Shown piece by piece: positions 1 to 64,000 of a stretch of DNA of 64,000 nucleotides. Source of the stretch: Candidatus Beckwithbacteria bacterium GW2011_GWC1_49_16. Lineage in GTDB: Bacteria > Patescibacteriota > Microgenomatia > UBA1400 > CG1-02-47-37. Location of the stretch: positions 517,663 through 581,662 of the forward strand of contig CP011210.1 in NCBI GenBank assembly GCA_001029675.1. Direction: 5' to 3'. Position numbers and translations under genes: made by a program. The notes below the pieces were generated by a model. It did no database searches. It had not been told where the DNA came from and was given only the letters and a program-made list of their open reading frames with translations. Numbering within the stretch: position 1 is the first letter of the stretch; every line of letters starts with the position of its first letter.

Positions 1-364
1 TGGAGATTATTTTGATCGTGATGAAATCATCAAAGATCAAATGTCGATAACGCGCTGCCTTGAATTCATCGACTCTGTGATTATTCAGGCAGAAAAAGAG
101 CTTACTTCACATGGCGGGTTTACGGCCAATGCGGCCATAAGGGCCTTCGGTATGGAGAATTTACTTACGCCTCAAGCAAATCTAACTGATTCTTTGAGGA
201 TTAATTTAAATAGATTTTTACTTCCCAATTTTAATATTGAGATTGGTGTCAACCGGCCGCCAAAGGACATTGTTGATCAGTCGATAGCTACTTTATTAGA
301 TGATGTTGATGTCAGACATCAACTGGATAATCAGACCGGCGAAGCAGGATTGATGGTGTTTTAA
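1..364 (+). CDS. hypothetical protein (5' end probably outside window)
   Basis: ORF track 41..364; the frame is open back to position 2, so the start is probably upstream of the window. No recognisable motif. Confidence 0.35.
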   Translation, partial: GDYFDRDEIIKDQMSITRCLEFIDSVIIQAEKELTSHGGFTANAAIRAFGMENLLTPQANLTDSLRINLNRFLLPNFNIEIGVNRPPKDIVDQSIATLLDDVDVRHQLDNQTGEAGLMVF

Positions 365-375
365 CTAGATGAAGG

Positions 376-449
376 TGGACTCTGAAGGACTCGAACCTTC
401 AACCTCTACAATGTGAATGTAGCGCTCTAACCAGTTGAGCTAAGAGTCC
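376..449 (-). tRNA. tRNA-Val (anticodon CAC)
   Basis: Reverse complement reads GGACTCT-TA-GCTC-AACTGGTTA-GAGC-G-CTACA-TTCACAT-TGTAG-AGGTT-GAAGG-TTCGAGT-CCTTC-AGAGTCC-A. This is a 74-nt cloverleaf with a 7-bp acceptor stem, GTTCGAGTC T-loop and a 7-nt anticodon loop with CAC at positions 34-36. CCA is not encoded. Confidence 0.85.
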
Positions 450-488
450 GGTTGACATGATTATAGCAGAAGGTATAGCCTTATATAC

Positions 489-1061
489 ATGAATGAGGAG
501 AACTCGATCGGCCGGAGAATTTGGCTTTTCTTTTTGGACTTTGTTGAAACCATCGTCATCGCCTTGGCGATTTTCGTGGTGGTGTATCGCTTTTTGTTCC
601 AACCCCACCAAGTCAAGGGTAACTCGATGTATTCAAACTTTCACGACGGCGAGTATTTGTTAACCGACAAAGTCAGCTACCGGTTTGGCGAACCCGAAGC
701 CGGCGAGGTGATTGTCTTTAAGGCCCCCAGAAACGAGGATTACGACTACATCAAAAGGGTCATCGGCCTGCCGGGAGATGCGGTGGAAATTAAGGAGGGC
801 CGGGTGTGGGTCAACGGCCGGATTTTGGAGGAATCGGCTTATTTGCCAGCCGACATTTTTACCCGGGCGGGGGCTTATTTGCGCGAAGGCCAGGTTTACA
901 CCGTGCCGGAGGCTTCGTATTTTGTCCTGGGTGACAACCGGGGCAACTCGAGTGACTCGCGGGAGTGGGGGGCGGTGCCGCTCAATAACATCGTCGGTAA
1001 AGCCTGGTTCCGCTACTGGCCTTTGAACAAAATGGGTAAGGTGGAGACGGTTAGGCTTTGA
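489..1061 (+). CDS. lepB: signal peptidase I (S26 family)
   Basis: N-terminal TM helix, catalytic-Ser box GNSMYSN, 'IKRVIGLPGD' and 'VLGDNRGNSSDSREWG' boxes typical of bacterial SPase I. Confidence 0.85.
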   Translation: MNEENSIGRRIWLFFLDFVETIVIALAIFVVVYRFLFQPHQVKGNSMYSNFHDGEYLLTDKVSYRFGEPEAGEVIVFKAPRNEDYDYIKRVIGLPGDAVEIKEGRVWVNGRILEESAYLPADIFTRAGAYLREGQVYTVPEASYFVLGDNRGNSSDSREWGAVPLNNIVGKAWFRYWPLNKMGKVETVRL

Positions 1062-1890
1062 CGGAATTGATGGCGGCGACCAAACCTTCGAGGAGTTTTT
1101 GAGTTTTATCGGGTGAGCCTTTGAGAGTGATTAACAAGCGGGATTCTCGCTGGGTGCGAATCAGTTTGACCTTGGCGGTTTCACCCAGAGTGTCTTGAAC
1201 CTTTTTTCTCATAGAGTCGATTTCGTCGCTGACCAGGTGGGGCGGGCGGAAAGCCGGGCCGGCGACTTTTTGGCCGGTTTTGGCTTTCATGCGCCGGGCC
1301 AACTCTTCGGCGCGCCTGACCGAGCCTGATTCACGCAGGATGATTTTGTAGGCGTCGATCATGGCGCTTTTGTCCTCGACCGAAGCCAGCGCCCGGGCGT
1401 GGCCCTCGGTGATCAGGCCGGAGAGGAGGCCGTCTTTTAGGGCGTCGGGGAGGGAGAGTAACCTCATGGTGTTTGACACATACGACGGGCTCTTGCCGAT
1501 CCTTTGGGCCACTTCGGTATTGGTGAGGTCAAACTCTTCGATTAATCTTTCAAAGGCCTTGGCCCTATCGATGGGGTTTAGGTCGGTTCTTTGGACGTTT
1601 TCCACCAAGGCCATTTCCAACATCCCCTGGGGAGTGGTTTCCTTGACGAGACAAGGAACTTGGGTGAGGCCGGCTAGTTTAGCGGCGCGCCAGCGGCGTT
1701 CGCCGGCGACGATCTGGTAGCCGGCGGGAGTGTGGGCGATGATTAAGGGCTCTAAAATACCATGCTCTCTGATGGAATCGACCAAGTCCATGAGCGAATC
1801 GGGAGTAATCATCCCCCGGGGCTGGAGGGGATTGGCCTGGAGTTTGTCGATATCGAGCTGGACGACGTGTTCTTCTTGGGCCATATTCAA
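1051..1890 (-). CDS. parB: ParB/Spo0J-like chromosome partitioning protein
   Basis: ParB N-terminal box '[32 protein letters not shown]' and HTH region '[26 protein letters not shown]'. Confidence 0.85.
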
Positions 1891-2132
1891 ACGACGCTGA
1901 CCAGCTGCCTGCCGCGGCGGGTCAAGAATTTAATGGTGCCAGAGCGCAATGCAAACAGGGTGTGGTCGCGGCCGAGGCCGACACCGTCGCCGGGGTGAAA
2001 CTTGGTCCCCTTTTGCCGGGCAATAATCATGCCGGTTTTGACCTTGTGGCCGCCGAAGGTTTTTACCCCGAGGCGCTTGCCGGGGCGGGTGGTTTGTTGG
2101 GCTGTCGAGCCGGTAGCTTTTTTGTGGGCCAT
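1887..2132 (-). CDS. rpmA: 50S ribosomal protein L27
   Basis: [10 protein letters not shown]...[32 protein letters not shown] is the L27 signature. Lies directly downstream of rplU. Confidence 0.95.
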
Positions 2133-2147
2133 AATCTAATTTAATTA

Positions 2148-2176
2148 ATTGTAATCGGGAGTTTCACACGGGTCAA
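2148..2176 (-). promoter_or_regulatory. candidate sigma70-type promoter for rpmA (TTGACC - 17 nt - TACAAT on minus strand)
   Basis: On the minus strand upstream of the rpmA ATG: TTGACCcgtgtgaaactcccgatTACAAT. Coordinates approximate. Confidence 0.35.
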
Positions 2177-2206
2177 TAACCATTTTCACGAGCAAACCCG
2201 ATCAAA

Positions 2207-2518
2207 CTAGGTAATTTTTTTAATCGCCAGCTCGGTGATGTTTTGGCGGTGGCCGCGGACGAGACGATAGCGGGATTTAGCCCTGAACTTGGCCACCCGG
2301 ATTTTTTTGGCCTTTTTCTGGGCGACGATCTCGGCGGTTACCGAGGCACCGGCGACTTTGGGGGTGCCGATTTTTCTCACCTTGTCGGAAACAACCAGCA
2401 AAACATCACTGAACTTGACCGCCTTTTTGGGTTTGCCCTCAAGCTTTTCGACCTTGATGGTTTCGCCTTCGGCTACCTGGTACTGCTTGCCGCCGGTAAC
2501 AATCACTGCGTACTTCAT
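2207..2518 (-). CDS. rplU: 50S ribosomal protein L21
   Basis: MKYAVIVTGGKQYQVAEGETIKVEKL ... GHRQNITELAIKKI matches the L21 family. Conserved rplU-rpmA pair. Confidence 0.9.
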   Translation of the reverse strand: MKYAVIVTGGKQYQVAEGETIKVEKLEGKPKKAVKFSDVLLVVSDKVRKIGTPKVAGASVTAEIVAQKKAKKIRVAKFRAKSRYRLVRGHRQNITELAIKKIT

Positions 2519-2544
2519 GTCAGGTATTATAACCGATTTTATTT

Positions 2545-3012
2545 TTAGGCGCGAGAGGAGGCTTGGGAGATAAACTTGGTTAATTCGATTATGTCGTCGG
2601 TGGTGATTTGGGGTTCAGAAAAAGTTTTATAAAAACTGTTTTTCTCTGGTTCAAGATCGGTAAGATATGAATCGCCTTGGCGGAATGTATTTAGGTCATT
2701 GATGGGAACGGTACCGATATCAAAAGATTTTACCTCTAGAGGATGGCCACTTTCTCCAGCCATCTTGAAACGAGTGAGAAGAATTCCTTGCAAGACAGTG
2801 ACTGTCAGACTATTACCGTCTTTGCTTCCATGAGTGCTAATTTTAAGATATTCTTCCCTATCTGGTGACGGCTGGTCAGGTAAGATATTGTTTTCTGTCA
2901 AGGCCCTATCAATGGCAGCCATCAAGTTTCTGAATGCCAGACCGTTAATTCCCGGAGGGGCTTTGAAGTCTTTGAGCGAGGGGTTGAAAAATTCAGGGCC
3001 TTTAACATCCAT
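2545..3012 (-). CDS. hypothetical protein (155 aa, acidic, no recognisable domain)
   Basis: ORF only. Visibly AT-richer than the flanking rplU/rodA genes. Confidence 0.4.
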   Translation of the reverse strand: MDVKGPEFFNPSLKDFKAPPGINGLAFRNLMAAIDRALTENNILPDQPSPDREEYLKISTHGSKDGNSLTVTVLQGILLTRFKMAGESGHPLEVKSFDIGTVPINDLNTFRQGDSYLTDLEPEKNSFYKTFSEPQITTDDIIELTKFISQASSRA

Positions 3013-3031
3013 GGTCTAAATTATAGCAAAG

Positions 3032-4054
3032 CTATTTTATCTCGAGAGTAGTTTTGCGGCTTTTTTGGGAGATGCGGTAGACCAGTGCCAGGCTCGCGGC
3101 CGAAGCCAAGTAAGAACTGCCGCCGGCAGAGACCAAGGGAAGGTTGATGCCGGTAACGGGGAGTAACCCCAGGTTCATGCCGACGTTGACGGTAAACTGG
3201 AAAGCAAACAAGCTAAAGACGCCGACGGCCACCAGGCGGCTAAAGTCGTCTTCCTGGGATTTAGCGATGGCCAAGAGCCGCCGCAGAAACAAAAAGTAAA
3301 GAACCAACAACACCAGGGCGCCTACCAGGCCAAAGCTTTCGGCGATGGTGGCAAAGATAAAGTCGGAATGGCGTTCCGGGATAAACGCCAGTTGCGACTG
3401 GCTGCCTCGACCCAGTCCCCTGCCGCTAACTCCCCCGCTGCCGACGGCGATGATCGACTGGAGCACCTGGTAACCGGCGCCCTTGGGATCGGCGAAAGGA
3501 TTCAAGAAAGTTTCGATCCTGGTTTGCTGGTAGGGTTTGAGGTTGAACCAAATTAAAGGACTTAAGATCAAGGCGGCTAGGACTGACAAAAGGAGGCTTT
3601 TTAAGGGTAAGTTTGAAGCGATGAGGATGGCAAGGCCGACGGCAATGACCACCAGGGTACTACCCAGGTCCGGCTGGTTAAAGATCAAAAAAGCCGGCAG
3701 AATCATCAGGCCCAAGTAGTAGAAAATTTTTTTGCCGGCGGCGGCGGCAAAAACCAGAATGAGAACGGGTTTGATGATTTCTGAAGGCTGGGCGGTGACC
3801 CCGACTAACTCAATCCAACGGACGGCCCCTCGGGTAACCTGGCCAAAAATTAAGGGCAAAGTCAAAAAAATTGACGCTAAAACAAAGTAAACCCAAACCA
3901 GTTGGCGGTGGGCGGCCAAGGGGATCCGGTAAACCAACCAAAAAAAGGCCGCTCCCAAACCGATAAAGACAAGCTGGGAGGTGAAAAGGTTTAAGTCGAT
4001 TGAACCCAGAGTGGCAAGGCCCAAGGCGGTAATCATTAAACCCAAGACGATCAT
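3032..4054 (-). CDS. rodA: SEDS-family peptidoglycan glycosyltransferase (RodA-like)
   Basis: Polytopic membrane protein with the FtsW/RodA/SpoVE C-terminal signature 'GSGGVSGRGLGRGSQSQ..FIPE.HSDFIFA...E.GL.G' and 'LP.TGI.LP.VS.GGSS'. Lies outside the dcw cluster, so RodA is preferred over FtsW. Confidence 0.8.
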   Translation of the reverse strand: MIVLGLMITALGLATLGSIDLNLFTSQLVFIGLGAAFFWLVYRIPLAAHRQLVWVYFVLASIFLTLPLIFGQVTRGAVRWIELVGVTAQPSEIIKPVLILVFAAAAGKKIFYYLGLMILPAFLIFNQPDLGSTLVVIAVGLAILIASNLPLKSLLLSVLAALILSPLIWFNLKPYQQTRIETFLNPFADPKGAGYQVLQSIIAVGSGGVSGRGLGRGSQSQLAFIPERHSDFIFATIAESFGLVGALVLLVLYFLFLRRLLAIAKSQEDDFSRLVAVGVFSLFAFQFTVNVGMNLGLLPVTGINLPLVSAGGSSYLASAASLALVYRISQKSRKTTLEIK

Positions 4055-6954
4055 GAACGAATGATTTTAAGTTTTTTGCCCTTTTTCAAGTTTAGCGCCA
4101 GGGTTTTTTGAATGATGTAATCGCTAAATTCCTCGGGCCAATCGGGCAGGACCAGGGTAACTTTTTCGGTTAAACCGATTTTTGCCTGACGCCTGGCCGC
4201 CTGGATTTCTCTGACCAGCTTCCTGGCCGTGCCTTGGGCAATTTGAGCCGGAGTGGGTCGGTCCAGCCGGCTGATTTTAATTTGACCCGACTTTGATATT
4301 TTTTGGAGGTGACTGGCCACATTGACCTCGTCTTTGAATATTTGGTCGACGCCCAAAGACAAACGCCTCGGGGCAATTGAGGTGACCGAGGTCAAAGGCA
4401 CGCGCAGGGCCAGATCGGCCGCTTTCCTTTGACTGTGGGTAAGGCTGGCCAAGTCTCTGGCCAGGCTCATTTCGTTAAGCAGTTTTTGATTGACTTTTGC
4501 TTTGACCAAAGCCTCGGGCCAGGAGCTTAGGTGGACCGAAGGTTCGCCGGTGAGGTTGGTATATATAGTATCGGCAAGATAAGGCATGAACGGGGCTAAA
4601 AGCCGGGTTAAATTAAGCAAACAAAAATACATGGTCTGGTAGGCCTGGTCTTTGTCTTTGGGGTCGGTTGCCCCCGGGCCGACCCGGTCGCGGGAGCGGC
4701 GGATGTACCAGGTGGAAAAGTCGGCTACAAAATCTTTCAAGGCCGAGCTGGCCGGAGCCGACAAATGATCATCGAGAGCCCCGGTGACGCTTTGGGCGGT
4801 TTCGATCAAACGGTTTAAGATCCACTGGTCAAGGACGTTAGTAGGTTGTAGGTTGTTGATTGTAGATTGTTGATGTACCGGGGACCAGCCGTCGGCGTTG
4901 GCCTGGGAGACAAAAAAGCGATAGGAGTTCCAGAGAATAAGAATAAATTGGCGGCGGATTTCGTCGGCTTTTTTAAAGCCGAAAGGCAAAATTTGGGTAG
5001 GGACTACGTCGGCGTACATCCAGCGCATAACGTCGACACCGATTTTTGCCGCTCCCTGGTTAAACTCGATGGCGTTTCCCCAGGATTTATGCATCGGCCG
5101 GCCGTCTTCGCCGACGACCGATTCATAACCCAAAACGGTTTTATAAGGGTTGGTTTTTTTGAGGACGGTGGCCATGACCAACATGGCATAAAACCAGTTT
5201 TTAAACTGGCCGGGAAAAGCCTCGGTGATAAAGTCGGCCGGGAACCAGCCGGGAGGCAGGGTGGAAAAAGGGACGATGCCGGCGTCGAGCCACGGGTTGC
5301 CGACCGGTTCGACCCGGCTGACCACTTGGCTGCAATTTGAACAGCTAATTTTAACTTCATCGATCCAAGGCTTGTGGGGGGTATGGCCGGAAAATTTATC
5401 CCAGCCTGATACGGCCCTTTTTTTGAGCTCTGGCTTTGAACCGATCACTTCAAAGCAGCCGCAGTGAGCGCACTCGTAGATAGGCAGCGCCAACCCCCAG
5501 TAACGGTTTTTTTTACTAATCAACCAGTCGTGCATGTTTTTGAGCCAATCGAGCTCGCGCTCGAGGCCAAAATCAGGAATCCAGGTGATTTTTTTGGTCA
5601 CCTGCCTCAACTGTTTCCTTAAGGTCAGTCCTTCCGGGTGGGTGGGGTCGGGGCGGTCCATGGCGATGAGCCACTCGTCGGACACTTTCCAGACCAGCTC
5701 GGTTTTACAGCGCCAACAAGAGGGGTAGCGGTGCTTACAGTCATGGATTTGATAAACCCAGCTGCCTGACTGGGTTTTGAGAAAATCGAAAATTAACTCC
5801 GGCTGGTTTTTGGCGTTTTTACCGGAAAGAGGGCCGAAGCCGCCAAGGTAGTGGGCCGAATCATCAATCACCGGAATCATTGGCAGACTTAATTTTTGGC
5901 CGAGCTTGAAGTCCTCGCTGCCGGCAGAGACGGCGGTGTGGACCAGGCCGGTGCCTTCAGCCAGCGTCACCTCCAAGATTTTGGGGTCGGTAGCCACCAC
6001 GGTATGAAAGTTCTGCGGATTTTCTTCCGCCACTTTTTTGACTGCCGGCAGGCTATCAAAGGCGGTTTGATATTTAAGGCCGACCAGCTTTTCCCCTTTG
6101 ACGGTTTTCAATACCTTTTTGACGTCGGCGCCCAAGACGGTTTTGACCAAATCTTTGGCCAGCCACAAGCGCCGGCCGGATTTAACCTCGACCAGAGAGT
6201 AGGAAAAAGTTTTGTCGACGGCGACGGCGATGTTGGCCGGCAGAGTCCAGGGAGTAGTGGTCCAGACCAAAAGAGATTCGTTTTTGCGACCCACAAGCGG
6301 CAGGGTAAAGTAGATGGATTTATGAGTCACTTCTTTGTAGTCTTCGGTGAGCATTTCGTGCTGGGAAATGGCGGTTTGGCATCTAGGGCACCAAGGCACC
6401 GAATCGTGGCCCTTGTAGATCCAACCGCGCTCGTGGCAGACCTTCAAAAAATTCCAGATAGCGTAGTTATTTTCATCGGACATGGTGAAGTAGGAATTGT
6501 CCCAGTCGGCAAACATGGCCAGCCTTTTACTCTGTTCTGTTTGGATGGCCGAGTACTTTAGCACCCGAGCCTTACACTGATTGACGAATTTTTCGACACC
6601 ATATTTTTCGATATCCTTTTTAGACTTAAAACCTAATTCCTTTTCCACCTCGACCTCGACCCACAGCCCCTGGCAGTCAAAGCCGTTTTGATAACGGCCG
6701 CGGTAGCCGCGCATGGTGAAGTATCTTTGCCACAGGTCTTTGTAGGTGCGGCCGCGGGCGTGGTGGACGCCCATGGGGTTGTTAGCTGTAATCGGGCCGT
6801 CTAAAAAGGAGAATTTCTTCTTGGCGGTTTTGTTTTTCGTTAAATACTTTTTGACTATCCCGGCCTGATACCAATGTTTTAACAACTCCTCCTCCTGTTT
6901 GACAAAGTCGGGGTGGGAAGAAACTTCTTGGAAAGGTTTTTTGGCTTTTGCCAT
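4051..6954 (-). CDS. ileS: isoleucyl-tRNA synthetase (class I, type-2-like, divergent motifs)
   Basis: 967 aa. 'WTTTPWTLPANIAVAV' is an IleRS-specific box, 'WCPRCQTA' a zinc-knuckle, and 'RYFTMRGYRGRYQNGFDCQGL' the post-HIGH region. The HIGH motif is degenerate ('MGVHHARG') and KMSKS is 'PMHKSWGN'. Confidence 0.75.
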   Translation of the reverse strand: MAKAKKPFQEVSSHPDFVKQEEELLKHWYQAGIVKKYLTKNKTAKKKFSFLDGPITANNPMGVHHARGRTYKDLWQRYFTMRGYRGRYQNGFDCQGLWVEVEVEKELGFKSKKDIEKYGVEKFVNQCKARVLKYSAIQTEQSKRLAMFADWDNSYFTMSDENNYAIWNFLKVCHERGWIYKGHDSVPWCPRCQTAISQHEMLTEDYKEVTHKSIYFTLPLVGRKNESLLVWTTTPWTLPANIAVAVDKTFSYSLVEVKSGRRLWLAKDLVKTVLGADVKKVLKTVKGEKLVGLKYQTAFDSLPAVKKVAEENPQNFHTVVATDPKILEVTLAEGTGLVHTAVSAGSEDFKLGQKLSLPMIPVIDDSAHYLGGFGPLSGKNAKNQPELIFDFLKTQSGSWVYQIHDCKHRYPSCWRCKTELVWKVSDEWLIAMDRPDPTHPEGLTLRKQLRQVTKKITWIPDFGLERELDWLKNMHDWLISKKNRYWGLALPIYECAHCGCFEVIGSKPELKKRAVSGWDKFSGHTPHKPWIDEVKISCSNCSQVVSRVEPVGNPWLDAGIVPFSTLPPGWFPADFITEAFPGQFKNWFYAMLVMATVLKKTNPYKTVLGYESVVGEDGRPMHKSWGNAIEFNQGAAKIGVDVMRWMYADVVPTQILPFGFKKADEIRRQFILILWNSYRFFVSQANADGWSPVHQQSTINNLQPTNVLDQWILNRLIETAQSVTGALDDHLSAPASSALKDFVADFSTWYIRRSRDRVGPGATDPKDKDQAYQTMYFCLLNLTRLLAPFMPYLADTIYTNLTGEPSVHLSSWPEALVKAKVNQKLLNEMSLARDLASLTHSQRKAADLALRVPLTSVTSIAPRRLSLGVDQIFKDEVNVASHLQKISKSGQIKISRLDRPTPAQIAQGTARKLVREIQAARRQAKIGLTEKVTLVLPDWPEEFSDYIIQKTLALNLKKGKKLKIIRS

Positions 6955-6965
6955 ATGCTTATAAT

Positions 6966-6993
6966 AACAAAAATCCCGACAAAGTGCCGGGAT
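6966..6993 (-). terminator. terminator-like hairpin (ATCCCG-9nt loop-CGGGAT plus U-run) about 15 nt upstream of the ileS ATG
   Basis: Minus strand reads CATCCCGGCACTTTGTCGGGATTTTTG. It may terminate the upstream hypothetical pair or act as an ileS leader attenuator. Coordinates approximate. Confidence 0.3.
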
Positions 6994-7089
6994 GCACGCG
7001 ACGTAAAGCCGGTTTAACCGGACTTTAGCCGCTTGAGGTAATAATGATGTTATTGGCTTCGGTGATCATAGTGGCTATAGACTATCATA

Positions 7090-7632
7090 TCAGGCTAAAT
7101 TTGGCAATGGGTCGCTACTACCCGAGTCTTGTATAAGCATCATGGGGTGGAGGCTATTTAAGGATTGGGCGGCTTGAAGAAAGATGTTCCTTTTGACTTT
7201 AAGGTCGGTGATATGGCCAGTGGAGTTGTCGTGATTTTTAAAAGCAATATTATCACCCACTTCTAAATTGAACTGGCCATATTTTCTACTTAAAGGGATG
7301 AGGTAGAGATTCGAGATGGTCTGGGAATCTGGTAGTAAAGCTACGGTTAGGGTAAAATTATGGTCGGCAGTATCACCAGTTCTGGTTGCATGAAAAAGAG
7401 ATAAGAAGGTTACCTTGGTATTAGGGATTGGTTTATTTGAATCATAAATGTCCCGATTCCTGGTATAGGGGGCTTTTCCAGAAGAATAAAAAGCTGGATC
7501 CTCAAAAGCCAGGCTTTTGGCCAATTCAGTAAAAGGGTATGCCGCTTCAGATAGTTTTGTTTCGGCTTGGCGTAAAGCTCGGTTTTCAAAATGTTTTTTA
7601 ATGCCGGGAATTTTTTTAAATGCTTCTAGCAT
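7090..7632 (-). CDS. hypothetical protein (180 aa), first of an AT-richer two-gene insert between ftsZ and ileS
   Basis: ORF only. No motif recognised. Visibly lower GC than its neighbours. Confidence 0.45.
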   Translation of the reverse strand: MLEAFKKIPGIKKHFENRALRQAETKLSEAAYPFTELAKSLAFEDPAFYSSGKAPYTRNRDIYDSNKPIPNTKVTFLSLFHATRTGDTADHNFTLTVALLPDSQTISNLYLIPLSRKYGQFNLEVGDNIAFKNHDNSTGHITDLKVKRNIFLQAAQSLNSLHPMMLIQDSGSSDPLPNLA

Positions 7633-7638
7633 AATTGG

Positions 7639-8550
7639 TTAGCGGATATTGTCCGGGGTGACCTGTCTTAAAGTGTCGGTGATTCTGCCAAGCACGTTTG
7701 ATTTGGCCACCGCATCGACCGGCCCGACCGGCCCGGTGTTTAAAATCGCCATCGAGTCCGGATCTACCGAGTGAATCGGTTTTAAACTATGAAATTCAAA
7801 CTGCCAACCCCTAAAACGGGGGAAACTAATCTCGGCAACCGCTTCCCAAGACCTTGGCTCCATACCCTGTGACTCGACCACCAAAGCGGCGTAATAATCT
7901 GGTTTGGTTTGGTCATTCCGGTCTTGATCCAAATTAAGCCCCATTTTAGATATGACATGGTGTTCGGGAAACTCAATCAGGTATTTGATACCACCGTGGG
8001 CAAAAATCTCTTTGCCTGGCTTTATCAAGCCGACCACTCTGCCCAGCTGGTCGTTAAAGTCTTTTTCCAGCTGTCGCAGCGCCCGCTCGCGGCTTCTGAT
8101 ATTGTCAAAAAGGTTTCCGGTGCGGGTTAAAACATCTATCGCTTCCTGGTCCGAAACTGGTTCCTTACCCGAGCCAAATACACCAGAAACGTTAAAGCCA
8201 AACCCCATCCCGGTAAGGGAAATTTTCCGTATTCTCTCTCCCTCGTTGCTACCCAAGGTCACCAACAATTCCAGGCTGTCATCTACGGCCGGAAATTGTC
8301 GATACACTTGCCGACCAATTATCGCTCGGACGTGGCTGATGCCGGTACCGTCGGCCTCGGGACCACCAACCTCATTCCCCTGAGGATAAACTGTGGCTTG
8401 ACTGGTCTGTAACAACCCTTTTTCAATCTCAACAGACTCCCAGTTTTGGAACCAACCAGACGCCAATTTATCGACCGCTTTGGCCAGTCTTTTTTTTGCC
8501 TGGGAAAGCTCAACCGGGACAGGTTTGGTTTTTGACTCTTGGTTTGTCAT
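7639..8550 (-). CDS. hypothetical protein (303 aa)
   Basis: ORF only. 6-nt gap to the downstream 180-aa ORF and 2-nt gap to the ftsZ stop. No motif recognised. Confidence 0.45.
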   Translation of the reverse strand: MTNQESKTKPVPVELSQAKKRLAKAVDKLASGWFQNWESVEIEKGLLQTSQATVYPQGNEVGGPEADGTGISHVRAIIGRQVYRQFPAVDDSLELLVTLGSNEGERIRKISLTGMGFGFNVSGVFGSGKEPVSDQEAIDVLTRTGNLFDNIRSRERALRQLEKDFNDQLGRVVGLIKPGKEIFAHGGIKYLIEFPEHHVISKMGLNLDQDRNDQTKPDYYAALVVESQGMEPRSWEAVAEISFPRFRGWQFEFHSLKPIHSVDPDSMAILNTGPVGPVDAVAKSNVLGRITDTLRQVTPDNIR

Positions 8551-8552
8551 AG

Positions 8553-9707
8553 TTACCTGCCTTGGCGTAAAAATGCCGGGATGTCGAATTCGTCTTCGGG
8601 CTCTTCTTTGGCTTCGGAAAGTTCTTTTTCCTCTTCGTCTTTGTCGGGCGGTCTTTTGCCCGGCTCGTCTTCTTCTTCGTCGGCGCCGGTCACCTGGGCC
8701 TGGCTCTGAACTACTTGGGTGCGGGTGGCGATGTCTTTGAGGCGCTGGCGGGACTCGTCAAAGCCGGTGGCAATAACGGTGATTTTAACCTGGTCTACCA
8801 GGGTGTCATCGATTGAGGCACCAAAGATGACGTTGGCGTCGGCTTCGGCGGATTTGGTAATAATTTCTGCCGCCTGGTGGACCTCGCTCATGGTCAAGTC
8901 GGTACCGCCGACGATGTTGAAGAGTAACCCCTTGGCGCCTTCGATCGAAGTTTCGAGTAAGGGTGAAGACACTGCCGAACGGGCGGCGGCCTGGGCCCGG
9001 TTTTCGCCCACACCAGAACCGACTCCCATCAAAGCCGAGCCGGCGTCTTTCATGATGGTCTTAACGTCGGCAAAGTCAACGTTAATTAGTCCCGCAGTAG
9101 TGATCAAATCAGAGATACCCTGGACGCCCTGGGACAAAACGCTGTCGGCCAGCTTGAAGGCCTCGATTAAGGTTAAGTTTTTGTCGATGACGTCCATGAG
9201 CCTTTGGTTGGGGACGACGATGGCGGTGTCGACTTTGGGGGTTAAATTTTCGATGCCTTCGTCGGCGACCACCATCCTGCGGGTGCCTTCAAAAAGAAAC
9301 GGTTTGGTGACTACGGCGACGGTCAAAGCCCCGGCCTCACGGGCCACTTCGGCAATGACCGGACCGGCACCGGTGCCGGTACCGCCACCCATGCCGCAAG
9401 TAATAAAAACCATATCGGAATCAAATAAAAGTTCCTGGATTTTGTCTCTTGATTCCTCGGCAGCTTCGCGGCCGATTTTGGGGTCGGCGCCGGAACCCAA
9501 ACCGCGGGTTAATTTTTCGCCGATTTGGAGCTTGGTGTCGGCTTGGCAGTTTAAAAGAATCTGGGCGTCGGTGTTGACGGCGACAAATTCCACCCCTTTA
9601 ATTTGTCCCGAGGAAATCATCGAATTGACGGCGTTGTTGCCACCGCCGCCGACTCCTAAAACCTTAATTTTGGCAAAAGTATTAATATCAGGTTTGACAA
9701 GAGCCAT
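8553..9707 (-). CDS. ftsZ: cell division GTPase FtsZ
   Basis: '[18 protein letters not shown]' tubulin signature and GTP-binding 'GGTGTGA'. Acidic C-terminal tail ending [10 protein letters not shown]. Confidence 0.97.
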
Positions 9708-9781
9708 AGTTTATATAATTAAAGTAGCGGGGCAGGAGTAACGCGCTTATACAATAGCCTATTTTTGAGGCGAGGGCAAGC

Positions 9782-11053
9782 TTAGGGCAGGAAACCTTTG
9801 ATGACTTCGACGGCTTTGTTGACCGCTCCCTTGACCGGGAGCTTACCGAGAATTTTACCAAAGGCTTTGATCGAAGAATCGGTTTTGACTCCCCGGGAGT
9901 GTTTGACGCCGTATTGAATTAAACCCCAGGAGCTGGCAAAGGCGGGAGTCTTGATTTCGTCGACTAAACCGGATAGGCCTTTGGGGTAACCGACTCTGAC
10001 CGGAAGAGACAAGGTGCGTTTGCAAGAAGTTTCTAGGCCGACACTTAAAGCTCCCCCACCGGTGACCACGGCTCCGGCCGGAGTGGCGCCGCCCAAGTTT
10101 GATTTTTTGAGTTCCTCTCCCACCATGGAAAAGATCTCGTTTAAGCGAGGACGGATGATGCCTTCCACTAAGGTCTTGCGGTTTAATTTACCGATCTCTT
10201 CGGAAACACCCAAGGTCTTGGCGTCTAGGTCGTCCGGCTCTTCGGGGCTGTCTTTTGCAGGTGGTTTGGACAAAGCCAATTTGATTTTTTCGGCGGTGGT
10301 CAGGCTGACCCGTAAACCAATAGCCAAGTCGTTGGTGATGTTTTTGGCACCGACCGGCAAAACCGATGAGTAAGACAGAGCGCCCTCGACAAAAACGGCG
10401 ATAGCGGTAGTGCCGCCGCCGATGTCAACTAAAACCACGCCCAATTCTTTCTCGGTAGGGGTAAGCACCGCTTCGGCGCTGGATAGCCCGGAAAAAACCA
10501 GGCTGTCGACTTCGACGCCAATCTCGGAAACACATTTTGTGATGTTCTTCATGGCGGTGGCCGCTCCGGTGATGATGTGGGCCTCTGCCTCTAGCCTAAC
10601 TCCGCTCATGCCCACCGGGTCTTTGACCCCTTCTTGGGAATCGACTTTAAAGTCTCGGGGAATGACGTGGAGGATTTCGCGGGAACTGGGGAGAGAAACG
10701 GCTCGGGCGGCTTCGATGACCCGGTCGACGTCGTTGGCTGATATCTCGCCCTCGGGCTCGGCGACGGCGACAACGCCTTTGGAGTTTAAGGACTCGATGT
10801 GGCCTCCGGAGATGGTAGCCAAAGCCGAAGAAATTGAGTAGCCGGCCATGCGCTCGGCGGATTCGACGCTGGCGGTGATGGACTCAATGGCTTCTTCGAT
10901 GTCGACCACCTGGCTTTTTCTTAGGCCTTTAGCGGGCTCGTTGGCGACACCGATGATGTTTAATTTATCGGTTTCGCTGTTTAAAGTAGCGATTAAGGTG
11001 GTCACCTTGGTGGTGCCGATGTCGATGGCAGAAATGATTTGGGATTTTGGCAT
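9782..11053 (-). CDS. ftsA: cell division protein FtsA
   Basis: Actin-like ATPase: 'ISAIDIGTTKVTTLIA', 'VVLVDIGGGTTAIAVF', 'VVTGGGALSVGL'. Immediately upstream of ftsZ. Confidence 0.92.
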   Translation of the reverse strand: MPKSQIISAIDIGTTKVTTLIATLNSETDKLNIIGVANEPAKGLRKSQVVDIEEAIESITASVESAERMAGYSISSALATISGGHIESLNSKGVVAVAEPEGEISANDVDRVIEAARAVSLPSSREILHVIPRDFKVDSQEGVKDPVGMSGVRLEAEAHIITGAATAMKNITKCVSEIGVEVDSLVFSGLSSAEAVLTPTEKELGVVLVDIGGGTTAIAVFVEGALSYSSVLPVGAKNITNDLAIGLRVSLTTAEKIKLALSKPPAKDSPEEPDDLDAKTLGVSEEIGKLNRKTLVEGIIRPRLNEIFSMVGEELKKSNLGGATPAGAVVTGGGALSVGLETSCKRTLSLPVRVGYPKGLSGLVDEIKTPAFASSWGLIQYGVKHSRGVKTDSSIKAFGKILGKLPVKGAVNKAVEVIKGFLP

Positions 11054-11062
11054 AGTCAGCTT

Positions 11063-11794
11063 TTAGTAGGTTAGAACCGGCTTATCAAACCTTAAGTCAA
11101 TTTTGAGAGGCAAATCTTCCTCTATTTTAATGCTGGCTAAAATGTATTGTAAAGAGGTAATCTGGTTTGGCAAGTCGCCAGTGACATCGACCACCGCCAA
11201 TGTCTCGGGCAGGGTTTTGATATGTACCTCTTCCGGAGACAGATATTCAATCTCAGAAAAGTTAACGTAGTAGCGGTTTAACAGGTCGATCAAGTTTGCC
11301 AGTTTGAGTGACAGATCGGACTGGCCCAGGTTTAAAGGAAAGGCGGCAGAAACCAAAATTAGAGGTAGTTTGAGGTCGGGGGTGGTAACTTGGGAATAAA
11401 GCACTCCGGTGTTATCAAGAGCCAAGTAGACGGCTTCTTGGTCAGAGGCTTTTTTGGTCATGAAAGCTACCGGGCTGCGGCCGGTGAGAAAAAAACTGAT
11501 GGTGTCGGGGAGCTTTTTGTTGATGGTGATGGTTTCAAAGTTGGCGTTTAAAAGATTAAGTTGGTTTTTGAGAGACGAGTCGGTGACTGCAAAAAGGTTT
11601 TGACCGTGGAGGTTGACCAAAAAAGGCTCCAGACTTAAGGGGCAGGGTAAACCGTTGAGCTGACAGTTGACGTATTTGAGGCGGAAAATCCCCAGGCGGG
11701 AAACTGCCGCCAAACCGGCGACTAGAAAGGCGGCTAAAAATAAGGGCAGGAATTTGCCGAGCCATTTTTGGCCGCGGCGTTTAAGCTTTCTCAC
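11063..11794 (-). CDS. ftsQ: FtsQ/DivIB-like cell division protein
   Basis: N-terminal TM helix followed by an extracytoplasmic domain. Canonical position between murG and ftsA. Assignment is mostly by synteny. Confidence 0.6.
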   Translation of the reverse strand: MRKLKRRGQKWLGKFLPLFLAAFLVAGLAAVSRLGIFRLKYVNCQLNGLPCPLSLEPFLVNLHGQNLFAVTDSSLKNQLNLLNANFETITINKKLPDTISFFLTGRSPVAFMTKKASDQEAVYLALDNTGVLYSQVTTPDLKLPLILVSAAFPLNLGQSDLSLKLANLIDLLNRYYVNFSEIEYLSPEEVHIKTLPETLAVVDVTGDLPNQITSLQYILASIKIEEDLPLKIDLRFDKPVLTY

Positions 11795-12821
11795 AAACTG
11801 ATTTGACTAACTGGTAAAGCCTGTCGGCGCCATCGGTAATGAAAGAAGCTGGTAGCTGGTAGATGGTAGATGGTCGATGGGGTTTGGTTTTGAGCATCAT
11901 GGTGATGGCGTCAAGAAGTTTTTCCCGAGTCAGTCGGTTTTGCTCAATCACCCTGGCTCCAAAATGCTTTTTTAAAAAGAGGGCGTTTTGTTGCTGCTCG
12001 TTTTTTTGAGCTTTGGGGTGGGGAATGAGAACGGCTTTTTTGCCAAACAGCGCCAGTTCGACCACGGTATTGATTCCGGCCCGGGAAACGACCAAGTCGG
12101 CGCGGTTTAAAATTTGACCCACCTCTCCGGTTTCAAACCAACGTTTGAGGCGGTAGTTTTGGACAAGCTTCCGAGGCAGACCGGCTTTGAACCTGACTTG
12201 CTTATTCCAGTCGGACCGGGATTGATTGAGGCCGAATTGGTGAATCACCCGGTAACGGGCCAAAAGACGGGGTAAAAGCGGGGTTAAAACAAGGTTTATA
12301 GTCCTTGATCCTTGGTTGCCGCCGGTAATATAGATAGATGGTTGATGAGAGATCGTCGATGTCAGATGTTTTTTAGCTGCTTTTAATAACTGGCTTCTTA
12401 TCGGGTTACCGGTCAAGACCACTTTGTGCCGGGGAAAATAGTTTTGACTTTGGGGCCAGGAAACGGCGATCTTTAAAGCTAGGGGCGCCAAGAGGCGGTT
12501 GGCTAACCCCGCCTTCATGGTTTGCTCGTGGAGAACTAAGGGAATTTTTAAGCTTACCGCCGCCAAACCCACAGGAACGGCGCTGTAGCCGCCGAAGCTT
12601 AAAACCAAAACAGGACGGTATTTAAGCAAAAGCGCCCGGGCTTTAATCAGGCCAAAAGGGAGTTTAACCAGGCTTAATAGAGAAATCAGCGGCCGGTGGC
12701 GGGAGAAACGGGGCGAGGGGATTTTTTTCCCCAGATAAATCACCCGGTAGCCGGTCAATTTTTCGGCCAGGGCCAAAGCCGGAGTCAGGTGGGTACCGGA
12801 GATAACGATGGTGTCTTTCAT
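11781..12821 (-). CDS. murG: undecaprenyldiphospho-muramoylpentapeptide beta-N-acetylglucosaminyltransferase MurG
   Basis: GT28 signatures: 'VISGTHLTPALALAEKL', 'IYITGGNQGSRTIN', C-terminal 'GINTVVELALFGKKAVLIP'. The track ORF starts at 12992, but the ATG at 12819-12821 (MKDTIVISG) overlaps the ftsW stop as ATGA and gives a normal-length MurG. Confidence 0.85.
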   Translation of the reverse strand: MKDTIVISGTHLTPALALAEKLTGYRVIYLGKKIPSPRFSRHRPLISLLSLVKLPFGLIKARALLLKYRPVLVLSFGGYSAVPVGLAAVSLKIPLVLHEQTMKAGLANRLLAPLALKIAVSWPQSQNYFPRHKVVLTGNPIRSQLLKAAKKHLTSTISHQPSIYITGGNQGSRTINLVLTPLLPRLLARYRVIHQFGLNQSRSDWNKQVRFKAGLPRKLVQNYRLKRWFETGEVGQILNRADLVVSRAGINTVVELALFGKKAVLIPHPKAQKNEQQQNALFLKKHFGARVIEQNRLTREKLLDAITMMLKTKPHRPSTIYQLPASFITDGADRLYQLVKSVCEKA

Positions 12822-13924
12822 TTCTTTTTGGGGCTTAATTGATAACGGGAAACGTTTAGAACCAGTCCCAGCCCGGATAGTGTCGCTATCATGGCCGAAC
12901 CGCCGTAGGAAATCAAAGGCAAAGGCACGCCGGTTAAGGGCACCAAGGCCAGCATGGCGGCGATATTTACCATCACCTGGAGGCCGATCCAACCGGCGAT
13001 ACCGGTGGTAAGTAACCGGGAAAAATCGTCCGAGGCAAAACGGGCTATTTTAAGAATTCTTAGAATCAGGAGGGTAAAAATGACGATCAAGACAGCCGAA
13101 CCGACAAAACCCACCTCTTCGGCGACGATGGCGAAAATCGAGTCGGTGGTGGCTTGGGGTAAAAATTGATATTTTTGCCGGGATTGACCCAGCCCCAAAC
13201 CAAATAAGCCACCGGAGCCGATGGCGATTAACGCCTGGCGGATGTGATAGGAGCTGCCCAAGGGATCAGCACCCGGGTTAAGATAAGTCAAAAGCCGTTC
13301 CCGCCGATAGGCAGAGGAGAAGATCAGGCCCAGGCCGGAGATTGAGCCCAAAACGCCAACGGCAAGAAGATAAAAAATTGGCGCCCCGGAAGCGTAGTAG
13401 ACGATGACGGCGGTGAAGATGACGATCAAGGCCGTGCCCAAATCCGGCTGGAGCATGATTAAAATCAAGACAGCGGCCAAAATGGCCAAAAAACGCCAAA
13501 AAGATCTGGCCAGAGTCAGCCAGGCAGAAAGGTAAATGATCAATGCCAACTTGGCCAGCTCGGTCGGTTGGAGGTTAAACTCGCCAAAAGACAACCAGCG
13601 GCGGGCGCCATGAAACTCACTGCCGACGCCGGGGATTAAAACTAACCCCAAAAGAACCAAAGTCACCAAAATCGTCGGCGTGGCCAGCTTTTTGACCAGA
13701 CGCAAGGGCAAAAAAGCGGCCGCCGCCATGGCCGCCAAACCTGCCCCAATCCAGGTTAACTGAAGTTTTGAAAAGTAGTATTTGTCGTCGAAAATCTGGA
13801 AGGCTTCGACCACCGAGGCGTTGAAAACCATGAGCAAGCCGAAAAAGGTTAAAACCAAAGTCAAACCCAAAAGCATCGGGTCGGGTTTTTTGGCCTTGGG
13901 CGAAACGGTCAGCTTTTTAATCAT
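12818..13924 (-). CDS. ftsW: SEDS-family peptidoglycan glycosyltransferase FtsW
   Basis: SEDS signature 'GSGGLFGLGLGQSRQKYQFLPQATTDSIFAIVAEEVGFVGS'. Lies between murD and murG in the dcw cluster. Confidence 0.88.
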   Translation of the reverse strand: MIKKLTVSPKAKKPDPMLLGLTLVLTFFGLLMVFNASVVEAFQIFDDKYYFSKLQLTWIGAGLAAMAAAAFLPLRLVKKLATPTILVTLVLLGLVLIPGVGSEFHGARRWLSFGEFNLQPTELAKLALIIYLSAWLTLARSFWRFLAILAAVLILIMLQPDLGTALIVIFTAVIVYYASGAPIFYLLAVGVLGSISGLGLIFSSAYRRERLLTYLNPGADPLGSSYHIRQALIAIGSGGLFGLGLGQSRQKYQFLPQATTDSIFAIVAEEVGFVGSAVLIVIFTLLILRILKIARFASDDFSRLLTTGIAGWIGLQVMVNIAAMLALVPLTGVPLPLISYGGSAMIATLSGLGLVLNVSRYQLSPKKK

Positions 13925-15243
13925 AAAGCCTTAACCGCCCGTTTAAACTGGTCACCGCGGTCTTGGTAATCTTTAAACATATTAAAACTGGCTGCTCCCG
14001 GAGACATCAGGCATATTTTACCGACCTGGGTGTATTCATATGCTTTCTTGACTGCTTGAGCCATGGTGTCTACCTCAATCAGCCGGGGTTTATGCTTGGG
14101 CTTGGCATTGAGAATTAATTTTTTAATTGCTTTGCCGGTGTCGGGGAAAAGCATTACTACCGGGATTGAATTTTTGACGACGGCTTCAGCCAACGGTGAT
14201 TGGCCCACTCCCCTATCGTAGCCGCCGACAATGACCGAACCGATTTTCCCGCTCAAAGAGTCTATGGCTTGGGCCGCCGATTGGGGTATGGTCGACAAAG
14301 AATCGTTAATAAAAGTAACCCCTTTGGCTTTGGCGACAAACTCTAAACGATGAGGCAAAGGCTTAAATTTAGAAATCCCCTTAATGATCAGTTCGTTAGG
14401 GAGGCGAAAATACTTGCCAATAATTACCGCCGGCATGATGTTGGCAAGATTAAATCTGCCTAAAAGGGGCGATTTGGCTACCGGAAAAACCGGTTTATTT
14501 TTGTAATAAATAAAACCGTCTTTAACATAACAATCCAATCCCGCTTCATGGTCTAAGCTGAAACTAACTCTTTTTGCCCGGCTTTTGAAAGCAATTCGTT
14601 TAATCCGCCTATCGGAGGCGTTGTATATGAGTATGTCTGATTTTTTCTGAAATTGAGTAATCTTCTTTTTAGCAGCAGCGTATTGCCTGATGTCGGCGTA
14701 ATAGTCCAGGTGTTCTGGAAAAAGATTCAACATCACCGCTACTTCTGGACTTTTGTCAAGGTCGGAGAGCTGATGGCTGGAGATTTCAAATACGGCAAAC
14801 GATTTTGGAGTTAATTTCTCCAAGTAATCAAGCGGAGGCCGACCGATGTTGCCTACCAGCTGGACATTGAATTTTTGTTTTAGGACCGCGGCAATTAAAG
14901 ATGCTGTGGTGCTTTTACCTTTAGTCCCGGTCACGCCGATAATTTTTGCTGGACTCAAATCAAAGAATAATTTTGTTTGGGAAGTGAGTAACGCCTTGGC
15001 CGCAGAGTATTTTTTAATCAATTTAACCGGAATACCGGGGCTACGAATGATGAAGTTGTATTTTTTTATCTCTTTGAGGTAATCGGGGTCATTTTTAACA
15101 TCAAGAATCGCTATCTCGGCTTTAAAATCGATTTGGCGCAGAAGTTTAAGCGTCGATTGGCCTTCTCGACCAAAACCAACCAGGCAGATTTTTTGGCCGG
15201 CGATTATTTTTTTGAGTTTTTTTTGCCACTCATGCATAAGCAA
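13921..15243 (-). CDS. murD: UDP-N-acetylmuramoylalanine--D-glutamate ligase MurD (or L-Glu-adding MurD2 type)
   Basis: Mur-ligase P-loop 'IIGVTGTKGKSTTASLIAAVL', 440 aa, in the dcw position of murD. Confidence 0.85.
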   Translation of the reverse strand: MLMHEWQKKLKKIIAGQKICLVGFGREGQSTLKLLRQIDFKAEIAILDVKNDPDYLKEIKKYNFIIRSPGIPVKLIKKYSAAKALLTSQTKLFFDLSPAKIIGVTGTKGKSTTASLIAAVLKQKFNVQLVGNIGRPPLDYLEKLTPKSFAVFEISSHQLSDLDKSPEVAVMLNLFPEHLDYYADIRQYAAAKKKITQFQKKSDILIYNASDRRIKRIAFKSRAKRVSFSLDHEAGLDCYVKDGFIYYKNKPVFPVAKSPLLGRFNLANIMPAVIIGKYFRLPNELIIKGISKFKPLPHRLEFVAKAKGVTFINDSLSTIPQSAAQAIDSLSGKIGSVIVGGYDRGVGQSPLAEAVVKNSIPVVMLFPDTGKAIKKLILNAKPKHKPRLIEVDTMAQAVKKAYEYTQVGKICLMSPGAASFNMFKDYQDRGDQFKRAVKAL

Positions 15244-16516
15244 GTCGTTTTAATAATTTTTTCTGCGGATCGGTCAAAAATTTATCCTCGCCCCAGGAAG
15301 ATAAGATTTTATGACTTTGCCCTTTACCAACTAAATCCAAACTGGCGATTATTTCTTCTTTAGTGCCGACGCACTCAAACGGCCTAAATTCCCCCTCGCC
15401 TTTCAGTTGCTTAAGTAAAGGTAATAAATCCTGACGCTCAAGCAGGTTTTGCCCAAAAATTTCAACGGTTTTGTCTTTTAAAAACGGATTCAAAAGCACA
15501 TAAACTGACAAACACTTGGGACAGTCTCCGCACCAAACATTTTCTTTTTGACCCCGATTGCAGCTTTTAAAAACAGAGAAATATTGAGGCATTTTGGAAA
15601 AAATTTTAGAAATTTGCATTTCCCAGAGTGGCCTGACGAGGCTGAAGTAATTTAGCGACGCTGAAAGGTACTCTTTGACATAAGCGCGAAACTGCTGTTC
15701 AAATTCCCAAGTTTTTGAATATTGATGGTTGATTGGTTGGCCGAGAAAATTGACGTTGGCTTCCTCGGCGCTTCTCTCGTTAGCGACGATCAGCTGATTA
15801 AAACCAAAAATAGCGCCGACCAACAAACTTAAAAAGCCCAAATTAGCTGAAAAAGGCGTATGGCCATTAAGGTAACCGAAGTCATTAAGTTCTAAAAGTT
15901 TTGGGTCAATTTGCCTTAAAATCGTTATTTTGTCTTTCAGCCCGGCAACTTTCACCACCTCCTTGGCTGCCTGGGTCGGATTAACTAACATTGCCGCCGG
16001 TGACTGACCTAGTTGCTTTAAAACCTCAATCGCCACCACCGAGTCTTTGCCACCCCCAACCATCACTAAACTCCTCTCGGCTGAAAATTTAAGAGTGAAA
16101 GACCTAAATTGTTTATCGCCGGCGCTGACGATCTTGACAAAATCGTTAGCGCGAAAATCAATTTTGTTTTGGAAGAAAAATTCCCCTAATCCTTTTTTTA
16201 ACAAATTAAGCCACCACTTAACCTGATCTGGTGTTAGCTTGCCGGCTTTGATGGTGATTTCCTCTGGACAAGCGGCTTTCCAGTAACTTAACATCTCGAT
16301 TAAACCCAGGTGAAAAACGAGATTGTCTAAAACATTTTTCGGCAGCTTATGGGCGCGACTGCCGGCGCCTTTAATCACAATTTGCGGTCGAAAAACAATG
16401 TCCGGGATAAGCTGAAAATCAAAACTTACTTCTAAATCATCGCCGTCAGCATTCCAGTTAAAGCCGCGATAAACAAACTGCCGGTGTCTCTGGCGCAATT
16501 GGGGCAAAAGGATCAT
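15230..16516 (-). CDS. PP-loop (SGGxDS-like) ATP-pyrophosphatase-family protein with C-terminal Cys cluster, function unknown
   Basis: 'SLVMVGGGKDSVVAIEVL' resembles the PP-loop SGGxDS. C-terminal 'CGDCPKC'. Real start is most likely the ATG at 16514-16516 (MILLPQL...), which overlaps the mraY stop as ATGA; the longer track ORF would overlap mraY by ~290 nt. Confidence 0.6.
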   Translation of the reverse strand: MILLPQLRQRHRQFVYRGFNWNADGDDLEVSFDFQLIPDIVFRPQIVIKGAGSRAHKLPKNVLDNLVFHLGLIEMLSYWKAACPEEITIKAGKLTPDQVKWWLNLLKKGLGEFFFQNKIDFRANDFVKIVSAGDKQFRSFTLKFSAERSLVMVGGGKDSVVAIEVLKQLGQSPAAMLVNPTQAAKEVVKVAGLKDKITILRQIDPKLLELNDFGYLNGHTPFSANLGFLSLLVGAIFGFNQLIVANERSAEEANVNFLGQPINHQYSKTWEFEQQFRAYVKEYLSASLNYFSLVRPLWEMQISKIFSKMPQYFSVFKSCNRGQKENVWCGDCPKCLSVYVLLNPFLKDKTVEIFGQNLLERQDLLPLLKQLKGEGEFRPFECVGTKEEIIASLDLVGKGQSHKILSSWGEDKFLTDPQKKLLKRLAYA

Positions 16517-17544
16517 ATCACCGCTAACCAGACGCCAAAGATGGCCAACATGATGCTGGCTAAATAGGCGCGGTTGACGATTTTTGATTCTTCCCAACCA
16601 ATAAGCTGAAGCCAAAGATGAATTGGGGAAACGGGAAAAACCTTTCTGCCCAGGAATTTCTTGCCAACAAGCTGAACCAGGCTCGATAAGATTTCGGCGA
16701 CAAAAATGCCGCCGATGACGATTAAAGCCATGACTTTGCCTAAAAGCAGGCCGACGACGGCAAAGGTAGCACCAAAAGACAAGGCGCCGACGTCGCCAAG
16801 CCAAATCCGGGCGGGGAAAACGTTAAAGTACAAAAAAGCAATCAGGCTGCCGAGCCATAAAGCCAGGAAAAACGACAAGGGGGTGTCAAGGATCGAAGCC
16901 GACAAATACCAAAAGGCAAACAAAGCTACCATCATCACTCCTGAGGCCAGGCCGTCGAGGCCATCGGTGATGTTGACGGCGTTGGCAAAGGCGACGATGA
17001 CGAAGGCGGCAAAGGGAATGTATAAAAGCCCGAGGTTGAAAACGTTAAAAAAAGGAATGTAGAGGATGTTTATCGTCAGGTTAAAATACAAAAGCGAAGC
17101 GATGGTTAAACCTAAGGCCCATTGGATCAAAAACTTGTGCCTCAAGCGCAAGCCAAAAAAGCCGCTCTTATCAAACTTAAAAAATTTCATAATGTCGTCG
17201 TAGAGCCCCAAAAGCCCAAAGGAAACAAAAGTGAAAAAAATGATGTGGATTTCCTCTTTGATGGGGTAGACGTGGGTGACAAAGACACCCAAAAAACGAG
17301 CCAAAGGAAAAAGCAGGAAAAACAGCAGAGTGACCACCAGGATGACTAAGAATCCCCCGCCGACGGGAGTGCCTTTTTTGTGCCGATGCAGCCGGTCAAA
17401 TATCGGGGTAGGCTTGTCAAAGGCGTCGCGGGTTAACTGCCGTTTGCGGGTAAAACGCAGGCGGTACAACAGGTTGATAAAAGGCACCAGGGCAACCGAG
17501 GTAACGGCGAAAGAAAAGATTAAAAGTCCTAAAAGTAATGCCAT
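16513..17544 (-). CDS. mraY: phospho-N-acetylmuramoyl-pentapeptide transferase MraY
   Basis: Polytopic, with the 'NAVNITDGLDGLASG' catalytic loop. Confidence 0.93.
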   Translation of the reverse strand: MALLLGLLIFSFAVTSVALVPFINLLYRLRFTRKRQLTRDAFDKPTPIFDRLHRHKKGTPVGGGFLVILVVTLLFFLLFPLARFLGVFVTHVYPIKEEIHIIFFTFVSFGLLGLYDDIMKFFKFDKSGFFGLRLRHKFLIQWALGLTIASLLYFNLTINILYIPFFNVFNLGLLYIPFAAFVIVAFANAVNITDGLDGLASGVMMVALFAFWYLSASILDTPLSFFLALWLGSLIAFLYFNVFPARIWLGDVGALSFGATFAVVGLLLGKVMALIVIGGIFVAEILSSLVQLVGKKFLGRKVFPVSPIHLWLQLIGWEESKIVNRAYLASIMLAIFGVWLAVI

Positions 17545-17561
17545 GGGTTGATTATAACCGA

Positions 17562-18584
17562 TTAAAGCTGGCGCTGCTTTCTTCTTAGGTTTTCAAAAAT
17601 GAAAGTGACCCAGTACGTCCATTTTAGGGGTAAGTCGTGGGCGGGCAAATAGTCAACCCTTTCGCCGCCAAAACCTTTTTTAAACAAGGTAACGCCGGCA
17701 AAACGATGCTTAGGGTTGTCGTCCGGGGCAATACCCCAAAGGTTGTAGCGGGTTTTGCCTCTGGCTTTAGCCTTTTTGATCGCCGCCCATTGTAAAAGGT
17801 AAGAAGCGGGCACCTCTCTTAATCGACTTGAGGAACCGGAGTAGTGATAGACGGCTTCGTCCTTGTAAAAAATAAAGAAAGATATGGCTAAAAGCTGGCC
17901 TTGGTAGCTTGCTTTAATTAATTGAATTTGATTATCAGGTTTAAAGGTTTGAAATTGTTTCAAGAGGTATTGTAAGGAAAAAGGAACGAATTTAACCCTC
18001 TTGACCACTTCTGCCTGAAGGTCATAGAGATTTTTGACATCGGCGTCGCTGGCGGACATTTCTATGGCTACACCCATCTTTTGGGCTTTTTTGATCGAGT
18101 AGCGGGTGTTTTTACGCATAGCCCGCAACAGCTCCTCTTCCGATTGGGTCAGATCTAAAACCAGGGTGGTTTCGGCGTGAAGATGCATCGGGGCGCGAAT
18201 AAAGCCCCGTGACTTAAACAGGCGATGATTTTCGGGCGCGTCTTTGAGGTTGGGTCTTACCCTGACAAAGCTGGCCTTTTCTTGAGCGGCGATGTCTTTG
18301 ACGCTTGATAAAAAATGGTCAAAAAACCCCGGCTCACCCCAGGGAATCAGAGGGCCGGCCGGGCACTCAAGATAGGTGCCCCGGCGGGCGGTCTTTTTGA
18401 CCAGTAACGCCACACCTTTTAATTTGCCTTGGCGATAAAAACCCAAGCGAAATACGGCAAAGCCTAAACTTTGATTGAATTTTCCCCAGTTAAAAGAATG
18501 CAAGAAGTTTGATTCTGGGGAATTTAGGACAAAATCTTCCCAGACGTCTTTATTCTCTACAAGTTTGGCGGTTATCTGACTCAT
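17562..18584 (-). CDS. FemAB-family peptidoglycan interpeptide-bridge aminoacyltransferase (FemX-like)
   Basis: 340 aa. N-terminal 'FLHSFNWGKF' and the overall FemAB-like pattern. ATGA-coupled to murF. Confidence 0.6.
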   Translation of the reverse strand: MSQITAKLVENKDVWEDFVLNSPESNFLHSFNWGKFNQSLGFAVFRLGFYRQGKLKGVALLVKKTARRGTYLECPAGPLIPWGEPGFFDHFLSSVKDIAAQEKASFVRVRPNLKDAPENHRLFKSRGFIRAPMHLHAETTLVLDLTQSEEELLRAMRKNTRYSIKKAQKMGVAIEMSASDADVKNLYDLQAEVVKRVKFVPFSLQYLLKQFQTFKPDNQIQLIKASYQGQLLAISFFIFYKDEAVYHYSGSSSRLREVPASYLLQWAAIKKAKARGKTRYNLWGIAPDDNPKHRFAGVTLFKKGFGGERVDYLPAHDLPLKWTYWVTFIFENLRRKQRQL

Positions 18585-19942
18585 AGACTGGCGATTAATT
18601 TTTCCGGAAAACGGCCCTCAAATAAAACCAAGCTTTGGGGGTTGGCTTGGTTTTTGAGTGAAACGATGATTTGGTTAAAATCGGGCGCAAACGAAAGTTT
18701 TTTGGTTTGATCTTTTTTGGCTGCGGCTAAAAATAAGCGGTAAGTGTCTTTTTTGGTAACGGTTACTTGCTTAAAAACAGACAATGACTTATGGGCCAGT
18801 TTCTCATGGATGTCTTTTTTGGCGCTGCCCGTTTCGATGATCCCGGCGGTAACCAGTATTTTGGCCCTGGCTTTTTTGGCTTTGGCGAAGTTGACCGCAG
18901 CCAAAAAACCGGCCGGGTTGGAGTTGTAGCTGTCGTCCAAGATGGTCAGCCCCTTTTCTCCCCGGCGGACTTTGAGAGCGGTTTTAAATGACGGGATGGA
19001 GAAAAGCAGCTTTTTAATCGCCGCCGGTTTCACTTTGAAACGGCGGGCAACGGTGACGGCGGCAGCAATATTTAATTGCTGCCAAGAGCCCAGAAGATTG
19101 GTTTTGAAGGCTTTTTTGGGTTTAGAGTAGAGCCGGACGGGAACGTGATTAGTTTTTTTGGCAAGATCGCGGCAGAACTTGTTGGCGCCGTTGACTACTG
19201 CCAAGCCATTTTTAGGCAGGCTGGCTATGAGTTCGTATTTGGTGGCAAGGAGGTTTGAAAAACTGCCAAACAATCCCAGGTGCTGCTGGTTTATTCCGGT
19301 CAAAACCCCGATTTGGGGGGTAACCAGGCGGCAGATTTTTTGGATTTCTCCCCTTCTGTAGGCACCCATTTCGACCACAAAAACCTGGTGGCTTGGGGAA
19401 AGACGAGTCAAGACGGTTTTGGCCACGCCGACGGCGGTGTTGACGTTGGCCGGCGTTTTTAACACCCGGTAGCGGCCAGCGAGCAGGTGGGCCAAAATTT
19501 CTTTAGTGGCGGTTTTGCCGTAGCTGCCGGTAATGCCGACAACGGTGAGCCGACTGCCTGTCAAGTGGATTTTTATTTTAGCTAAAAAAATTGCCAAATC
19601 GTAAACCAGGCTGGTGGCGGGAGCCAAGAGGGCGACGGAGACGGCGACGCTGACAGGGAGAAGCAAATAAGCCAGCATTGCCGCCCAGAGCCGGTTTTGG
19701 GGAAAAGCGTTCAAAAGGTAAAGAGTAAAGTAAAAGGCAAGGTAAATTAAAAGCCAAACTTTGAGGGTGAATTTGGGGCGGAGTAACCTGTTCGTGGGTA
19801 GGAAATAGGCGCCTGATTCACTGGTAGTTAGAAACTCCCGAAAACGATCGAGGCGGTATTCTTTTAGCTGCCAAAAATAAACACAGCGCAAAATTGCCTT
19901 AAAAACCAAAATGAAATAGATCAGCTTAAAAAAATCGATCAT
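18581..19942 (-). CDS. murF: UDP-MurNAc-tripeptide--D-Ala-D-Ala ligase MurF-like, with N-terminal membrane segment
   Basis: Mur-ligase core 'VVGITGSYGKTATKEILAHLL' and C-terminal ligase domain. The first ~125 aa contain three hydrophobic helices instead of the usual soluble N-terminal domain. Confidence 0.7.
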   Translation of the reverse strand: MIDFFKLIYFILVFKAILRCVYFWQLKEYRLDRFREFLTTSESGAYFLPTNRLLRPKFTLKVWLLIYLAFYFTLYLLNAFPQNRLWAAMLAYLLLPVSVAVSVALLAPATSLVYDLAIFLAKIKIHLTGSRLTVVGITGSYGKTATKEILAHLLAGRYRVLKTPANVNTAVGVAKTVLTRLSPSHQVFVVEMGAYRRGEIQKICRLVTPQIGVLTGINQQHLGLFGSFSNLLATKYELIASLPKNGLAVVNGANKFCRDLAKKTNHVPVRLYSKPKKAFKTNLLGSWQQLNIAAAVTVARRFKVKPAAIKKLLFSIPSFKTALKVRRGEKGLTILDDSYNSNPAGFLAAVNFAKAKKARAKILVTAGIIETGSAKKDIHEKLAHKSLSVFKQVTVTKKDTYRLFLAAAKKDQTKKLSFAPDFNQIIVSLKNQANPQSLVLFEGRFPEKLIASL

Positions 19943-20658
19943 GGTTTATTTTCACCAAAAAACTGGGCCAGGCGGGAAGCAACTTTTCTGGGGTGGGCAA
20001 AGGGCAGATCGTGAGTCGCTTCGGGGAAGACCTTTAAAGTGGCGTGGGGCATCAACTGGCGCATTTTTTCTCCGTCTTTTAGGGGAGTCATTTTGTCTTT
20101 GCCGCCCCAAAGGATCAAGGCGCCGTGGTAAATGTGGGGCAGGTGGCGGGTTTGGTCTTCGCGGGTGACTTGGGCTAAAGTCTGCTTCATCAAGGGCGAA
20201 GCGGTAACATAATCAGATTCGTTGGCCACTCGGTAGATTAATTTTTGGGCCGGGGAAAAAAACCGCTTGAAACCGGGAAGTTTAAAAATCAGCTTGCCGG
20301 ATTTAGCCAAAAGCCAAAAGAGGCTTCTTTTGAGACTCACGGGGGGCCTGACGCCGGCGCTACTGACCAAAACCAGTTTTTTGACCTGGTTAGGGTAGTG
20401 ACGGGTAAAATAAATGGCAATTTGGCCGCCGAAAGAATGACCGACGAGGTTGACCCGGGTTAAACCCGAGGCTTTCAAAAATTCCCTGACCCAGTCGGCG
20501 TAGTTGGCGGTATTCCAGGGCTTGCCTATGGGACCAAAAAAGCCCGGGAGTTTAGGCAAGTAAACCTGAAATCCTTTGTGCTTAAGAAAGCTGATCATTT
20601 TTTCCCAGCGCTGACGCTTGCTGCCCCAGCCGTGGAGAATGACGATTGGCAACGGCAT
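19939..20658 (-). CDS. alpha/beta-fold hydrolase
   Basis: Nucleophile elbow 'LVGHSFGG', HG oxyanion 'VILHGWG', C-terminal His 'ATHDLPF'. Confidence 0.75.
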   Translation of the reverse strand: MPLPIVILHGWGSKRQRWEKMISFLKHKGFQVYLPKLPGFFGPIGKPWNTANYADWVREFLKASGLTRVNLVGHSFGGQIAIYFTRHYPNQVKKLVLVSSAGVRPPVSLKRSLFWLLAKSGKLIFKLPGFKRFFSPAQKLIYRVANESDYVTASPLMKQTLAQVTREDQTRHLPHIYHGALILWGGKDKMTPLKDGEKMRQLMPHATLKVFPEATHDLPFAHPRKVASRLAQFFGENKP

Positions 20659-20662
20659 AGTT

Positions 20663-21643
20663 TCAAAACAAACTGATAATGGTTTGGGCCAGAGTTTTCG
20701 GGTCGTGGCGGAGTAAGCTTCTTTTGAGCTTGTCGCTTGAAGGTTTCTGGTAGGCGGAATTTGCCAAGAGCTGTTTTCTGACCACCCGACGGTCGGCGGC
20801 TAAGTCGTCAGCCACCGGGTATTCGCGGTATTTAGCATAAGCCTCGATGATGCTTTGGGGCACAGCCTGGCTGTTGACCACAATGTGGTCTAAGCTTTTG
20901 CCGGCGTAGCGCTCGATTTGGCCAACGTGATGAGAGGCGGCAAAGCCCCGAGTTTGGCTATTTAAAGTCATCAGGTTGACCACGTAGACCAGCTTGGCGC
21001 GGGAGGCCTTGATGGTACTCTTGGTTCCGGAAATAACCAGGTTGGCGATAATGCTGTTGAATAGATCGCCGGGGGCAAAAATGATCACGTCGGCCGAAAC
21101 AATCGCCTCTCTGGCTTCGGGATTGAGGCTGGCCCGGGGCCGGGTGTAAAGCCGGGTGATGGTTTCGTTCGGTTTCAGCTTCTGGGTTTCTATCTGATGT
21201 TCAGAAACGATGGTCCGGCCGGTTGAATACTCGGCGACGAGTTTGACCAGTTTTTTAGACACGGGCAAAACTTTGCCTCTTAATCTAAAGATCTTGGCGG
21301 CGGCGACAACTGCTTCCGGTTCAGAGCCGGTCAGGTCTTCCATGGCGGTTAAGAGTAAGTTGCCCAGATTGTGGCCCTTTAAACCCCGGCCCTTGTCAAA
21401 GCGGTACAACAAGAGTTTACGCAACTGGCCGTTTTCCGGGGCCAGCGCGGCCAAGCACTGGCGCATGTCGCCGACGGGCAAAAAGCCGAATTCGTCACGC
21501 AGCCTGCCGGTCGAACCGCCGTCGTCGGTCACCGGCACGATCGCCGTTAACTCCAAGGGGTATTCCTTGAGGCCAGTCAGAAGTACAAAGCTACCGGTCC
21601 CCCCGCCGATGACCACTACCTTTTTGGGCCTTTTTTTAGCCAT
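20663..21643 (-). CDS. YvcK/CofD-family (UPF0052, gluconeogenesis-factor-like) protein
   Basis: 'KKVVVIGGGTGSFVLLTGL' and 'VPVTDDGGSTGRLRDEFG' boxes. Start moved to the ATG at 21641-21643 (MAKKRPKKVVVIGGG); the longer track ORF (to 21775) would overlap the convergent + strand gene. Confidence 0.75.
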   Translation of the reverse strand: MAKKRPKKVVVIGGGTGSFVLLTGLKEYPLELTAIVPVTDDGGSTGRLRDEFGFLPVGDMRQCLAALAPENGQLRKLLLYRFDKGRGLKGHNLGNLLLTAMEDLTGSEPEAVVAAAKIFRLRGKVLPVSKKLVKLVAEYSTGRTIVSEHQIETQKLKPNETITRLYTRPRASLNPEAREAIVSADVIIFAPGDLFNSIIANLVISGTKSTIKASRAKLVYVVNLMTLNSQTRGFAASHHVGQIERYAGKSLDHIVVNSQAVPQSIIEAYAKYREYPVADDLAADRRVVRKQLLANSAYQKPSSDKLKRSLLRHDPKTLAQTIISLF

Positions 21644-21674
21644 GGCTATATTGTACTTTATGTGGCAAACTTTG

Positions 21675-21683
21675 TGGTATAAT
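21675..21683 (+). promoter_or_regulatory. extended -10 element (TGgTATAAT) upstream of + strand ORF 21721
   Basis: tttgTGgTATAATcgcc, ~38 nt before the ATG. No good -35, which extended -10 promoters can tolerate. Confidence 0.4.
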
Positions 21684-21720
21684 CGCCAATGCTCCTGCCT
21701 AAAATGACGCTTTTTAAAAT

Positions 21721-22266
21721 ATGGCAACTCCTCAGATAGAACTGGACACGACTCAATCGCCGCTGGTTGAAACAATTCACCGGCTGGGATTTCTTTACAA
21801 CGGCTTGATCAATTCTCACAACACCAGAAAATTTGGCTATATCCCAACCAGAGCCGATGGTTATGCTTTTGCGTCGCTACAAGCGAGGGTATCCGATCGG
21901 GAGTGGAAACCGCTGGCGACGTTTGTACTCGGGCCCGAACCGGATAAAGTTGACTTAATCATCGAAACCATATCTCCTAATGAGGGTGAAGTGTCGCGAT
22001 ACGTTGCTTATAACGAGAATGGGGAAATGGTACTTGACTCTGACAACAGCAACCCCGACTACAAAAAAGCTTTCCCTACCCCAAAGGGAGACCTCGATGT
22101 AAAAAAAGCCAAAGCCTGGCTGGAACAGTTCGAGATGGTCAGGTCTAACCAGCTCCCAAAGAGAATCAATATGCCTGGCGTGGTTGAAGAACTTGAAACA
22201 ACTTTGGCTCAAGGAGTCGTGAGCGTCGGTGGCTTCTTTGCTGCGGTTAGAGAGCAAGCAGTTTAA
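21721..22266 (+). CDS. hypothetical protein (181 aa), opposite strand to surrounding operon
   Basis: ORF with its own promoter-like element. Convergent 20-nt overlap with the HAD gene. No motif recognised. Confidence 0.45.
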   Translation: MATPQIELDTTQSPLVETIHRLGFLYNGLINSHNTRKFGYIPTRADGYAFASLQARVSDREWKPLATFVLGPEPDKVDLIIETISPNEGEVSRYVAYNENGEMVLDSDNSNPDYKKAFPTPKGDLDVKKAKAWLEQFEMVRSNQLPKRINMPGVVEELETTLAQGVVSVGGFFAAVREQAV

Positions 22267-22900
22267 TTATCTCCCGATGAGAGGAAACAATTTTATCAGC
22301 GGGGACGGCGTCGTTGGGATAGGTACCGGGGTTGTACCAGATCACCGTCATACCGGCCTTATGGGCCGATTTGACCCCGTTGATAGAGTCTTCGATCACC
22401 AAACAATCTTGGGGCTTAACCTTGAGTTTTCTGGCGGTATAAAGGTAAATGTCCGGCGCCGGCTTGCCCCGGCCGGCCACATCCTCGGCGCTGACCACCA
22501 GAGGGAAAAACTTTTTTAGGTCAAACCGGGTCAAAACCATCTTAATCCATGATGGCGGCGATGACGACGCCACGGTCATTTTTAGGCCGCTTAAGGCAAT
22601 TTGTTTAATCAAGTCCAAAACTGCCGGCAGCAGGGCCACTTCCTCTTGATAAACTTGGTTGGCGGTTTGATGGTAAAGCTGAAGAAATTTTTCCTTAGAT
22701 ACCTTTAAGCCGTATTTATCAGTCAACTGCTGGTAAATGCCGTCCATGCTTCTGCCGACCACATCTTCGTCTTTTACCTTGGTGTAATCGACGCCCATTT
22801 TTTTATACAATTGGCCGCGGTGACGATACCAGACGTCTTCGCTGTCAACAATCACCCCGTCCATATCAAAAATCACCGCTTGAAAGTCATTTAGTTTCAT
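22247..22900 (-). CDS. HAD-superfamily hydrolase (beta-phosphoglucomutase-like subfamily IA)
   Basis: Motif I 'AVIFDMDGVIVDSE', motif II 'VASSS', motif III/IV 'K..P.PD.Y' ... 'VIEDSINGVKSAHKAGM'. Confidence 0.85.
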   Translation of the reverse strand: MKLNDFQAVIFDMDGVIVDSEDVWYRHRGQLYKKMGVDYTKVKDEDVVGRSMDGIYQQLTDKYGLKVSKEKFLQLYHQTANQVYQEEVALLPAVLDLIKQIALSGLKMTVASSSPPSWIKMVLTRFDLKKFFPLVVSAEDVAGRGKPAPDIYLYTARKLKVKPQDCLVIEDSINGVKSAHKAGMTVIWYNPGTYPNDAVPADKIVSSHREIIKLLAL

Positions 22901-22902
22901 TG

Positions 22903-22911
22903 TGCTATAAT
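22903..22911 (+). promoter_or_regulatory. extended -10 element (TGcTATAAT) for + strand pair 22944-24038
   Basis: cattgTGcTATAATagcag lies immediately after the HAD start codon on the other strand. It is followed by a small GCCC-GCAA-GGGC hairpin plus a T-run in the 5' leader (22925-22943). Confidence 0.4.
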
Positions 22912-22943
22912 AGCAGAAATTCTTGCCCGCAAGGGCATTTTTT

Positions 22944-23501
22944 ATGAGCGAGTTAGTTGGTCAAGCACCGTTATTTACCAAATTTACCGAATTGGCTAAA
23001 GAGTTGGGATACGATCCAGCGGATAATCAAGATTTTAGGCTAGACGACCCGGAAAGCGACAAAGCCTTTGTGTTTCAACCGAGAGACAAAATCTTATTCT
23101 GGTCAATCATGACCCGGGTGAACGAGAAAGAAGTTCATTCAGTTAGTTTAATTCTTCATGACAGCGCTGATGAAAATTATTTCGGCACGCTGCAGGTCAA
23201 CGCGGTTTTGGGCGAAGACGAAAAATATTATTCTTACCAAGAGATGGATATTCTTATGAACGGATTTTCGCTTTTGTCTCGAGAAGGAAGCAAACATCGA
23301 ACTCTATTTTCCTCTGACAAAAAAAGAGTTGATGAATTAGTTGAAGATGAGAAGGCCTTGCTAAACCAAGCCGGCTTTCTACCCGTTGCTAGTCGAACAG
23401 AAAGGTACGACATGGAAAAAACTGTAGAAAATTTTTACCGGGCAATTGAGGCGAAAAATTTTGGAGTGACGGCGACGGAGATTTTGGTGCCTGCGGCTTA
23501 A
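22944..23501 (+). CDS. hypothetical acidic protein (~185 aa)
   Basis: The track ORF uses TTG at 22923. The ATG at 22944 (MSELVGQ...) sits after the promoter/hairpin and is preferred. No domain recognised. AT-richer than flanks, and uses AGA/AGG/TTA codons that are rare in neighbours. Confidence 0.5.
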   Translation: MSELVGQAPLFTKFTELAKELGYDPADNQDFRLDDPESDKAFVFQPRDKILFWSIMTRVNEKEVHSVSLILHDSADENYFGTLQVNAVLGEDEKYYSYQEMDILMNGFSLLSREGSKHRTLFSSDKKRVDELVEDEKALLNQAGFLPVASRTERYDMEKTVENFYRAIEAKNFGVTATEILVPAA

Positions 23502-23504
23502 TTT

Positions 23505-24038
23505 ATGGGTGAAAAAGAGCGACAAAACTGGCTGGGACGACTGCAAGGGAAACGGGCCTTGAGAAATGTGGCCACTTCGCTAGAAAACAGAATCGTGCCT
23601 GATTTAGGCAAACCGGTCGAGCTGATCAGCCCATCAGGAGACGCCAGAATTGTCTACGAGTCACTCACAAAAGATTCCCCGGCCCAACTGTCTTATCAAG
23701 TCAAAAGCCCTTTTGTGGAAAGTAATGTTTGGATACCCCATTCCAGTTTGGTATTTGAGGGAAGGAGAAAGTTGGCAATTAAGGCAATTCCGGAAGAGGG
23801 AGCTTACGTTTTAACTGACATCATCTACCACCAAAACACACAAACTCTTTTTAAGCCGGGAATTTACGACTCGGCCGAGTCAGGCACGCAAGAAAAAAGG
23901 GCTGAACTGATTGAACTGGGTTTTAGAAGAGAAAATGATTTGCCCCGGGTGATTGACTTTAGCCAAACTGCGAGTGGATTTTTATCAGCGGTTAAAAGCG
24001 GCCGGGTTGAAGCGCCTGAGCTGGTAGCAGCTACCTGA
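23505..24038 (+). CDS. hypothetical protein (177 aa)
   Basis: Starts 4 nt after the preceding ORF's stop, so probably co-transcribed. No domain recognised. Its 3' end overlaps the glmS stop convergently. Confidence 0.5.
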   Translation: MGEKERQNWLGRLQGKRALRNVATSLENRIVPDLGKPVELISPSGDARIVYESLTKDSPAQLSYQVKSPFVESNVWIPHSSLVFEGRRKLAIKAIPEEGAYVLTDIIYHQNTQTLFKPGIYDSAESGTQEKRAELIELGFRRENDLPRVIDFSQTASGFLSAVKSGRVEAPELVAAT

Positions 24039-25788
24039 CGGTGACGGATTTGGCAAGGTTCCTGGGCTTGTCGGGGTTTAAGCCACGGGCCACGGCGATG
24101 TCGTAGGCAAGAAGCTGGGCGATGACGGCAGCGGGGATGGCGCTGGCTTCTTTTAAGTCAGGCACTTTAAAATGGACGTCAAAAACCGGATCGTTTTGGG
24201 GGGAAATGCCGATGATCAAACCGCCTCGGGCCTTCAATTCGTGGGCGGCAGAAAGCGAGTCGGTCAAAGATTGGTCTTTGGGGGCGATGACAATACAGGG
24301 AGTGCCCTGGTCGATAAGAGCAATCGGTCCGTGCTTTAATTCCCCGCCGGCGTAGCCTTCGGCGTGGGCGTAGCTGACTTCCTTTATCTTTAAAGCCGTT
24401 TCTAAAGCGATGGGGAAAGAAGTCAATCTGCCGACGGCAAAAATGTCGTCTTCGTCTTTGATTTTGGTAGCCAGCTTCTTGATGTCGGCTCTAACTTTGC
24501 CGGAAAGTAAACCCTGGGTAGCCCGGGCGGCTTGGGCGATTAACTTTTTAGCTTCGTCGAGGTTGCCGTTTAACTGGTAGGCCAGCTGGGTGAGGATAGC
24601 CAGTTTAGCGGTAAAGGCTTTAGTAGAAGCCACCGCCACTTCCTGGCCGGCGCCAAGTAAAATTTTCAGGTCTGACTTTCGGTACAAGGTCGAGCCCAAA
24701 ACGTTGGTGATGCCCACCACGCGCATCTTTTTCTTCTTGGCCAGGTTGACGGCGTCGACGACGTCGATGGTCTCGCCCGACTGGGACAGCATCAAAAACG
24801 CCTGCTTGGGGGTGAGTAACCGGGCAAACTTTTGGAATTCAGAACCGACGATGGCTTGGGCGTCGTAACCGGAGAAATTGAGCAAATATTCGCCAAAAAG
24901 CGCGGCATAGGAAGCGGTGCCGCAGCCTAAAAGAAAAGTTTTGTCGGCTTTTTTGATCAAGCGGGTCACCGATGCGATCGTTCCCGGCGACAGCCGGGAC
25001 AAATCATCCAAAATCTTGGGCTGGTCGTAGATTTCTTTTTCCATGAAGTGGTGGAAGCGGCCCAAGCGACTTTGCTGCGCCTGCCAGTCCAAGCGTTTGA
25101 CTTGGGGTTTTAAGGCTTTGCCCGAGGCGGCGTCAAAAAGCTTAACTTGCCCGGCGCTAATTTGGGCCAGCTGGCCGTCTTCAAGAAAAATGACTCGGTT
25201 GGTGTGGTCGAGAAGTGCCCAGAGGTCGGAGGCGATAAAATTCTCACCCTTGCCCACGCCGATGACCAAAGGCGAGCCGTTTTTGACGGCCAAGAGTTCG
25301 TCTTTTTTGGCGTTTAAAACGATGAAGGCGTTCATGCCGGTAACTTGGTTGAAAGCCACCCGCAAGGCGCGGGCGACCGGCTGCTTTTGGGCCTTGGACT
25401 CGATTAAATGGAGGGCAACTTCAGTGTCGGTTTCGGACAGGAACTTATGCTTTTTGACCAGTTTTTCTTTTAAGGGACGAAAGTTTTCGACAATGCCGTT
25501 GTGGACCAGGCACAGGGTATTGGCGCAATCGACGTGGGGGTGGGCGTTGCCGATGGTCACCCCCCCGTGGGTCGCCCACCGGGTATGGCCCAAGCCTAGG
25601 TTTGAAACCGGCAGTTTGGTTTTGGCTGCGCCGATTTTACCCACATGGCGCTCGCGTTTGATCGTCGTGCCTTTTTTGACGGCAATACCCCACGAGTCGT
25701 AGCCGCGGTACTCGAGCTTTTTTAGACCGTCAAGGACAATCTCGGCGGCGTGATTCTTTTTGCCGATATAACCAAATATGCCACACAT
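24031..25788 (-). CDS. glmS: glutamine--fructose-6-phosphate aminotransferase (isomerising)
   Basis: N-terminal Ntn Cys 'MCGIFGYIG', followed by tandem SIS domains. 585 aa. Confidence 0.93.
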   Translation of the reverse strand: MCGIFGYIGKKNHAAEIVLDGLKKLEYRGYDSWGIAVKKGTTIKRERHVGKIGAAKTKLPVSNLGLGHTRWATHGGVTIGNAHPHVDCANTLCLVHNGIVENFRPLKEKLVKKHKFLSETDTEVALHLIESKAQKQPVARALRVAFNQVTGMNAFIVLNAKKDELLAVKNGSPLVIGVGKGENFIASDLWALLDHTNRVIFLEDGQLAQISAGQVKLFDAASGKALKPQVKRLDWQAQQSRLGRFHHFMEKEIYDQPKILDDLSRLSPGTIASVTRLIKKADKTFLLGCGTASYAALFGEYLLNFSGYDAQAIVGSEFQKFARLLTPKQAFLMLSQSGETIDVVDAVNLAKKKKMRVVGITNVLGSTLYRKSDLKILLGAGQEVAVASTKAFTAKLAILTQLAYQLNGNLDEAKKLIAQAARATQGLLSGKVRADIKKLATKIKDEDDIFAVGRLTSFPIALETALKIKEVSYAHAEGYAGGELKHGPIALIDQGTPCIVIAPKDQSLTDSLSAAHELKARGGLIIGISPQNDPVFDVHFKVPDLKEASAIPAAVIAQLLAYDIAVARGLNPDKPRNLAKSVTVR

Positions 25789-25791
25789 ACT

Positions 25792-27111
25792 TTAGCTTAT
25801 TTTAGCACCTAATTTGACCAGGCGGCCGGCAAAATTTTCGTAGCCGCGGTCAAGGTGGTGGGTGTCGGTTAAGACTGTGGTGCCGGAGGCGGCCAGGCCG
25901 GCCAATGCCAGGGTAGCACCGGCTCTAATGTCAGTGACGGCAACTTTGGTGCCGGTGAGCTTGGTGGGGCCGGTGATTTCCATGCCGTGAAGGTTGCCCG
26001 GCAAATCGTCTTTCAAGTTAAAGTTATAAAACTTGTCCGGCTGCTTAGGTTTAGGATCAAAAAACTCTATTTGGGCCCCCATTCTTTTAAGGTCGGCGGC
26101 AAACTGAAAACGGGAAGTAAAAACGGTTTCGACGATTTTTGATTTGCCTTGGGACTGGGTGGCCAAAACCGACCACAAGGGCTGCCAGTCGGTCATGAAC
26201 CCCGGGTGGGGAGAGGTGGTGACGTCGACGGCTTTTAAGGGACCTTGGGAGTAAAAGCGCAGGCCGTACTTGCCTACTTCAAACTTGCCGCCGGCAGCTT
26301 TGAGTTTGGCTAAGAAAGCAGATAGGTCTTTTTGCCTGGCGTTTTCTAAAACGACGTCGCCGCGGGTGACTAAAGCGGCTAAAGCATAAGACACGGCTTC
26401 GTTCCTGTCGGGCATAACTTGGTGGATGGCGGAACTAAGTTTGGCGACACCGGTGATTTCGATCACCCGGTGAGGTTTCCTTTTGATTTTAGCGCCCATC
26501 TGGTTTAAAAACTCAATCAAGTCGTCGATTTCCGGTTCCAGGGCGGCGTTTTTAAGAGTGGTTTTGCCGGCAGCCAAAACCGACGCCATGATCATGGTTT
26601 CGGTGCCGGTGTGGGAGTTTTTGGCAAAAGTGTATGTGGCCCCGGTAAGTTTCGGGCAGGAGGCGTAAAGCAGATTTCCCTTAATTTTAATGTCGGCGCC
26701 CAGGGCTTTGAGGCCATCAAGGTGCCGGCCTAAGGGCCTTTGGCCGATCCTGTCCCCGCCGGGGAGGGGGACGATGGCCCGGCCGCTGCGGACCAGCAAG
26801 GGGGCGACAAACAGGGCCGAGGCCCGGGAGGCAGTACCCAGTTTCCGGGGGACGCGGGAAGATTTGAGGGACGGGGCGGCTATAAACAGGGTACGCTCGC
26901 CGGCGGAATGGACTTTGGCGCCAAGTGAAGTAATGATTCTTTTAGTCAAGTCAACATCGGCGATGCGGGAAAAGTTTAGAAGCCTTACTTCCTGGGGACA
27001 AAGCAGGGCGGCGATCATCAATTTGAAGCTGGCGTTTTTGGCTCCGCCCAGGCGGACGGCGCCTTTTAAGGGAGTGCCGCCATGGATGATGAGCTTGCCG
27101 TTAGCTTTCAT
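25792..27111 (-). CDS. murA: UDP-N-acetylglucosamine 1-carboxyvinyltransferase MurA
   Basis: 'GGAKNASFKLMIAALL', 'LPGGDRIGQRPL', EPSP-synthase-like fold signatures. Confidence 0.92.
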   Translation of the reverse strand: MKANGKLIIHGGTPLKGAVRLGGAKNASFKLMIAALLCPQEVRLLNFSRIADVDLTKRIITSLGAKVHSAGERTLFIAAPSLKSSRVPRKLGTASRASALFVAPLLVRSGRAIVPLPGGDRIGQRPLGRHLDGLKALGADIKIKGNLLYASCPKLTGATYTFAKNSHTGTETMIMASVLAAGKTTLKNAALEPEIDDLIEFLNQMGAKIKRKPHRVIEITGVAKLSSAIHQVMPDRNEAVSYALAALVTRGDVVLENARQKDLSAFLAKLKAAGGKFEVGKYGLRFYSQGPLKAVDVTTSPHPGFMTDWQPLWSVLATQSQGKSKIVETVFTSRFQFAADLKRMGAQIEFFDPKPKQPDKFYNFNLKDDLPGNLHGMEITGPTKLTGTKVAVTDIRAGATLALAGLAASGTTVLTDTHHLDRGYENFAGRLVKLGAKIS

Positions 27112-28141
27112 TGATGGTTTTTAACTCCTCGTCGCTAAAGCCGACGGGGACTATCTCTAACTTAAGATTTAGGTCTAAGTTTTTTTTGGCTTTATCTTTG
27201 ACCAGCTTGATCAGTTTAAAAACGTCGCTAGCGGTAGCGGCACCCAAATTTTCGATAAAGCCGGCGTGGCGGTCGGCGATTTGGGCGTTGCCGATTTTGC
27301 TGCCTTTTAAGTTTAATACCTTCTCGATTAAGTAGCCGCCGGAAGAGGTGGGTAACTTCAGGCGTTTTTCGTCCGCCAGAGAGAGGTTTTGAAAGATACA
27401 GCCGGCGGAGCGCTGGGGCTGATTAGCTTTGTGGCGGGCCCAAGCCGTGGCGATGCCTCGAGCTTTATCGATCGGGCCGCGAAACAAACGCAAAGTCACG
27501 GCCAAAACTATATCGCCGGTTATCTTTAAGCGGCTGGTGTCGTAGCCGAAGCTAAAGTAATCGGCGGCAACGCTTTTTTCCTCGTTTTGGGGGGTTAAAA
27601 TGCGGGCGGAAACCAAATAGTCAGAGATAAACTTGGGGCCGCCGTGGGCGTTGATGTAAACCGCGCCGCCGACGGTGGCGGGGATACCGGCAAACCACTC
27701 CAGGCCGGTGACTCCCTGGGATAAAAGTTGGTGGATGGCCCGGGCCAGTTTGACCCCGGAATCGATGTCCGCTAAGACGGCGGGGTATTGGTTTTCATCG
27801 TAGGCGCTTTGCTTGGTGGGAAAGGCTTTTTGACCTTTGATTTGTTCAAAGCGGGGGGAAACCGACGCCAAGGCGACTGCTTCTGGCTGCCGGTCTAAAA
27901 CTTTGATTTGGTTGGTAAGGTTTTTTATCACCAAGCCTTTGACTCCCCTATCGGCTACGAGTAAGTTGCTGCCGCCGCCGAAGATAAACAGGGGCAGGTT
28001 GGCGCTTCTGGCCGTCTTGACTGCGGCAACTAAATCGGGAACGGTTTTGGCGACAAAAAAATACTCGGCCGGGCCGCCGACGCCAAAGGTGGTATGGGCT
28101 GACATGGATTCGTTGCTGGTAACTCCCGCTAGGTCAAGCAT
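27101..28141 (-). CDS. murB: UDP-N-acetylenolpyruvoylglucosamine reductase MurB
   Basis: FAD-binding 'TTFGVGGPAEYF' and 'LFIFGGGSNLLV'. Confidence 0.9.
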   Translation of the reverse strand: MLDLAGVTSNESMSAHTTFGVGGPAEYFFVAKTVPDLVAAVKTARSANLPLFIFGGGSNLLVADRGVKGLVIKNLTNQIKVLDRQPEAVALASVSPRFEQIKGQKAFPTKQSAYDENQYPAVLADIDSGVKLARAIHQLLSQGVTGLEWFAGIPATVGGAVYINAHGGPKFISDYLVSARILTPQNEEKSVAADYFSFGYDTSRLKITGDIVLAVTLRLFRGPIDKARGIATAWARHKANQPQRSAGCIFQNLSLADEKRLKLPTSSGGYLIEKVLNLKGSKIGNAQIADRHAGFIENLGAATASDVFKLIKLVKDKAKKNLDLNLKLEIVPVGFSDEELKTINES

Positions 28142-29555
28142 GATTTAAAGCTTTCAAAATTGGTTTGTGCCAGTGAAAAATGTCGCCGGCGCCGATGGTA
28201 AAAATGATATCACCAGTTTCTGCTTTATCAATAAGGGTCCTAATCGTTGACTTTTGACCAGGGCAGTAAAACGTCTGGGGGTGGTTTTTTAACACCTCTT
28301 GAGCCAGAATTTTTCCGGAGATGCCCAGGTCGTCCGTCTCTCTGGCCGAGGCAAAGATTTTGTTAATGATGACTAAATCCGCCAGTTGAAAACTCTTGGC
28401 AAAATCGGTAAGTAAGGCCTTGGTGCGGGAAAAAGTGTGTGACTGGAAGACGGCGATCAAACGCCGGCCGGGAAACCAATCTTTGGCGGAGCGTAAAAGA
28501 GCTTTGATTTCAGTCGGGTGGTGGGCGTAGTCGTCGTAGAGTAAGATATCTCTCTTGGCGCGGCCGATAAACTCGAAGCGGCGCTTGGTTCCGCTAAACT
28601 TTTTGACGCCGGCTTTTATGGCATTTAATTTGACACCCAGGTGGTGGGCGACGACGACTGCGGCGGCGGCGTTTAAAACGTTGTAGCGGCCGGGAAGGTT
28701 AAGCACAAAATCGGGCCAAACAGCCCCTTTGTGGGCGAGGGTAAAAAACTGCTTTTGGTCGGCTAAATGGACTTTGGTCACTTGCCAGTCGGCTTGAGGG
28801 GAAAAGCCGTAGGTGGCTTTGGGGCCGTCAATATCTTTAAGCCAGGCAGCCACTCTAGGGTTGTCGACGTTGGCCACAATCAAGCCGGCGGCAGGCACCG
28901 CTTTGACAAAAGTGGCAAAAGCGTCAAACATGTCAGACAAATGGGGGTAGACGTCGGGGTGGTCGTGTTCCAAATTGGTGATGACGGCAATAAAGGGATC
29001 AAGGTGGTGGAACCTGGGGGTTGGATCAGAGTTCGGGTCGGTGACGTACTCGTCGGCTTCGGCAACAAAGTAGGCGGAAGCTTGATTGAAACGCCCCGGA
29101 GCGCCCAGGGCGGGGATGTCGCCGACGCCGACGGCAAAACTAGGATCAAGCCCCCCCTCGGTCAAAACCGTGGCGATTAAAGCGGCGGTGGTGGATTTAC
29201 CGCCGACCCCGGCGGTGGCGATCAACTTTTTATCCTGGCAAAAAAGCTTGAGGGCCTCGGCGTGGCTTAAAGTGGGCCGGTTTTTTTGTTTGGCGGCAAC
29301 CACTTCGACGTTAGTCGCCCCCCCGTGGGCGCCGGTGTAGATCAACAGGTCGGTATTTTTGGGGACGTTTTTAGCCTTGAAACCGGTTTTGACCCGGATG
29401 CCTTTCTTTTTGAGAATTTTGTCGGTGGGGAAAGCTTCTTTGAGGTCGGAGCCGGATATTTTTATTTTCAGGTCTTTGGCGCACAGGGCCAAAGCGGTCA
29501 TGCCGACGCCCTTGATGCCGGTAAAGTGGATCTTTTTAAACCTGGTCAGCCTCAT
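28134..29555 (-). CDS. murC: UDP-N-acetylmuramate--L-alanine ligase MurC
   Basis: 'IHFTGIKGVGMTALA' N-terminal Rossmann and Mur-ligase P-loop 'IATAGVGGKSTTAALIA'. Confidence 0.9.
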   Translation of the reverse strand: MRLTRFKKIHFTGIKGVGMTALALCAKDLKIKISGSDLKEAFPTDKILKKKGIRVKTGFKAKNVPKNTDLLIYTGAHGGATNVEVVAAKQKNRPTLSHAEALKLFCQDKKLIATAGVGGKSTTAALIATVLTEGGLDPSFAVGVGDIPALGAPGRFNQASAYFVAEADEYVTDPNSDPTPRFHHLDPFIAVITNLEHDHPDVYPHLSDMFDAFATFVKAVPAAGLIVANVDNPRVAAWLKDIDGPKATYGFSPQADWQVTKVHLADQKQFFTLAHKGAVWPDFVLNLPGRYNVLNAAAAVVVAHHLGVKLNAIKAGVKKFSGTKRRFEFIGRAKRDILLYDDYAHHPTEIKALLRSAKDWFPGRRLIAVFQSHTFSRTKALLTDFAKSFQLADLVIINKIFASARETDDLGISGKILAQEVLKNHPQTFYCPGQKSTIRTLIDKAETGDIIFTIGAGDIFHWHKPILKALNHA

Positions 29556-30751
29556 GAATTTACCAGATCCTGCTTGAGGTAGAGGGTTGTCCCGGCCGGG
29601 ATTGGCCGGGTTAAAACCACGCCTGAACCGACGACGGCATTTTGACCCAGAGTCACCCCGGGCATGACACTGGCGTTGACCCCGAGCTTGACGCCCTGGG
29701 CCAAAACCGCCCCCAGCTTGGTTTTGCCGGTATCGATGTCGCCGGTGGAAGTTTTCAGCTTGACGGCCTTGCCGTCAAAGCGGAAGTTGGCCAGACGCGA
29801 ACCAGAACCCAGGTTGACGCCGCCTTCGATGACCGAGTCGCCGACGTAGCTTGAATGAAAGAAGCTTTCGGGGCCGACGTAGCTGCGGGCGATTTCGGTT
29901 GAGTAGCCGACTACCGAACCGGCCTCGACGATCGAGTCGCGCACCAGGCAGTGGTTGCCGACGACGACGTTTTCCCCGATGTAGCTGCCTTTGACCACGG
30001 CGCCCTCCATGATTTTGGCCGAAGGCTCAATGGCGGATTTTTGGTCCAGGCGGTAGGTCAAAAAGGCGGCCACGGCGTCCAAGATCTGATGGGGGTGTTT
30101 TAGCTGGACAAAGTAGCCGGCGGCTTCAACCAAGTTGGCGGGCTGTTTTTCTACCAACTTACCCAGAGCGGTCTCATAGAGATTGTCTTTGGCAGAGGTG
30201 GTATTCTTGAGAACGTTTACCAGGTCAGCAATGTCGGGAAAATAGTCCAAAACCAGCTTGAAATAGTCGCTGGGCTCATCGCCGGGCCTGGGTTTTTCTA
30301 CTAAGCCGGTGACGGCGTCACCCTTTAGCTTAAAAAAGCCGCCGGATAGCTTGGCGCCTTTGAGCCCGGTAAGAACCGGGGCTTGGGGTTTTGACGAAAC
30401 GGCGGCAGTAAACCGGGAAATGATTTGAGGGTCAACCAGGTCGTCGGCGTTGACGACAATGGCCGGTCCGGATTTTATCTTTGCCGCCGCAGCCAAAACG
30501 GCGTCGGCCATGCCGGTGGCTTTTTCCTGGATGGCGGTTTCGACCTGGCCGCCGAGTACTTTTTTGACGGCCGTTTGGTTCCGGGGGCTAACGACAACAA
30601 CTGCCTGGGTGATGCCGGCTTTCTTTAAGTCCTCGACGATAAAATCAATCAGGGGTCGACCCAAAAACGGCAGCAAGGGTTTGGAAAGTGTCAGGGGGGT
30701 AAAACGCTTGCCCTCTCCGGCGGCTAAAATTATGGCGGTGGGTTTAGTCAT
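29552..30751 (-). CDS. sugar-1-phosphate nucleotidyltransferase with C-terminal left-handed beta-helix domain (GlmU-like candidate)
   Basis: N-terminal 'AIILAAGEGKRFTPLT..KPLLPF.G.PLI' nucleotidyltransferase signature. C-terminal hexapeptide repeats. Context is between murC and murE, next to glmS. Confidence 0.6.
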   Translation of the reverse strand: MTKPTAIILAAGEGKRFTPLTLSKPLLPFLGRPLIDFIVEDLKKAGITQAVVVVSPRNQTAVKKVLGGQVETAIQEKATGMADAVLAAAAKIKSGPAIVVNADDLVDPQIISRFTAAVSSKPQAPVLTGLKGAKLSGGFFKLKGDAVTGLVEKPRPGDEPSDYFKLVLDYFPDIADLVNVLKNTTSAKDNLYETALGKLVEKQPANLVEAAGYFVQLKHPHQILDAVAAFLTYRLDQKSAIEPSAKIMEGAVVKGSYIGENVVVGNHCLVRDSIVEAGSVVGYSTEIARSYVGPESFFHSSYVGDSVIEGGVNLGSGSRLANFRFDGKAVKLKTSTGDIDTGKTKLGAVLAQGVKLGVNASVMPGVTLGQNAVVGSGVVLTRPIPAGTTLYLKQDLVNS

Positions 30752-31980
30752 GGTTGTCTTTTTTTAAGGGCTTTTTTGACGGCGGCAAACTCATCCCAAG
30801 CATACTCTATTGTACCAAAACACATCGACTTTTCGTGGGACTTGCCAAACAGGCCGACCCAATCCCCCGGCTTAGCGATGTGAACCGCTAAATTTATCGC
30901 TGCCTGCCGGTCGGGCTGGCGGATAAAAACATGGGCGGCTTTTTTGGGGTAGCCGGCCTTGAGGCTGACTTCTTTGGCGCCGGCGGCAAGAGCGCCTTGG
31001 GCGATAGCGGTGATGATAGTGTTGACGTCCTCGGTCCGGGGGTCTTCGGCGGTCAGGATAGTCACATCAGCTAATTTGGCGGCAATCTCACCCATCTGGG
31101 GACGTTTGAGGCGGTCTCTTAGGCCGGCGCAGCCGAATACGGCGATGGTCCTGCCAGACCCGCCTTTGAGTGCCTTGATGGCTTGGAGAGCTCGTTCAAG
31201 AGCGTCAGGTTTGTGGGCAAAGTCAACTACCACGGTAAAGTCTTTTTGGTAAACCAGCTCCATCCTGCCGGGGATGCCCGGAAAAGATTTCAAGGCCTGG
31301 TTGACCGCGGCGGCTTTAACTCCCAGGTCCTGGGCCACGGCGGCGGCGGCGGCGATATTTTCCTGGTTAAAGTCGCCCAAAAGATTGGCGGCGGCAAGTT
31401 TGGTTTGAGGTTTGAAGCTTAAAACTTGGCCGCGGGCGATCTTTTTGGCGGCGGCATACGACTGGTCGGCCGAGTTTAACACCGCTACTTTGGCGGCTTT
31501 GACCAGTTTCAACTTGGCAGCGTGGTAGGAAGTGATCGTCTGATGATAATCCAGGTGTTCGTGGCGCAGGTTGATAATTAGCCCGTAGGCAAAATTTATT
31601 CCCCAGGTACGGTGCTGGTCCAGACCGTGGGAAGTGACCTCCAAGACCACGTGGGTCAAACCCTGATCGGCGATTTTTTTAAGCAGCTTTTGCAACAACC
31701 ACGGTTCGGGGTTGGTGACGTGAAGACCGATATCCACCCTCTTATCCCCGATCTTGGCGGCGACTGAAGAAACTAAAGCCACTTTGAAGCCGGCGGTTTT
31801 CAAGAGGTGATAAATAAGGTGCGTCGTGGTGGTTTTGCCCGAAGTGCCGGTAATACCAATAACGGTCAGTTTCCTTGAGGGAAAACCATAGACAACGTTA
31901 GCCAAAACGGCCTGGGGCAAGTGCCAGACGAGATTGATAAATTTTTGGGGAATAAGTTGGCGTAGGAAACTAAAACCCAT
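30748..31980 (-). CDS. murE: Mur ligase, MurE-like (UDP-MurNAc-L-Ala-D-Glu--diamino acid ligase), N-terminally short
   Basis: P-loop 'VIGITGTSGKTTTTHLIYHLL'. C-terminal 'TAEDPRTED' resembles the MurE DNPR box. Only 410 aa and apparently lacks the N-terminal UDP-binding domain. dcw position of murE. Confidence 0.65.
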   Translation of the reverse strand: MGFSFLRQLIPQKFINLVWHLPQAVLANVVYGFPSRKLTVIGITGTSGKTTTTHLIYHLLKTAGFKVALVSSVAAKIGDKRVDIGLHVTNPEPWLLQKLLKKIADQGLTHVVLEVTSHGLDQHRTWGINFAYGLIINLRHEHLDYHQTITSYHAAKLKLVKAAKVAVLNSADQSYAAAKKIARGQVLSFKPQTKLAAANLLGDFNQENIAAAAAVAQDLGVKAAAVNQALKSFPGIPGRMELVYQKDFTVVVDFAHKPDALERALQAIKALKGGSGRTIAVFGCAGLRDRLKRPQMGEIAAKLADVTILTAEDPRTEDVNTIITAIAQGALAAGAKEVSLKAGYPKKAAHVFIRQPDRQAAINLAVHIAKPGDWVGLFGKSHEKSMCFGTIEYAWDEFAAVKKALKKRQP

Positions 31981-32012
31981 GAGGGTATTTTACTATGAAG
32001 CTCCAAGCCGTG

Positions 32013-34928
32013 TCAGGATTTGGCCTTAGCCCACCTGTCCCGATAGATAAAGTAAAGCAGGCCGGCCGCTAAAAGAACGATCACAGTCATAACCGCCGGG
32101 GAGAAAAAGGGGTTTTGGGGTTTGACGGCTACGGTGATGTTGAACTCTTTCACTTCCCCCTCAAGGTCAATTTTCTCTTCACCCTTGAAGTTTTGGTAGG
32201 CGATTTCCACCCGATGCTCGCCCGGTTCAACCCCGGTGAAGGTAGCAATGCCGTCTTGGTTGGTTTGACTTTGTTTTGGCTCGGAGTAAAGGGTAACTTG
32301 AGCGCCAGCGACCGGATTTTTATCGCTATCCACCACCTTGATATTGACATTGTAGCCTGCCTCTTTTACTGCTTGCTTTTCTTCTTCGGTTTCGGCCGGT
32401 ACGGCTTCTTCATCAATGATTTGAGTTTTCATTTGGTTTGGAGCAAAAATTCCCCCTACCGCCTGGTTGACTGAGAGATAAAATGAAGTGGTCGAGCTGT
32501 TGTTGCCTTTGTCGTAGGCGGTTAACTCTGCCTGGTAGTAGCCTGTAGGCAAACTTTGGTCGAGGCCAAAATCAAAGCGGGTTGACTTAAGATTTTCTGA
32601 ATCGGTAAAGCCGGTCAACTTAAGCTCCTTTTCCAAATAATCGACAAAGTTTCCGGAAGCGTCTTGGAGCTTGAGTTTGAAGATTAACTGGTCCGGCCCG
32701 GAGGCGACTTTATCAAAAGTATCGGTGGTGCCGTCTGAATTGGTGACGCTTGAACCTCGGTAGGCATCGACCAAGTTGCCGCTTAAAGTTAGATTGTGAC
32801 TGCTAAGAACGACTTTCTGACCCGAAGCGTTAACTAGAGTGCCATTAACCGCTAGTTCTGCCAAACTCGGCGCAGTAAGATCGACCAAGACATCCGCGGC
32901 TTTAGTACGAGTGTCGGAGCTGACACCAGTGGCGGTCACCTGCCAAGAATGTTTACCTTCTGATAAAGCTTTTTGGTTTAGGCCTTTGAAAAAGACTTTA
33001 AACTGGTCGCTTAATTCCTCCGCTAAGTTGACGATGTCGACTTTAACGCTGGTGTCGTCCCGAAAAGTATAGTTGGTAGCCGAAGTGCCAGCGGCAGGCA
33101 AACCGCCGACCGAGTAGCGCTGATGTTTATCAGGGTCTAATGCTACCGAATAGGAAGAAATGGCTGATGAATCAGCCGAGGCTTTAAAGCTCAACGTCGG
33201 CTTAGTATCGTTGGTAAAGCCGGAAGGCGAGATTGGCTCAAAGATGGCAGCCACGGTAAAGCCATCGGAAGCGTAAAGACTGGCAGCGGCGTAGGCGTCG
33301 CCAGAGTCAAAACTCCTGACATAAATGGTGTGGGCGCCGGCCGAAAGGCTACTTAAGTCGCAACTAAAGCCCTCGGGTGAACCGTCGAAGCTGCCGTCGG
33401 TAGCCGAGCAAGAATTCCAAGTACCGGTGGTGGTGCTTGACGTGCTCCACTGGACGCCGGAAACAGCCACCCCGTCGGAAACCGTGCCGGTGAGTTGGGG
33501 AGTGGTGTCTTCGGTGATAGTAGTGTCAATAAGAGTAATGGCCGGCGAGCCGTGGGTAATCTCAAAAGCGTAAACTTGACCGGCAACCCCGGTGCCATTG
33601 CCGCCATAGATCGAGCTGACAAAAACTTCCTGCCAGCCGTCGTTGTCCATATCGCCAAACCAAACCACGTGGCCCAAGTTTTGGTTGGTAGTAGGGGTGG
33701 CTAAATCTGCCGAAGTAAAAGTCAAATCAGCAGTGGTATCAATAGTGGTACCGTCACTTAAAAAAATGTGAAATTGGCCCTCGTCGGAGCCGTCGATTTG
33801 ATAGGCTCCAACTATCAAATCTGTGTTGCCGTCGGAGTTGACGTCGTGCATCGCTAATTCCCGACCAAAGTTATCGTTGGCAGCGGCGCCGGAAAAAATA
33901 ATGTCAGCGTCGGTGGCATCATAAGTGGCACTCAAAGAACTCGAGCCCAAGAAGCAGTAGACCCGGCCGGCATTGGTGGCCGAAGTGTCGTTTAGGTAGG
34001 CGCCCAGGCAAAAGTCGGCTTTACCGTCCTGGTTGATGTCGCCGGTCTCGCCCGACGACCGGGTAAAGTTTTCGGTGGTGGTCTCGCCGGTGATGGTGAT
34101 GTCAACATCTCCGTTCATGGAGGAGCCGCCGTAGAAAATGTGAATCGTAGCTTGATCGCTGTAGTCTTCCCCAACCAAAATATCGTCGGCGCCGTCGCCG
34201 TTAACGTCTCCGGATACAAGTAGATCCTGGCCAAGCTTGTCAGAACCGGCCACAGCCAAAGTGACATCGGCAGTGGTGTCAAAGGTTTGGTCGCCGTCGC
34301 CGTAGAAAACCCTGACGTCGCCGGCGCTACTACTGGCTCCTTGAGCCGCAAAGGCAATATCCTGGTTGCCATCGGCGTTAAAATCGCCGGTGGTGATCGT
34401 GGAGCCAAATAAGTCGTTGGCGGTGGTGTTAGTAATGGTAATATCGGCTTCTGTGGCTGCGTCAATGGAGCTAGCTAACGAACTGGAACCAAAAATGATG
34501 TAAACCTCTCCGGCGTTTAAGGCGCCATCATCGTTAGAGGCGCTGCCAATAATCAAGTCGTCAGCTCCGTCGCCATCGATGTCAGTGGCCTTGTAGTTGT
34601 TGACTTGAATCAAATTGTCGCCCATGCTACCGGTGCCAGAATTGGTGATAGTAAGATCAACGGTGTCGTCAAAAGTAGCGCCCCCATAAAAAATATATAT
34701 TTTCCCCTTACCCGAAGCTGCTTGAGGGGCAGTAGCGATTAAATCTTGGTAGCCGTCACCGTTTAAGTCGGCGGCCATGACGTTATTGCTGCCAAAATAG
34801 GAATTATTGACCGTGTCGCTAGTGGTAACCACGCCTAACTCGGTCATGCCTAGGGCTAAAGCTGTTTGAGGCAAAAGTAAAAATAACAAACTGAAAATCA
34901 ACCAATAGAAAAACTTGTTCGAAATCAT
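32013..34928 (-). CDS. large secreted/surface protein with FG-GAP (integrin-alpha-like) repeats, Cna-B/CarboxypepD_reg-like domain and C-terminal TM anchor
   Basis: Signal peptide MISNKFFYWLIFSLLFLLLPQTALA. At least 7 repeats of type DLNGDGYQDLI / DIDGDGADDLIIG / DVNGDGADDILVG. C-terminal 'VKVVDSDKNPVAGAQVTLYSEP...GVEPGEHRVEIAY' followed by a TM helix and basic tail. Confidence 0.75.
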   Translation of the reverse strand: MISNKFFYWLIFSLLFLLLPQTALALGMTELGVVTTSDTVNNSYFGSNNVMAADLNGDGYQDLIATAPQAASGKGKIYIFYGGATFDDTVDLTITNSGTGSMGDNLIQVNNYKATDIDGDGADDLIIGSASNDDGALNAGEVYIIFGSSSLASSIDAATEADITITNTTANDLFGSTITTGDFNADGNQDIAFAAQGASSSAGDVRVFYGDGDQTFDTTADVTLAVAGSDKLGQDLLVSGDVNGDGADDILVGEDYSDQATIHIFYGGSSMNGDVDITITGETTTENFTRSSGETGDINQDGKADFCLGAYLNDTSATNAGRVYCFLGSSSLSATYDATDADIIFSGAAANDNFGRELAMHDVNSDGNTDLIVGAYQIDGSDEGQFHIFLSDGTTIDTTADLTFTSADLATPTTNQNLGHVVWFGDMDNDGWQEVFVSSIYGGNGTGVAGQVYAFEITHGSPAITLIDTTITEDTTPQLTGTVSDGVAVSGVQWSTSSTTTGTWNSCSATDGSFDGSPEGFSCDLSSLSAGAHTIYVRSFDSGDAYAAASLYASDGFTVAAIFEPISPSGFTNDTKPTLSFKASADSSAISSYSVALDPDKHQRYSVGGLPAAGTSATNYTFRDDTSVKVDIVNLAEELSDQFKVFFKGLNQKALSEGKHSWQVTATGVSSDTRTKAADVLVDLTAPSLAELAVNGTLVNASGQKVVLSSHNLTLSGNLVDAYRGSSVTNSDGTTDTFDKVASGPDQLIFKLKLQDASGNFVDYLEKELKLTGFTDSENLKSTRFDFGLDQSLPTGYYQAELTAYDKGNNSSTTSFYLSVNQAVGGIFAPNQMKTQIIDEEAVPAETEEEKQAVKEAGYNVNIKVVDSDKNPVAGAQVTLYSEPKQSQTNQDGIATFTGVEPGEHRVEIAYQNFKGEEKIDLEGEVKEFNITVAVKPQNPFFSPAVMTVIVLLAAGLLYFIYRDRWAKAKS

Positions 34929-37900
34929 GTCTTTTTTAGTTTAAGCAACTTTTTCAGCCTTTTCAAGTTGAATCCGATAATTAACGTCAAACCAGTCACT
35001 CCCAAGACTCGCCAATCGGCAAATGGGTTTTGCGGTTTGATTTTGATGGTCAGTTCAAACTTTTTCACTTGGTCGCCAGTCAAGTCAACTTTTTCCTCCC
35101 CGATTTTATCTTGGTAGGAAATTTTGATGGTGTGACTACCCGGTTCAAGACCGATAAAGCTGGCCGTACCGTTATTATCAGTGACGGCGGTTTTGGGGTC
35201 GGAAAAAACCGTCACCACCGCTCCTTCGACGGGTTGGTTTTGGCTGTCAACCACAATGATATTCAAGTCGTAACCTTGTTGCTTTGAACTAAAATCAGCC
35301 GGGGTGGTTTTTTCGCCCACGATCTCGGTTTGAAGTTGGCTGATAACGGTATTGACCCCGCCCAAACCTGAGCTAAAAGTGGTGGCGGAAACTATGTTGC
35401 TGGTGGGGCTACCAGCACATTCGTTGAAGGCTCTTAAAACAAAGTAGTAGCGCCTACCTGGCTCAAGAGATGAAACGGTAAACGAGGTAGATTGAGCGTC
35501 ACCTATCTGGCCGGCAGAATAAGAATAATTATCAAGCTCGGCGCCGTACTCTAAAAGGTAGTGACTGATGGTGCCGGTGCCAGGAGTAAAATTGAGGCTG
35601 ACTGATGAGGCGGAATCGGCGGTGGCTGAAGTCAGGGTCGGAGCCGACGGCGCGCCTGCAGAGCAGGCCCTAGAGACGGTTTTGGTGAGGTTGTCGATGG
35701 TAAAGGTAGCCGAGGCGTAGTTGGCTTGAGCGGTGTAAGACTGGTTGACGTCACCGACTTTGATATAAACTGTGTGAGCCCCGTCGGAAAGATTAGTAAC
35801 GTTACAAGAAAAGTTTTCGGACTTAGAGTTGAAACTGCCATCATCGGCACTACAGGCAACCCAGCCTCCGGAAGCCGAGTTACTATCCAACTGGTAGCTG
35901 ACGCTATTGATATTGGTAATCGAATTGCCGGCGGAAATAGAACCTTTTAAAGTCAAGGAGTTGCCGGAAAACGACGTCGGCACAGAACTTAGGCTGGTGG
36001 TATGGGGGAAGTTGTAAATTACATAAGCCGAACCAGAATCGGTCCGGGAATTATAGTCAGCACCATAGGCGCCGACCAAAAGGTCTAAAGAGCCATCACC
36101 GTTCATGTCCTCTAGTCCCAGGCTGTTGAAAGAAAAAATGTCAATGGCGTTGGCGCCGTCGTAGCGCAGGTTATAATTGTTGGGGTCTGACAAAGAAACG
36201 ACATTGGCGGTGCCGGTGTAGTCGTTAAAAAGATCGTTATAGATAATGTAAAACGACCCGGACCGATCGATGCTGTTGTTGCTCGATCTTCTGGCCGGAA
36301 AAATAAAGTCTAATAAACCATCGTTGTTGAAGTCTAAAACATGAAATTCCGATTCAACCAGAAAAGTACCGTCTTCTGTAGAAGCGGGTCCGTCGTAGCG
36401 AATGTTGTAGTTAGTCGAGGTAGCCATATCAATGATGTTGCCGGTACCGGTGTAGTCGTCGATTAAAGAATCATAAACAATATAGAGTGAGCCAGATCCC
36501 CATGAGGTATAATTGCCAGCCGAAGTGGCGGAAATTAACAAGTCGTTTTTGCCGTTGTTGTCGACGTCGACCACCAGGTCGTTTTCGTGGGAAAACAAAG
36601 CATCACTCTCGGCACCATCGTAACGGAGGTTAAAGTTATCCGTGTCGGATAAATCGACAGTGTTGCCGGTGCCGGAGTAGTCGTCAATCAAGCTGTTATA
36701 AATCACATACAAAACGCCGTTGTTGCTCCGACTCTGGGTGTCGGCCAGGTAAGCGCCGATAACCAAGTCCTTTTTACCGTCGTTGTCGACGTCGCCTACC
36801 TCCAGGCCGATATTAGATAATTTGTCGCTGGCGGCAGCGCCGTCGTAACGAATATTAAAGTTATCCGTGTCAGCCAAATCGACGATGTTGCCGGTGCCGG
36901 TGAGCGAGGAGTTAAAAATGCTATTGTAAATAACATACAAAGATCCCGAATCGGAGCGGGAGTTATAGTCTGTTAGCCCAGAACCGACGATAAGATCCAA
37001 GAGGTTGTCGTTGTCAAGATCCTTGGCTAGAAAAGCCCCGTGAGATAAGCCGTTACCACTGGTAGCCCCGTCAAAACGAAAAGTAAAGTTGGCAGTGTCA
37101 GATAAATCGACAGTGTTACCGGTGCCGGTGTATTTGGTAATCAGTGAATTGTCAAAATAGTAAAAAGCCCCAGAATCGGTGCCGTTGGTGCCGTCAAAGG
37201 CTACAGAACCTACCAGTAGATCCATATCACCGTCTTGGTCGAGGTCAACTGGCAACACCGATCTGGCCCCCAACTGATCGTCACCGTCGACGCCGTCGAA
37301 ACGGATGCTGTAGCTTGATGACTCGTTAAGGTCAAAGGTATTACCGGTGCCAGAGTAAGTGGCCAAAAGCGAACCATAAATAATATAAAAAGCGCTGTAG
37401 CTACCCGTCGCGTCAGAAGCGACCACAATCAAATCCTTGAGGCCGTCGCCGTCGAAGTCGGCGGCCTTGACGTCGCCCCAGCCGGTGTAGCTTAAGGCGT
37501 TGGCGCCGTCAAAGCGCAAGTTAAAGTCGGTGGTGTTGCCCATGTCGTAAGTTTTACTGGGAGAGGTGGTGACCGAGACGTCGTAATTAATCGTCAGGCG
37601 AGGTCTTTTGGGGGCGATCAAGTTTCCCGGAGTGTAATCGGCGGCATAAAAGTCCATACAGTTACCGTTGGATTCGGTTTCGGCTTTGACCAAAAAGCCG
37701 TAGTTGGTGGCCGAATTATCCAGCCACCCCTGAACTATCGCCACCCCCGAAGCGTTTAAGCTAAGGGTGATGTAGCCAGCCGAGCCGTCGGTGACCGATC
37801 CGCTAGCCAACAAGGTTGAGTTGTAGTCTGTATCGGCAGTAGACAGACCGGCCGACCCGGCCCAGTTGGTGGTGTTGTGGGCTAATTGATCCCAAGTAGG

Positions 37901-38317
37901 ATCACCGTCGGCGGCAGCAGCGCCGGCTTTGGAGCCTTCGGTGTAGCCGTCGTTTCCTGAAGCGACAGCATAAAGCTGCTGGGTGTGGTTGGCAGTGGTG
38001 TCGGCATGGTTGGTGTTGTAAAGCGACAAAGTTACTGAGTTAACCGTGGCCCCTGAAGGAATGGCGCTGGTTAAGTCAAAGTTTAATATACTCCTGTAGG
38101 TCACCGACGAGCAGACGCCGGATCTGATTTGAGTAGAAGCGCCGTAGTTTAGGCCGGAGTTGGCGCCACTAGCCACCGCAAAATCGACGACATAATCGGA
38201 GTTGGGCTTTAAAATGGCATTGACCGTGGCAGCTTGGGCAGAACCGGGAAAGTTTAGGATCAGCCAAAATCCGACTACTAACCAAACTGCCGGCTTGAGG
38301 ATTTTTGATAAAATCAT
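34925..38317 (-). CDS. large secreted/surface protein, paralog of the preceding, FG-GAP repeats plus FN3-like plus Cna-B/CarboxypepD_reg-like plus C-terminal TM
   Basis: Signal peptide ...NFPGSAQA. Repeats DFDGDGLKDLIVV, DLDQDGDMDLLVG, DVDNDGKKDLVIG, DMNGDGSLDLLVG and others. FN3-like 'SHYLLEYG...RRYYFVLRAFNECAGSP'. Shared module 'SCNVTNLSDGAHTVYIK' (compare 'SCDLSSLSAGAHTIYVR' in the paralog). C-terminal TM plus KKLLKLKK tail. AGGAGA Shine-Dalgarno 8 nt before the ATG. Confidence 0.75.
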   Translation of the reverse strand: MILSKILKPAVWLVVGFWLILNFPGSAQAATVNAILKPNSDYVVDFAVASGANSGLNYGASTQIRSGVCSSVTYRSILNFDLTSAIPSGATVNSVTLSLYNTNHADTTANHTQQLYAVASGNDGYTEGSKAGAAAADGDPTWDQLAHNTTNWAGSAGLSTADTDYNSTLLASGSVTDGSAGYITLSLNASGVAIVQGWLDNSATNYGFLVKAETESNGNCMDFYAADYTPGNLIAPKRPRLTINYDVSVTTSPSKTYDMGNTTDFNLRFDGANALSYTGWGDVKAADFDGDGLKDLIVVASDATGSYSAFYIIYGSLLATYSGTGNTFDLNESSSYSIRFDGVDGDDQLGARSVLPVDLDQDGDMDLLVGSVAFDGTNGTDSGAFYYFDNSLITKYTGTGNTVDLSDTANFTFRFDGATSGNGLSHGAFLAKDLDNDNLLDLIVGSGLTDYNSRSDSGSLYVIYNSIFNSSLTGTGNIVDLADTDNFNIRYDGAAASDKLSNIGLEVGDVDNDGKKDLVIGAYLADTQSRSNNGVLYVIYNSLIDDYSGTGNTVDLSDTDNFNLRYDGAESDALFSHENDLVVDVDNNGKNDLLISATSAGNYTSWGSGSLYIVYDSLIDDYTGTGNIIDMATSTNYNIRYDGPASTEDGTFLVESEFHVLDFNNDGLLDFIFPARRSSNNSIDRSGSFYIIYNDLFNDYTGTANVVSLSDPNNYNLRYDGANAIDIFSFNSLGLEDMNGDGSLDLLVGAYGADYNSRTDSGSAYVIYNFPHTTSLSSVPTSFSGNSLTLKGSISAGNSITNINSVSYQLDSNSASGGWVACSADDGSFNSKSENFSCNVTNLSDGAHTVYIKVGDVNQSYTAQANYASATFTIDNLTKTVSRACSAGAPSAPTLTSATADSASSVSLNFTPGTGTISHYLLEYGAELDNYSYSAGQIGDAQSTSFTVSSLEPGRRYYFVLRAFNECAGSPTSNIVSATTFSSGLGGVNTVISQLQTEIVGEKTTPADFSSKQQGYDLNIIVVDSQNQPVEGAVVTVFSDPKTAVTDNNGTASFIGLEPGSHTIKISYQDKIGEEKVDLTGDQVKKFELTIKIKPQNPFADWRVLGVTGLTLIIGFNLKRLKKLLKLKKT

Positions 38318-38371
38318 ACCGGTTGTCTCCTATTGTCATAGTACACGAAGGCTTGCTAAAGCAAAAGAGTT

Positions 38372-40126
38372 TCAGGGATTAGGGACGACGTTGAAGTGGT
38401 TAAGAAGATCCCGAGCAATCGAAAACCAGAGGGGCGCGGCGGTTTCCGAGGCCCAGGGGGAGGTAGAGGGTTCTTTTAAGGTCACCAGCATGGCAAACTT
38501 GGGGTCATTTGCCGGGGCAAAGCCGATAAAAGAGGCGTTGGTTGTTTCCTCCTGGTACTGGCCGCCGACGGCGATTTGAGCGGTACCGGTTTTGCCGGCT
38601 ATTTCGTAGCCTTGGGCGGCGGTCCACTTGGCCTCGCCCTCTTTGACGGCGGCGACCATCATCGCGGTCACTTTTTCGGCAGTCTCAGGCGAAACTACCC
38701 GAACTTTAGACTGGGGAGAAATTTCAATTTCCCTGGTGTCGCTGACAATGATGTCGACCACTTGGGGGGTGACCAGTTCGCCGCCGTTGGCAATTGAAGA
38801 CACGGCAGCGAGTAACTGCATCCCGGTGGCTAAAAACCCTTGGCCGAAGCTGGCGGTGGCCAGATCGACGTAGGTCCAGCGGTTATCTGCTTTCGGCTCT
38901 GGGGTGACTTCATCCTGAAGGTCGATGCCGGTTTTCTGTGTAAAGCCGAATTTCTTAAAGTAGTCCAAAAATTTATCCAACCCCAGTTTTTGGCCGACAA
39001 AAACCATGCCGACGTTATCGGAATGGACGATGATGTCGGTTACGGTCGAGTCGGGGAAGTACTCGTCGTTCCAGGTATTGATGGTGTATTTATCGATTTT
39101 TACCGGGCCGGAACAAATGTCACATCGCGTATCCGGCTCGACCGCCTCTTCTTCCAGAGCGGCGGCCATGACAAAGATTTTAAAAATCGAACCGGGTTCG
39201 AAAGCTTGCGATGTCACCGGGTTTAAAAAAAGTCGTCGATCATAGCGATAATACTCCATGGGATCGTAGGCGGGAAACGAGGCCATGGCTAAAACAGCGC
39301 CGGTTTTGGGATCGATGACCGTCACCGACCCGGCTTTGGCGCCGTAGCGTTCGACTCCGGCTTCAAGCTTTTTTTCTACCAAGTACTCTAAGCCCCGATC
39401 AAGATGGAGCTTTAATTTCCGGCCGTCGATGGTAGCTTGCTCACTAAAACTGCCGATGACAATCGGTTGGCCAAAGGCGTCTTTTTCCTGACGGATGATT
39501 CCGGGGCGGCCGGATAATTCCTGCTGGTAATAACCCTCCAGTCCGTGGTAGCCGGTGTCTCTGCCTTGGTCGTCTAAGCCGACAAAACCGGCCAAGTGGG
39601 CGGCCATGGAGGCTTCGGGGTAAAAGCGGCTTTGGTCGGCTTCAAAAAAAAGCGATTCGAGACTTAAAGCTTCAAGCTTGTCTTTTTGTTCAACCGTGAG
39701 TTTGCGGGCCAGCGGAATCCAAACCAGGTTTTCGTCTTTCAGCCTTTCGGTTAAAGTCGCTTCGGCCTTGTCTATGAACGAGTCTCTGGCTGCGGCTGAC
39801 AGCTGGGCTGAAGGGGTGGTTGATTGGGTCAGGTTGAGGTAGACGATGGGTGCCAGCTTCTCTGCCAGGCCTTCTGGCAGGGGTCCGCTTTGGCGAGACA
39901 AGTAGGCCAAATAGGCCGGCTGGTTGGCTACCAGGAAACTGCCGTCGGAGGTTAAAATCTCTCCCCTTCTGGCAGGGACTTCCAGGGTGGTTTGCTGCTG
40001 GGTTAAAGCCAGATCGGTCAACTGACCTGAAGCCAACACCTGCCAATAGAAAAGCCGGGCTAAAAGCAAAAAAGCCACCAACGAAAAAGCCAGGCTCAAA
40101 AGTTTTAAGCGCCAAACAAAATTCAT
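38372..40126 (-). CDS. ftsI: class B penicillin-binding protein (FtsI-like transpeptidase)
   Basis: N-terminal TM, then SxxK 'GSIFKIF', SxN 'HSDNVGM', KTG 'AGKTGTAQI'. dcw position after ftsL. Confidence 0.9.
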   Translation of the reverse strand: MNFVWRLKLLSLAFSLVAFLLLARLFYWQVLASGQLTDLALTQQQTTLEVPARRGEILTSDGSFLVANQPAYLAYLSRQSGPLPEGLAEKLAPIVYLNLTQSTTPSAQLSAAARDSFIDKAEATLTERLKDENLVWIPLARKLTVEQKDKLEALSLESLFFEADQSRFYPEASMAAHLAGFVGLDDQGRDTGYHGLEGYYQQELSGRPGIIRQEKDAFGQPIVIGSFSEQATIDGRKLKLHLDRGLEYLVEKKLEAGVERYGAKAGSVTVIDPKTGAVLAMASFPAYDPMEYYRYDRRLFLNPVTSQAFEPGSIFKIFVMAAALEEEAVEPDTRCDICSGPVKIDKYTINTWNDEYFPDSTVTDIIVHSDNVGMVFVGQKLGLDKFLDYFKKFGFTQKTGIDLQDEVTPEPKADNRWTYVDLATASFGQGFLATGMQLLAAVSSIANGGELVTPQVVDIIVSDTREIEISPQSKVRVVSPETAEKVTAMMVAAVKEGEAKWTAAQGYEIAGKTGTAQIAVGGQYQEETTNASFIGFAPANDPKFAMLVTLKEPSTSPWASETAAPLWFSIARDLLNHFNVVPNP

Positions 40127-40449
40127 GGCTGGCTCTGGGCAACCACGCTTACCGGAGCAAAGTATTTGACTTCCGGGTTTTGAACAAAACCCTTATTTTC
40201 GGCATCCCGGGTCAACTGGTTAAGGCCGCCGGTTTTTTCTGCCAATTGGGACTTTAACTTCAAGTTTTCCGCCCGAGTCAGCCCGGTCTGGTATTCTATT
40301 TCTTCAAGTTTGTTGCCCCAGGTCGCGGTACGGTTGGCGGAAACCATCCGGGCCACGGTTAGAACCAGGAGCAGACTGAAACACACCATAATCAAGGTGC
40401 GGCATTTTTTGTCTATAAGTTGGTAGAGTTTTTTTTGTTCTTGAGTCAT
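40123..40449 (-). CDS. ftsL: FtsL-like cell division protein (single TM plus coiled coil)
   Basis: 108 aa. TM 'LIMVCFSLLLVLTV' followed by a heptad-rich segment. Lies between rsmH and ftsI, ATGA-coupled. Confidence 0.6.
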   Translation of the reverse strand: MTQEQKKLYQLIDKKCRTLIMVCFSLLLVLTVARMVSANRTATWGNKLEEIEYQTGLTRAENLKLKSQLAEKTGGLNQLTRDAENKGFVQNPEVKYFAPVSVVAQSQP

Positions 40450-41324
40450 AATTTCTCCCCCGCTCTTAACTTGGCTGACCGGGCCCGCGGGTTGGCGTTG
40501 ATTTCTTCAGGGTCGGGCCTGACTGGTTTTTTGGTAATGATTTTAAGGTCGCTTCTCCCTTTGAAAAAATTTTTGACAAGGCGGTCTTCGAGCGAGTGGA
40601 AGGAAATAACCACTAGTCTTCCTCCTGGCGCCAGTAAATCGACGGCTTGGGGCAAAGCGGTTTTTAGGCTGTTTAGTTCGTCGTTGACGGCAATGCGCAA
40701 AGCCTGGAACGTCTTGGTAGCGGGGTGGATTCGCCCCTGGCCGCGTTTGACGCGGCTGACCAAATCGACCAACTGGCCGGTGGTGGCAAGCTTTTGGCTC
40801 TTACGCCAGTCGACGATGACACCGGAGAGCTTCTTGGAAAAGCCTAGCGGTTCTTGCCCTAGTTTGTTAAAGAGCTTGGTTAGTTCCTTAAAAGTTAGAA
40901 CGTTTAGTAAATCGGCGGCGGTGACCGCGAGTGTCGGGTCGGCGCGCATGTCAAGCGGGCTTTGGCTCAAAAAAGAAAAACCACGAGACTCATCCGCCAG
41001 TTGCTCGCTTGACAGCCCCAGGTCCATCAAAATTCCGGCGGCGGACCTTAGTCCCCAGAAGGCGGCAAAGGCGGAAACTTTAGCAAAGTTGCCGACTTCT
41101 AAGTAGAAAAAAGCACCTGGGCAGGCTTTTTCAAGGCGCTTTTTTGCCCTTAAAACCGCTGCCGGGTCGACGTCCAGCCCGTAAACTTTGCCTCCTTTTT
41201 TAAGAATCTTTCTGGTGTGGCCGCCGGAACCGACGGTCAGGTCCAGATAAATCTTGCCGGGCCTGATTTTTAAGGCTTCTATACTCTCATGTAAAAGAAC
41301 GGGTTGGTGGAACTGGCCGGTCAT
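40446..41324 (-). CDS. rsmH: 16S rRNA (cytosine1402-N4)-methyltransferase RsmH (MraW)
   Basis: 'HQPVLLHESIEALKIRPGKIYLDLTVGSGGHTRKIL' and 'DLGLSSEQL' signatures. Confidence 0.92.
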   Translation of the reverse strand: MTGQFHQPVLLHESIEALKIRPGKIYLDLTVGSGGHTRKILKKGGKVYGLDVDPAAVLRAKKRLEKACPGAFFYLEVGNFAKVSAFAAFWGLRSAAGILMDLGLSSEQLADESRGFSFLSQSPLDMRADPTLAVTAADLLNVLTFKELTKLFNKLGQEPLGFSKKLSGVIVDWRKSQKLATTGQLVDLVSRVKRGQGRIHPATKTFQALRIAVNDELNSLKTALPQAVDLLAPGGRLVVISFHSLEDRLVKNFFKGRSDLKIITKKPVRPDPEEINANPRARSAKLRAGEKL

Positions 41325-41761
41325 GTCAATTCCGGCAGGTTCTCGCTCAACTGGTCAATGTTTTGGTCTAAGTATTTTTCGTAAAGCCGCCAGCGACTCT
41401 CACTCCAGAGCTCGACCCGGTTGCCGATGCCGATAAAGACGGCTTCTTCCCCGATCCCGGCGTAATCTCGCAAATACCGGGGGATGATAAATCTCCCTTG
41501 GTCATCAAGCTCTATTTCAAAGGCGCTTCCCAATAAAAAGCGGTCGGTGGCCCGGGCGGTTTTGGCGGTTAAAGGGCGGTTGACTATTTGGCCCAGGACC
41601 TTTTGGTATGAGTCCGGGGTAACGATCATCAGGGATTTCTCGTAGTTGGCGGTAATGATCAGCTTCCCGCCTAATTTCTTTTTAAACTTTGCCGGCAGGG
41701 CCACCCTGCCCTTAGCCGAGACCTTGGTTTGATAGTGCCCTATAAGCATAGTTTCCGCCAC
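41321..41761 (-). CDS. mraZ: transcriptional regulator MraZ
   Basis: Two tandem DXXXR-type MraZ repeats ('GHYQTKVSAKGRVALPAKF', 'ELDDQGRFIIPRYLR'). First gene of the dcw operon. Confidence 0.9.
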   Translation of the reverse strand: MAETMLIGHYQTKVSAKGRVALPAKFKKKLGGKLIITANYEKSLMIVTPDSYQKVLGQIVNRPLTAKTARATDRFLLGSAFEIELDDQGRFIIPRYLRDYAGIGEEAVFIGIGNRVELWSESRWRLYEKYLDQNIDQLSENLPELT

Positions 41762-41895
41762 TTTTCACCACTTCTTTCCACTTTGATACATTTTCAACTC
41801 ATTTTCACGAGCTGTCAACCCCAAGTTTTCACGAAGGAAGAGGCGATCACTCCACTTCTTCCCAAAAAGCAGAAAAACCGATAAAATGTCTTAAT
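41762..41895. promoter_or_regulatory. divergent promoter region: mraZ promoter (minus: TTGACA-17-GAAAAT) overlapped by four GTGAAAA(Y) direct repeats; + strand TTCCCA-17-TAAAAT for ORF 41896
   Basis: Minus strand reads ...cgtgaaaacttggggTTGACAgctcgtgaaaatgagttGAAAATgtatcaaagtggaaagaagtggtgaaaagtgg... The motif occurs four times near 41763-41832. MraZ proteins are known to bind direct repeats in their own promoters. Confidence 0.45.
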
Positions 41896-42354
41896 ATGGT
41901 TTCTTCTTTTGTTCCCAAAGACTTTAAAGTTCCAGATGTTTTAGAAACCGACAAGTTTAGGTTGAGAATGCTTAGAATAACCGATGTGGTTAAAGATTAC
42001 GATGCGGTGATGACCAGCGTTGATCATCTTCAGGGCGTGTTCGGGGAAAGATCTAAATGGCCGCCTAAGGATTTAACTTTTGAGCAGGACCTTATCGACT
42101 TAGGCTGGCATCAAAAGGAATTTCAAACGAGATCATCCTTTGCCTACACGGTGATGAGTCCCGACGAAAGCCAATGCTTAGGCTGCGTTTATATTTTCCC
42201 TTCAAGCCGACAAGAATTTGACGCTGATGTCTATATGTGGGTCAGAAAAAGCGAGTTTGATAAGGGGTTAGATCCAATTCTTTTTAAAACTGTTAAAGAC
42301 TGGATTGAAAGTAAGTGGCCGTTTAAGAAAGTGAGTTATCCGGGGCGAGAGTAA
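41896..42354 (+). CDS. hypothetical protein (152 aa), AT-richer, opposite strand
   Basis: ORF with plausible promoter. No confident domain call; possibly GNAT-like, very tentative. Uses AGA/TTA codons that are rare in neighbours. Confidence 0.45.
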   Translation: MVSSFVPKDFKVPDVLETDKFRLRMLRITDVVKDYDAVMTSVDHLQGVFGERSKWPPKDLTFEQDLIDLGWHQKEFQTRSSFAYTVMSPDESQCLGCVYIFPSSRQEFDADVYMWVRKSEFDKGLDPILFKTVKDWIESKWPFKKVSYPGRE

Positions 42355-42446
42355 CTTTCAATCAACCTCAGCAAAAAGGGGAATTTTTGGTACTGGGGGC
42401 CGTCGGTAGAAATAGAAAAATGCTTGGCGCCGGGGATAACTTTCAT
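42336..42446 (-). pseudogene. 36-codon remnant of a YdeN-like hydrolase C-terminus (MKVIPGAKHFSISTDGPQYQKFPFLLRLIESYSRPG), ATGA-overlapping the racemase stop
   Basis: Translation is ~24/27 identical to the C-terminus of hydrolase 44744..45322 (EMKVVPGAKHFSISTDGPNYQKFPFLLELLEK). DNA similarity extends ~100 bp (42371-42475 vs 44792-44895). Confidence 0.6.
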
Positions 42447-43147
42447 GTCTCCGCCAAGATCAGAGCCAAAGCTTTTCTTGCCAGTAAACGGGTTGTGTCA
42501 ATTACCGGAAGAGTCGATAAATTCTCGGGAATAACAATTCCCAGCTCAGTGCAGGCTAGAATCACTGCTTCCGCTCCTGCCTTCTTGAGTTTTTTTATCA
42601 AATCTTTGATGAATTTGAACGATTTAGGAGTTGGTTTGCCTCTGACCAACTCGCCATAAATAACTCTGTTCAATCTTTTCTGATCTGAACTGCTGGGTAA
42701 AATAATTTTAACACCCACTAGCTTTAGCGGCTTTTCGTATAATCCCCCGCTCATGGTTAAACCTACTCCTAAAACAGCCGTTTTTTTATAGTCTTTTTTT
42801 CTACACTCGGTTACGGCCAAATCCACAATGCTTAAAACCCTTATCGATGATAATCTTTTGATCTTTTCAAAAGCGTAATGAACAGAATTGGCCGGAATCA
42901 CGGCAATTTGAGCTCCGTTTGCCGCCAATTTCTTGATTGAACCTGACAGCAATTTAGCGAGACCATTCCAATCACCATTATTTTGAAGTTTTAAAATATC
43001 GGCAAAATTAGGATTATTCAAAGATATTTCCGGGTGTTGATTAGGTCCTAAAATTTTGTCGCTTTCAGCCACAATCGTCCGGTAACATAAACTGGCTCCT
43101 TCAGCCGTCACCCCAACTATGCCAATATGCTTTGACCGCTTAACCAT
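42443..43147 (-). CDS. Asp/Glu/hydantoin racemase-family protein (aspartate-racemase-like)
   Basis: 234 aa. 'IGIVGVTAEGASLCY' N-terminal box and the second catalytic-Cys box 'VILACTELGIV'. Size typical of the family. Confidence 0.7.
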   Translation of the reverse strand: MVKRSKHIGIVGVTAEGASLCYRTIVAESDKILGPNQHPEISLNNPNFADILKLQNNGDWNGLAKLLSGSIKKLAANGAQIAVIPANSVHYAFEKIKRLSSIRVLSIVDLAVTECRKKDYKKTAVLGVGLTMSGGLYEKPLKLVGVKIILPSSSDQKRLNRVIYGELVRGKPTPKSFKFIKDLIKKLKKAGAEAVILACTELGIVIPENLSTLPVIDTTRLLARKALALILAET

Positions 43148-44132
43148 TCATCCCCACTGCTTCGAGCGCCCGGTAAAGATTATTTTCAATTTCAATATAG
43201 CCTGAGTTTAATCTTTGAGTAGCTAAACGATTGCCGCGCTCACCGGGGAAGTTGATTTCTTTAACTCTTTTAAGTTTCTTGGCCTTTTTCACCCTGTTTG
43301 CCAATTTCGACATATTTAACTTAAATAATTTCCTGTCACCTAAAAGATCCGGATCAATCGCCATTGCCAAATTCCCCCAGTTGTTGGCGTGGTTGGCAAA
43401 ATCAATAAAACCGGCACCGACAAAAGGTCCGCATAAAGCTTCAACCACCAAAGCCAAACCGGCGCTTTTGTAGCTTCTGTCAAAAGGCAAAATCGCTCCG
43501 TCTATCGCCTTTCCCGGATCGGTGGTTAATTTGCCTTTAGAGTCGTAAGCCACGTCTCCGGGGATCTTTTTGCCGGCTGTTTTTGCCTGCACCAGGCCAA
43601 AATATGCCATGGCGGCCGTGGCCATGTCCAGCACGATTGGTTGTCCGGTGGAAGGAATGCCGATTGCCAAAGGGTTGGTACCAAACAAAGGCTCATAAGA
43701 TCCGTGGGTGGTTACGATCGGCGGTGAACCGGCAAAAACTAAACCAATCATTCCTTTTTTTGCAATTTTGTTGGCGTAGTAGCCGATTGCTCCGGTCGAA
43801 CTGGCGGTGTTAAAAGTGCCGACAATTCCAAAGCCGTGCTGTTTAGCCTTTTGTAAAGCCAAATCAACTGCTTTACTCACCACCACCATACCCATATTTT
43901 GTTTGCCGTCGATTCTGGCCGAAAGTTTGGTTTGTTTGACCACTTTAATCTTTCCTGCTTTAGAATTTTTAGGAATGCCTTTGCCAATCAGTTTAACAAT
44001 CCCCTGGTTATTTCCCCGCAGCTGGGCATACATCAAAATCTCAAAAATTAGCTTCGTTTCCGATTCGCTATAGCCATAGTGACGAAGTGCCTTTTTGACT
44101 AATTGGTTTAACTTCGAGATTTTAACTTTCAT
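43140..44132 (-). CDS. Ldh_2-family (malate/L-lactate/L-sulfolactate dehydrogenase-like) NAD(P)H oxidoreductase
   Basis: 330 aa. 'HGSYEPLFGTNPLAIGIP', 'GLALVVEALCG' and the overall pattern of the Ldh_2 family. 8-nt overlap with the racemase start. Confidence 0.55.
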   Translation of the reverse strand: MKVKISKLNQLVKKALRHYGYSESETKLIFEILMYAQLRGNNQGIVKLIGKGIPKNSKAGKIKVVKQTKLSARIDGKQNMGMVVVSKAVDLALQKAKQHGFGIVGTFNTASSTGAIGYYANKIAKKGMIGLVFAGSPPIVTTHGSYEPLFGTNPLAIGIPSTGQPIVLDMATAAMAYFGLVQAKTAGKKIPGDVAYDSKGKLTTDPGKAIDGAILPFDRSYKSAGLALVVEALCGPFVGAGFIDFANHANNWGNLAMAIDPDLLGDRKLFKLNMSKLANRVKKAKKLKRVKEINFPGERGNRLATQRLNSGYIEIENNLYRALEAVGMNG

Positions 44133-44151
44133 TTTTTAGTTATCAAATTGT

Positions 44152-44180
44152 AGCAGAAACGGGAATTTTTGTACTGGGGG
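44152..44180. repeat. direct repeat copy C (agcaGaaaCgggaatttttgtactggggg); partner copy A at 42371-42400; parental copy B at 44792-44820 inside hydrolase gene
   Basis: About 30 of 33 nt are identical between copies A and C. The two copies flank the racemase plus Ldh_2 two-gene unit exactly. Copy B is the native coding version (hydrolase-2 C-terminus ...GPNYQKFPFLL). Confidence 0.7.
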
Positions 44181-44183
44181 ATG

Positions 44184-44747
44184 TTACAAATCTAGCTTGT
44201 TTTTGATGACGGCGACAATTTCGGGGAATTTCTTTTTCTTCTTGTCGGCGCCAAAATGACCCTTATCAAGATACTGATGATATTCCGAATTAAGCTTTTG
44301 GTGAATAAAAAGAGGTTCCTTGATGGGAAAATAAGGATCGTCAATCGAGGCAAACTGAACGATCCATTTTTGGTTTTTTCTGATTTTATCCCACTGCCAG
44401 GGTCGGTCAAAGTAACCGCTGGCTTTTTCTTCCTTATCTCCCAGGTCTGTGTAGTAGGAAGCAACTAATATAGAGCCTAGTAGTTGATTTTTCTCGGTAA
44501 AGCGCATGGCGGCGATGGCACCGGAAGAATGGCCGATAAGAATGGTGTTTTTGTCGGCCTTAAGCTCTTCTCTTAAGAAAGGCAACCAATATTTTTCTCG
44601 AGCCAAAACGGGGTCTGGAAAGTCTGGAGTCAAAACTTTAAGTTTTAGTTTTTTAAGTTCTCGGTGAACGTAAGGATGCCAATTGTCTTTGCCGCTACCG
44701 CCGCCGTTGCCGTGGATTTGAATAATTTTAACTTTATTAACCTTCAT
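44184..44747 (-). CDS. YdeN/RBBP9-like serine hydrolase (alpha/beta fold), paralog 1
   Basis: 187 aa. 'KIIQIHGNGGGS', nucleophile 'ILIGHSSGA', C-terminal His 'KGHFG'. Start ATGA-overlaps the stop of paralog 2. Confidence 0.7.
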   Translation of the reverse strand: MKVNKVKIIQIHGNGGGSGKDNWHPYVHRELKKLKLKVLTPDFPDPVLAREKYWLPFLREELKADKNTILIGHSSGAIAAMRFTEKNQLLGSILVASYYTDLGDKEEKASGYFDRPWQWDKIRKNQKWIVQFASIDDPYFPIKEPLFIHQKLNSEYHQYLDKGHFGADKKKKKFPEIVAVIKNKLDL

Positions 44748-45322
44748 ATTACTTCCTGTTGTTTTTTCTTTTCTAGCAATTCTAGCAAAAAAGGGAATTT
44801 TTGGTAGTTCGGGCCGTCGGTAGAAATAGAAAAGTGTTTGGCCCCGGGGACAACTTTCATTTCTCCTTCAAGATCAGCGGCCAAAGCTTTGGTTTCAGCT
44901 AACGGACAATAAGGATCTTCATCTCCGTGGATAAAGATTAGTTTTTTGGCCTTGTTTTTGATTTTGGCATAGTCTAAAGGCGGGTCAAAAAGGTCGACTA
45001 ATGACTCCCAGCCCAAATCGTGGGTAAAGGCGCTAACCAGATAGCAGTTGCCCACTTTTGTTCCAACCGGCAAAGCTTGAAGCAGTCCCAAGGCAGCCAC
45101 TGCCCCTGAAGAATGGCCGATGATGGTGGTATCCTCATTAAACTTAAAGTCTTTGTTTGCCAATAAAAACTGGTTGTAGCGGGCAATGTTGGGTTTGTCG
45201 GCTCCGGGGAGTTGGGGGAGCCAAATCTGGTAACCTTTTGCTTCTAGTTTTTCTTTGAGCCAGGGAAACCAGTTGTCGTTGGTGGTGGCGTTGGTGCCGT
45301 GGAGGATGAGAGCGGATTTCAT
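44744..45322 (-). CDS. YdeN/RBBP9-like serine hydrolase, paralog 2
   Basis: 192 aa. 'ALILHGTNATTNDNWFPWL', 'TIIGHSSGA', 'IHGDEDPYCP', 'GAKHF'. Clearly paralogous to the preceding gene. Confidence 0.7.
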   Translation of the reverse strand: MKSALILHGTNATTNDNWFPWLKEKLEAKGYQIWLPQLPGADKPNIARYNQFLLANKDFKFNEDTTIIGHSSGAVAALGLLQALPVGTKVGNCYLVSAFTHDLGWESLVDLFDPPLDYAKIKNKAKKLIFIHGDEDPYCPLAETKALAADLEGEMKVVPGAKHFSISTDGPNYQKFPFLLELLEKKKQQEVI

Positions 45323-45606
45323 TAGACAAACTTTATCTCTAGCTTTTTACCTAGAGCAGAAGCGAGTTTTTGGAGCAGGCCGACCGAGGGGTTAACCGCC
45401 ATGCTTTCCACCCGGGAAATGACCGCCTGGGTGGTATCGGCTTTTTTAGCCAATTGCCTTTGTGACAGCTTCTTTTCCAGGCGAGCCTTGATTAAAGCCC
45501 TGGTGGCTTGATATTGAGGCTCACTCTCTTCCCAGAGCCTTCTAAACTCAGGGTCTTTGAGCTGTTTCTTTAAAAGCTCGTCTAAAGTAATGTTTTTTAC
45601 CTTCAT
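45322..45606 (-). CDS. XRE-family HTH antitoxin (HigA-like)
   Basis: 94 aa. HTH 'LSQRQLAKKADTTQAVISRVE'. Immediately downstream of a Gp49-like toxin gene. Confidence 0.7.
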   Translation of the reverse strand: MKVKNITLDELLKKQLKDPEFRRLWEESEPQYQATRALIKARLEKKLSQRQLAKKADTTQAVISRVESMAVNPSVGLLQKLASALGKKLEIKFV

Positions 45607-45635
45607 AAATCAACGTTATGATATCTTTTTAGATA

Positions 45636-45971
45636 TCATTTGTCAAGCAGCTGATAATATCTTTTCAAAGCCAAATTAATATCTTTTATCGGTGTTTTGC
45701 GTTTCTTTTTATAAAAAATGTTGAATATCATGATGGTAGATTTGTTTATCTGGGCACAAAGCAATCTAATGTTGTCTTTTCCTAAAATGCGTAACTCCCA
45801 AAAAACAGCGCCGGTTAACTTTTTAAGGCTGGGGTTGGCACGAGTCAAACCAAATTCTTGAAGGTAATAAAGCTGCCTAATTATCTTTGATCTTTGGCCC
45901 TTAGGGCACTTTTCGATAAAATCGTCAATTGGAGATTTTCGCTCTGCCGAAGTAAAAACTTCAACCCTCAT
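45636..45971 (-). CDS. Gp49/HigB-like (RelE/ParE superfamily) type II toxin
   Basis: 111 aa. 'VEVFTSAERKSPIDDFIEK...LQEFG...LKKLTGAVFWELRI.G.NIRLL' pattern of the phage-Gp49-like/HigB family. The toxin-first order is typical of HigBA. Confidence 0.6.
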   Translation of the reverse strand: MRVEVFTSAERKSPIDDFIEKCPKGQRSKIIRQLYYLQEFGLTRANPSLKKLTGAVFWELRILGKDNIRLLCAQINKSTIMIFNIFYKKKRKTPIKDINLALKRYYQLLDK

Positions 45972-46765
45972 TTCACCACTATAAAAGTGCCCAGGGCAGT
46001 GGCGGGGGCGGAGATGGTTCCCTCCCCGATGGTGGCGTCAAGCTCGACCCAGGAAGAACCGTTCCAGAACATGATCCGAGCGCCGGTAAGATCCTCTTTG
46101 GATTTTATGGCCAGCTCGGCGGCAGACAACTTTTGAGCGGTGGGGGCCAGGAAAGCATAGGGGCCGGCGACGACTTCGCCCTCGACCTCGGCCGGCAAGC
46201 CCATGGTGCCGGCGACGATGACGTAAGTAGTCAGGGGCAAACCGGAACGGCCGACGTTAAGAGTCGCTTTGGCGTCTTTACTGGTGAACTCGCCTTCGCG
46301 GTCGCCGGCAAGCTGAAGGTTAAAGTCGGACTTTAAAACGTAGGCCTCGCCTGCCCCTTCAAAGCGCATGGTTAAGGAACCGCCGGAAACGCCTTCGTCG
46401 TAGCGGCATTTACCTTTAGAACAAGAACCAAAAAGCAAGTCTTTGGCGACCGGCTGGGATTCCTTAGTCAAGTCAATGGTGCCAAAAACACCCTGGATTA
46501 ACGACTCGGCCTGGTATTCGAGTTCGTACTCAATCGTGGTGGCGTTTTTGACTTTATCGACGGTCAAGGTCACTTCCCGGCCGTCGGCTCTTGGGGTTAA
46601 GGTGACGAAGGGGCGGTCTTTGACGGGGAGCTTGTTAATCTCTTCAATTTTTCTTTGGGGGATTTGGTCTTGACCAGTGTCTTTGGGCTTTCGGGTAAAA
46701 AAGAAAATGCCGAAGGCTGCTAAGACTAAAATCAAGGGGATGATGATTTTTAGCTTCTGGTTCAT
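45968..46765 (-). CDS. hypothetical N-terminally membrane-anchored extracytoplasmic protein (265 aa)
   Basis: TM 'IIIPLILVLAAFGIFFF' followed by a soluble domain. ATGA-coupled to glyQS upstream and to the toxin gene downstream. Confidence 0.5.
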   Translation of the reverse strand: MNQKLKIIIPLILVLAAFGIFFFTRKPKDTGQDQIPQRKIEEINKLPVKDRPFVTLTPRADGREVTLTVDKVKNATTIEYELEYQAESLIQGVFGTIDLTKESQPVAKDLLFGSCSKGKCRYDEGVSGGSLTMRFEGAGEAYVLKSDFNLQLAGDREGEFTSKDAKATLNVGRSGLPLTTYVIVAGTMGLPAEVEGEVVAGPYAFLAPTAQKLSAAELAIKSKEDLTGARIMFWNGSSWVELDATIGEGTISAPATALGTFIVVK

Positions 46766-48045
46766 AGCTTACTTTGAAAGTATTCTAGCAAGTCGGCGGC
46801 TTTGATTCTAGTTTGTTTGGTGGTGTCGCGGTCTCTGACGGTAACAGTATCGTCTTTGAGGCTGTCAAAGTCAACGGTGACGCACCAAGGGGTGCCGGCC
46901 TCGTCCTGGCGGTAGTAACGCTTGCCGATGTTGCCATTATCGTCCCAGGAGGCGGATAACTCATCTTTGAGGTTGTTGAAGATCTTTTTGGCTTTTTTGA
47001 CTAGGTCGGCCTTGTTGGCGAGTAAGGGAAAGACGGCTACCTTGTAGGGAGCAAGCTTGGGGGTAAGTTTTAAAACGACCCTGTCTTTGTCTTTTTTAAT
47101 GTTGTCGGTGAGGATGACCAAAAGGCTCCGGCTCAAACCAAATGTGGGTTCGATGACGTGGGGGATGAACTTTTTGCCGGTGTCGGGGTCGGTGTAGTGA
47201 AGGTCCACACCCGAGCGCTCCATGTGGTTTTTTAAGTCAAAGTCGGTCCGATATGCCACCGCAAACCATTCTTTGAAACCAAAGGGAAACTGGTATTCCA
47301 GATCCTCGGTCCTTTTGGAGTAATGGGAAAGCTCGTCTTTGGTGTGCGGCCGCCAGCGGAGGTTTTTTTTGTTGACCCCCAGCAAGACGGCAAATTTTTC
47401 CACCTCACTCTTCCAAAAGTCAAACTGGTTTTGCCAGTCTTTTTCTCCGATAAAATACTCAAACTCAGCCAGGTCAAACTCCAGCGTCCGAAAGACCTGT
47501 TGGCCTGAAGTGACTTCGTTTCTGAAAACCTTACCCATCTGGGCCAGGCCAAAAGGGAGTTTAGGGGAAAAGGTGTCAAGGACGTTTTTGAAGTTGGTGA
47601 AGCTTCCCTGGGCGGTCTCGCCGCGCAGGTAAGCTAGCGATTGAGACTCGGGGACGATGCCGATGTGGGTTTCAAAAAGTAAGTTGAATTTTTTGGGTTC
47701 GGTCCAGTCAGAAGCGCCGCAATTGGGGCATTTATCATCGGTTAACTGGTCCACTCTGGCTCGCTGGTGGCAGTTTTTACATTCCTTGACCGTATCGGTG
47801 AAACTGCCGACGTGGCCGGAAGCTTGCCAAACTTTGGGGCTCATGATTACCGACGTTTCCAGGCCGTAAATCTCGGCTCGCTTGGTGACAAACTCGTCCC
47901 ACCACAAGACCCGCAAGTTTTTTAAAAGCTCGGCGCCCAAGGGGCCGTAGTCGTAAGTGTTAGCTAGTCCCCCGTAGATCTCGCTGCCGGGGAAGATAAA
48001 GCCGCGGCGTTTGGCCAAAGCGACCACTTCTTTTAACTTATCCAT
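46762..48045 (-). CDS. glyQS: glycyl-tRNA synthetase (class II, dimeric GlyQS type)
   Basis: 'RRGFIFPGSEIYGGLANTYDYGPLGAELLKNL', class II motifs, C-terminal anticodon-binding domain. 427 aa. Confidence 0.88.
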   Translation of the reverse strand: MDKLKEVVALAKRRGFIFPGSEIYGGLANTYDYGPLGAELLKNLRVLWWDEFVTKRAEIYGLETSVIMSPKVWQASGHVGSFTDTVKECKNCHQRARVDQLTDDKCPNCGASDWTEPKKFNLLFETHIGIVPESQSLAYLRGETAQGSFTNFKNVLDTFSPKLPFGLAQMGKVFRNEVTSGQQVFRTLEFDLAEFEYFIGEKDWQNQFDFWKSEVEKFAVLLGVNKKNLRWRPHTKDELSHYSKRTEDLEYQFPFGFKEWFAVAYRTDFDLKNHMERSGVDLHYTDPDTGKKFIPHVIEPTFGLSRSLLVILTDNIKKDKDRVVLKLTPKLAPYKVAVFPLLANKADLVKKAKKIFNNLKDELSASWDDNGNIGKRYYRQDEAGTPWCVTVDFDSLKDDTVTVRDRDTTKQTRIKAADLLEYFQSKL

Positions 48046-48085
48046 GAGTTAAATTGTAACCGAGGGGGTATGGTATATTCAAGCT

Positions 48086-49051
48086 ATGAAAGCAGTGGTC
48101 TTAGAAAAATTCGGCCGGCTAAACTATCGTCACTTACCTACTCCCAAACCAAAAGGCGGCGAGGTTTTAGTTAAAGTTAAAGCCTGCGCTCTAAATCGGT
48201 TGGATCTATGGCTTAGAAAAGGCGCCAAGGGAGCCAGCAAAAACATTCTTCTACCCCATATTCTTGGTTCAGACGTAGCTGGAGTGGAGGTCAAAACCGG
48301 CAAAGAAGTGGTGATCAATCCGGCTCTGCCGCAAGGCGTAGGGAAGCCAGTGGGAATTTTTGGCTACAACACTTGGGGCGGTTATGCCGAGTACGTGGTC
48401 GCCCCGCTTGGGCAAGTTTATTCCAAACCAAAGAATTTAAGTTTTGTTGAAGCGGCCGCTTTTCCCCTGACCTTTCTGACTGCCTGGAGGATGCTGACGA
48501 CTAAAGCTAAGTTACAAAAAGGCGAAACGGTCTTTATCTGGGGTGCCTCGGGTGGCCTGGGTTTGGCGGCGATAAAAATTGCCAAATACCTAGATGCCAA
48601 GGTGATTGCGGCGGCTAAAACGCGGGCTGTGGCGGCGAAACTGAAACAACTCGGGGCTGATAAAACCATAGTTTATCCTCAAGGTCGCGTGGTGGAAAAA
48701 GTTAAGGCGCTTACCAATGGAGCCGGGGTTGAGGTGGTTTTTGAAAGCGTCGGTAAGAAAACCTGGCAGGACAGCCTAAACTTACTTGGCTTTAACGGCC
48801 GGGTGGTGATTGCGGGCACGACCAGCGGTGATGTCGGCAGCCAGGACTTGAGCCAAGTTTACTACCGGCAGTTGACCATTTTCGGTTCGAGAATGGGAGA
48901 TAAAAAGGAATTTGAAGAAGTTTTAAGGTTAGTTAACCAGGGCAAACTTAAACCGGTGATTGATAAAGTTTTTCTTTTAAAAGACGCTATCAAGGCCCAA
49001 GCAAGAATGGCGCAAGGCAAACACCTGGGGAAAATCGTGCTGAAGGTTTAG
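48086..49051 (+). CDS. MDR-superfamily NAD(P)H-dependent oxidoreductase (quinone-oxidoreductase/zinc-free ADH-like)
   Basis: 'MKAVVLEKFG..GEVLVKVKACALNRLD', Rossmann 'IWGASGGLGLAAIKIAK'. An extended -10 'TGgTATATT' lies just upstream. Confidence 0.75.
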   Translation: MKAVVLEKFGRLNYRHLPTPKPKGGEVLVKVKACALNRLDLWLRKGAKGASKNILLPHILGSDVAGVEVKTGKEVVINPALPQGVGKPVGIFGYNTWGGYAEYVVAPLGQVYSKPKNLSFVEAAAFPLTFLTAWRMLTTKAKLQKGETVFIWGASGGLGLAAIKIAKYLDAKVIAAAKTRAVAAKLKQLGADKTIVYPQGRVVEKVKALTNGAGVEVVFESVGKKTWQDSLNLLGFNGRVVIAGTTSGDVGSQDLSQVYYRQLTIFGSRMGDKKEFEEVLRLVNQGKLKPVIDKVFLLKDAIKAQARMAQGKHLGKIVLKV

Positions 49052-49052
49052 C

Positions 49053-49823
49053 TTAGGCGTGAAAGCGGCTATAAGGTTTTTGCCCTTTTTTGATTACAAA
49101 CACTTCCCCGCTGATGTTATTGGCTTTAGCTGAGCAGAGAAAGGTGGCGTACTGGGCAATCTTTTCCGGAGCAATAGCGTCTTGGATGTATTGAGGAAAA
49201 TATTTTTTATATTGTTCTGTCGCGGTGTCAGAAGGAGAGATACAGTTGATTTGAATGCCTTTGTCTTTTAACTCCTCGGCTAAGCCTAGTGTTAAATCTT
49301 CTATCGCTCGCTTGGAAACATAGTAAGGCAACCACCCTTTGGCGCCCGATTCAAAAGTGCCGGAGATATTGATGATTTTTGAGTTTTTGGGCATGATGGG
49401 GATTAGTCCGTGAGCCAGAAGGGCGGGGGCGATGGTACCGACGCTAAAGGTGTCTAGAATAACCTTTTGGGAGAAAGTCTCGAAGTTTTTGCCGGCATAG
49501 ACTTGGGTTTTCCCGTGCCAGATGCCGGCAACGTTAACAAGAATGTTTAATTCTTGGGTTTTTCTTTTAAGAGTGCTTATGAGAGAATTTATTGAGGAGA
49601 TTTTACCTAAGTCGGCGGCTACTAATTCTGCTTGGCCGCCTTGAGACTCAATCATGTTTTTAGTTTTTTCAAGCTCTTGGCGGCGGCGAGCGGTAATAAA
49701 AACTTTGACACCTTCTTTTGCCAACTCTATAGCTATGGCCCGGCCGATGCCGATGCTGGCGCCGGTGACCAGGGCAGTTTTAACTTGAAGACTCATTAGA
49801 GAAATTATAGCAGAGCCAGCCAA
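49053..49823 (-). CDS. short-chain dehydrogenase/reductase (SDR)
   Basis: 'TALVTGASIGIGRAIAIELAKEG', 'NVAG', catalytic 'YYVSKRA'. Confidence 0.85.
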   Translation of the reverse strand: MAGSAIISLMSLQVKTALVTGASIGIGRAIAIELAKEGVKVFITARRRQELEKTKNMIESQGGQAELVAADLGKISSINSLISTLKRKTQELNILVNVAGIWHGKTQVYAGKNFETFSQKVILDTFSVGTIAPALLAHGLIPIMPKNSKIINISGTFESGAKGWLPYYVSKRAIEDLTLGLAEELKDKGIQINCISPSDTATEQYKKYFPQYIQDAIAPEKIAQYATFLCSAKANNISGEVFVIKKGQKPYSRFHA

Positions 49824-49852
49824 AACTGTTTTAGTTTCTTGAGAAGATTAAG

Positions 49853-50551
49853 TTGACAACTGTTAATCTTGAAAGTATACTTCGAACCATGACGGTGGCA
49901 GAGACCGGAGCACAACTCTTCATGCCCCCTATGTGGCCGCACGATTGCGACCACTTTCACAATGATATCTATTACGGCCCCAACTTAGCTTTCGAGGCAA
50001 CCCAAGAGTTAATGGATCATATTCCGGAGGAGACATGGGCTATTCCGGAGGCGTATAGTAGCAGATATAGCGATAACGAACTTATTTGGCCGAGCGAGTA
50101 CAATACCAAAAAACATGATTTTGAATCGGTTCCTAGAAGCGACCAACACTGGCGAAAGCATGTCGATGAACTAATAACCCCTTGGGTCAAATATTTGAAC
50201 AAGGTTGAGAGATTCCTTGATTTTGCAGATGATCTAGACAGACAAATCAAGGCTGGGAAAGGACTTGAGTTTACGGTTGGAGATGCTCTGCTCCATCGCG
50301 ACTACGAGGAGTTAAGAAGCGTAACTGAAAAAACAGTTCCCAAACAATCAACTAGGAAACATTTGGAATCAACTAGGAGTGCATTTGTTTCTTTACTTAG
50401 TCTCGGGGCGAGGCAAGAGCTTGGTTTTAAAAGACTGCCAAAAGTGAAACCGGACGATGAAGGAAACGCCAGGCGTTTGGTAGCTGCTTTTAATCGAAAA
50501 CGAGGCGGTTTGGAAAGAGGATCTGTTTACGCCGGTCCTTATGAGGGTTGA
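49853..50551 (+). CDS. hypothetical protein (232 aa), AT-richer
   Basis: ORF only. No motif recognised. Uses AGA/AGG codons frequently, unlike its neighbours. Confidence 0.45.
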   Translation: MTTVNLESILRTMTVAETGAQLFMPPMWPHDCDHFHNDIYYGPNLAFEATQELMDHIPEETWAIPEAYSSRYSDNELIWPSEYNTKKHDFESVPRSDQHWRKHVDELITPWVKYLNKVERFLDFADDLDRQIKAGKGLEFTVGDALLHRDYEELRSVTEKTVPKQSTRKHLESTRSAFVSLLSLGARQELGFKRLPKVKPDDEGNARRLVAAFNRKRGGLERGSVYAGPYEG

Positions 50552-50587
50552 GTTAATCTTCAGGTAAGACTAAGACCATCTTGTAGG

Positions 50588-51118
50588 TTATTTGATCTTT
50601 TTAGAATTTAGATGTTTGTCGGTGATGGAGGCAATGTGGGCTTCAAGGCTAGCGCGGCTGGGCGCGGGGGGTAAGCCAAAGCCAAGGTAAGTTAATAGTT
50701 TGGCTTCAAACTGCTCAATCAGGTTTTTGGGGGCAGAGGCAGAATTTAGTTTAGCTAAAGACTCGAGCAGTAACCGGTAGACTTCAGGGTGCTCTTGGCC
50801 CTCGGCGGTTAATTGGTCGGTTAATTCGCAAAGTAAGTAAGCCACCCGCACCCGGTTTAAGTTTTGACGCAGGTTCTTGAAGTTATTTAAGGTTTCCACT
50901 TCGGTAATCAGGTCTAAAGATTTACCCTTGGCGGCTAAGAATTTCACCTGGGTAAAAAGCTCTAAATGGCCCTTTTTTCTAGAGGTGAGGCGACGGACGC
51001 CTTTGGCCAGAAGCTTTAACTTGCCCTGGCGCTGGCTAAAAATAGTCACCAGCCGGTCGGCCTCGGAAAAGTTGTCGCGCTTTAAGACAATACCTTGGCC
51101 CGAGTAAGTCCGGGGCAT
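50588..51118 (-). CDS. recO: DNA repair protein RecO (short form)
   Basis: 'GIVLKRDNFSEADRLVTIFSQRQGKLKLLAKGVRR' N-terminal OB-fold signature, then a helical domain. Confidence 0.7.
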   Translation of the reverse strand: MPRTYSGQGIVLKRDNFSEADRLVTIFSQRQGKLKLLAKGVRRLTSRKKGHLELFTQVKFLAAKGKSLDLITEVETLNNFKNLRQNLNRVRVAYLLCELTDQLTAEGQEHPEVYRLLLESLAKLNSASAPKNLIEQFEAKLLTYLGFGLPPAPSRASLEAHIASITDKHLNSKKIK

Positions 51119-52981
51119 TTAGAAGCTGACTTGTCTGTCGCCGTCGAGATCAAACTCTTGGATTTGGTTTTCGAAGCTGACGGTATATTTGTGGTTTTTG
51201 CTGCCGGGCTGTTTTTGGATCAGCTGCGAATAACCTTCAGGGTTGACGCTTTCCGGCAGGCGGTACTTGAAAATGATTTTGGTTTTTGACTCGGGTCGGA
51301 GTTCGATAAAGCCCTCGAGCACGGTTTTGTTAAGGTCGAGGCTGGTAGCGGCCTCGATGTCAGAACCCAAAACCTCGACCAGCTCACTGCCTTCGGGAAC
51401 ATAAATTCTGATCCAGTCGCGCAGTAACCCATTAAGGCAAAGGCCGCCTGTTTCCAGGTTGCAGTCATCCGGCGGCTCGGGATTAGTGTAGGTGACGGTG
51501 ACGGTTTTTTCTATCTGGCCGCCTGATACAATAGAGATTTCCTGGTCGATACTTTGCTCGACATAAAGGTTAGATTTGGCACCGGCAAAGTTGGTGTCGA
51601 CCAACATAAAATAGTCCGAATCGGAGGCCTCGATCCTACCGGCAGCGGCAAAAACTTCGGCCACCGATTGCATCGTCTCGTCTTCAAAGTAGAACATTAA
51701 GTGTTTTTCTTTAATGTTATTTAAACCAATCTCGACAAACTGGGGCCATAACTTTTTGGGCGAGTTCATCACGTGGAGTAAAATGGCGTGCATCAAGGGG
51801 CCGATCATGCCTTTGCGGTTTTCCTTGATGTAGTAGGTGGGGCGGGTGGCGTAGTCTTCCATTTTGTAGACCACCTGGGGACAGTTGCATTCGGGGACGA
51901 TTTCGGCGTGGTAATCGCCCCAGTCGGCCACGCCGACTTGGCCGACGACTTTTAAGATATCGACGACGATCTGGGTGTCGATGGCGATGATGCCGTCGAC
52001 GTCGCGGTAAGAGGCTACAGCCTGGTAGTTAGGGAAAAATGTTTCCATGGAGACTTTAAAGTCGGGCGACAGGTTCATGTCCCGAAGATGCCAGTTATAA
52101 ACCAGGGGCAGGTATTTTAAAATCGGCTCGGGAGCGGGCAGGCGGTTGCCGAAGCGGGCGTCTAAAGCGTAGATATCTTCCGATAACACCGGAGTGACTT
52201 TGCCTTTGTGGGTTTCGAGGATGGCGTAGGCGGTCAAAAACCCACCCGAGGCTCTAAGCTCGGCGTCGTTTTGAAACACTAAAAGATAGGTTTTCGGGTC
52301 TGGTTCACCCAAAAGTTGGGGCAGCAGGCTCAAAAGCGGTTTGATGTTTGCTAGCGTCTCCTTGGTGCTTTTGAGGCTGTCTTGGATGGTGATCAATTGG
52401 CCGCGAACGGGCCGACCGCGAAAAGATTGAGGATAGCGGCGGGGGTTTATTTGGCTGATCTCAAACTCAATTTGGGCCACTTTGGCGCTGACGTTGTCAA
52501 GCTCGGGGGCGATCTTGTCCAAAGTATCGAGGATAAAGATAATTTTTTCTTCGGCGGACTGGATGTTTAAATCGGCATCCTTGGCCTCAAAACCCAAAAC
52601 GTCGGCGTAGGGCTTGATGGCAGCCAAAACTATCTGGCCGGCGTCAAGGCTGAAAGAAGTGGCGTTAAGGCCGTGTTGGCCGTCGGAGACGTAACCACCG
52701 TAAACCGGGATAAACTTGGCCCAAGAAATGAGGCGGTATTTAGCTTGGGTGGCCGAAAGCGATTCTCGAGCCTGACTCAAACTCGTTTCGGCGGCGGTTA
52801 AGTCTTTGTTTTGAATGGCAGTAAAACTAGCCCGCAGAGAGTCGAGGGTTTTTTGGGCGGGGGCCTTGACTTGCCAAGCGACGAAAAGACTGTAGACAGT
52901 CAAGACGGCCAAAAAGGCAAAAACTGCCAGGTAGATCTTCTTGGCCCTGGATGAGAGGATGATGGACTTTATTTTTACCAT
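51119..52981 (-). CDS. N-terminally anchored extracytoplasmic protein, possibly DUF4012-like, associated with glycan locus
   Basis: 620 aa. Single N-terminal TM 'IYLAVFAFLAVLTVYSLFVA'. Directly downstream of the phosphoglycosyl transferase. The DUF4012 family assignment is from memory and tentative. Confidence 0.4.
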   Translation of the reverse strand: MVKIKSIILSSRAKKIYLAVFAFLAVLTVYSLFVAWQVKAPAQKTLDSLRASFTAIQNKDLTAAETSLSQARESLSATQAKYRLISWAKFIPVYGGYVSDGQHGLNATSFSLDAGQIVLAAIKPYADVLGFEAKDADLNIQSAEEKIIFILDTLDKIAPELDNVSAKVAQIEFEISQINPRRYPQSFRGRPVRGQLITIQDSLKSTKETLANIKPLLSLLPQLLGEPDPKTYLLVFQNDAELRASGGFLTAYAILETHKGKVTPVLSEDIYALDARFGNRLPAPEPILKYLPLVYNWHLRDMNLSPDFKVSMETFFPNYQAVASYRDVDGIIAIDTQIVVDILKVVGQVGVADWGDYHAEIVPECNCPQVVYKMEDYATRPTYYIKENRKGMIGPLMHAILLHVMNSPKKLWPQFVEIGLNNIKEKHLMFYFEDETMQSVAEVFAAAGRIEASDSDYFMLVDTNFAGAKSNLYVEQSIDQEISIVSGGQIEKTVTVTYTNPEPPDDCNLETGGLCLNGLLRDWIRIYVPEGSELVEVLGSDIEAATSLDLNKTVLEGFIELRPESKTKIIFKYRLPESVNPEGYSQLIQKQPGSKNHKYTVSFENQIQEFDLDGDRQVSF

Positions 52982-53601
52982 TTGGATACCATGGCTATGG
53001 GAGTTTTAAGAATTATGATCAAATCCCACCACAGGTTATGATGATTAGCATAATTAAGATCCATTTGGGCCCGCTTGTCAAACGAAATAATGTTTCTGCC
53101 CGAAGTCTGCCAGGGGCCGGTGATGCCGGGCTTGACCGAGAGAATCTTTTTTATCCACGGCCGGGTTTGGGGGTATTTTTTGGTCTGGTCGGTCAACTCT
53201 TTTTTGAGGTAGGCCCGGGGGCCGACCAAGCTCATCTCGCCTCTGAAAACATTTATCAACTGGGGGAATTCGTCGAGAGTCAGGTTTCGAAGCAATCTTC
53301 CCAGCTTAGTGATCCTCGGATCGTCTACCAGCTTCCAGTCGTGCTTTTTAAACTGGCGTAAAAGTTTTTTGTCTTTCCGGTGGAGGACGTAGTCGGCGTT
53401 TTTGACCATAGTGCGGAATTTATAAAGGCGAAATTGACGGCCGTCTTGACCAACCCGGCGGTGGGAATAGATGATGGGAAAGCCGGAATCAAACCAGATT
53501 AATAAAGGCACAATCAGCCAGACTGGGAAAAAGATAACGATCAAAACTGCAGTCAGAAAAATGTCCAAAAGGCGCTTTACCGGGGAATACATGGCGTTCA
53601 A
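52975..53601 (-). CDS. undecaprenyl-phosphate sugar phosphotransferase (small PglC/WbaP-C-terminal-type PGT)
   Basis: 'KRLLDIFLTAVLIV', 'GFPIIYSHRRVGQDGRQFRLYKFRTM', 'LDEFPQLINVFRGEMSLVGPRA' are the canonical Bac_transf motifs. Confidence 0.88.
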   Translation of the reverse strand: MNAMYSPVKRLLDIFLTAVLIVIFFPVWLIVPLLIWFDSGFPIIYSHRRVGQDGRQFRLYKFRTMVKNADYVLHRKDKKLLRQFKKHDWKLVDDPRITKLGRLLRNLTLDEFPQLINVFRGEMSLVGPRAYLKKELTDQTKKYPQTRPWIKKILSVKPGITGPWQTSGRNIISFDKRAQMDLNYANHHNLWWDLIIILKTPIAMVSKW

Positions 53602-54695
53602 GTGTATCTTTCCAGTTTGGTCTTGACAAAACTGGCCAGCATTTTTTTAATCTCGGGAATTGATTCCTGGGGGCAAACTAAAACGGCGTCGCTGGTGACG
53701 ACGACGACCATGCCTTTGACGTCGATGGCGGTGACCAGCTGGTCGGTAAAACCATAGACCAGGCTGTTTTTGGAGTTAAAGCAGACCACCCGGCCGCGGG
53801 TCAGGTTCTGGTTCGGACTGGTCTGAAGCGCTTCTTTCAAAGCTTCCCAGGTGCCGATGTCGCTCCAGCCCAGGTCGGCCGACAAGACCACGGCTTTTTG
53901 GGGAGAAAGTTTGGCTAAAATGGCGTCGTCGAAACTGATCTTTTTGAAAGCGGGGTAGATTTTCTCCAATTTTTTCTGGTGAGTTGGCGTGCCGTAGCTC
54001 ACCTGAAGTTCAACCAGCTTCGAGTACATTTGGGGCAAGTGTTTTTGGTACTGGCTCAAAACAAAACTGGGGTTGACGATAAAGTAGCCGGTGTTCCAGG
54101 CGTAGTGGCGCGAAGCAAAGTATTTTTCGGCTTGGTCCTGGCCGGGGCGGTAGTGCCAAGCTTTAAACTGTTTGAGGGAAAAGCCGTTGATTTGGCTTTC
54201 TTTTTGGCCAAACTTGATCCAACCCAAGTTTTGGTTGGCAAAACGGGGCTTTTGGCCGATGAAGACGATTTTGCCTTTGTGGTCTGAAACGTATTTGGCC
54301 CCCGAAGCCAGGATAGTTTTGAAGGTTTTGACCTTTTTTAATAGGTGATCGCTCCAGAGGATGGCTACCGGGCCATCGGGGTCTTCTTTGGCCAGAATGG
54401 CCATCAAGTAACCCACGGCCGGGGCGACGTCGCGCATCTTGGGTTCGGCGATTAAGTTTTGCTTGGGTAACTGGGGCAACTGCTTTCTTATCAGGGGCGA
54501 GTAGGCCTCACCAGAAGAAACATAAATGTTCTCCCAGGGGGTTTCGGGCCGCAACCTGCCGACTGCCAACTGTAAGGTGGACAGGTCACCGATAATCCGC
54601 TCAAACTGTTTGGGGGTTTTTTTGCGGCTTAAGGGCCACATCCGGGTACCGACCCCGCCGGCGAAAATGACCGCTCTTAGTGATGATTTTTCCAT
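53598..54695 (-). CDS. sugar-1-phosphate nucleotidyltransferase (mannose-1-P guanylyltransferase-like)
   Basis: 'RAVIFAGGVGTRMWPLSRKKTPKQF' NTP-transferase signature. Confidence 0.7.
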   Translation of the reverse strand: MEKSSLRAVIFAGGVGTRMWPLSRKKTPKQFERIIGDLSTLQLAVGRLRPETPWENIYVSSGEAYSPLIRKQLPQLPKQNLIAEPKMRDVAPAVGYLMAILAKEDPDGPVAILWSDHLLKKVKTFKTILASGAKYVSDHKGKIVFIGQKPRFANQNLGWIKFGQKESQINGFSLKQFKAWHYRPGQDQAEKYFASRHYAWNTGYFIVNPSFVLSQYQKHLPQMYSKLVELQVSYGTPTHQKKLEKIYPAFKKISFDDAILAKLSPQKAVVLSADLGWSDIGTWEALKEALQTSPNQNLTRGRVVCFNSKNSLVYGFTDQLVTAIDVKGMVVVVTSDAVLVCPQESIPEIKKMLASFVKTKLERYT

Positions 54696-55795
54696 AATGA
54701 TTTGACTTGGCGCTTTAAGTTTTTGGCAAAGGTGTCATAGTTAAAGTTTTCGGCCTGGCTTTTAATGGCGGCAGCGTTAAATTTGAGTGAATTAAATCTT
54801 TTCACAGAAGCCGCCATGCTGTCAACTGTCTGAGCCGCAAAAAATATGCCGGTTTTATTATCGACGACGGTTTCAGTCGCCCCGCCTTTTTTAAAAGCGA
54901 TGACCGGACGGCCGGCAGCTTGGGCCTCAACGGCGACGATGCCAAAGTCTTCTTCTTGGGGCATGACTAAAGCCCGGCAATGCTGGTAGAGGCTGACCAA
55001 ATTTTTCTCGCCGACCTCACCCAATAAGTAAACGCTGGGCCCGGCCAGACTTTTTAAGCGACCCTCTTCCCTGCCACTGCCGACGATGACTAAGTTTTGC
55101 CTAAGCTGGTTAAAAACTTTAATCGCCAGGTCGACTTTTTTGTACGGGGTAAGGCGGGAAACTACTAGAAAGTAATCCGTAAACCGTAAACCGTAATTAG
55201 TAATTTTTTTAGAAAACTTGGCGGTGTCGACGGGAGGGTAAATCACTTCCGAATCACGATGGTAATATTTTTTAAGTCTTTTTTTGACGGTTTGGGAAAT
55301 AGCCAGATAGTGGTCGGGGCGGCTGGCGCCGACCAGGTCTGCCCGTTTAAGATAAGGGGCGGCGGCGGCAAAGACTTTTTTCCCCAGCCTTGAAAAGCGA
55401 CCTAAGCCGGGGGCATCAAGATAGCTCTGATGGTGAGACCAAAGATAGCGGGTGGGAGTTAGACAGTAACAAAGGTGGCTGGTTTGGGGCTTGGTGACGA
55501 TGGTTTTGGCTTCGGCCGAAGCCACCGAAATGACTAAGTCGAACTGGTCGAAATTAAACGACTCAAAAGCCAACGGCGCCAGCCAGGGATAAAGCTCGTG
55601 GTGGGTTTTGGCTAAAGGCCAGCCTTGAAGAAAAGAGGAGGTTACTTGAGGGAAAACCTTGGCCCAGCCGGCTCCGACTGAATCGTAAACGCTGGTATAC
55701 AAAGGCGCCTCAGGCCAAAGACGATGTAAAGCTAGTAAAATTCTTTCTGCCCCGCCGACTTTGACTACCCGATCGTAAACTAAAGCCAAGTTCAT
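54677..55795 (-). CDS. glycosyltransferase family 4
   Basis: C-terminal 'EDFGIVAVEAQAAGRPVIA' (E-x7-E GT4 motif). Confidence 0.75.
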   Translation of the reverse strand: MNLALVYDRVVKVGGAERILLALHRLWPEAPLYTSVYDSVGAGWAKVFPQVTSSFLQGWPLAKTHHELYPWLAPLAFESFNFDQFDLVISVASAEAKTIVTKPQTSHLCYCLTPTRYLWSHHQSYLDAPGLGRFSRLGKKVFAAAAPYLKRADLVGASRPDHYLAISQTVKKRLKKYYHRDSEVIYPPVDTAKFSKKITNYGLRFTDYFLVVSRLTPYKKVDLAIKVFNQLRQNLVIVGSGREEGRLKSLAGPSVYLLGEVGEKNLVSLYQHCRALVMPQEEDFGIVAVEAQAAGRPVIAFKKGGATETVVDNKTGIFFAAQTVDSMAASVKRFNSLKFNAAAIKSQAENFNYDTFAKNLKRQVKSLWKNHH

Positions 55796-56940
55796 GGACT
55801 AAGCACTTTCTGGTAGGCGGCTAAAGTCAGCCGGGCGGTTTTATCCCAGGAATAGGTGGCGGCCTTGGACTTGCCGGCCTTGATCATCTGGGCGCGGTCT
55901 TTTGAAGAAAAGTTTAGAAGCAAATTAATTTTGTCGACTATCTGGCCTAAGTTCTGGGGGTTAAAGTAGAGGGCGGCTGACCCATAGGCTTCGGGCATGG
56001 CGGCACGTTTAGCGGCCAAAACAGGGGTGCCGGCGGCCATGGCCTCGAGTCCTGGCAGGCCAAAGCCTTCAAGACGCGAGGCGGTGATAAAACCCAAGGA
56101 ATGCTGGTAAAGGGTTTTTAATTGCCTGTCAGTGACGAAGCGCAAAACCCGTACTTGTTTCTGGGCCTTGAGGCGGAAAATAATTTTTTTGAGGCGTTTT
56201 AAAAAGACTCCCCTGCCGGTAACAATCAGCAGATGAGTTTTAACGCCTTTTTGGTTGACCAGCTTTACTGCTTTAATTAATTGAATTAGGTTTTTATGGG
56301 GATAAGCGTTGCCGACAAAAATAAGGTAGGGTTTTTTGACTTGATATTTTAACTTCTCTTGGCTTTGGTTGAGGTAGATTTTATCTGGGGCTTCAGGAGT
56401 CACCAAGATTTTCCGGGCAGGAATTGGATAGAAATTTAAGATATCTTTTTTAGTCCATTTTGAAGGGGTGAGGATCAAACTAGAGTTTTTCACTGCCCGG
56501 CGAAAAATCCGGTGGTAGCCTAAACGCTTTATAAAGTAAATCAAGGGGAATCTGGTGGTGGTCTTAAGACCGATGGAATGGTGTTTTATCAAGTCGTGGA
56601 TAGTAACCACAAATTTACCCGAGAAAAAAAGCGGGGCGTTGAAGTGTAAAAAATGGGTTAAATCGGGCTTGATTGACCGAGCCAGCAGAGAAATTTGCCA
56701 GTGTTCGCTTAATGAATACGGGGCGGCCGACGAGGCAACAATATTAAATTGCTTAAATTGGCGCTTTAAACGCCCGACCAGCCCAGGTCGGGTCAGAAGG
56801 AAAAACTTAAACCCTTTTGGCTTGAGTTGGTAAAGGGCGGTCACCAGGGACCGGCTATAGCGGCCCAGGCCTGTGTGCTTGGGACCCCAAAACCTGGCGT
56901 CGATCAAAATTTTTTTCATCTTTGTTTCACGAGAGAACAA
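55792..56940 (-). CDS. glycosyltransferase family 4
   Basis: 'EGFGLPGLEAMAAGTPVLA' motif. Confidence 0.75.
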   Translation of the reverse strand: MFSRETKMKKILIDARFWGPKHTGLGRYSRSLVTALYQLKPKGFKFFLLTRPGLVGRLKRQFKQFNIVASSAAPYSLSEHWQISLLARSIKPDLTHFLHFNAPLFFSGKFVVTIHDLIKHHSIGLKTTTRFPLIYFIKRLGYHRIFRRAVKNSSLILTPSKWTKKDILNFYPIPARKILVTPEAPDKIYLNQSQEKLKYQVKKPYLIFVGNAYPHKNLIQLIKAVKLVNQKGVKTHLLIVTGRGVFLKRLKKIIFRLKAQKQVRVLRFVTDRQLKTLYQHSLGFITASRLEGFGLPGLEAMAAGTPVLAAKRAAMPEAYGSAALYFNPQNLGQIVDKINLLLNFSSKDRAQMIKAGKSKAATYSWDKTARLTLAAYQKVLSP

Positions 56941-57802
56941 TTTTTAGGTGTTTGACCTTTTCTACTAGGTAAATGCCTAGAAAAATGAGCCAACGCAGCG
57001 GAAAAATGTAGCGCTTGTTATAGTGTTTTCTGTAGAAAATTTTCATGGCTTCAAAAAAGTTTTTGTTGGTCACCAGGCGTTGTTTTTTAGCAGGAGCGGC
57101 CAATCCCGAAGCTCCTTTCAGGTGGGTAATTTTAGTGATCGGGGTGAAAACAATCTGCCAACCGGCTTGTTTGATTCTGAAGGCTAAATCCAGATCTTCA
57201 CCGTACATAAAAAAGGCTTCATCCAACAAGCCCGCCTGATTTAAGGCTTCCCGCTTTAAGAAAAAGAAGGCGCCGACGGGCGAGTCGATCTCGTGGGTGA
57301 CAGACAAGTCTTTCCAACCCTGGTGGTATTGGCTGAAAAAGCGCGAACGGGGAAAAAGTTTTTCTAAACCAAAGTAATAGGTAAAAGCGGCCCAAGGAGT
57401 GGGAAAACCCCGATGAGAAGCGGGGTCAATTTTACCACTTTTTAAAATCACCTTACAGGTAGACAACCCCACCTTAGGGTGTTGATCCATAAAATTAACC
57501 ATTTTGACCAGGGTGTCTTTTTGTAGCAAAGTGTCGGAGTTCAAAAGCAACTGGTAGCGGCCTTTGGCATAACGCAAGCCCAAGTTATTGCCGCCGGCAA
57601 AGCCGAGGTTTTTTTCTGTCACCACCACCTTGACTAAGGGAAATTTTTTTCTGACCAGTTTAGGGGTACCGTCTTGAGAGTGGTTGTCGACTAGAATCAC
57701 TTCGAATTTGCCGAGAGGTTTTTTGGCGGCAAAGACCGAGGCCAAAGTCTTTAAGGTCAGGGCGCGAGTTTTGTAGTTGACGATGATCACTGATAAATCC
57801 AT
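56927..57802 (-). CDS. glycosyltransferase family 2
   Basis: 'LSVIIVNYKTRALTLKTLASV...VILVDNHSQDGT' and DxD 'LLNSDT'. Confidence 0.8.
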   Translation of the reverse strand: MDLSVIIVNYKTRALTLKTLASVFAAKKPLGKFEVILVDNHSQDGTPKLVRKKFPLVKVVVTEKNLGFAGGNNLGLRYAKGRYQLLLNSDTLLQKDTLVKMVNFMDQHPKVGLSTCKVILKSGKIDPASHRGFPTPWAAFTYYFGLEKLFPRSRFFSQYHQGWKDLSVTHEIDSPVGAFFFLKREALNQAGLLDEAFFMYGEDLDLAFRIKQAGWQIVFTPITKITHLKGASGLAAPAKKQRLVTNKNFFEAMKIFYRKHYNKRYIFPLRWLIFLGIYLVEKVKHLKIVLS

Positions 57803-57806
57803 AAGT

Positions 57807-59006
57807 TTAATTTTTGCCCATTTCTTGATAGATTTTATCCAAGTCTTGAGAGATGATTTTCCAGTTGTAGCGGCTCAAAATGAGTTTTTTGGCGTTTGAG
57901 GAGATTTTTTTTGCCAACTTGGGCCGGGTCAGAAGTTTAAGGGTCTTTTGGGCCAAGTCGGAAGCGGTTTCGGCGACTAAAACCGCTTGGTTGTTTTTGG
58001 CTGCGATGCCTTCGATGCCTAAAGCGGTGGTGACCACCGGGACCGAAGAGGCCATGGCTTCGAGGACCTTGTATTTGGTCCCCCGGCCATTCCTTATGGG
58101 CGCCAGAAGCACACTGGCTCGAGAAAAAGCCTGGCGGATGTCTTTGAGGTCGCCGGTAACATTGACGTCTTTTTGGTCTTTTAGCGCCAGAATTTGGGTG
58201 GTGGGGTTGCGGCCGACGATCCAGAGTTTAGTCCGGGGCAGTTTTTGTTTAATCTTGGGCCAGATTTTACGGGTCAGAAACAGGGCGGCGTCTTTGTTGG
58301 GCAGCCATTTGAAGTTGCCGACAAAAAGAACGGTCAGTCGCCCACCCTTTATTGAAGGGGTTTTGGCAAAATAGTCGATATCGACGCCGTTGGCGACGAC
58401 GTCGACTGGTTTGTCCTTGACGGTTTTAGCCATGATCTTTTTGTCGGCCTCTGACATGGCGGCCAATCGGGAAGCTTTTTGCCAAAAATATTTTTCCCAG
58501 AGCTTGATTTTAAACACGTCAAAGTAAAGTAGCGGTTTTAAAGGGGCAAACTTAAAGTTTTCGACAAAGCGTTGATAAACCAGGTGTTCGATGGTCTGCT
58601 CGACTAAAAGTACCGGGGCAGAAACGGCAGGCAGGTTAGGCATGACGTAAAAGGTTTCGGCGTGGATCAGGTCGTAGTTGGCGCTTGACAACTCTCTGGT
58701 CAGGCGGCGGCGTAAAGACCGGGAAAGGTAAATAGCCACTAAAAAAGGGTAAGGTGTCAAAATGGACAAAAAAATGTTTCTTAGGTCCCAGGCCCGGCGG
58801 CGTTTGATCAAAACAACCTTTTGGCAGAATTTTTTTAAGCTTTTGGCGTAGACCCTTTCTTTCTCTTCCCTGATAAAGCTAAATAAGGTGATCTTGTGGT
58901 TAACGCTTAAGTGTTTTAACAGGTTATAACTTCTGATCTGGCCACCGGAGTAGAGCGGGTAGGGTAAATACGGAGTCAGCATCAAAATCTTCATAGGCCG
59001 GTGCAA
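57807..59006 (-). CDS. glycosyltransferase family 4
   Basis: 'KILMLTPYLPYPLYSGGQIRSYNLLKHL' N-terminal domain, 'KVLEAMASSVPVVTT' C-terminal motif. Confidence 0.75.
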   Translation of the reverse strand: MHRPMKILMLTPYLPYPLYSGGQIRSYNLLKHLSVNHKITLFSFIREEKERVYAKSLKKFCQKVVLIKRRRAWDLRNIFLSILTPYPFLVAIYLSRSLRRRLTRELSSANYDLIHAETFYVMPNLPAVSAPVLLVEQTIEHLVYQRFVENFKFAPLKPLLYFDVFKIKLWEKYFWQKASRLAAMSEADKKIMAKTVKDKPVDVVANGVDIDYFAKTPSIKGGRLTVLFVGNFKWLPNKDAALFLTRKIWPKIKQKLPRTKLWIVGRNPTTQILALKDQKDVNVTGDLKDIRQAFSRASVLLAPIRNGRGTKYKVLEAMASSVPVVTTALGIEGIAAKNNQAVLVAETASDLAQKTLKLLTRPKLAKKISSNAKKLILSRYNWKIISQDLDKIYQEMGKN

Positions 59007-60424
59007 TCGGTTAAGTCAAGGATCAAGTACTGGTCGGTTTTTTCCAGCGTCTGGCAGCGGTCTTCAAAATATGAAGCGACGGAGTCAAAGTTGACAGTGA
59101 CGTAGTGAGTGGCGCCGGCAGCTATTTTGTCTTCGATGTCGACTCCCAAGGGCCAACCGGAGCGGTTGGTCTGGTACAAAAAGGCCGGGTCGGCGTCGTA
59201 GGCAGCGATCACCAGCGCATCCTTTGGGGTAAGCCGGTCGACGGCTTGACCGGCAGCGACTATCTCCCAGTGGTTGACGTTGAAAAAACCTCTGACCTCG
59301 TACCAGCCGAAGCCAAAAGAAATTACCAGCAAGGCGGCGGCGGCGGCGGCGGAAAAGACTTTACCGCCCCAAGATTTAGCCTGATCGACAAGAAACCAGA
59401 AACCCAAAGCCACCAGGATGGAACCGACCGGCAAAAGCGGCAGCTGGTAGTAGTCGTGGGTGACGTTGCCCATGGCAAAAATCACCAGGTACAAAACGAC
59501 TGATATTAACCAGGTTAATACCAGACGACGGTTTCTATCCTGGTAAGAATTTAAAATGCCGACGATAAAAAGGACAAAGCCGCCGGTGGCAAAAATGAGC
59601 CGGTTTAAACGTTCAAAAATCAGCCAGCGAAAATAGGCGCCGGTAAAACGGATGCCGGTTTGGTTAAACAGCCAGTTGGTGTCGAAGTTGGCTTCGGGGT
59701 GAGCCAGATAATGGTAGCGCCATAAAACAAAGGGGGCCAGGGAGAAAAAGGCGATAAAATAGGCTTGGGGGTTTTTGAAGACAGCGGCTTTTTTGTGGGC
59801 AAGAACAAAGTAAACCATGGGCAGGGCGACAAACAAGGCGTACGGCTTAACCAAAACAGCCAAGGCAAGGGTAAGGCTGGTTAAAAAGGCGTCGCGCCAG
59901 CGATTTGATTTGACCCAGAGGACAAAAAAATAGAGGCTTATTATAGACAGGCTGACAAAAGTCGGGTCGGGCATGATTACCCGACCGTAATAGATGTTAT
60001 AAGGGTTAAAGGCGTAAAAGAAAGCGGCAATCAGGGCGACTTTGGGTTTAAAAAGTTTTAAAGTAAAAAGGTATAAAAAGACGGCCCCAAGACTGGCAAA
60101 AAAAACGCTGACCAAGCGGGCGATGGCCTCGTTGATGCCAAAGGTACGGTAAAGCAGGGCGACGATGGCGTTGTAGAAAGGAAACTCGTTGATAAATAAC
60201 CTTTGGGGGTTTTCCAACTGTTTGGGGTTTAAAGGCAGCAAGCTGTCAGACTGGGGGTAGAGAAGGTTAAAATTACCCTTGACAAAGTTGCGGGCGACGG
60301 CGGCGGTGTCGGCTTGACGCCAAGAGTGCCAGTCGGCCACCGGGTTGTCGATCCGGTAAAGCCGAGGGGCAAAAGTGGCAGCAAAAACTGCCAAGCCGGT
60401 TAAAAAGATTTTTGATTTTTCCAC
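58991..60424 (-). CDS. GT-C fold membrane glycosyltransferase (ArnT/PMT-like)
   Basis: About 12 predicted TM segments. First-loop motif 'DWHSWRQADTAAVARNF' resembles the DE..Y..A.R box of ArnT/PMT enzymes. Confidence 0.6.
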   Translation of the reverse strand: MEKSKIFLTGLAVFAATFAPRLYRIDNPVADWHSWRQADTAAVARNFVKGNFNLLYPQSDSLLPLNPKQLENPQRLFINEFPFYNAIVALLYRTFGINEAIARLVSVFFASLGAVFLYLFTLKLFKPKVALIAAFFYAFNPYNIYYGRVIMPDPTFVSLSIISLYFFVLWVKSNRWRDAFLTSLTLALAVLVKPYALFVALPMVYFVLAHKKAAVFKNPQAYFIAFFSLAPFVLWRYHYLAHPEANFDTNWLFNQTGIRFTGAYFRWLIFERLNRLIFATGGFVLFIVGILNSYQDRNRRLVLTWLISVVLYLVIFAMGNVTHDYYQLPLLPVGSILVALGFWFLVDQAKSWGGKVFSAAAAAALLVISFGFGWYEVRGFFNVNHWEIVAAGQAVDRLTPKDALVIAAYDADPAFLYQTNRSGWPLGVDIEDKIAAGATHYVTVNFDSVASYFEDRCQTLEKTDQYLILDLTDCTGL

Positions 60425-62016
60425 TTTACTGCTAGGGCTAAAATCAGGCCGATTAAAGACCAGTAGGCGTAGGCGACTTTGGAAGCTTCAAAGACGTCGA
60501 TATAGGTAGCATTGACCAGCATGCCGACAGTGGCGCCAATGCCGGCGGCAAACAGGCCAAAGTGAAGCGGGTCGCGAGCTTTCTTTAATGAGGCAAATAA
60601 AGTTTTGATGACGACAAAAATAATCGCCAGGAAAGAAACAAATCCCAAAAGGCCGGTTTCGCCCAAAAGCCTTAAGTAGTCGTTGTCGGTGGATTCGGCC
60701 GTAGTAAACTCCCAAACGTGGGCTTTAACCAGGGTCGAGTAACCGGTGCCCAAAAGCGGGTTTGTTTTTAAAGCTTTAACGGCGTTGGGCCAGAGAACGT
60801 CCAGGCGAATGCCGGCTGACAGGCCGTATTTCAAGGCGTTTTCCGAATAGCTTATTTCCACCGAGGTTTCGGGTGAGGCGGTGGCTAAGTAAGCCACCAG
60901 CTTTTCGTAGGTGTCGTCGTAGACGTCGGCCGGTCTGATTTTGGGGCTAGGGAGAACTGTGGTTGGAGGAATGTCGGTCCGGGTGGCCACCAGGCTCAAC
61001 TGCTGTTCTGGAGTCAAGTTGGTGTCCAAGGGAATTCCGCCCTCCGGAGGCGAGCGAAAAGGCTTAACCAAAAAAGCCCTGATGCCCTCGAGTTTAAAAA
61101 CGTGGGAGAATCTTTCGGATAAATCGCCGAAGGAAAGCATCACCAACAGACTCAAAGAGACCACGCCCAGCCAGCGGGTCAAAACCCAAAGCCAGCGTTT
61201 TTTAAAAGCAAGTAAGCCAAGAGCAACACTGATGCCGACCATGTAAGCCAGCCAAGAAGTACGGGAGGCAGACAAAATTAACAGCCAATACTCCAAAATG
61301 ACGGTAAAAAAGATGACGGCCCGCAGGCGCCAGGACTTAACCAAGAAACCCAAGACGATCAAGGGGATAATGGTAATCATCACATAAGCGGCCAGATCGA
61401 AGTGGCCGCCAAAAGTCGACAAAACCCGGGCGTGCTCGGTCAAGTACAAAGCCACGCCTTTACTAAACTCGCGATTCATGGTCGAGTAGGCCGGCCAATA
61501 GAGATATTTTTGGCCGTAGCCGTAGATGGTGACGCCAAAAACGGCCGCGCCCAATAACAAGAGGAAGTTTTTAATTTGCTTGGGGTGCTTTAAGGCGAAA
61601 AAAAAGATAAAAAAGAGGGAAAAATATTCAAGGCGGCGAAACCAATGAAGAAAGATTTTGGCAATTTGCAAGTACTCGGGGTTGACGGTGCGGGTGACAA
61701 AAATGGCCGAGAGAACGGAGAGAAAGCCGACGACCAAGTAGAAAGCCACCGGCTTAAATAAAGGGGCTTTGACCGGCTTGATCTTGCCCCTTATCACTTG
61801 AATTAAGAAAAAGACAGCGGTGCCAAGAATAAGAAAATCTTCTAATCTCACCCTAACGTTGTAGCCCGGCAGAATGTCAAACAAAGGCCATTTGGGATAA
61901 AGGGGCAGAAAGATGATTAGAAAACCGGCGATGACAGTGAGTAGGTTCTGATCAAGCCAGTTTAAAAGCTTGGGTGTAGACTTCATATTTATTTTTATCT
62001 TGTAAGATGATACCAA
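60400..62016 (-). CDS. O-antigen ligase/polymerase-family (Wzy_C) membrane protein
   Basis: Polytopic. 'AHVWEFTTAESTDNDYLRLLGETGLLGF' matches the H...Y...L.E.G..G Wzy_C motif. Large periplasmic loop. Confidence 0.6.
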   Translation of the reverse strand: MVSSYKIKINMKSTPKLLNWLDQNLLTVIAGFLIIFLPLYPKWPLFDILPGYNVRVRLEDFLILGTAVFFLIQVIRGKIKPVKAPLFKPVAFYLVVGFLSVLSAIFVTRTVNPEYLQIAKIFLHWFRRLEYFSLFFIFFFALKHPKQIKNFLLLLGAAVFGVTIYGYGQKYLYWPAYSTMNREFSKGVALYLTEHARVLSTFGGHFDLAAYVMITIIPLIVLGFLVKSWRLRAVIFFTVILEYWLLILSASRTSWLAYMVGISVALGLLAFKKRWLWVLTRWLGVVSLSLLVMLSFGDLSERFSHVFKLEGIRAFLVKPFRSPPEGGIPLDTNLTPEQQLSLVATRTDIPPTTVLPSPKIRPADVYDDTYEKLVAYLATASPETSVEISYSENALKYGLSAGIRLDVLWPNAVKALKTNPLLGTGYSTLVKAHVWEFTTAESTDNDYLRLLGETGLLGFVSFLAIIFVVIKTLFASLKKARDPLHFGLFAAGIGATVGMLVNATYIDVFEASKVAYAYWSLIGLILALAVKWKNQKSF

Positions 62017-62842
62017 AAATTATCACTCTTAACACGGCGCCAATTTTTAATAACCACCTTAGCGCCGGATATTCCCAAGCTGGTTTGTGCTTTTTATAAA
62101 CGTATTTTAAGCCTTGATACTCCCCCAAAACCGCTCCCCGACTTGAACCAGAAGCTTGACCCAAATGGGTCAGGCTGGGTCGGGAAAAGTAATAAGGGCT
62201 GATATTAAGCTTTTGGGCGCGCAGGCAAAAATCGACGTCTTCGGCGTACATAAAAATCGCTTCGTCAAAGCCACCAAGCTTTTTGAACAGACTAGCCTTG
62301 ACTAAAAGGGCGGTACCGCCTAACCAACCAGGGCGTTGGTCTGATTCAAAGAAACTGATGCGGCGCTGCTGGTAGGGTTTGACCAGCCGACCTAAAAGCG
62401 GCAGGTCGTCGACGAACAGCATCCAGGCAACCTGACGCGAGAGGCGGGGCAAAAAACCTCCCTGGGGTTGGATGGAGCCATCGGGGTTTAATAGACGACA
62501 AGAAGCGATTTGGGCTTTTACCTTTTGTGCTTCTTGCCAGAGAAGGCCGATGGTGTTTTTGCCAAGCAAAGTGTCGGAGTTTAAAAACCAGAGGTAGCGT
62601 CCAGTTGCCTTGTTAACTCCCAGGTTGTTGGCCCGGCCGAAGCCCAGGTTTTTGCCGGCGGTGACGAGCTTAACCTGGGGGAAGCGTTTTTTAACCATTT
62701 TAACGCTGCCGTCTTGGGAGTCGTTGTCGACGACGATAACCTCTTTTTTCAGTCGGTCGCGTGAGGCGTAAATGGTTTTAAGACAGCTTAATAAAACCTT
62801 TTTTGTATTAAAAGAAACGATAATGATTGATAAATCGACCAT
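61952..62842 (-). CDS. glycosyltransferase family 2
   Basis: 'LSIIIVSFNTKKVLLSCL...VIVVDNDSQDGS', 'FLNSDT'. Confidence 0.8.
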   Translation of the reverse strand: MVDLSIIIVSFNTKKVLLSCLKTIYASRDRLKKEVIVVDNDSQDGSVKMVKKRFPQVKLVTAGKNLGFGRANNLGVNKATGRYLWFLNSDTLLGKNTIGLLWQEAQKVKAQIASCRLLNPDGSIQPQGGFLPRLSRQVAWMLFVDDLPLLGRLVKPYQQRRISFFESDQRPGWLGGTALLVKASLFKKLGGFDEAIFMYAEDVDFCLRAQKLNISPYYFSRPSLTHLGQASGSSRGAVLGEYQGLKYVYKKHKPAWEYPALRWLLKIGAVLRVIIFGIILQDKNKYEVYTQAFKLA

Positions 62843-62869
62843 AAATTTCTAATTGACCTAATTTCTAAA

Positions 62870-63475
62870 TTATTGAAATAGTCTAGCTCTGCCCAAACGG
62901 TAATTGAGGTTTTTGACCCGGCGCCGGCCGATGGGGCGGGCGGGGATGCCGGCGACAATGGTTTTTTCAGGCACACTCTTGGTGACGACGGCGCCGGCGG
63001 CGACCACCGCTCCCCGGCCGAGAGTGACTCCGGGCATGATGATTGCCCGAGGGCCAACAAAACAAAAGTCTTTGATTTCCACCGGGAGGGTTACCGGGGC
63101 AAAATCATTAGAGTTAATGTCGTGCTTGCCGTTTAGGATCATCACCGAGCTGGCAATATCGACGTGGTTGCCGATGGCCAATTTATCCCGGCCGTCTAAG
63201 GTGGCGTGGTCGCCGATGATGGTACCGGAACCAACAAAGACGTTTTTGGGCTGGTAGAAGCGGGCGCCGATGTGGATGGTTGAGCGGCGGCCGATTTTGA
63301 CCCCTGAAAGTGAAAAAATAACTTTTCGCAAACTGTGGGAAGGTAAATAGCCCAAGAGCCATAATAGGGCTACCTTGGCGTCGAGGTAATAATTATAAAA
63401 GCGGTCGATAACTTTGGAGCCGGTTTGATTCCAAGTTAAAGGCTGGTCGTTTTTGTCTTTAAAGGGAGAACTCAT
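62870..63475 (-). CDS. hexapeptide-repeat (LbH) acyl/acetyltransferase, WcaF/maltose-O-acetyltransferase-like
   Basis: Repeats 'IGDHATLDG..KLAIGNHVDIAS' and 'VGPRAIIMPGVTLGRGAVVAAGAVV'. Confidence 0.7.
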   Translation of the reverse strand: MSSPFKDKNDQPLTWNQTGSKVIDRFYNYYLDAKVALLWLLGYLPSHSLRKVIFSLSGVKIGRRSTIHIGARFYQPKNVFVGSGTIIGDHATLDGRDKLAIGNHVDIASSVMILNGKHDINSNDFAPVTLPVEIKDFCFVGPRAIIMPGVTLGRGAVVAAGAVVTKSVPEKTIVAGIPARPIGRRRVKNLNYRLGRARLFQ

Positions 63476-64000
63476 TTAAAACCTCGACAACTTTTTTGCC
63501 TGACTGCCGCCAGTCAAAGTCAAAAGCGCGTTTCTTGGCCTGAACTAGCCTCCGGCTTAAAACTTCTTGCGGCAAGAACAACGCCTCTATTATACCCTGT
63601 CTCACTTGTTTTGCCTTAAAAGGCGGCCTGATGTAACTGCCGGCGTCTTGAACAATCTCGGTTAGACTTGAGTTTTTGGCGACTAAAACCGGAGTGCCGG
63701 CGGCCATGGCTTGGACTACGGGGATGCCGAAACCTTCGTAGAGTGAGGGGTAGATAAATAGTTTGGCTCCTTTGATTAGCGCCGGGACGTCGGCGGCGGG
63801 CAAGTAGCCGGTAAAAATCACTTTGTGACTAAGTTTGAGAGTTTTGACCGTTTTGAATAAGTCGCGGTAGAGCCAACCCTTTTTGCCGGCGATGACGAGT
63901 TGCAATCCCTTAAGGTCGGACCTTCTTTCCAAAAGGTCCGACCTTTTTGAAAAAGCCTTGATAAGGGCGAGCAAGTTTTTCCGCGGCTGAAGAGTACCCA
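63459..64000 (-). CDS. glycosyltransferase family 4 (C-terminal part; 5' end beyond window)
   Basis: 'EGFGIPVVQAMAAGTPVLVA' motif. The frame stays open to the window edge. Confidence 0.65.
   Translation of the reverse strand, partial: GTLQPRKNLLALIKAFSKRSDLLERRSDLKGLQLVIAGKKGWLYRDLFKTVKTLKLSHKVIFTGYLPAADVPALIKGAKLFIYPSLYEGFGIPVVQAMAAGTPVLVAKNSSLTEIVQDAGSYIRPPFKAKQVRQGIIEALFLPQEVLSRRLVQAKKRAFDFDWRQSGKKVVEVLNEFSL

Follow-up and report, generated by a model that had tools for sequence, protein, structure and literature searches.

Orphaned serine-hydrolase 3' ends in the variable islet between the GlyRS and dcw genes of a Candidatus Beckwithbacteria genome

The 3' end of hydA, a gene for an RBBP9/YdeN-type serine hydrolase, is present in three same-strand copies in the genome of Candidatus Beckwithbacteria bacterium GW2011_GWC1_49_16 (contig CP011210.1): one is native in hydA and two (e' and E'') lie downstream of it, all within 2.5 kb. 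The two extra copies are most likely non-functional 3'-terminal stumps of hydA-type genes, and displacement of resident genes, not local duplication, appears to be their source. We consider the chances about even that two replacements in succession left them behind, each with its anchor in the left flank and its other end joined illegitimately, through microhomology, within the resident hydrolase. The window, that is, the whole stretch of DNA analysed, is 64,000 nt long; designations of the type L005 denote loci of relatives.

Organization of the locus

Table 1. Features of the hydrolase locus (positions in the window)
Feature	Position	Strand	Description
Gp49-type toxin gene and HTH antitoxin gene	45322..45971	-	Pfam matches
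hydA	44744..45322	-	intact 192-aa RBBP9/YdeN-type serine hydrolase, PF06821 (Pfam match)
E	44770..44890	-	native hydA 3' segment, codons ~145-184, KALAADLEGEMKVVPGAKHFSISTDGPNYQKFPFLLELLE; e' and E'' are homologous to it
hydB	44184..44747	-	complete 187-aa PF06821 hydrolase of another subfamily than hydA (Pfam match)
e'	44136..44180	-	putative hydA-type gene stump, last ~14 codons and stop
Ldh_2-family dehydrogenase gene	43140..44132	-	330 aa; Pfam E = 2.7e-83
Asp/Glu-racemase-family gene	42443..43147	-	234 aa; Pfam domain complete at residue 226
Racemase/hydrolase recombination junction	42466..42475	-	10-nt microhomology AAAGCTTTGG, K-A-L codons
E''	42336..42475	-	putative hydA-type gene stump, codon ~145 to stop (~40 codons and stop)
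36-codon ORF within E''	42446-42336	-	MKVIPGAKHFSISTDGPQYQKFPFLLRLIESYSRPG, then stop
Convergent 152-aa ORF	41896..42354	+	adjoins E'' on the right

The genes of Table 1 make up a hypervariable islet of low GC with GlyRS/p265 on one side and the dcw cluster (MraZ) on the other. The islet (~41.9-45.9 kb) has for the most part a G+C content of 36-44%, rising to 50% in the core of the Ldh_2 gene and the 5' part of hydA, while the flanks have 49-57%. The toxin and antitoxin genes, which lie directly upstream of hydA, between it and p265, are part of the variable islet. The start of hydB overlaps the stop of hydA; hydB occupies the space between hydA and e', and the Ldh_2 and racemase genes that between e' and E''. 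A homolog 61% identical to hydA is titled 'RBBP9/YdeN family' in its NCBI record. In the NCBIfam scan p265 and hydB were without match and hydA had only a spurious one far below cut-off. The convergent ORF matched no family in Pfam and NCBIfam scans and was not found in any relative examined, and an Rfam scan of 41-47 kb returned a single sub-threshold snoRNA match, attributable to chance.

The repeated hydrolase 3' end

A repeat search revealed a direct repeat of 136 nt (42356-42491 versus 44770-44905, 79% identity ungapped) and a three-copy family at 42364-89, 44146-71 and 44778-803. The gapped local alignment of 42475..42356 with 44890..44770 has 104 of 119 positions identical (87%) and a score of 148, the maximum among 300 shuffles being 29. 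A 21-mer from the repeat has no chance match expected in the window even with up to three mismatches allowed. The three copies described in the first-pass annotation were thus recovered on realignment, far above shuffled sequence; its coordinates for the copy before Ldh_2 (44152-44180) are correct, whereas the copy beside the racemase lies at 42370-42399 instead of 42371-42400 and the native one at 44784-44813 instead of 44792-44820. The hydrolase homology downstream of the racemase, estimated there at ~100 bp, is a stretch of 120 nt, 87% identical to hydA. The repeats are unequal in extent (e' ~45 nt, E'' 120 nt), their copies are 79-90% identical, and they have no sharp shared core.

The racemase end and E''

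The breakpoint between racemase and hydrolase sequence falls exactly at AAAGCTTTGG, which is common to racemase 3' ends and to hydA codons 145-148 and has an expected count of 0.49 for the whole window. In a three-way alignment the window racemase tracks its closest relative (L007, 80% aa identity) up to AAAGCTTTGG and hydA after it, and the local alignment of E'' to hydA begins at this very point. The L007 gene ends in AAAGCTTTGG followed directly by TAACAAGCCTTTCGTGA (KALVTSLS, stop), with no hydrolase sequence downstream; in the racemase family at large the C-terminus (TTRLLAxKAL+EYSLx) is conserved through KAL. The last seven codons of the window gene, ALILAET (42466-42446), and its stop codon (42445-42443) are hydrolase-derived sequence in a shifted frame. 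The earlier observation that the last racemase codons align with hydA codons is evident in the same alignment, and we regard the racemase 3' end, as had been proposed, as chimeric, with a new 7-residue tail.

A 1-nt deletion in E'' near the junction sets the 36-codon ORF out of frame with the racemase. This ORF exists as first described, with an ATGA overlap of the racemase stop, and is most likely a pseudogene fragment. The tail of E'' with its TAA has the length expected for a native hydrolase end, overlapping the convergent ORF by 19 nt, and similarly long tails follow LLxLI in hydrolase homologs. E'' shares 87% of nucleotides and 26 of 31 amino acids with hydA, and at most ~69-70% of nucleotides with the best database ortholog. 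Since the differences between E and E'' are mostly synonymous (26 codons, pS 0.35, pN 0.049), E'' may have been part of a functioning gene for much of the time over which it diverged, a suggestion that draws on 9-16 differences only, with a binomial p of ~0.05 against one neutral branch and no significance over 31 codons. An apparent homology of E'' to the start of Ldh_2 (TGAAAGTTA), considered as a sign of a tandem-duplicated hydrolase/Ldh_2 junction, was rejected because the in-frame E''/hydA homology (LRLIES versus LELLEK) covers those bases and because the match runs no further than the convergent ORF's stop codon.

The stump in front of Ldh_2

The spacer that separates hydB from Ldh_2 (44133-44183, 51 nt) can be aligned with hydrolase 3' ends from hydA, E'' and three relatives; in each of the comparisons with L013, L021, L005, hydA and E'' the observed score was reached by none of 1000 shuffles. 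Within it, e' begins 3 nt past the hydB stop and reads PQY[Q/K]KFPFLLQFDN and stop, with a 1-nt deletion; 3 nt separate its own TAA (44138-44136) from the Ldh_2 ATG (44132). By blastn, e' is 87% identical to positions 586-616 of L021, in which the intact arrangement is hydrolase stop, 16 nt, Ldh_2 ATG. The alignment of e' is longest with the L013 ortholog (40 columns, score 46), that with hydA having 26 columns and a score of 37. Because this end of e', 3 nt short of the Ldh_2 ATG, is where L021 has its hydrolase 3' end, we interpret this upstream 'repeat' as a stump in place rather than a cassette boundary, and the spacer is a gene relic. The stump could also be read as an in-frame extension of hydB (QKFPFLLQFDN after the hydB stop), a reading judged coincidental since hydB homologs stop at the same position.

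Comparison with relatives

A contig search with hydA alone found no relatives; with the alignment of the neighbouring p265 protein as query, four loci of relatives were obtained. The syntenic relatives possess one hydA-type hydrolase between GlyRS/p265 and MraZ. In L021-L024 the order is p265, hydrolase, 16 nt, Ldh_2, 2-Hacid_dh, MraZ; in L013-L020 it is GlyRS, p271, hydrolase, cupin, methyltransferase, Ldh_2, MraZ; and in L066/L065 it is p265, HTH, hydrolase, aminotransferase, Ldh_2 and, further on, MraZ. L026, L027 and L028 carry other cargo, without a hydrolase. The hydA protein shares 52-68% identity with its syntenic counterparts in L005, L013, L021 and L022 and 47% with that of L066, and hydA is the ortholog of the single hydrolase at this locus. 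In L013-L024 and L065/L066 the stretch from the hydrolase to MraZ includes an Ldh_2 ortholog (69-82% identical). Since the hydrolase of relatives adjoins Ldh_2 or sits one or two genes upstream of it (the latter in L013-L020 and L066), the window Ldh_2 is in its ancestral place, and the hydrolase-Ldh_2 adjacency is ancestral. None of the relatives examined has more than one hydA-type gene at the locus or a hydrolase downstream of Ldh_2, and those with the hydrolase-Ldh_2 adjacency have no repeats.

The two PF06821 proteins of the window are 27% identical and so are not tandem duplicates. Homologs of hydB (46-66% identical) occur solitary in 35 other metagenome loci, and they match both its N- and C-terminus, so that the ORF is native end to end. 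Judged by these comparisons hydB is lineage-specific cargo, foreign to the locus.

The first-pass annotation had interpreted the Ldh_2 and racemase genes as a cassette with ~30-bp repeats on either side that had entered a tandem array of hydrolases. Its footprint of recombination is borne out by the stumps and the racemase/hydrolase junction, and repeats do lie around the two genes. They are unequal, however, and not a cassette's own 30-bp ends; with Ldh_2 in its ancestral place and e' a stump in place, the inserted cassette is not supported. The array finds no counterpart either: a comparison for relatives retaining one uninterrupted yielded the single hydA-type hydrolase throughout the syntenic relatives.

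In L013-L029 and L066 a variable interior is preceded by conserved GlyRS-p265, in part with the hydrolase. The gene orders of L013-L024, L026-L028, L065 and L066 thus mark the left flank as a conserved anchor and what lies inside as a hotspot of gain and loss. Toxin-antitoxin genes occur at the same hotspot in L066 (HTH) and L067 (Gp49), and in L028 as Phd-like/PIN-like genes, named from ORF translations. The p265 protein is 71% identical to that of L022 and 51% to that of L013, and Ldh_2 82% to L013 and 73% to L021, a mild incongruence of gene trees. A recombination breakpoint within Ldh_2 was also considered; sliding identity against L013, L021 and L007 did not switch clearly at any point. 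Partial intermediates are L021, with hydrolase-Ldh_2, and L007, with Ldh_2-racemase and a native racemase end. No extant intermediate with an uninterrupted hydrolase beside the 152-aa ORF, or with hydA-hydB and no e', was present among the relatives, and the full locus of the L007 organism was not found.

Reproducibility of the structure

The hydA gene was held by 123 collection blocks, from which 24 contigs (up to >1 Mb) were read; the gene order was the same in all 24, with 0-2 SNPs relative to the window over 4.3 kb. The sampled population is nearly clonal. The independent assemblies comprise an ENA megahit assembly, the ANAN16 scaffold, the SRR1658467 groundwater assembly and an NCBI MAG. 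Short-read assemblers can be confused by repeats of 30-136 nt, and collapsed or mis-joined paralogs might have produced such a layout. Against this, the structure is identical between different samples and assemblers, the repeats (79-90% identical) are too diverged to collapse, and no reading frame is broken in hydA, hydB, Ldh_2 or the racemase. An assembly artefact, raised as a concern in the first-pass annotation, is hardly credible.

Displacement of resident 3' ends

The arrangement could have arisen as follows. Incoming DNA from a related lineage, carrying its own complete hydrolase and extra genes, would pair homologously with the left flank (GlyRS, p265 and the hydrolase 5' part), and its non-homologous right end would be joined illegitimately inside the resident hydrolase gene. 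The resident 5' part would be replaced, and the 3' end kept in place by its original downstream neighbour. One such event would have left E'', by a join at AAAGCTTTGG, where the racemase KAL codons meet hydrolase codons 145-148, that gave the racemase its new tail. The other would have brought hydA-hydB, possibly with the toxin-antitoxin pair, and left e' directly before Ldh_2. In accordance with this, each stump retains its stop codon beside a natural neighbour, e' at Ldh_2 and E'' convergent with the 152-aa ORF. The homologies, the racemase/hydrolase breakpoint, the conserved gene orders, the foreign nature of hydB and the reproducible structure are direct results; the left-anchored mechanism and the order of the events are inferred.

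A definition of homology-facilitated illegitimate recombination (HFIR) appears in PMC3240628, where experimental cases in natural transformation of Streptococcus pneumoniae, Acinetobacter baylyi and Pseudomonas stutzeri are given. It has been proposed for the strings of orphaned 3' regions in rhs/T6SS loci (Kirchberger et al. 2017, PMC5361080); 3'-end displacement arrays are also attributed to Jackson et al. 2009, as cited in PMC5361080. As in the rhs/CDI/T6SS arrays, an intact upstream gene is followed by orphaned 3' fragments in the same orientation with new genes between them, a conserved upstream region would serve as the homologous anchor for an illegitimate downstream join, and successive events would push older remnants farther downstream. 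Unlike in those arrays, displacement here would concern a small serine hydrolase of metabolic type instead of a polymorphic toxin, and 3' ends that encode the conserved part of the protein instead of variable toxin tips; the cargo is metabolic (a second hydrolase; Ldh_2 and racemase), and the host is a member of the CPR/Patescibacteria; no immunity genes are kept, and hence there is no evident selective reason for the stumps. With experimental HFIR the locus shares one homologous and one illegitimate end, and an insertion with deletion of resident sequence beside the anchor; the outcome matches, the resident hydrolase 5' part being lost and the 3' part kept, although here the donor and recipient states are reconstructed from sequence. 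Joins at short microhomologies occur in the experimental systems, and the 10-nt microhomology at the racemase/E'' junction fits them.

Alternative explanations

An origin within the genome is possible, if less probable: a hydA-type gene, whole or in its 3' part, would have been duplicated locally to two or three copies, as a paralog array or by tandem duplication with its junction at the KAL microhomology, followed by microhomology-mediated deletion of the 5' parts and a separate insertion of hydB. The three copies do lie close together on one strand, E'' is nearer to hydA than to any database ortholog, a microhomology junction suits deletion as well as insertion, and reduced genomes are generally prone to deletion. 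This route nevertheless needs at least four events (two duplications, an insertion of hydB exactly between copies, and two deletions ending at gene boundaries), as against two on parsimony for displacement. It also has to contend with the consistently single, upstream hydrolase of the relatives and with hydA and hydB not being recent paralogs; the further reach of the e' alignment to the L013 ortholog than to hydA points the same way, weakly, the stump being short.

We think it highly improbable that site-specific recombination uses the ~30-bp sequence as an att- or attC-like site, with hydB and Ldh_2-racemase captured there as tandem cassettes at the hydrolase 3' end. As in islands at gene 3' ends and integron attC arrays, direct repeats of a target-gene 3' end separate cargo blocks facing the same way, the order being intact target gene, cargo, repeat, cargo, repeat in one orientation; the cargo units are almost exact ORFs, and toxin-antitoxin genes lie alongside. 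In contrast to such systems, no integrase or transposase family was found among the called genes within ~6 kb on either side (precomputed Pfam families, with which Pfam scans of eight local ORFs agree), and the repeats are unequal (45 versus 120 nt) and diverged (87-90% identical) without a common core. Integron attC sites are imperfect inverted repeats that fold into hairpins, whereas these repeats are hydrolase coding sequence whose DNA folding z-scores (+0.20, +1.13 and -0.35) are no better than those of shuffled sequence. Moreover, the right junction is explained by the racemase/hydrolase microhomology, outside the 30-bp repeat, the hydB stop codon rather than a hydrolase 5' part precedes e', and relatives with the adjacency lack the repeats. 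A transposon target-site duplication was rejected: the repeat search found no inverted repeats at the cargo ends, there is no transposase, and the repeats are too long and unequal. Retention of the stumps for a function, e' as promoter for Ldh_2-racemase or the 36-codon ORF as a small protein, is unlikely. TGn-TAnAAT-like motifs do occur in the F-L-L codons, as TGCTACAAT in e' (an extended -10 motif at 44155-44147), TGCTAGAAT in hydA upstream of hydB and TGTTAAAAT in L021 upstream of Ldh_2, and the 36-codon ORF is intact, ATGA-coupled to the racemase and mostly synonymous in its differences from hydA. The promoter scan, however, did not flag the e' motif and, like the terminator scan, had no hit in the repeats; the -10 motif is just 14 nt away from the ATG, so that there would be hardly any leader. 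The genes from HTH to racemase are co-directional and overlap or are at most 51 nt apart, so that one upstream promoter could serve all, and one is predicted at 45646-45618 (11 of 12 consensus positions). The 36-aa piece of an alpha/beta hydrolase cannot be a hydrolase because it is without the serine nucleophile motif GHSSG. Population variation, considered as a test of selection on the stumps, was uninformative at 0-2 SNPs in 4.3 kb, conservation in a nearly clonal population saying nothing on selection. In E'' the -10-like sequence has degraded to TGCTGAGGT.

Conclusions

The locus is an ordinary recombination scar, unusually well resolved, and reveals no new kind of element or mechanism. 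It is very unlikely that the hydrolase 3' end (around PQYQKFPFLL) and the left flank make up a recurrent, integrase-free site of capture and accretion for metabolic genes in this lineage of Patescibacteria, the stumps perhaps also being retained as a promoter (TGCTACAAT) or as a racemase-coupled 36-aa peptide. For annotation, the pipeline-called 36-aa 'gene' is most likely a pseudogene fragment, the racemase tail should be read as chimeric, and the hydB-Ldh_2 spacer is a relic. The locus provides a nucleotide-resolution record of metabolic gene gain in an ultra-small CPR/Patescibacteria genome, at the hotspot between GlyRS and the dcw cluster. Under displacement, gains there would proceed by illegitimate, microhomology-mediated joins that truncate the resident gene. 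If that history is true, the pattern of rhs/T6SS toxin loci would also act on ordinary metabolic genes in uncultivated episymbionts.

Gene organization of the locus

The minus-strand genes around the two hydrolases are listed below; the 152-aa ORF facing them is followed by MraZ and the rest of the dcw cluster. An identical racemase protein is listed in a source record for Candidatus Beckwithbacteria bacterium GW2011_GWB1_47_15. A tblastn search with hydA also returned a distant alpha/beta-hydrolase gene at window 20125-20643 (26% identity), which is unrelated to the truncated copies described here.

Features of the hydrolase/Ldh_2/racemase locus (window coordinates)
Feature	Coordinates	Strand	Remarks
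Gp49-type toxin gene	45971-45636	minus	first in transcription order
HTH antitoxin gene	45606-45322	minus	second; stop overlaps hydA start
hydA (192 aa)	45322-44744	minus	intact RBBP9/YdeN-type serine hydrolase; Pfam PF06821, Ser_hydrolase
hydB (187 aa)	44747-44184	minus	also PF06821, different subfamily
hydB-Ldh_2 spacer (51 nt)	between hydB and Ldh_2 gene	minus	holds e'
e'	44180-44136	minus	short hydA-type 3' stump
Ldh_2 gene	44132-43140	minus	after spacer
Asp/Glu-racemase-family gene	43147-42443	minus	after Ldh_2, overlapping it
E''	42475-42336	minus	longer hydA-type stump, hydrolase codons ~145 to a stop codon; fused to racemase 3' end
36-codon ORF	42446-42336	minus	ATG overlaps racemase stop codon
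152-aa ORF	41896-42354	plus	convergent on minus-strand group; no family match

Repeats and truncated hydrolase genes

A repeat search returned a direct repeat of 136 nt (42356-42491 versus 44770-44905, 79% identical without gaps) and a three-copy family, one member of which lies at 44146-44171. In a gapped alignment 42475..42356 matched hydA 44890..44770 at 104 of 119 positions (87%) with a score of 148, the maximum from 300 shuffles being 29. The hydB-Ldh_2 spacer aligned to the 3' ends of hydA, E'' and three orthologous hydrolases of relatives, and in each comparison 0 of 1000 shuffles reached the score. The search, the alignment and the shuffles thus bear out the repeats noticed in the first-pass annotation, although two of its positions were slightly off: copy 1 is at 42370-42399 and the native copy at 44784-44813. 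An assembly artefact, raised there as a concern, is ruled out by the same gene order in 24 of 24 contigs read (of 123 collection blocks), with 0-2 SNPs over 4.3 kb separating the window from independent assemblies. The repeats are very probably illegitimate-recombination scars of truncated hydA-type genes.

With a 1-nt deletion repaired, e' reads PQY(Q/K)KFPFLLQFDN followed by a stop codon 3 nt ahead of the Ldh_2 ATG; in L021, a relative in which the hydrolase adjoins Ldh_2, the intact hydrolase ends 16 nt ahead of it. The stump is the last 14 codons, in place, of a hydrolase without its body. The stop codon of hydB, which is 27% identical to hydA, lies directly upstream. Comparison with its own homologs (46-66% identical, solitary in all 35 loci) indicates that hydB is complete at both termini. 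An in-frame continuation of hydB past its stop codon into e' (HPPVQKFPFLLQFDN and a stop, window 44136-44186) was dismissed as coincidental, since its homologs terminate just where hydB does.

E'' terminates in LIESYSRPG and a stop codon, a length typical of the hydrolase family, and overlaps the convergent ORF by 19 nt, as expected of a native gene end. Its differences from hydA are mostly synonymous (pS 0.35, pN 0.049, 26 codons), a signal with p ~0.05 against a one-branch-neutral model by our binomial estimate and not significant over 31 codons; this weakly suggests that, during much of the time over which it diverged, E'' was still part of a functional gene.

The racemase 3' end

In 18 members of the racemase family an invariant DTTRLLA motif is followed just after by KAL, and the proteins end 4-6 residues later, one longer tail excepted. 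The closest relative, P0122 on contig L007 (80% aa identity), has the 3' end AAAGCTTTGG-TAACAAGCCTTTCGTGA (KALVTSLS and stop), beyond which the sequence is unrelated. The window gene is L007-like as far as AAAGCTTTGG and then hydA-like from hydA codon 149 (CTCTGATCTTGGCGGAGACATGA versus CCGCTGATCTTGAAGGAGAAATGA), so that the chimeric 3' end proposed from first inspection is supported, with a breakpoint readable to the base. Since both parental gene types contain the junction 10-mer, which is a rare one (0.49 expected across the whole window), this is a microhomology junction. A 1-nt deletion directly past it makes the racemase read hydrolase sequence in a shifted frame, giving the new tail ALILAET and stop; because the deletion leaves the hydrolase frame open from an internal Met, it also gives rise to the 36-codon ORF. 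In hydA the microhomology sits within a perfect 12-nt palindrome, CCAAAGCTTTGG (window 44881-44892).

The family alignment shows a P-A-N-S-V-H motif at what we take to be the place of the first catalytic cysteine motif (C-N-T-x-H) of Asp/Glu racemases. Of the expected two cysteines the second (CTE, residue 199) is the sole invariant one, and these enzymes may not be classical two-cysteine racemases.

The locus in relatives

Context look-ups of Ldh_2 homologs and a genome scan with p265, the 265-aa protein gene beside GlyRS, recovered the locus from several related Patescibacteria.

Gene order in relatives
Locus	Gene order
L021-L024	p265, hydrolase, 16 nt, Ldh_2, 2-Hacid_dh, MraZ
L013-L020	RecO, GlyRS, p271, hydrolase, cupin, methyltransferase, Ldh_2, MraZ
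L066/L065	p265, HTH, hydrolase, aminotransferase (reverse), Ldh_2, ... second Ldh_2, ... MraZ
L026	GlyRS, p260, EamA-like fragment (named from ORF translation), MraZ
L027	GlyRS, p265-type, aminotransferase-like ORF (named from translation), MraZ
L028	p262, Phd-like/PIN-like toxin-antitoxin pair (named from translations)

Between MraZ and p265 lies an islet (window 41900-45900) of low GC content, mostly 36-44%, whereas the core genes on either side have 49-57%. As this islet matches the portion of the locus that is different in each of the relatives examined, the p265-MraZ interval beside the dcw cluster is a hotspot of gain and loss with conserved flanks. The recurring state, probably ancestral, is one hydA-type hydrolase upstream of Ldh_2, which leaves unsupported the earlier idea that Ldh_2 and the racemase entered a tandem hydrolase array as a cassette. 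Among the relatives examined there is never more than one hydA-type gene at the locus, none has a hydrolase on the downstream side of Ldh_2, and hydrolase stumps are absent.

Toxin-antitoxin-type genes recur at the hotspot: Gp49 and HTH in the window (45322-45971), the Phd-like/PIN-like pair of L028 (969-1680, from ORF translations), HTH in L066 (356-652) and Gp49 in L067 (1910-2221). The closest hydA ortholog is in L005 (68% aa); in the ~550 nt after it (1454-1999) the hydrolase strand is free of ORFs of 40 aa or longer, the other strand has one of 52 aa, and there is no Rfam family at gathering score.

Conservation of the overlapping Ldh_2 and racemase pair extends to distant lineages (L007, L009-L011), and the few named racemase homologs, at ~52-53% identity, belong to DPANN archaea (Woesearchaeota, Nanoarchaeia, Micrarchaeota). 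In NCBIfam, sulfolactate dehydrogenase and cysteate racemase CuyB are the most similar families, both below cut-off, and the hotspot of relatives also houses aminotransferase and 2-Hacid_dh genes. Taken jointly, these observations are a hint of a 2-oxo/2-hydroxy/amino-acid conversion module that may be exchanged among episymbionts.

Origin of the truncated genes

The reading of the locus as a recombination footprint is supported. For its particular course we give an even chance to two left-anchored replacements, the simplest history to leave the upstream hydrolase intact and accompanied by foreign cargo and by 3' stumps in place with native stops and neighbours. The conserved GlyRS/p265/hydrolase-5' region would pair with incoming DNA bringing its own hydrolase and extra genes, the right end of which would be fused by an illegitimate join not far inside the resident hydrolase gene. 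One of the two events would produce [hydrolase-Ldh_2-racemase...KAL] joined to E'', the other [(toxin-antitoxin)-hydA-hydB] joined to e'. Left-anchored replacement with an illegitimate right join fits the definition of homology-facilitated illegitimate recombination in PMC3240628, a process also put forward to explain strings of orphaned 3' regions at rhs and T6SS effector-immunity loci (PMC5361080, citing Jackson et al. 2009).

In the main rival, hydA-type copies would have arisen by local duplication and then suffered microhomology-mediated deletions. This would account for E'' being nearer to hydA than to any sampled ortholog, but it needs more events and copies seen in no relative, and we consider it less likely than the replacements. 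Site-specific capture of a cassette at the repeats is rejected or at best improbable: the genes within ~6 kb include no integrase or transposase, the repeats are unequal, diverged and devoid of hairpin potential, and one junction falls outside the shared 30-mer. The repeats match no RNA family. A function for the stumps, such as a promoter within e', is unsupported and improbable; e' does carry TGCTACAAT, an extended -10-like motif that recurs at the F-L-L codons in hydA and in the L021 hydrolase, but this lies just 14 nt from the ATG and was unflagged by a promoter scan.

The feature, of modest interest, is a well-resolved case of a genomic scar whose type is already known, in a group of organisms where such events have seldom been documented.
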